Positions 1-23,035 of a DNA stretch of 23,035 nt are shown in pieces. The number at the start of each line of letters is the position of its first letter. The stretch's first letter is position 1. The stretch spans positions 11,323 to 34,357 of the forward strand of contig CAZWPQ010000022.1 of NCBI GenBank assembly GCA_964636085.1, written 5' to 3'. This DNA is from an uncultured Nitrososphaerota archaeon. GTDB taxonomy: Archaea; Asgardarchaeota; Njordarchaeia; Njordarchaeales; Panguiarchaeaceae. Under the pieces are notes generated by a model. It saw only the letters and a list, made by a program, of their open reading frames with translations, was not told where the DNA came from and did not search any database. The position numbers and the translations under genes were made by a program.

Positions 1-202
1 CTGATGGTGATGGTTTGTCTAATCTTGGTGAGTATTGGAATGGTACTGATCCTCTTGATGGCGATAGTGATGATGACTGTATGCCTGATGGTTGGGAGGT
101 CGATAATGGGCTTGATCCTTTGAATGATAGTGATGCCTGTCTTGATGCTGATGGTGATGGTTTGTCTAATCTTGGTGAGTATTGGAATGGTACTGATCCT
201 CT
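1..202 (+). repeat. Exact 55-bp direct repeat (1-55 = 148-202) within the TSP3 repeats
   Basis: ctgatggtgatggtttgtctaatcttggtgagtattggaatggtactgatcctct occurs at 1-55 and 148-202 and diverges at the next base. Confidence 0.95.
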
Positions 203-407
203 CAATAGTGATACTGATGGCGATGGTTTTGAGGACGGGCTAGAGGTGAGTGAAGGTACAGATCCTCTTGATCCGAATGATTATCCAGTTATGACGTCTT
301 CCACTACAAAGGAGAATATTGGATTTGTTCTAGCTGGGTTTGTAGCCATAGTTTGCGTGATTTTACTGTCTATGATATTGTTGTTGAGAAGAAGGCTGTC
401 TAAGTAG
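3..407 (+). CDS. C-terminal fragment of a membrane-anchored surface protein with bacterial/archaeal TSP3-like (DxDxDG Ca-binding) repeats; 5'-truncated by the contig edge
   Basis: Frame is open from base 3 (DGDGLSNLGEYWNGTDPL...). Repeats DSDDDCMPDGWE, DADGDGLSNLGE and DTDGDGFEDGLE are each followed by G(T/L)DPL. Ends in a hydrophobic TM helix (GFVLAGFVAIVCVILLSMILLL) plus RRRLSK. Confidence 0.85.
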   Translation, partial: DGDGLSNLGEYWNGTDPLDGDSDDDCMPDGWEVDNGLDPLNDSDACLDADGDGLSNLGEYWNGTDPLNSDTDGDGFEDGLEVSEGTDPLDPNDYPVMTSSTTKENIGFVLAGFVAIVCVILLSMILLLRRRLSK

Positions 408-433
408 CGCCATTATATGTCGCTAGAATCTAA

Positions 434-448
434 TCTTTTTCTTTTTCA
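434..448 (+). terminator. Oligo-T tract, probable archaeal terminator of the TSP3-repeat gene
   Basis: T-rich tract (tcttttttctttttc-like) about 27 nt after the stop at 407. Confidence 0.4.
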
Positions 449-806
449 TCATTTTACAAGTATCAAAGAATTACACATGAACATATTAATGGATTAGTAA
501 CTAAAGGGGGTTATGAATACAACCATGTATACTCTTAATCAAGGGGCTGGTTTTATCTAAACAAAACTTCTATAGTACTAATCTTGTCAAGAAATTCTGC
601 ATCTTCAAAATAATGATCCCTCATGGAATGTAAAATCTATTTTGCTAGAAAACCATTAGAATGCATATCTAAAGTCTAGAGAGGTGTAATAGAAGATTAT
701 CTTATGTACCTTTCGGCGCCCTAACCCTCCATATAATCGTCATACATGTTGTTTTTAGTTCCTTTTTAAAAGAAAATAATCCTATTCTTAATCTTCATCA
801 AGACAT

Positions 807-2660
807 GTGTCAAAAATGAATATCTGCAATCCAAAAATACTGGCCGCTACCACAGTGGCCTTGTTAGCCTTGGGTTTTGTGACTGGGTATTTGATTAGGT
901 ATCCCGAAGTTAGGGATCTTAATTCTTCACTGGAACAGACACAGCAACAAATAGAGTCCATTGAAAGTGTACCTTATGCCATGGAGATCTATGCTACCTC
1001 GCCGCATGTCGCTAATGGTACCGATTATTCACACGTCAGAATAAATCTATGGAACATATTCAATGAGAGTCTACCAAGGAAAAACATAACTCTCCTAATA
1101 TATGGGGGTGAGGATATAAAAATACCATTCGACGTTACGGATCTCGGTAATGGAACATACACAGCGGAGGTAAACTCGACACTAAGCGGAATATTCGAAT
1201 TGGTTGCAATCACGGAAGGAGGGGTCAGTGCACATACATATATAGAATTTCATCCCGGACCTGTCGTAACTGTTGAACCATTCGGGTTTGTTCACCCATT
1301 TGAGGAGAGGCCGGAGGCTCTGGCAACCATTAAATTTGTTGCTAGAGACGAATTTAACAATACGGTTGAGCCACCAGAATCAAACATAACGATTGTATCC
1401 GATAAGGGAGAATTGTTGAATGTGTCTGGAGATAGCTATGGGGTGTTTACCTCCTATATAATGCTGACTGACATAGGCAACTATACAATAACAGCCACCG
1501 ATGAGTTTAGCGGTGTAGAGGGAGAGATGAAATTCGAAATACCAAGAGTCTATATTTCTGTTCCAGATACGATTCACGTGAACTCTACAATGGAACTTGG
1601 CGTCATAGTATTTGTGCCATATAACGAGTCTCCACTAGGATACTTTGATTTCAACATAACCTTCAATGATAGTGGTATAGAACTATTGGGGTGGCATGAT
1701 AGGAACCCATATGACTCAATTCCAACACCAAATATAGGGCTTATTGGCATGAACTCTATAAGGATATTCCAAAACCTCTCGGAGATGTGTATAGAGGCCA
1801 TGGGTGTGATAGACATAGTAAATATATCATTCTTCGTTACAGATCCTGGAACATTACTATTCAGCGTAAAAGTGACTAATAATGATCCGAATAACTTCGT
1901 GGACAACAGTGGGAAACCATATAAGGCAACACCAATAAACAAAGAGAAGAGAACAAATGTATCTGCTAATGTTGTCAAACTAAAGATAAAAGTATGGAAA
2001 GTGGAGGGGCAAGTAACAGATAAAAAGGTAGATGACGATATCAAGAAACTTAAGGAGATACTAAAGCAATGCGAGCATCTATGTGGAACTAAGATAGAGA
2101 TAGAAGTAAAAGAAAATACTATATCAAAGAATGATTGGAAGAACATAGACAAGGATAATGATGGCTATCTGGACGAGTTTGAAAAAAGTGGAGAGCCAAC
2201 AGATGAAGAAAAAGCACTTCTCGACAATCACCTTGAGCCGGGGTATCTCAATGTATATTACATTAAGGAGTTTGATAAGGGGGACAACAAGGGCAGTAAG
2301 ACTACTGGAGAATTTCTAGAGTATCCTCAAAAGAACAAGAAGGGAGTGGTTGTAGATAGTGACGATTCGTCCAAGAATACGCTAGCGCACGAAATTGGAC
2401 ATTATCTTGGATTGGGCCACGTGAATGATAAGGATAACTTAATGTATCCCTATAAGCGTGAAACAAAACATAAGTTAACCAAGGAACAATGCCAAAAGAT
2501 GGTATCAAACATAAAGATGATTAGGATATATGTCGAGGAGAGCGGCATACTCAGCAACCAAGCTTCACAGATAGAAAATATGGATATTATTCAAAATATA
2601 GATGGAGCTCTATTCCAAACAATAATCCGTGGTCAGTTTGTAGCACTTATACACAGATAA
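807..2660 (+). CDS. Membrane-tethered/secreted modular zinc metalloprotease (N-terminal TM + coiled coil, invasin-like Ig domains, cohesin-like domain, C-terminal metzincin)
   Basis: N-terminal hydrophobic helix (ILAATTVALLALGFVTGYLI). Big_1/invasin-like segments (TDLGNGTYTAEVNS; GVFTSYIMLTDIGNYTITA). Cohesin-like segment (LGYFDFNITFNDSGIEL...IVNISFFVTDPG). HEIGHYLGLGH = HExxHxxGxxH at 2388-2420, followed by a Met-turn (NLMYPY). Start may be ATG 816. Confidence 0.8.
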   Translation: MSKMNICNPKILAATTVALLALGFVTGYLIRYPEVRDLNSSLEQTQQQIESIESVPYAMEIYATSPHVANGTDYSHVRINLWNIFNESLPRKNITLLIYGGEDIKIPFDVTDLGNGTYTAEVNSTLSGIFELVAITEGGVSAHTYIEFHPGPVVTVEPFGFVHPFEERPEALATIKFVARDEFNNTVEPPESNITIVSDKGELLNVSGDSYGVFTSYIMLTDIGNYTITATDEFSGVEGEMKFEIPRVYISVPDTIHVNSTMELGVIVFVPYNESPLGYFDFNITFNDSGIELLGWHDRNPYDSIPTPNIGLIGMNSIRIFQNLSEMCIEAMGVIDIVNISFFVTDPGTLLFSVKVTNNDPNNFVDNSGKPYKATPINKEKRTNVSANVVKLKIKVWKVEGQVTDKKVDDDIKKLKEILKQCEHLCGTKIEIEVKENTISKNDWKNIDKDNDGYLDEFEKSGEPTDEEKALLDNHLEPGYLNVYYIKEFDKGDNKGSKTTGEFLEYPQKNKKGVVVDSDDSSKNTLAHEIGHYLGLGHVNDKDNLMYPYKRETKHKLTKEQCQKMVSNIKMIRIYVEESGILSNQASQIENMDIIQNIDGALFQTIIRGQFVALIHR

Positions 2661-3608
2661 GACATATAATAAAAAGCCTAGTGGCACGAGGATTATGTAG
2701 GCGATTATCATAACGAGGGCTCCTAGGTGTATCCCCGATAGGTACTGAATTGCGAATAAAGCGGTTCCTATGGGTGGGATCAATAGTGGGCCGCTCACAA
2801 TAATCTTCTTTTTTGATGGCTCATTTTTTAGGATGTTATGAATAGCATCATATAACGTTTCTGTTTTCTCTGTGTGTACTCTATATGTGGTGATCTTCGC
2901 AGAATACTTCTTTAAGATGTATAGTGTGAACAGAACTAAGGGAGTCCAGATAACTAAAATATATACAAACACGAGCACTAGGCAGGCATATATAATTCCA
3001 AAGAGGGATATTAGGAAGTATTTTTCTGGTCTGCTTATCGAAAATTTATCAGGTATTGTTCTCAGGAATGTATAGTAACCAAGACTGATCAATACTGAGC
3101 ATATAGATATAAACATGAAAAATTCAGTAATCGTTGGGAGATATCCTAATTCTATTATCCAAAAGGTAGATAACAATCCCCAGAAAACCCCTACAGAGGC
3201 AAATAAGAGGCATAGTCTCTTTATATTTCCCGTTCTGATGACACCAAATACATTATAGAAACCTATAAGAATTGTTATGCCCGCATGCCATGCCAAAGCT
3301 GTCCAAGATATGGATAAAGGAATAGCCTCATACATTGTCTGTACAATAAATCCCTCTATGATCCATCCATAGATCGCACCAATGAGGAATACTCCCCATT
3401 TATCGTAGACTTGGGACCAGTATAGTAGGTAGAGAAAAACGTAGGATAATAATACATATACGAGATATGTGGCCAGATACTCTTCTATTGGTGTTCCATG
3501 TCTATAAAAACACCAGAACATCTCCTCAGAATAAACAAAAAACACTGCCCCAAGCGGTAGAGCTGAAACTATGCGGAGGACAGGGCTTATCAGGGACATT
3601 TGACCCAT
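2610..3608 (-). CDS. Multi-pass integral membrane protein of unknown function
   Basis: 332 aa with about 9-10 hydrophobic segments and polar intramembrane motifs SEEMFW, GAIYGWIIEG and SISWTALAWHA. A decayed paralogue at about 7065-7323 supports that this is a real gene. Overlaps the protease gene tail-to-tail by 51 bp. Confidence 0.8.
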   Translation of the reverse strand: MGQMSLISPVLRIVSALPLGAVFFVYSEEMFWCFYRHGTPIEEYLATYLVYVLLSYVFLYLLYWSQVYDKWGVFLIGAIYGWIIEGFIVQTMYEAIPLSISWTALAWHAGITILIGFYNVFGVIRTGNIKRLCLLFASVGVFWGLLSTFWIIELGYLPTITEFFMFISICSVLISLGYYTFLRTIPDKFSISRPEKYFLISLFGIIYACLVLVFVYILVIWTPLVLFTLYILKKYSAKITTYRVHTEKTETLYDAIHNILKNEPSKKKIIVSGPLLIPPIGTALFAIQYLSGIHLGALVMIIAYIILVPLGFLLYVLSVYKCYKLTTDYCLE

Positions 3609-3824
3609 CGACCTAGAAAAATTTTATTCAAGTATTAGTCTCTAATTTTATCGAAAACTCTACTGTGTTGAGGAACCCAACAATTTCCTTAATATGGGTA
3701 TGCATATCTTACCACACGGCCGTTATGCTAATCCCAAAACACGATTTGCATATTTTGTAAGATATATTGGCTCTATTCATTGGGTGAGTAAGAAAAACAA
3801 TGGCATAAGATACGGGTGTATAGT

Positions 3825-4250
3825 TTAAAATGTGAGATGACCACCACTGCTAATCTTTTTGGATATGTTAATCAATGTGAGTATTGACGTGATTACTCCA
3901 ATAGCAAACGCGAAAAGTGAAATAATTTGGTAAGGCCTTTCTGCATAATACTTCCATAACCAATAATGTGTGGTCTGAATAAGCACCACGTCTATACATA
4001 GGAAAAGCGCAATAACATCCCAAATTACTGACCTCATACCAAGGGACTCAATTATATATGTGAGGCCGCCCAAGATAAACATTATGGACCAAATAACATA
4101 TATGGTCTTATAAGTACTATAGGACCACTCATGAATATTATTGAGTGTGTGGGTAATCAAAGCGAAAAAGATTATGAATACACCTATGCATATTCTTGAA
4201 CTTGGTCCGGGCTCATAACCAAATGACATTTTAGCACACCGGCTATACAC
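3825..4250 (-). CDS. Small 4-TM membrane protein, hypothetical (probable start at ATG 4229, MSFGYEPG...)
   Basis: Four hydrophobic helices separated by short loops. Co-oriented downstream of the nucleotidyltransferase fusion. Confidence 0.65.
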   Translation of the reverse strand: MYSRCAKMSFGYEPGPSSRICIGVFIIFFALITHTLNNIHEWSYSTYKTIYVIWSIMFILGGLTYIIESLGMRSVIWDVIALFLCIDVVLIQTTHYWLWKYYAERPYQIISLFAFAIGVITSILTLINISKKISSGGHLTF

Positions 4251-4383
4251 TATTAATTTTGTATTTTAAACAAGAATGCTTATGACGCAATCATATTCAC
4301 TAAAAAAACATAAGAATGCTTGTATGTCTGGGAGAAGATTTCTGGAGCTGGAGCTAGCTTTTCAACTTCTCATGATTTTGGAG

Positions 4384-6003
4384 CTAGCTGATATCTTGTC
4401 TTTTTCTGCGTTCAAGAATTCGCTTTAGAACTCTTCTAAGTGTTGTTTCTGGAAAATTGAGTAGTTCTCTGAGTTCCTTTATTGTTCTTTTGCCGAGTAC
4501 GAAGTATGCATATTCGACCATGTGCTCTAGAGTTATGGTTACTAGTCTCCGTTTTGCCCTTATTTTTATTCCTAGGTCTTTTTCTATCTGTTCGACTATC
4601 CCCAGTATGCCAAGGCAGTAATGTTTGTCGAGTAGTTTTTCTTGCCGTAGCATCTCGTCTATTACGATGCGCCAATTTATCATGGTTTTTTTGAGTATTC
4701 TCTCAATATCCAGTATATCCCTTATTCTACCGGCGATCATTTTGATCAATACGAGATCCTCATTGCTCGGCATAAATACTGTTAGCTTCCCATAAATCCT
4801 TTTTTCGGCCCGATCAATCATACTATTAGTCAATACAAATTTTCTAGGTATTCCCCCCACATATAGATCTACTTTTGGTAGATTTTCATGCTCCATATGT
4901 ATTTCGCAGTGATCTCCCGAAACCTTTTTATATTCTAAGGATGCTAGGGCACGTACTAGGCGCTGCATGTCGTCATGACTTGGGGCTACGATATCTATAT
5001 CTTTTGTTCGGCCCTTAAGCCCTCTTATTACCATGACGGCGCCGCCAATAAGGTATATTGTAATTGGCTCATCTATTTTTTCGCCTAGGTCCTGGAGGAA
5101 ATCTTCACTGAATGTTCTTACTAGGAACTTTTTGATATTGATGTTGTATACTTTCGCTAGGTTTTCGAATTCTTCAAAGGGGAGCAGAGACATATTGGCT
5201 GGTTCGGCCCCGTGGATATATGCATCTATTTTTACGAGTCTGTCCAGCACTCCATATCTTACGGATTTTTCCTTAAGTTTTTCCATGTCGATGACATCAT
5301 AGTTTTTTGCTATAAATATGGCTACAAGTGTCATCTTATAAGGATCATCGGAAAGTATTATGGAGTGTATAATGATATCCTCTAAAGAAAGCTCCATTTT
5401 CGGTATGACGTAGAAATCATTTGGAAATTCGACTGAAACACCATATTTATCAAATACAGAAAATGCTGTTAGGCTACCATTAACCTCTATATTTCTTGGT
5501 GCCTCAACAAGCTTTATTAAGCCCCTAGCCCACCTGACGTTTAGTCTCTTATCTATGCTCCATAAATTCGACCGGATGGCTCTAAAGAATACATTAATTG
5601 TTGATTCACTAGTCAGCTCATAGAAACCGTTAAGTCTTCTTACAATACCCATCTCCAATAGTCTACCAAGTATGCGTCTTACTGTTTTCTCGGACAGGCC
5701 CGAGCCCATGACGATATCCGTCAATGTCTGAGGCTCGATAAGTAGGGTAAGTATTTTTACCGATTTCTTATCTAATAGAAACTCAATGTCATATTTATCC
5801 ATAATATTTCTCATAATGGATCCAAGGAAGGAGGATATGCGGAAATATTTTCCGTCAAAATCCACGATGCCTATCCTAACCAAGTAATCTAGAATTCTTT
5901 TAAGCGTGGATTTTGGAATGCTAGTATTTCTTGAAATATTTGCAAGCCACGCTACTGGGTTATCCAAGAGGTACCTAAGTATTCTCTCGATTCTCCCCTT
6001 CAA
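4384..6003 (-). CDS. Fusion of tandem winged-helix HTH regulator, AbiEi-like region, DUF6036/AbiEii(MenT)-type Pol-beta nucleotidyltransferase and C-terminal HTH
   Basis: wHTH1 (LANISRNTSIPKSTLKRILDYLVRIGIV) and wHTH2 (LTDIVMGSGLSEKTVRRILGRLLEMGIV). NTase motifs IYLIGGAVM-x-RTKDIDIV (GG at 5046-5041, DxD at 5001-4993), VDLY, and EDLVLIKMIAGRIRDILD (K...RxRDxxD). C-terminal HTH TIKELRELLNFPETTLRRVL. TTG start with GGTG about 8 nt upstream. Confidence 0.8.
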   Translation of the reverse strand: MKGRIERILRYLLDNPVAWLANISRNTSIPKSTLKRILDYLVRIGIVDFDGKYFRISSFLGSIMRNIMDKYDIEFLLDKKSVKILTLLIEPQTLTDIVMGSGLSEKTVRRILGRLLEMGIVRRLNGFYELTSESTINVFFRAIRSNLWSIDKRLNVRWARGLIKLVEAPRNIEVNGSLTAFSVFDKYGVSVEFPNDFYVIPKMELSLEDIIIHSIILSDDPYKMTLVAIFIAKNYDVIDMEKLKEKSVRYGVLDRLVKIDAYIHGAEPANMSLLPFEEFENLAKVYNINIKKFLVRTFSEDFLQDLGEKIDEPITIYLIGGAVMVIRGLKGRTKDIDIVAPSHDDMQRLVRALASLEYKKVSGDHCEIHMEHENLPKVDLYVGGIPRKFVLTNSMIDRAEKRIYGKLTVFMPSNEDLVLIKMIAGRIRDILDIERILKKTMINWRIVIDEMLRQEKLLDKHYCLGILGIVEQIEKDLGIKIRAKRRLVTITLEHMVEYAYFVLGKRTIKELRELLNFPETTLRRVLKRILERRKRQDIS

Positions 6004-6028
6004 CGGACTACACCATAATTTATCGTTA

Positions 6029-6071
6029 GAAAAAAATGGAACAATATTTAAAAAATTTGGCCATTTTTTTC
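6029..6071. promoter_or_regulatory. Palindromic putative operator (11-bp perfect arms) enclosing a TATA-like box for the HTH-NTase gene
   Basis: gaaaaaaatgg (6029-6039) and ccatttttttc (6061-6071) are exact reverse complements. The partly palindromic 21-bp centre reads TTTAAATA on the minus strand, about 42-50 nt upstream of the TTG at 6003. Confidence 0.6.
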
Positions 6072-6188
6072 CAAATGAATTGTTGCGGTGTTATCAAATG
6101 CCAAAAATCTAGAGAATATGCATAAGAAGTACATGAGTGATTAGGTGCCCCCAATTGCTAATAATGATTTTTTAATCAATACTAATAG

Positions 6189-7061
6189 GTGCTCAGCAAT
6201 ATGCATGAGGGAAAAATAATTCTCCAACACACTGGCGAGGTTATTGGCGTTGCCTATTCTCCCGATGGAAATTATGTTGCGAGTATCGCCATGGATAAAT
6301 ATCTTGTGATTTACAGCATGTCGGATGGAAAGATACGCTCCATTAGGATGAGTCCTCAAATATCCCCAACATGCATGTGTTGGTCTGCTTCTCCCAACTT
6401 TTTAGCTGTCGGTATGGAGGATCTCATAATCTATATATGGGACATCATGAGTGGCAAAATAATCAAAAAACTCTTAGGTCATTCATCACGTATCAATTGT
6501 CTATCATGGAGAAAATATCTCGCAAGCGGGGACGATGCCAGGAACATAATGATATGGGATCCCCAGAAGGAAGAATGTATCACAAGTCTTCATTCCACTG
6601 GTAGCATTCTCGATATTGATTGGAGTTGGGATGGGGAATATCTGGTAAGCGGGGGAAGCGACAAGAGAATTATGGTATGGAGGATGCTCCAAGAAAAACC
6701 CATCGTCACGCTGACTGGACACATGGATGCGGTGGTCTCGGTAGTGTTCAGCAGAGATGGAAAACTCATTGCTAGCTGTGGTGCTGATGGGATATTGAGG
6801 ATCTGGAGGTTTGGGATATGGAAACCCGTAAAATCAATCAGGTTAAACTCGGCACCAAACTCGATGGATTGGAGTCCAGATCAGAAAACAATCGCTATAG
6901 CTCAGGAAGATGGGAAATTAGTATTAATAAATGCGGATACGTGGAAGTTAAGAAGTATTTATGCTCATAGGGAAGGCCTAACAACGGTGGCATGGAGCCC
7001 AGATTCTAGAACAATTGTAAGTGGCGGGAAAGATGGAATAGTAAAACTATGGAGAATATAA
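6189..7061 (+). CDS. Stand-alone cytoplasmic 7-bladed WD40 beta-propeller protein
   Basis: Seven WD40 repeats are readable (e.g. GHSSRINCLSW..LASGDDARNIMIWD; GHMDAVVSVVFSRDGKLIASCGADGILRIW; AHREGLTTVAWSPDSRTIVSGGKDGIVKLW). No signal peptide or other domain. Start may be ATG 6201. Confidence 0.92.
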   Translation: MLSNMHEGKIILQHTGEVIGVAYSPDGNYVASIAMDKYLVIYSMSDGKIRSIRMSPQISPTCMCWSASPNFLAVGMEDLIIYIWDIMSGKIIKKLLGHSSRINCLSWRKYLASGDDARNIMIWDPQKEECITSLHSTGSILDIDWSWDGEYLVSGGSDKRIMVWRMLQEKPIVTLTGHMDAVVSVVFSRDGKLIASCGADGILRIWRFGIWKPVKSIRLNSAPNSMDWSPDQKTIAIAQEDGKLVLINADTWKLRSIYAHREGLTTVAWSPDSRTIVSGGKDGIVKLWRI

Positions 7062-7064
7062 TTG

Positions 7065-7323
7065 TCTAAGAGAAACATGAACATACAAAAATTATCATTT
7101 ACTACGAATCTTAGATCGGAATAATGGATAGAAATAAAGTAAATAACAATATAAAAGTTAGGTAATTAGATTCTCCTCTATTGGTGTTCTATGCCTATAA
7201 AAGCACTAAAACATCTCCTCAGAATGAATAAAAAACATGGCTCTAGGCGATGGGGCCAAGATCATATGACCAAGTAGATCTTTTTAAGTAGCACTTAATC
7301 CATCGACTTTGAATAAGGGACAT
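7065..7323 (-). pseudogene. Degenerate 5' fragment paralogous to the membrane protein at 2610-3608
   Basis: Minus-strand translation gives MSLI..., then FFIHSEEMF*CFYRHRTPIEENLIT*LLY and (after a frameshift) YPLFRSKIRSK*. The intact gene reads MSLI...FFVYSEEMFWCFYRHGTPIEEYLATYLVY...YLLYWSQVYDKW. Nonsense changes TGG>TAG and TAT>TAA plus frameshifts. The 3' boundary is approximate. Confidence 0.85.
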
Positions 7324-7366
7324 GTATAGCATATTTATTATGATCTCCTCGAATAGTTTATATTAC

Positions 7367-8188
7367 TTATTGCATATTCTCGTAACTGTGCAGATCCGAG
7401 CTCATTTTTTGCTTTTCTTGTGTTGGCAGAAATTTTTGTCTTATACTTCTCGGAAATGGATATACTCTTGTTTTTCTTGTCTGTATTTCCTCGGGTTTTA
7501 TCTCCCTTATTTTTCTAGCTGGAGAACCTACCCAGACTCCATTATCCAGTTCACTATTTTTCGGAACTATAGAATAAGCACCAAGTATGACATAGTCACC
7601 GATTTTTGATCCAGGCATTATTAACGCACCATAGCCTACTAGGCAATATTTGCCTATTCTTACGCGTCTAAACATAATCCTCCCAGGTTTATCGGCGATA
7701 TGTGTAAATATTTTGGCTCGATCCCCCACAACTGTATAATCGCCTACATCCAGAAAGTATGGCTCCGTAACATGTCCTTGGAAATAGACATTCCTTCCAA
7801 TTTTGCCACCAAAGAGTCTTATTACAAGTCCCCGTGTAATATGAGATACTCTCCCAACGATCATTGATATTTTATATAGACCCAAGGAAAGATACCATTT
7901 ATATACGTCTCTATTAAGCGGCGTCAAATCATATTCGCCCTCTTTAGGTCTTATTCTAAATATCCTGAATATCAACGCGGGTATAAATATAAATGTAGCC
8001 ATGTTCATGGATACTATCACAAGCATATAGTAAAACAGCTTAACTAGAAACACTGGTACATAATCGGTAATAGATAGGCTAACATACTTTATAGCATATA
8101 CTAGCGAGGGTATTAAACATAGAAACAATACGAAAAACGATATGACGCCAAGGGATATAAATGACAATATCTCTCTAATCAACATCAA
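7367..8188 (-). CDS. Membrane-associated hexapeptide-repeat (left-handed beta-helix) acyltransferase
   Basis: Two N-terminal TM helices, then FGGKIGRNVYF, VGDYTVVGDRAKIFTH, VRIGKYCLVGYGALIMPGSKIGDYVILGAYSIVPKN and WVGSPARKIR, the typical LbH/CysE-LacA-LpxA-NodL family pattern. Confidence 0.85.
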   Translation of the reverse strand: MMLIREILSFISLGVISFFVLFLCLIPSLVYAIKYVSLSITDYVPVFLVKLFYYMLVIVSMNMATFIFIPALIFRIFRIRPKEGEYDLTPLNRDVYKWYLSLGLYKISMIVGRVSHITRGLVIRLFGGKIGRNVYFQGHVTEPYFLDVGDYTVVGDRAKIFTHIADKPGRIMFRRVRIGKYCLVGYGALIMPGSKIGDYVILGAYSIVPKNSELDNGVWVGSPARKIREIKPEEIQTRKTRVYPFPRSIRQKFLPTQEKQKMSSDLHSYENMQ

Positions 8189-8262
8189 TCATCACGATAC
8201 AAGAAAATAAATACTAAATATAATGGGATAAAGTGGTTTTATGGATTTGATGTTATGAGTCT

Positions 8263-8289
8263 CACTTAATTTAAGTGCCATTAATTGGC
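8263..8289. promoter_or_regulatory. Two adjacent short palindromes, candidate TF-binding sites in the divergent intergenic region
   Basis: cacttaa-t-ttaagtg (8263-8277, perfect 7-1-7) immediately followed by the near-palindrome gccattaattggc (8277-8289). Confidence 0.35.
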
Positions 8290-8749
8290 CCTCTATTTTA
8301 AGCTTATATAGATTCCGTAGTAACCATGACCAGATAATTTATATATCTCATTATGGAAGATATGAAGCAATAAATCATAAACCACTTCCCTACTTATTCG
8401 AAGACTTGTGTATAACAAAGAGGGTTTTTAGCGGCGATTATTTGTCAAATGGCGAAGGAAAAATACTAATTGAACAAACTCCACACAGTATACACAGATA
8501 GGATCTGTTATCCATTTTCTTAAAGACTCTTCGACCAAAATGTAAAATGGTATAGGAATCTAAACGTTTATCCTATATAAAGCTTATTACGATTATCCTT
8601 CTTTGTTCTATAAAAAAATTCTACATGGTTTCTCGATCACTGATACAAGCCGTATATAAGGGTCCTTTAATCTACTAGTCGCATCCTTTTTATTGTTTTT
8701 TTCTTTTTCCTTTATTAATGCCTTTCCTCTAGGATTAAGGTGGGAGGTT

Positions 8750-11700
8750 ATGAGGTGTACAAAAACATTCTTAATTCTATTGTTGTTACTTGGTGTCGCC
8801 TATAGCGATGTCAGGTTTGTAAATACTTCACGTGGGGCTAGATACAACAACCCAAGGACACACACAGCGAATGCATTTAGTGAATGGGGTCCTAGTAAGC
8901 ATACTGATCAGCTTCATACGGGATATGATCGCGTTAATCATCACAATATACATTTTGATCGGCTAGCTAAGCTGGATTCTTGGATTGAATCGCGGGCCAT
9001 GGAAGTGGATAAGAGGTTAGAGATTCTAAGAAGGGGGTCTCTCAAGGAACTATATACATCTTGGGTAAGATATGGTGATGATAACGCGGAGGAATCCAAG
9101 ATAAATAAGGTCTTCGGTAGAAGTCCTACGCCACCCTCTAGTGGCGACTGGATTATAGGGGATGAAGTAGTGGTTGTTGAGGATACAACATACATAATTA
9201 ATGGTAGTATCCTAATATTGGATAATGGAACACTCGTTCTGAAGAACTCGACCATAATCATGAACTTGTCGAGTGATGGTCAATATAGGATAGAGGTTAA
9301 TCGGGGAGGAAATCTGACATTGATTAATAGCACAATTACAGCATATAATCCTGCGTATAATTACTATATAAAGGCTGATCTGGGATCAGTATTGTATATC
9401 GATGGTAGTGAGATAAGTCATGCCGGATATGCCTATGGTATAAATGGCGACAGGACAGGGCTATGGATCGGTACTCATAATGTCACAATCAGGGGCTCCT
9501 ATATCCATGATAACTACTTTGGTATTTATATGTATGCCGCGGAAAATGTCACGCTTGAAGACGTTTCTATTGATGGGATTAATACGCCATATGGCATTAT
9601 GATCGATCATACAATAAACGCTACATTATTGAACTGTGAACTATATAACTGTGGAATTGTAATTGATGGAGCAAACAAGAGAGAATTTTTCAGCCACGAC
9701 ATTACTGGTTGTCTAGTGGATGGAGACCCAGTATACTATATTGTGAACCAGACAACCCCCTCACTAGTAGCAGACTTTGGTGAATACATAATAGTTAATT
9801 GTATGGATGTATCAATGGATGGTTTCCTCGTGGAGGGAAAACCAATAGCCATAGAAGTTGCCTATACGTGGATAAATATCTCCAACACAGAGTTTGTAAA
9901 TAATACATACTCAATAATTTCACGTAATTCAGACAATGTCATTGTCCATAAGTCAAGATTCCTAAATTGTAGTAGCGCCATCTATTCTAAAAACACGACC
10001 CTCGAAATACGCTATGGAGTATTCAACAACAGCTATATGCGCCTATACAATACGACAGTACTTCTAGCCAACAGCACAATCAACATTATTACGCCAAACG
10101 AGAAAAACCTAATAGCCGTATATACAGATCACGAAACACGCCTTATGATTCTTAATCTGTCTGTAAACCTTAATGCTGATAGCCAGCAGGTATGTGTGTT
10201 CGAAATAGATGGCTCATTGATAAATATCTCCAACCTACATGTAAATGCTACTGCCAGCAATACATCTGAAGTGTTCATTCTCTATATAGTCAATACCAAG
10301 AGTCCCTCACTCAATAATATAAATGCGTGGGGACACTCCTTCAATGGGAGTACTCTAGCAATTGTAAATGCCAGTAGCGTTCAGGGATCCCTAAATGTAA
10401 ATAATTCAGTATTTTATATATCATGTATGGACTATAACTCGGACACATATGCCGCGGGCCTGAGGATTTATGACACGAATACGATAATCCACAATTCTAG
10501 CTTTCATATCCATGCCACGGGAATGCCTACATCCTATGGTTACTGTGAGGCTATATATGCCAGTACCGCATCGAATGTGCTTGTGGAGAACTGTTCATTC
10601 GATGGTCTTTCCGAGAAAATGTCTTATTATGTGTTTGTCTATAGTGATTTCGTTAACAATCTCACAGTGAAGAATTCTATCATCAACATGTGGGCCTATG
10701 AGGGTACCTACTGGACTACTGCTTTTGATTGTTTTTTGACATCATTCTATATGGATAACGTGACAATCTATGGAGATTTCTATGGCTTTGCTCCTCCAGA
10801 TCTGTATGATACATACTATAGCTCTTACTTTGGCTTAGTAGGCTTCCTCCACATGTCGGAGATATCCATAACCAATACAAAGATCGATGTCTTAACTAGG
10901 GGGTTTGCATTGCAGATACTCCTGTTCAATGTTGATGGAGATATGAGCCTCGAAAATATCACATTGGACAATAAGCTTTATGATGATGGATTCTCCGTGG
11001 GTATATTTGACAATTATGCGGTGACAACAATCGACAGACTCAATGTGAGTGTTCGTATGTTTAATGACTCATTCACATATATTATCTATAGCAACTATAA
11101 TTCCAGTGTTTATGTAGGCAACACTACTGCTACAGGCGAGATGTACAATAATTCATACTTGATATTCATGGCTACGGCAAGGAAGTCCAACGACTCGGTG
11201 ACTAATGTGGTTCTTAACTTAACGCTATATAACATATCGGTTGTTCAAATATTTAGACCAGCGGGTGGCTACATAAATATTAGACAGTGTTGGGCCACAT
11301 TACATACATATGACCTAGCTAGCCCCTACTTTGTGTACACACTCATTAGCTATAAGCCATGGTCGCCAACGTACTTTGGTCCATCTCAAATAATTATATA
11401 TGATACTGTTGTCGAAAATACTGGGCCGAAATGGGGTACCGGAATAGTGGTTCTTAATGATTCCAGGATAGTTCTCAATAATACATACATAGAAGGCTTT
11501 GATAGGGGTCTATACATCTATAACTGTAACTCCTGTGTGATTTCATATAATGGATTTGTTGATGTTGCCGTATCCTCAGTAGTCTTGGAATCATGTCTGA
11601 ACATATCACTTGAGAATAATATTATAAATGGTAGCCTATTCGGGGTAATACTGGATTCCTCAGTCGATATTACGCTAGATGCCAACAAGCTTTGGAACAC

Positions 11701-14700
11701 TGGAATCATTCTCTATGGAGAAGATGCCGAGCATTTTGCTTCTCATACAATTACAACCAGTAACAAAGTGAATGGAAAAATAGTATACTATGTCGCCAAT
11801 ATGAATGGGTACAGCGTCCCAATCGCAGCTGGCCAAGTAATAATAGCAAACTCATCAAGCATAACAGTCTCTGGTGTCGACATATCAAACACAACAGTAG
11901 CGGTTGAGGTAGCATACAGTACAGATATAACTGTCATGGACTCTAAATTCAGCAATAGCATGATAGGACTATACCTCGTATATACAAACGACACGACAGT
12001 TACAAATAACGAATTTACGCGATGTGGGATATTCGTGATGTACTCATTCAACAACTCTGTTGATAACAATAAAGTAAACTCCAAGCCCCTATTATATGTT
12101 GAAAACGCTAGGAGATTGGACATAACAGGAGAATATGGCCAAATAATAGTCGTCAACTCAAAATACATTACAGTAAGAGATACGATGATTGCAAATACTA
12201 CCATTGGGATAGAATTCTTCGGTGTCGATAATTCCTCAATACTGGACTCCAGCATTAGCAATACAACATTATATGGCATTGGCATAATCTCGTCAATAGG
12301 TTCTGATACTATAAACAATATCATTAAGGGAGATCGGCTACATAGCGCGGGGATATATATGGAAAATTCAATCGACTGTAGTGTCGTCTCTAACGATATA
12401 AGATACACGGAGAGGGGTATCGATATTAGGGGGTCGTCAAACACAGAAGTCTCTAATAATAATATTGACTCATGTAGACTGAGCGGAATATATATTGAGC
12501 AGGCAAATAAAACTAGAATCAGCGAAAACATCATCATAGGTAGTAGGAACAACATCTACATCTATGGATCCCAAAACAATATTATTATCAAAAACCGTGT
12601 TGAGAACGCTGGAGTGAATGGTTTATACATATACATGAGTCCATATATCAACATAACGCATAATGTATTAACAATGAATAAGTATAGAGGAGCCTCCATA
12701 TCATTCTCTGGAAATCTAACAATTATTAAGAACAACATAACATATAATGGCGCCCCATGGACCACCTCATGCGGTATAGCGATCCGTAATTCCGAAGATG
12801 CGAGGATATACCTGAATAACTTTATCGGAAACTCCAAACATGTAACAGCCAATTCAGGAAAATTTGATGATGGATTCATAGGTAACTACTGGGACGACTA
12901 TGTAGATGTTGACTCCGATAGTGATGGTATTTGGGATAACCCCTACAACGTATATAAAGACATCTATGATAACTACTCGCTAGTTAATCCCGTTGTCAAT
13001 ACTCCAAAATTTGATGAACTGATAGAGACCCCTCTGAGTAATAGAAGTGTAAAAATACAGGCAAGGGTCAGCGATCCCCACGGCATAGAGGCTGTGGTTC
13101 TAAGGTACTATAATGGGAGCTCATGGATAACATTAGCTATGACGTATAACTCATCATCCGGGTACTACGAAGCCACAATCCCCCCACTGGATATTGGAAC
13201 AAATGTAGCAGTAAAAGTATATGCGAGAAGTGCGATGGACTACTGGAATATGAGTAATATCTTCACATATGAGGTCAAGGAGGATATGTCGCCGCCAACA
13301 TTTTATGAGATTCTAAGACAACCAGAACAACCCACAGATGAGGAATCCGTCACAATACTTGTAGACGTTGATGATGAAAGTGGCGTATCCAACATAATCC
13401 TGAGCTACAATGATGGGTCAGCATGGATAAATGTAAGCATGACCTATGTTCCCACAATAAGATACTATAAAGCGGTAATTCCAACATATCCAGCAGGAAC
13501 AATAATATTCTACAAGGTCTATGCGTGTGATACATATGAAAACTGGGCTGTGAGTAGCACGTATAACTACACCGTTATTGAAAGAAACTTACCAGAAATA
13601 CTATATGTTGAAAGATCCATAGAAAACCCCTCGGATGTAGACACGGTCAGGATAATTGCGGATATAGTCGATGAGAGCGGCGTATCAGAAGCCATTCTTA
13701 GCTACAATGACGGGGCATTCTGGAAAAACATTACAATGGTATATAACACATCAACGGGCCTCTATGAAGCAACAATACCTCCATACCCAGCGGGGACAAC
13801 GATAAGGTATATGATCTACGCGGTGGATATCTACGAAAATTGGGCCATTAGCGACATATATGAGTATACAGTCATAGAGACTAGGCCCCCAGTAATATAC
13901 GAGGTACAAAGACTTGTTGAGACACCTACGGATGTTGATCCGGTCAAAATTATTGTAAATGCTACTGACGACAGTGCTATATCAGAAGTAATACTCTGTT
14001 ACTTTGATGGTTACTATTGGAACAATATTACAATGGTATATAACACAAGTACGGGACTATATGAGGCTACTATTCCACCACAATCATCTGGCACCCATGT
14101 ATTCTACAAGGTTTATGCTATTGATATATATGGCAACACTGCTACTAGTAGCGAATATAATTATATGGTTATAGAACTTAGGCCTCCCGCAATACTTAGT
14201 GTTTTAAGAGACATTGAGAGGCCTAGCGATAACGATGTGGTCATCATTATGGCAAATGTTACTGATGATAGTGGAATATCGGAGGTCATTCTTTGCTACT
14301 ATAATGGTAGCGACTGGATAAATGTCTCAATGGTTTACAACTCAACAACGGGTTATTATGAGGCTACAATTCCACAACTCCCCGCGGGAACATACGTGGA
14401 GTACTATGTCTATGCAACCGATATCTATGGAAACTCTGCAAAGAGTACAACATATTGGTATACGGTGATAGAGCTTAATCCCCCCGTAATCCATAACGTT
14501 ACGAGAAGCATAGAGGAACCAACGGAGGGCGAGTCTGTGGAAATATATGTAAGTGCTGAAGATGATAGCGGCATAGCATATGTAATCCTAAGCTATTCTG
14601 ATGGACACAGTTGGTACAATATAACGATGACATACAACAATACAACCCAACTCTATGAGGCATTGATCCCTAGATATCCAGCAGGAACAACAATAGAGTA

Positions 14701-14899
14701 CTGTGTCTATGTCTATGACATATACGGAAACTATGTTGTGAGCGATTTAAGTAGCTACACTGTTAAGACTATGACAGAAACAACGAAGGCGGCCCTACCA
14801 CTACCGCCAATCATTATTGCGATTTCCGCAATAGCAGCTCTGGTCATAGTTGCCGCAATACTATTCTTACGCAAAAAGAAGACACCTCAGACAGAGTAA
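8750..14899 (+). CDS. Giant cell-surface glycoprotein: signal peptide, right-handed parallel beta-helix (NosD/CASH-like) region, six tandem Ig-like repeats, C-terminal TM anchor
   Basis: The true start is likely ATG 8750, preceded by SD GGAGGT (8743-8748) and giving signal peptide MRCTKTFLILLLLLGVAYS. PbH1-type repeats with three N/LVN/DGKP(V/L)YY-like motifs. NosD-type terminal motif IGNYWDDY..VDSDSDGIWDNPY. Six ~99-aa repeats. Anchor PPIIIAISAIAALVIVAAILFL-RKKK. Many N-x-S/T sequons. Confidence 0.88.
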   Translation: MRCTKTFLILLLLLGVAYSDVRFVNTSRGARYNNPRTHTANAFSEWGPSKHTDQLHTGYDRVNHHNIHFDRLAKLDSWIESRAMEVDKRLEILRRGSLKELYTSWVRYGDDNAEESKINKVFGRSPTPPSSGDWIIGDEVVVVEDTTYIINGSILILDNGTLVLKNSTIIMNLSSDGQYRIEVNRGGNLTLINSTITAYNPAYNYYIKADLGSVLYIDGSEISHAGYAYGINGDRTGLWIGTHNVTIRGSYIHDNYFGIYMYAAENVTLEDVSIDGINTPYGIMIDHTINATLLNCELYNCGIVIDGANKREFFSHDITGCLVDGDPVYYIVNQTTPSLVADFGEYIIVNCMDVSMDGFLVEGKPIAIEVAYTWINISNTEFVNNTYSIISRNSDNVIVHKSRFLNCSSAIYSKNTTLEIRYGVFNNSYMRLYNTTVLLANSTINIITPNEKNLIAVYTDHETRLMILNLSVNLNADSQQVCVFEIDGSLINISNLHVNATASNTSEVFILYIVNTKSPSLNNINAWGHSFNGSTLAIVNASSVQGSLNVNNSVFYISCMDYNSDTYAAGLRIYDTNTIIHNSSFHIHATGMPTSYGYCEAIYASTASNVLVENCSFDGLSEKMSYYVFVYSDFVNNLTVKNSIINMWAYEGTYWTTAFDCFLTSFYMDNVTIYGDFYGFAPPDLYDTYYSSYFGLVGFLHMSEISITNTKIDVLTRGFALQILLFNVDGDMSLENITLDNKLYDDGFSVGIFDNYAVTTIDRLNVSVRMFNDSFTYIIYSNYNSSVYVGNTTATGEMYNNSYLIFMATARKSNDSVTNVVLNLTLYNISVVQIFRPAGGYINIRQCWATLHTYDLASPYFVYTLISYKPWSPTYFGPSQIIIYDTVVENTGPKWGTGIVVLNDSRIVLNNTYIEGFDRGLYIYNCNSCVISYNGFVDVAVSSVVLESCLNISLENNIINGSLFGVILDSSVDITLDANKLWNTGIILYGEDAEHFASHTITTSNKVNGKIVYYVANMNGYSVPIAAGQVIIANSSSITVSGVDISNTTVAVEVAYSTDITVMDSKFSNSMIGLYLVYTNDTTVTNNEFTRCGIFVMYSFNNSVDNNKVNSKPLLYVENARRLDITGEYGQIIVVNSKYITVRDTMIANTTIGIEFFGVDNSSILDSSISNTTLYGIGIISSIGSDTINNIIKGDRLHSAGIYMENSIDCSVVSNDIRYTERGIDIRGSSNTEVSNNNIDSCRLSGIYIEQANKTRISENIIIGSRNNIYIYGSQNNIIIKNRVENAGVNGLYIYMSPYINITHNVLTMNKYRGASISFSGNLTIIKNNITYNGAPWTTSCGIAIRNSEDARIYLNNFIGNSKHVTANSGKFDDGFIGNYWDDYVDVDSDSDGIWDNPYNVYKDIYDNYSLVNPVVNTPKFDELIETPLSNRSVKIQARVSDPHGIEAVVLRYYNGSSWITLAMTYNSSSGYYEATIPPLDIGTNVAVKVYARSAMDYWNMSNIFTYEVKEDMSPPTFYEILRQPEQPTDEESVTILVDVDDESGVSNIILSYNDGSAWINVSMTYVPTIRYYKAVIPTYPAGTIIFYKVYACDTYENWAVSSTYNYTVIERNLPEILYVERSIENPSDVDTVRIIADIVDESGVSEAILSYNDGAFWKNITMVYNTSTGLYEATIPPYPAGTTIRYMIYAVDIYENWAISDIYEYTVIETRPPVIYEVQRLVETPTDVDPVKIIVNATDDSAISEVILCYFDGYYWNNITMVYNTSTGLYEATIPPQSSGTHVFYKVYAIDIYGNTATSSEYNYMVIELRPPAILSVLRDIERPSDNDVVIIMANVTDDSGISEVILCYYNGSDWINVSMVYNSTTGYYEATIPQLPAGTYVEYYVYATDIYGNSAKSTTYWYTVIELNPPVIHNVTRSIEEPTEGESVEIYVSAEDDSGIAYVILSYSDGHSWYNITMTYNNTTQLYEALIPRYPAGTTIEYCVYVYDIYGNYVVSDLSSYTVKTMTETTKAALPLPPIIIAISAIAALVIVAAILFLRKKKTPQTE
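13001..14767 (+). repeat. Six tandem ~99-aa Ig-like stalk repeats in the giant surface protein
   Basis: Consensus PP.I..V.R..E.P.....V.I...V.DDSGIS.VIL.Y.DG..W.N(I/V)(T/S)M.YN..TG.YEATIP..PAGT.(I/V).Y.VYA.DIY(G/E)N...S..Y.YTVIE, repeated six times and diverged at the DNA level. Confidence 0.9.
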
Positions 14900-14975
14900 A
14901 CATTTCTTTTATTTTCCTTTTTGAGCTCGGATATGACTATATACACTTATAGCCGAATTGTTGTTTCATTGTTAT

Positions 14976-17216
14976 TTATTTTCCTAGGAGTTGTTTTATC
15001 AGGCTATATGCGCTTTTTGCCATCTCTAAGAATGTGTCGTATCTTTCATCTTTCTTTGTTGCTAATGCTCTAACAACGATCTGATCCACATCTTTTGGAA
15101 GGTTTCTATTCACATTGCTGGGTAATACAAAGCGACCCAGAATTTTCTGGTTAATTATCTCTACAGGACTCCCAACAAAGGGGGGCCTGCCAGTCAATAA
15201 TTCATAAAGTATTACTCCTACTTGGTATATGTCTGTTCTCTCATCTGGCTGTCCAAAATATCTACTATCGATCTGTTCGGGTGCTGCATAGATTAGGGTA
15301 ATTGCTGGGACCGATGATGTGGTTGATAGGAGCTCAATTTTTGCTGTGCCGAAATCTCCAATCTTGGGCATCCCATTTAGGTCTAGCAGTATATTTTCAG
15401 GCTTTAAGTCGAAATGTCTTATACCTAACATGTGGACTTGGTGCATTGTTTTTGATACATAATATACGAGACTGAGTGAATGAATAACATTATAGCGCCC
15501 GATATATTTTCTCAGGCTTCCCCCAGCCACGTATTCCATCACAAACCATGGAAATGGCTCGAAGCTGTACTCAACAATATTGACTATGCCCTTGATATTC
15601 TTCTTAGATAATAAAGCCCATATCTCTATCTCTCTTTTGTATTTTTCCAATAATTCGAAGCTTACTGTCTGTAGCGTATTTACGAATTTGGGGATTTTAA
15701 GGGCATAATACTTGTTGTTTTTTATGACTTTATAGACGATGCTAAAACCACCCTCTCCTATAACCCCGATCACGTCGTAGTCTCTGAACTTTTTATCTTT
15801 AATATAGAAAACATCAGCCACAGGGGCTAGTGGTGCGGATTTGTATAGGTCCTCATGCGCTTTTTTAAGTTCTTTTCTTAGGTAGACTGTATCGAAGACA
15901 TCTCGTTGTGGTTTATATTGGATATCAGCCACAGGTTTTTCCTCAGCACCGGATATTATGCCCCTGCCTAAGTCTATTTTGACGTCTATAAGTCCCATAT
16001 CCATAGCATCTTCTATTAGATCGAGAACCATGTTTTTTCCGATTTGGAATTTTTCTGCTAGATATTCTAAGGTTAGGTTGCTGTATTTCGACAATAGATT
16101 TCTTAGCTTCTTTGCAAATTCATCTATATCTGGCTTAGCTATCTCAAATTCGAGGCTAAAATCATTCTCAAATCTTCTACCACCCACGTTATAGGTAATA
16201 CTACCAGAAATCATCGACGGGCCAAATTTTTTTGGAATTATCTGGATTTTCACATCCTTCTTAGAATCCTTCCCAATAGAGCCGAGGCTTATCCTAGTTG
16301 TGTCTACATCATATGAAGCGGATCCATCAATATGAAGAGTAACATCAGACACATCGACAGGCGAATGCAATGACAATACAAGGAACTGTTCGCTCCCAGC
16401 ATGGAATGTCTTAGTAGCGATATCAACGCTAAGAGATGGTGCCAAGATCTCTGAAGGAATGTGGACTTTAATAGTATCCCTTGCGTCATCGAAATATCTT
16501 ATATAAAAATAGGCGTAGGGGTCTGAAACACTAAGAAAGTCACATATCCCGCTTGTATAAACCTTTACTATGTCCTTGTGTAGAATTATCCTACTAAATG
16601 ATCTGGATACTCCTAGGAAGGGTATCTCCACGCGCTCTAAGATTCCAGTACCTCCACGAACCTCAAAGCTTATTGTGAAACTATAATTCTTACCAAGAGT
16701 AAACCTGACTGTGGATGGCCGAACCAGTCTTATGGTTGGTTTCCTGTAATTATACTTTAGCGCCGATTTACCGATAGTAAAACTGGTTATGTATTCAGAC
16801 TTACCACTTCCGATCCTATAGACATTAAATTTAAATGTTTTGTCCCTCCAGTATATATAACCAAAAATCGTTCTCAAAACAGCCACAGCTACTCCCACAC
16901 GAGGAGAGATGTCACTATCCAACTTTAGGTTCATATCTAGGGCATATTCATAGAACTCCTCCTCCTTGTAGGGATCAAAAATGTTTCCGGTTCTGACATG
17001 TCGAGTCCTCCTAATCCGCTTACCACCAACCTCTTTCATTATATCATTAATTAATTCTTCATCGATGTCTGAGCTATTAATAATTGTATCCTCTCCAATA
17101 GCCCCTATGTTTGCACTTAGATTTAAACTGGAGAATAGTATATCCTTTAATTCGTTCATTGCGCCATTAGGAAAAACAATATGATATTTAGCGGCTCTAA
17201 AAGGCTCAGATGACAA
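14976..17216 (-). CDS. Cytoplasmic Hanks-type Ser/Thr protein kinase with N-terminal unknown region, Ig-like (CARDB/COG1361-like) domains and a PCI-like winged helix
   Basis: Kinase motifs GEGGFSIV, YALK, E of helix C (KREIE), HFDLKPENILLD, IGDFG, YAAPEQ, TDIYQVG and TGRPPF. Ig-like segment APSLSVDI...GSEQFLVLSL...ISGSITYNVGG. PCI-like segment KYSNLTLEYLAEKFQIGKNMVLDLIEDAMDMGLIDVKIDLGRGII. TTG start with GGGGA SD. No TM segment. Confidence 0.9.
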   Translation of the reverse strand: MSSEPFRAAKYHIVFPNGAMNELKDILFSSLNLSANIGAIGEDTIINSSDIDEELINDIMKEVGGKRIRRTRHVRTGNIFDPYKEEEFYEYALDMNLKLDSDISPRVGVAVAVLRTIFGYIYWRDKTFKFNVYRIGSGKSEYITSFTIGKSALKYNYRKPTIRLVRPSTVRFTLGKNYSFTISFEVRGGTGILERVEIPFLGVSRSFSRIILHKDIVKVYTSGICDFLSVSDPYAYFYIRYFDDARDTIKVHIPSEILAPSLSVDIATKTFHAGSEQFLVLSLHSPVDVSDVTLHIDGSASYDVDTTRISLGSIGKDSKKDVKIQIIPKKFGPSMISGSITYNVGGRRFENDFSLEFEIAKPDIDEFAKKLRNLLSKYSNLTLEYLAEKFQIGKNMVLDLIEDAMDMGLIDVKIDLGRGIISGAEEKPVADIQYKPQRDVFDTVYLRKELKKAHEDLYKSAPLAPVADVFYIKDKKFRDYDVIGVIGEGGFSIVYKVIKNNKYYALKIPKFVNTLQTVSFELLEKYKREIEIWALLSKKNIKGIVNIVEYSFEPFPWFVMEYVAGGSLRKYIGRYNVIHSLSLVYYVSKTMHQVHMLGIRHFDLKPENILLDLNGMPKIGDFGTAKIELLSTTSSVPAITLIYAAPEQIDSRYFGQPDERTDIYQVGVILYELLTGRPPFVGSPVEIINQKILGRFVLPSNVNRNLPKDVDQIVVRALATKKDERYDTFLEMAKSAYSLIKQLLGK

Positions 17217-17425
17217 ATTGAATCCCCTATATTTATATGTAAAAATAAAAAATTTAAGTTAAAGCTATCATTTGTTTTAGATCGGTGTTTTTTAGCGTCT
17301 AAAGTTATTGTATTCGGCTTCTTAGATCCGTTGGTGGTTTAGAAATGCTCATGTATCCACAGTGTTTTTTGTCAAATCCATGCCCTTATATATTGTTGGA
17401 GTCTTTCTTCTTTTAGGCGTCTTAA

Positions 17426-17968
17426 ATGGTAGAAAGGGTTGTAAAATTTGACCGCACAACCGAGAGGTTTGATCGCGGAAAAATCGTAAGGAGCATAATG
17501 AGTGCCGGGGGCTCTAGAACACTCGCAGAGAGAATTGCCTATGTTGTAGAAGAGAGGCTTAGAGACAAACCGGAAGCAACTACGATGCATATAAGAAGAA
17601 TCGTATTAACAGAGCTTGGGAGACTAGATAACGATGTGAAGGACTCATTTCTATTCTATGATAGGGTAATGAAAGGGAGAATAACATATGAAACAGGGAA
17701 ATTCTTTATTGTCAGGGACGGGGACCTTATCCTTGGGGGGAGTACTCAGAAAACTAGACCGAGAAAAATCGCTCATATTGACGATGTTCGCTGTCTAATA
17801 GAAGAACTTAGCGAAGATTTATGGATCGGTGGAATTAGTAGGAAGAACGCAGAAAGGAGAAGCAAGATACTTATTGATGCGATTAGAGATAGTACGATGA
17901 GCAAGGACGACAAGGAATACGCAATAAGACTCGTGACGGATTTTAGACAAGGTTTATTTAGAGAGTAG
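17426..17968 (+). CDS. ATP-cone domain protein with an uncharacterised C-terminal domain
   Basis: N-terminal VVKFDRTTERFDRGKIVRSIMSAG...AERIA..V......ATTMHIRRIVLTEL matches the ATP-cone pattern (V.KRDG..E.FD..KI...I..A...T.EI...V...L). The C-terminal half (KGRITYE.GKF) resembles, from memory, small Thermococcales-type ATP-cone proteins; this was not verified. Confidence 0.78.
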   Translation: MVERVVKFDRTTERFDRGKIVRSIMSAGGSRTLAERIAYVVEERLRDKPEATTMHIRRIVLTELGRLDNDVKDSFLFYDRVMKGRITYETGKFFIVRDGDLILGGSTQKTRPRKIAHIDDVRCLIEELSEDLWIGGISRKNAERRSKILIDAIRDSTMSKDDKEYAIRLVTDFRQGLFRE

Positions 17969-17982
17969 ATAAAAAGTCCTGT

Positions 17983-18008
17983 GGGGATAAAGTTCCCCTT
18001 CTTTTTCT
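17983..18008 (+). terminator. Hairpin + pyrimidine tract downstream of the ATP-cone gene
   Basis: gggga-taaagt-tcccc followed by ttctttttct, 15 nt after the stop. Confidence 0.5.
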
Positions 18009-18067
18009 ATGCTGGATGCTATAGATAGGGAATTTAGATATAAAGAAAAAATCTTGGTTCTTAGTAG

Positions 18068-18085
18068 ACCGCAAGGGGTTGCGGT
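18068..18085. terminator. GC-rich perfect hairpin between convergent genes
   Basis: accgcaa-gggg-ttgcggt followed by acgttgttttttc. Confidence 0.4.
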
Positions 18086-18199
18086 ACGTTGTTTTTTCAA
18101 AATTGGGGAGAGTTTGCGTTATGCGGGGAGGTAATTAGATGTAATTTGTCAGATAAAGGATAAAAATATGAACATTCCCAAGATGGCCATAGTGATATA

Positions 18200-21100
18200 T
18201 TAGATCAACGTTCCTCTCTCCCCAGACAAAATTTTTAATGCTTTCGACGCAAGATATGGGATCACAAAAATTATTATCATGGGTATGACGACTACTAAAC
18301 CTATAGCATAGTATTGCAGAAGCTTTGTAGTAGTTATTATCGTGGCTCCAATTATAACGAGAAATACTAAGAATTTTGTCCTAATTGAATCCGTAAGTTT
18401 GGTGATGTTGTATTCTTTTTCTTTAGTTATGACTTGTTCGGCTGTCTCATGCTCTCTCATATACTTAACTTTGTTGACTACTTTGTTGCTTTCTCTATAT
18501 ATGTTAATGACGATGACCACGTACGAGCCAATGTAGGTTCCAAGGATGCTTAGAAGTAGTTTTGGGAATGAGTACCCCCCAATTGATATTATGTCCTCAA
18601 CAATGTGTACGTAGAACCATTCTATATGACTACCAATGTAGAATATCATGTATAGAAGGACTGGTACCAATAGTAGGTGCCATAAGCCTAGAAGCATACC
18701 GCTTTTATGGAACCTTTCCAGTAGGATGTTTTTGTTGATGTCTCTGTATATCCATAGTGCTGAGAGTAGTATTGTGAGTAGTAGACATAGAACTATACCT
18801 AGCAATGCGGCCCCATGATGATCTAGGCTATATTGGCTATACGAATAGAACATCGAAATGCCAAGCATAACGAGAACGGCTATATAGAGTTTATTCATAA
18901 TCTTTATACTTTTTCCTACAGCCTCTTCTTTTTTCATTCTAAGGATCCTGGTAAGTCTATAGTACATGAGCAATCCTACGATCGATATTATAAAGGATAT
19001 TGCCAGCAGTGCGATGAAGTCCCTATACGTTATGCTTAGCTCAGGAAGTTTTACATCAACATAGATACGTATCGTGTATGTCTTTTGAATATAGTTTTGT
19101 CCTGTTACAATAACCTTTAGGTCGTAGTATCCGTGATGTAGGCCATACAGGGATATATTCGCATAGTACAATCCAGCCTCTTCATCAGACTCCCAAGCTT
19201 CGTATGTTCTATTTGCAAGCGAAACAAGTACGTTTAATCCAGTTGCAGGGTAATCATATTTATCACTTACCGCGATCTCGGCGAGCCGGTATGTATCCTG
19301 TACTATTGCCCCCTCGCCCATGTATAAGTCAACTCTCGGATAACCGAGTATATATAGACTCAAATTCTTCTCGATTAAACCTATAATTGGATGTGATATG
19401 GAAATAAAGCACTTGTGAACGCCCGCATGTACATTTTCCGAGGATATCATCGCTGAATATGTGCCGTTATTGTAGGAATAAAATCCATAAAATCTGCCAT
19501 AGAATAGTGCTGAAACGGTAGCATCGATAAGTGGATATCCATATCCATCAAATAGATTGACCCTCACTGGTATATTCTCGCCCTGGACCACAGCGCTTTC
19601 CCTATCTAGTCCCCTACCAGTTATTTCTACATTTACTTCTCCCGTTACAAGAATGTTTATTGTTTCTAATTTTGGCTCCGCATATGGGTTGTATATCTCT
19701 AGTATGGCTTGGTATTCTCCTATTGGTAATATGGAAGTATCGATCTGTATAGCATATGTATTATTGCCCAAGTTTTGAGCTATTAATGTTTCTCCATTAA
19801 ATATCAAGTATACCTCGTTGTTATATACCGGGTTTAAGTTTTCATCGTACACATCTATTATAACTATGAGGTGCTCCCCCTGGCTAACAATATAGGGATA
19901 CGAGACAATAGGCTCTAGCTTTCCATATACAATTATTGAATATCTGTATTCCCGAGCATGATATCTAGTGTGCGAAAAGGAAATACTTATGTTCACGATA
20001 CCTATACCCCAATTATTGACAGGGATATCCAATTTATACATGCCATGGCCTATGTTTAGGAGAACATATGTGAAGGAGCCTACTCTTGATGTAACATTTA
20101 ACAAACATTGTGCATCCTCGATTGGTTTTCCAAAAAAGTCGATTGCTGAGACGTTTATCCTCAAGGTTTGATCCTGCATTAAGGAATGAGATGATAGGTT
20201 AATATCGATTAAGGGAATGTAGTATGTTGCGATATCGATCATATAATATAGGTCTATGGAGTAACCTCCCGTTTCCTCCTCCCTATAGAAAAGCCCGATT
20301 ATACCTTTGTATTGCGATTCGGGAATCATATAAAGTGGTTTATAATCTATGACTAGGCCCTTAAGGTCGAATCCTCTTATTTGCTGCCCTAGGGGATCAA
20401 TAATTATCAGTGTGGATGTAGTCTCATAACGCAACATTGTTGCTAATTCTTCTTCTCCATCATCGTTCCAGTCAAATTTATGGACGAATTCAAACTGCGT
20501 TCCAATGTTCTTCTTAAAGATCCTTGAGAATGTCCCATTATAGATTATAATATTATAGTCCATATCGCATATAACTATGTCTTCTAGTCCATCCTCATCA
20601 AAATCAAATGCCCCTTTGAGCTCTATATTGTTCTGCATAAGTTGACTAGTGACAGATCTATCTGCTAGATCATAAATAAGTATGCTCCTCTCTTCATATG
20701 CCCCCTCCGAGTATATGAGTAGTTCATTGCTATTCAAAAAAGACCCGTATTTTACCTCTCCTCGATAGCCAGTATTTATTTCTCCCATCAAGGAAAAATT
20801 CTCTATAATGATGTCAAAATATTCTTGAATTCCTTCAACAACATTGTAGATCATTATATAGATACCCGTAAAGTTGCTCGTCAGAATCGCCAGCTCACCA
20901 AGAATATCTTCTCGGTCTATGCAAATGACATAGTCTACAGAGTCAATGTTCACAATCATTGTACCATTCGAATAGAATACGCCATTCTCTGTACCTATGA
21001 TTACCTCAAGTCTATGCTCTAAGGTCGCAAACCCCAAAGAAGTAATATTCCCAACTCCCGTAATCTCATATGATTCTATGATAGGTGTAGTGTTTGTTCC

Positions 21101-22945
21101 ATAAACATATATAAGCTCGACAGATGATTCATTTTCTAACACACCAATTATGTCTGGATAGCCATCATAGTTTATATCTGCAGTCTTGAATAAAGACCTT
21201 GTCATATTATAGAATTTGTGAATATACATAAATTCCAAACTCCAGCAATCATTAAGCCCTAGAATTGATATATTAAGAACATCATTTTCATAGATCAATA
21301 TGACCGTCTCATCATAACCATCACCATCCATATCGAGAATATCAAGATAGTAAGTATAGAATGATACATTCGAGCTTATTTGGACATCTTCATACACAAC
21401 ACCATGTATATTGAAAAGAACTACCTTGGATCCATTAAGCGATGCTGTATTGCCAAAAGAATCCTTTACTGTCACGTTTACTACGTAAGATCCATACATT
21501 AGGCCTGTGATAAATGTTTCCCATACATATATGTTACCTATAACTTCCTTTGGGAATAGTGGCCAGTCTGTATAGAAAGGAGAACCGAGGCCATAAATAA
21601 GGGCATACGCAGAAATAAGTGTTGAATTATCGGCCGTTATTACATTGATTGTAATAGCATCATCCGTAGTTGCATCCATAGGATTCACGTCTATGTATAT
21701 TATCTCTGGTGGTGTGGCATCAGCAATATATGTCCTTACATCTCTAGTCGACACAAAACAAACATCATTTCTGTTGTCTTTATTATGGTCATAAGTGAAT
21801 GCATAAATAGCTGAGTAGTAGGGATAATTGGTTTCCATTACCTCAAAGAACGGCTGTATTGAGTAGCAGTATATACTTTGCTCGGATATTATCAGTGCTG
21901 CTGGTGTTGTGAAGTTTGTATACCCACTAGCCAAGAATAGAAAATACGTAATTTCGACATCAGATATGATTTCTGAATCAAAATACATGCCTCTCCAGTC
22001 AATAGAGACTCTGTAGAGGTTACTCTTATCTGTTATTAAGATGAAGATAAATTCAAATCTGTCATTATCCACAGAATAATAGTAATTATTTAACATGGGA
22101 ATGTTCTGGTCTATGTCGCCCTCAGTAACCAAAAGTGTGTCCCTAATTTCTATATTTTCCCTACCCTGTATTAGGAATAATACGTCATTTCCTATGTTGT
22201 TCTCCCCCATGGCTACAATATCACTATACCCATCAAAATTATAGTCGTCAGAATAGAGTCCATATGGCAGATCTATGTTGAGGGAGATATTTCCTAGTAT
22301 TGAATAGTTAAAGCCGCTATAGGCGATTACATGAGATTCTAGCGCAGTTTGGCTTAGGACAATAATGTCATTAAAACCATCACAATTAATATCTCCAAAG
22401 GCTACATTAGAAATGGCTTCTCCAACATCTATGACTTGTATGATAAAGCATAATGTAGTATCTATCACATAGATATAGCTACTCGCAATAACGATGATCT
22501 CTGAAATTCCATCCATATTTAAATCATGGCTGGCTATTTCCGTACCCGTAACATAAACACTGCCCTCTAGAGCACCATTCTCATCATATATGGATAGCAG
22601 TGTAGAATTGAAAAATGCGACCTCATCATAACTGTCTATGTCATAGTTGCCTATATCTAAGGAATTGCCATAATATGTATATCCAACATCGAGGGATAGG
22701 TATACTAGCTGACCTTCAAGATCGACGAATGATAGATAGTATTTGGAGTCTGTATCATTATAACTTACGACAACAAGGACATCTCCCCTAGAAAATCTTG
22801 CATATCGACCATCACATATCCATCCAAGATCGGTTAAATCAGAAACAATGTGCTCTGAACTAAATACCGAAGCAGATGGTGGGGTTGGTGGTGTGCCATT
22901 TAATCCGCTTTGATATCTAGAATTTCCTACATCCAGATGATCCAT
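18200..22945 (-). CDS. Giant membrane protein: two FG-GAP/VCBS beta-propellers, five Ig-like domains and a C-terminal 7-TM domain; probably 5'-truncated
   Basis: FG-GAP Ca-loops GNYDIDSYDEV, HDLNMDGISEII, GDINCDGFNDII, DDYNFDGYSDIV, YDHNKDNRNDV (propeller 1) and LDMDGDGYDETV, ADINYDGYPDII, FDFDEDGLEDIV, FDWNDDGEEELA (propeller 2). One Ig-like domain lies between the propellers and four after them (D..G.P..DA.V...G.Y...I....L..G.Y). Seven hydrophobic helices at about 19020-18200. No signal peptide is visible and the frame stays open upstream into the terminal foldback. Confidence 0.88.
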   Translation of the reverse strand: MDHLDVGNSRYQSGLNGTPPTPPSASVFSSEHIVSDLTDLGWICDGRYARFSRGDVLVVVSYNDTDSKYYLSFVDLEGQLVYLSLDVGYTYYGNSLDIGNYDIDSYDEVAFFNSTLLSIYDENGALEGSVYVTGTEIASHDLNMDGISEIIVIASSYIYVIDTTLCFIIQVIDVGEAISNVAFGDINCDGFNDIIVLSQTALESHVIAYSGFNYSILGNISLNIDLPYGLYSDDYNFDGYSDIVAMGENNIGNDVLFLIQGRENIEIRDTLLVTEGDIDQNIPMLNNYYYSVDNDRFEFIFILITDKSNLYRVSIDWRGMYFDSEIISDVEITYFLFLASGYTNFTTPAALIISEQSIYCYSIQPFFEVMETNYPYYSAIYAFTYDHNKDNRNDVCFVSTRDVRTYIADATPPEIIYIDVNPMDATTDDAITINVITADNSTLISAYALIYGLGSPFYTDWPLFPKEVIGNIYVWETFITGLMYGSYVVNVTVKDSFGNTASLNGSKVVLFNIHGVVYEDVQISSNVSFYTYYLDILDMDGDGYDETVILIYENDVLNISILGLNDCWSLEFMYIHKFYNMTRSLFKTADINYDGYPDIIGVLENESSVELIYVYGTNTTPIIESYEITGVGNITSLGFATLEHRLEVIIGTENGVFYSNGTMIVNIDSVDYVICIDREDILGELAILTSNFTGIYIMIYNVVEGIQEYFDIIIENFSLMGEINTGYRGEVKYGSFLNSNELLIYSEGAYEERSILIYDLADRSVTSQLMQNNIELKGAFDFDEDGLEDIVICDMDYNIIIYNGTFSRIFKKNIGTQFEFVHKFDWNDDGEEELATMLRYETTSTLIIIDPLGQQIRGFDLKGLVIDYKPLYMIPESQYKGIIGLFYREEETGGYSIDLYYMIDIATYYIPLIDINLSSHSLMQDQTLRINVSAIDFFGKPIEDAQCLLNVTSRVGSFTYVLLNIGHGMYKLDIPVNNWGIGIVNISISFSHTRYHAREYRYSIIVYGKLEPIVSYPYIVSQGEHLIVIIDVYDENLNPVYNNEVYLIFNGETLIAQNLGNNTYAIQIDTSILPIGEYQAILEIYNPYAEPKLETINILVTGEVNVEITGRGLDRESAVVQGENIPVRVNLFDGYGYPLIDATVSALFYGRFYGFYSYNNGTYSAMISSENVHAGVHKCFISISHPIIGLIEKNLSLYILGYPRVDLYMGEGAIVQDTYRLAEIAVSDKYDYPATGLNVLVSLANRTYEAWESDEEAGLYYANISLYGLHHGYYDLKVIVTGQNYIQKTYTIRIYVDVKLPELSITYRDFIALLAISFIISIVGLLMYYRLTRILRMKKEEAVGKSIKIMNKLYIAVLVMLGISMFYSYSQYSLDHHGAALLGIVLCLLLTILLSALWIYRDINKNILLERFHKSGMLLGLWHLLLVPVLLYMIFYIGSHIEWFYVHIVEDIISIGGYSFPKLLLSILGTYIGSYVVIVINIYRESNKVVNKVKYMREHETAEQVITKEKEYNITKLTDSIRTKFLVFLVIIGATIITTTKLLQYYAIGLVVVIPMIIIFVIPYLASKALKILSGERGTLI

Positions 22946-23035
22946 ATTATGTAGTCCGCTGGTAGATCCGATGGAAGAACCTACCAGCGGACTACATAAT
23001 ATGGATCATCTGGATGTAGGAAATTCTAGATATCA
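22911..23035. repeat. Terminal perfect inverted repeat (55-bp arms, 15-bp loop), most likely an assembly/foldback artefact
   Basis: 22911-22965 is the exact reverse complement of 22981-23035; the loop is atccgatggaagaac. Confidence 0.9.

Follow-up and report, generated by a model that had tools for sequence, protein, structure and literature searches.

A PCI-type winged helix and an ear-like beta-sandwich ahead of a non-RD Ser/Thr kinase in an Asgard archaeon

Asgard archaea are searched for precursors of eukaryotic scaffolds, and the window analysed here (the whole stretch of Asgard DNA under study, 23,035 nucleotides in length) contains a gene which raises the question of whether a building block of the proteasome lid, CSN and eIF3 is joined to a Ser/Thr kinase in these organisms. 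An earlier note, made from the sequence, had described a PCI-type winged helix just upstream of the kinase domain and had proposed that PCI-mediated oligomerisation could drive activation of the kinase. Our analysis suggests another reading, to which we assign a probability of about 0.5, namely that a non-catalytic docking region is fused to a competent non-RD Hanks kinase and that the protein is a lineage-specific, cytoplasmic Asgard Ser/Thr kinase. The features of the gene are as follows.

14976..17216, minus strand: whole gene (P0001), 746 aa (ORF listing and translation)
16797..17216, minus strand: orphan N-terminal region, aa 1-140 (no family match, no usable model)
16386..16796, minus strand: beta-rich region, putative first CARDB-like Ig-like domain, aa 141-277 (pLDDT <50, weak Atlas leads)
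16140..16385, minus strand: Ig-like beta-sandwich of the adaptin-ear/GAE/MG type, aa 278-359 (model, structural neighbours, family HMM)
15948..16127, minus strand: winged helix, H1-S1-H2-H3-S2-S3, of the PCI/UFL1-DDRGK1 type, aa 364-423 (Pfam, AlphaFold model, structural neighbours)
15954-16106, minus strand: Pfam PCI match within the winged helix, aa 371-421
15780..15947, minus strand: linker between winged helix and kinase, partly helical, aa 424-479 (low model confidence)
15036..15779, minus strand: Hanks-type Ser/Thr kinase domain, non-RD, aa 480-727 (Pfam Pkinase and motifs)
15393-15416, minus strand: HFDLKPEN, aa 601-608, with HFD at aa 601-603 (motif inspection)

The start codon is TTG at position 17216, with an alternative ATG at codon 20, and upstream of it are present an SD-like GGGGAT and an A/T-rich, TATA-like stretch. 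The gene is monocistronic and is placed between genes for giant surface proteins and an ATP-cone gene. The highest Kyte-Doolittle mean over 19 residues is only 1.38 and falls in a stretch containing two Arg, which leaves no TM segment, as had been claimed earlier. The protein is soluble and probably cytoplasmic.

Pkinase (PF00069) matches residues ranging from 480 to 727 with an E-value of 4.5e-39, covering profile positions 1-253 of 263. All the kinase motifs are kept (GEGGFS, YALK, HFDLKPEN, DFG and APE), and a DIYQVG stretch is also seen. The assignment of the kinase to the non-RD class holds, as no Arg precedes the catalytic Asp of HFD, and the kinase paralogues in the genome are mostly non-RD too, with HMD or HGD. 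Non-RD kinases are usually independent of activation-loop phosphorylation. Judged from its motifs, the kinase domain is most likely catalytically complete and constitutively competent.

The 55 residues on which the PCI assignment was based (FAKKLRNLL...GRGII) correspond to residues 367 to 421 and to DNA positions ~16118-15954, within four codons of the span 16130-15951 claimed for them. Against the whole protein, Pfam PCI (PF01399, curated cut-off 22 bits) matches residues 371 to 421 with 26.3 bits (E 8.6e-6); against the isolated 95-aa segment the score is 30.2 bits (E 5.4e-7), and a six-frame search of the genome with the same profile recovers the winged helix at 29.3 bits (E 1.9e-6). The segment follows the PCI consensus Y..I.L..LA......E..I...I..G.I..KID...G.I. 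The runner-up Pfam families on the isolated segment are E3_UFM1_ligase (E 0.059, 13.5 bits) and FeoC (E 0.28), and no DNA-binding HTH family of Pfam matches it with an E-value below 0.1. Thus a generic wHTH family does not outscore PCI, which is the sole significant family on this segment, in contrast to a generic wHTH of the same genome that matches many HTH families about equally. However, the PCI match alone is not specific to eukaryotes, because the PF01399 search also exceeds the cut-off in one of 14 ordinary prokaryote genomes used as a control.

The AlphaFold model, obtained from the single sequence without an alignment, contains, at pLDDT 70-89, the beta-sandwich followed by a canonical winged helix. 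Among the structures closest to the latter are UFL1/DDRGK1 (Z 9.7), CSN3 (Z 9.5, rmsd 1.4 over 61 residues) and PCID2 (Z 9.0), followed by Rpn, CSN7 (Z 8.3) and eIF3 (Z 8.1-8.3). These neighbours, together with the profile score above the cut-off, support the PCI type of the winged helix. Superposition of folds is by itself non-discriminating, because the generic wHTH folds NiaR, BirA, MarR and Z-alpha reach Z 8-9.3 and so differ from the PCI matches by no more than one Z unit. In the PDB, a profile built from the winged helix and its Asgard relatives matches eIF3e, PSMD6, PSMD3 and DDRGK1-UFL1 and also Lrp/AsnC regulators (E 4e-4) and eS25, while the winged helix as a single sequence gives E-values of ~0.4-0.8 only, with ClpP, eS25 and PSMD6 intermixed. 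The winged helix is acidic (net charge -3 over residues 361 to 428) and carries Asp and Glu on helix 3, which makes protein binding likelier than DNA binding.

The PCI domain is incomplete. Positions 30-80 of the 84 in the PF01399 profile are aligned and positions 1-29 are unmatched, and no TPR or HEAT family of Pfam is found in residues 1 to 370. In the model, the position expected for the PCI helical repeats is occupied by the beta-sandwich, directly before helix 1. The C-terminal bundle helix of the type that stabilises PCI assemblies is absent from Pfam matches and model, as is the helical solenoid. Of the two halves of a PCI domain, the winged helix is thus present and the helical repeats are missing.

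The rest of the genome was searched for proteins with which such a domain might form a scaffold. No further PF01399 match above the cut-off is found in six frames, and the best match to MPN/JAB (PF01398) scores 17 bits against a cut-off of 22.5, although the absence of such partners is not proven by this since the genome is 83% complete. A custom HMM of the winged helix recovers from the genome only a 131-aa Zn-ribbon-winged-helix protein, which scores like a generic HTH. By Pfam, the winged-helix-like repeats of the paralogous kinases do not belong to PCI, and no PCI match is found in five other closely related archaeal STKs. A lid/CSN/eIF3-like scaffold is therefore not borne out, as the helical half is lacking and no other PCI or MPN protein passes the cut-off in this genome.

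The kinase protein also stands alone. Homologues of residues 1 to 470 were looked for by word index in 5.8 billion proteins, with phmmer over 1.84 billion representatives, in 40 relatives and in 400 Asgard genomes, and all of these searches returned only the protein itself and two weak partial matches. No orthologue is present in four genomes of the same genus, where the kinase matches are counterparts of other paralogues with at most 44% identity. It is a singleton, known from one contig of one MAG. Because it has the winged-helix half only, no relatives and no PCI partners in the genome, the protein is a modest curiosity and not a proto-PCI complex.

Of the "one or two Ig-like domains" proposed to precede the winged helix, one is clearly present (residues 278 to 359, pLDDT 70-81), whereas the second (from about residue 150 to 277) is putative. 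The structural neighbours of the first sandwich are the BBSome GAE domain (Z 10.1), the gamma2-adaptin ear (Z 9.6), alpha-adaptin (Z 8.8) and the GGA GAE domains (Z 8.4-8.8), and Foldseek matches it to alpha-adaptin with an E-value of 5e-5. By fold the sandwich thus resembles adaptin ears. However, complement MG and transglutaminase sandwiches score on par with the ear domains and no ear or GAE family of Pfam matches this region, so that only a general Ig-like sandwich is established. For residues 141 to 277 the Atlas leads are weak (CARDB/NPCBM_assoc/TRAP_beta, 0.77-0.81), and no significant internal similarity to residues 278 to 362 is found. The AlphaFold model of residues 1 to 285 is unusable (pLDDT 34); the ESM Atlas returns nothing for residues 1 to 440 and only scores below 0.82 for residues 1 to 277.

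Comparison with PCI subunits such as PSMD6/Rpn7, CSN3 and eIF3e shows that the kinase protein has a winged-helix subdomain above the PF01399 cut-off with the same consensus and a superposable fold, but has neither the helical-repeat subdomain nor PCI/MPN partners found in its genome. We know of no canonical PCI protein with a kinase fusion. Another parallel is provided by UFL1/DDRGK1 of the eukaryotic UFM1 E3 ligase (PDB 8b9x, 8c0d, 8qfc), in which the PCI-like winged helix also stands alone without a solenoid. UFL1/DDRGK1 ranks first among the structural neighbours of the winged helix (Z 9.7, rmsd 1.9 over 64 residues, 20% identity) and second among the Pfam families on the segment, though the family cut-off (PF09743/PF09756) is missed, PF09743 scoring 13.5 against 23.2 bits. 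Unlike UFL1/DDRGK1, the kinase protein has one winged helix and not an array, and the context of a UFM1 system is absent.

PCI-like domains in archaeal STKs have been described by Makarova et al. 2024 (PMC10936438), along with ESCRT-I-like Asgard proteins combining HTH/PCI, Ig and Vps28-C domains, and interaction roles were proposed there for such domains. The Asgard proteins, annotated as "PCI domain-containing protein", are ~790 aa long and contain Zn-ribbons, five PCI-like winged helices, an Ig-like domain and Vps28-C (Znr-5xWH-Ig-Vps28C). Common to this family and the kinase protein is a PCI-type winged helix next to an Ig-like sandwich. The kinase protein differs in having the reversed order (Ig then winged helix), a single winged helix and a kinase, and in lacking Zn-ribbon and Vps28-C. 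Similarity between the Ig domains is weak and reciprocal (BLASTP E 2e-6), and a family Ig HMM finds the kinase protein as its sole match in the genome (E 7.9e-4, hhalign probability 61%); this kinship is weak, its per-genome E-value of 6.8e-4 coming out of a search over 400 genomes. Among the best-listed 120 of 260 profile matches none has a Pkinase domain, and the family is not detected in the genome of the kinase protein itself.

A further comparison is with the membrane-associated arCOG03682 STKs of euryarchaeal ESCRT loci. Methanocaldococcus infernus WP_013099899, for which Ig-like domains, "PCI" similarity and an STK are given by Makarova 2024 (Table S3; PMC10936438), has a homologous kinase domain (39% identity, E 1.4e-35). 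A shared PCI domain was considered and rejected, since the "PCI" of the M. infernus protein is an all-helical C-terminal tail dissimilar to the winged helix. In the arCOG03682 STK a signal peptide and a TM segment put the Ig/PEGA part outside the cell, whereas the kinase protein is soluble. With no TM segment, no similarity in the tail and no match to a Pfam ESCRT family in the eight neighbouring proteins scanned, it falls outside arCOG03682, the kinase domain alone being homologous. The description of the architecture as uncharacterised can therefore be kept in part: this exact architecture is new and has no homologue in the databases searched, but its building blocks are already known (PMC10936438).

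Taken with the acidic winged helix, these comparisons are consistent with a docking region. The sandwich and winged helix would together form a protein-binding module, made up, it appears, of the same two building blocks as the Asgard ESCRT-I-like Znr-5xWH-Ig-Vps28C proteins. Such a module would deliver the kinase to a substrate or binding partner, or keep it at a scaffold, and would neither nucleate a PCI ring of the lid/CSN/eIF3 kind nor bind DNA. Since the kinase is non-RD, its control may lie mainly in localisation or docking and not in phosphorylation of the activation loop. Several observations speak against this reading. No partner protein is found and the genes around the kinase are not conserved: the adjacent ATP-cone gene is one of a multi-copy family, and beside its other members no kinase is seen. 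As the protein is a singleton, conservation cannot support its function. Generic wHTH folds come close to the PCI folds in score, the kinship of the Ig domains is weak, the reading leaves residues 1 to 277 unaccounted for, and no alignment went into the model.

This protein shows that the PCI-type winged helix circulates among Asgard archaea as a module in its own right, one that an ear-like beta-sandwich and a Hanks kinase can accompany even where the helical half and the partner subunits, the hallmarks of eukaryotic PCI complexes, are lacking. This supports the view of the winged helix as a mobile interaction module that predates PCI complexes. The weight of a singleton in one MAG, with no partner or conserved context and with building blocks described previously, is limited. 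Residues 275 to 430 offer a small soluble construct for probing what the winged helix binds.

The proposal that the PCI-type winged helix causes homo-oligomerisation, and thereby proximity activation by trans-autophosphorylation, appears unlikely. In its favour, the winged helices of PCI proteins pack edge to edge within the lid, CSN and eIF3, dimerisation is the trigger of activation in many Hanks kinases, and here only ~55 residues separate the winged helix from the kinase. With no PCI partner found in the genome, any association would be with itself. However, the helical solenoid and the C-terminal bundle helix of PCI proteins are lacking here, and activation in trans fits poorly with a kinase of the non-RD (HFD) class, which usually needs no phosphorylation of the activation loop.

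Rather improbable is a role in antiviral defence, in which a fast-evolving orphan N-terminal sensor would recognise a protein of the virus and a PD-T4-6/Stk2/MADS6-like STK would then phosphorylate many cell proteins. PADLOC models for PD-T4-6 and mad6 match at E 1e-49 to 1e-51 and NCBIfam antiphage_MADS6 at E 1e-27, the protein is missing from the four genomes of the same genus, and an HTH-NTase (AbiE-like) gene lies at a distance of 9 kb. However, these PADLOC and NCBIfam matches are generic and confined to the kinase domain, with nothing beyond it to place the protein among the anti-phage STKs PD-T4-6, MADS6 or Stk2; the receptor STK of the Methanocaldococcus ESCRT locus and a paralogue from the same genome score equally or better, and all NCBIfam scores are far below the cut-offs (MAD6 97 against 460 bits). 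No defence gene adjoins the kinase gene.

There is a slim chance that the ear-like sandwich and the PCI-type winged helix form a docking unit into winged-helix scaffolds of an Asgard proto-trafficking or ESCRT-like machinery. Were this so, the protein would be a prokaryotic scaffold-docked kinase built from the modules out of which the eukaryotic PCI, UFL1/DDRGK1 and adaptin-appendage systems later arose, and phosphorylation would be linked to precursors of membrane trafficking.

Slimmer still is the chance that the winged helix tethers the kinase to nucleic acid, either to DNA as in a one-component regulator or to RNA as in eIF3 and PCID2. The fold is common to NiaR, BirA, MarR and Z-alpha, the Asgard profile matches Lrp/AsnC and eS25 as given above, and RNA binding is reported for the PCI winged helices found in eIF3c and PCID2 (PMC3315329, PMC10378293). 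Arguing against it are the negative net charge (-3), the Asp and Glu residues of the recognition helix and the lack of any DNA-binding HTH family at E <0.1 on the segment. Barely credible is a non-functional gene, whether from a chimeric assembly or as a decaying lineage-specific ORF, which the single member on one contig of a MAG, the TTG start and the poorly modelled orphan residues 1 to 277 might suggest, because a single unbroken frame of 746 aa holds three well-formed domains, one after the other, and intact kinase motifs, GC content is uniform over the gene and its flanks, and signals of the SD and TATA kind lie ahead of the start.

The minus-strand ORF at 14976–17216 encodes a protein of 746 amino acids, and its analysis shows a non-RD kinase that is soluble and catalytically complete, with a beta-sandwich and an acidic winged helix of the PCI type ahead of the kinase domain. 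Its TTG start codon is preceded by GGGGAT, which resembles a Shine-Dalgarno sequence, and by an A/T-rich TATA-like stretch; translation could alternatively begin at codon 20, an in-frame ATG. GC content is even between the gene and its flanks. A hydropathy scan reveals no hydrophobic N-terminus and a top 19-residue mean of 1.38, in a stretch holding two arginines. The protein is therefore soluble and cytoplasmic, in agreement with the earlier note, which had described it as lacking both a signal peptide and a transmembrane segment. The kinase domain is located as follows:

aa 480–727, minus strand: Pkinase domain (Pfam E 4.5e-39)

The full set of catalytic motifs is present, and HFDLKPEN (residues 601–608) places HFD in the HxD position, so the kinase is non-RD as had been proposed. 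Its nearest relatives are kinase domains of archaeal STKs with varied partner domains (identity at most 43%), and PF01399 is found in none of the best 120 kinase-domain homologues.

The residues quoted in the earlier note as a PCI-type winged helix lie at 367–421. Searched as a whole, the protein matches the Pfam PCI profile PF01399 at residues 371–421 with 26.3 bits (profile positions 30–80 of 84; curated cut-off 22 bits), and the isolated 95-residue segment scores 30.2 bits (E 5.4e-7). Two other Pfam families alone match this segment, FeoC (E 0.28) and E3_UFM1_ligase (E 0.059), the latter being itself a PCI-like winged-helix family. A generic wHTH used for comparison, from a zinc-ribbon-winged-helix protein of the same genome, matches HTH_DeoR, HTH_11, PCI, MarR, GntR and about twenty others with similarly weak scores. 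The earlier note had named a better score for a generic DNA-binding wHTH as an outcome that would refute the PCI assignment; no such profile outscores PCI here. The match alone is no eukaryotic signature, because one of 14 ordinary prokaryote genomes taken as controls also exceeds the PF01399 cut-off.

A single-sequence AlphaFold2 model of residues 141–445, confident (pLDDT 70–89) for residues 278–427 only, presents residues 364–423 as a canonical winged helix (H1-S1-H2-H3-S2-S3) directly after the beta-sandwich. An all-against-representatives structural search with the model returned these neighbours of the winged helix:

UFL1/DDRGK1 (8b9x_B): Z 9.7, rmsd 1.9 over 64 residues
CSN3 (4d18_C): Z 9.5, rmsd 1.4 over 61 residues
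PCID2 in TREX-2: Z 9.0
Proteasome lid subunit, CSN7 and eIF3 subunits: Z 8.1–8.4

NiaR, BirA, Z-alpha and MarR-type wHTHs follow less than one Z unit behind the PCI-type neighbours; the modelled fold agrees with PCI but is not proof of it. Residues 278–359 are modelled as a seven-stranded beta-sandwich, with the BBSome GAE domain (Z 10.1), gamma2-adaptin ear (Z 9.6), alpha-adaptin appendage (Z 8.8) and GGA GAE domains as neighbours, and with transglutaminase and complement MG barrels tying with the ear domains. The adaptin-ear likeness claimed earlier is reasonable by these neighbours, while what is established is a general Ig-like sandwich only. Residues 1–285 are modelled with a pLDDT of 34, no Pfam family matches within residues 1–370, and Atlas leads for residues 1–277 (CARDB, NPCBM_assoc and TRAP_beta at 0.77–0.81) are too weak to count.

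The PCI domain is bipartite, consisting of helical repeats and a winged helix. In the kinase, the profile match begins at position 30 and the beta-sandwich sits in place of the helices; judged from profile and model, the region is short of a full PCI domain and comprises the winged-helix half only. The earlier note had suggested a search for other PCI/MPN proteins in the genome (2.41 Mb, 83% complete), which yielded neither a second PF01399 nor a JAB/MPN match over cut-off; Vps28 is likewise unmatched there (no hit to PF03997) and EAP30 matched only weakly. On these grounds, there is no sign of a lid-, CSN- or eIF3-like assembly for the kinase to join. With a custom HMM of the kinase winged helix and its Asgard relatives, the generic zinc-ribbon-winged-helix protein is the only other match in this genome. 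This protein of 131 aa (contig C6:61330–61725, plus strand; L002:1264–1659) has two CxxC zinc-ribbon motifs and a C-terminal winged helix, and adjoins a thermosome gene.

No homologue of residues 1–470 was detectable in a word-indexed search of 5.8 billion proteins, by phmmer in 1.84 billion representatives, or in 400 genomes of the phylum, and four same-genus genomes hold counterparts of other paralogues only, with no orthologue of this kinase. There are two weak matches, a C-terminal winged helix in another Asgard genome (Pfam PCI at 42 bits) and a 787-aa protein combining zinc ribbons, five PCI/UFL1/DDRGK-type winged helices, an Ig-like domain and a Vps28 C-terminal domain. A profile built from these winged helices recovers 260 proteins, the best 120 of which all belong to one family of about 790 aa, named 'PCI domain-containing protein' at NCBI and present in Loki-, Thor-, Hod-, Heimdall-, Odin- and Hermodarchaeota; no kinase domain occurs among these 120. 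The lineage names also identify the phylum of the genome as Asgard. Against the PDB, the profile matches eIF3e, eS25, PSMD6, PSMD3 and DDRGK1-UFL1 (E 3e-5 to 4e-4), with Lrp/AsnC regulators close behind. The Ig domain of the kinase matches that of the family by BLASTP (E 2e-6), and the family's Ig HMM finds the kinase as its sole match in the genome (E 7.9e-4; hhalign probability 61%), which is suggestive, though not proof, of remote kinship. The family's own protein, widespread in Asgard lineages, was not detected in the 83% complete genome, where its HMM weakly matched the kinase only.

Euryarchaeal STKs of ESCRT loci have been described as joining Ig-like domains to a small PCI-similar helical domain, and Asgard ESCRT-I-like proteins as bearing combinations of HTH/PCI, Ig, adaptin-appendage, longin and Vps28-C domains; oligomerisation or interaction roles have been suggested for such domains (Makarova et al. 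2024, PMC10936438). In their example, Methanocaldococcus infernus WP_013099899, residues 639–742 gave an HHpred match of 92% to PSMD6 (Makarova et al. 2024, PMC10936438). Its kinase domain is homologous to ours (39% identity). However, the M. infernus protein is of the receptor kind, in which a signal peptide and a transmembrane segment accompany extracellular Ig/PEGA domains, whereas our kinase is soluble, and its 'PCI' part is a tail without similarity to our winged helix. This part (about residues 620–733) looks all-helical by sequence and would be the counterpart of the helical rather than the winged-helix half of a PCI domain. Our kinase is a singleton in which modules known before from Asgard archaea stand in a new arrangement. 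The impression that the architecture had not been characterised thus holds for the arrangement, while its parts and the idea were already known (PMC10936438).

We infer, with a probability of about 0.5, that the sandwich and winged helix form a putative protein-docking module which would target the kinase to a partner or substrate. The observation behind the earlier note is confirmed and its interpretation supported in part. Activation driven by homo-oligomerisation, as proposed there, is unlikely, as the missing helical half, the missing PCI partners in the genome and the non-RD catalytic loop all speak against it. More doubtful still is an orphan sensor joined to a defence kinase; the PADLOC and NCBIfam defence-kinase matches stay within the kinase domain and are generic, scores just as high being reached by unrelated archaeal STKs. 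The winged helix is improbable as a nucleic-acid tether; its acidic surface (net charge −3, Asp/Glu on helix 3) and the lack of a DNA-binding HTH profile match argue against DNA binding. That the ORF, with its start signals and catalytic motifs, is non-functional is highly improbable.

The kinase gene is convergent with a gene for a 2068-aa surface protein and divergent from an ATP-cone gene, and a gene for a 1581-aa surface/7-TM protein follows in the neighbourhood. The ATP-cone gene is located as follows:

17426–17968, plus strand: ATP-cone protein, 180 aa, adjoining the kinase

In the four same-genus genomes searched, the ATP-cone family has one to five members per genome (38–57% identity), and three of the genomes hold more than one; none of the other copies has a kinase beside it, and their neighbours differ. 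No operon or conserved neighbourhood is seen around the kinase gene.

Seven further STKs are encoded in the genome, on these contigs:

C46:7725–10037, minus strand: STK paralogue
C38:8478–10532, minus strand: STK paralogue
C32:10877–12250, minus strand: STK paralogue (locus L024)
C52:489–2087, plus strand: STK paralogue (locus L003)
C7:42415–45006, minus strand: STK paralogue (locus L023)
C29:20546–22756, minus strand: STK paralogue
C29:22879–24441, plus strand: STK paralogue

The kinase is N-terminal in every one, followed in most by helical or winged-helix-like repeats and then by LRR, TPR or WD40 repeats. By Pfam these repeats are not PCI; their matches are weak ones to generic HTH families, or to UFL1/PCI below threshold. 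Same-genus genomes hold counterparts of the paralogues (loci L010–L014). The C32, C52 and C7 kinases are without a glycine-rich loop (they read SSPRWNVWLGE) and have HGD...DWE in place of the expected HRD...DFG; by these motifs, they are candidate atypical kinases or pseudokinases. The atypical motifs are kept in the counterpart at L013, in another genome of the genus. In one same-genus genome (G002), a candidate actin-family ORF, as read from the sequence (L012:1900–2989, plus strand), adjoins a kinase with winged-helix and TPR repeats.
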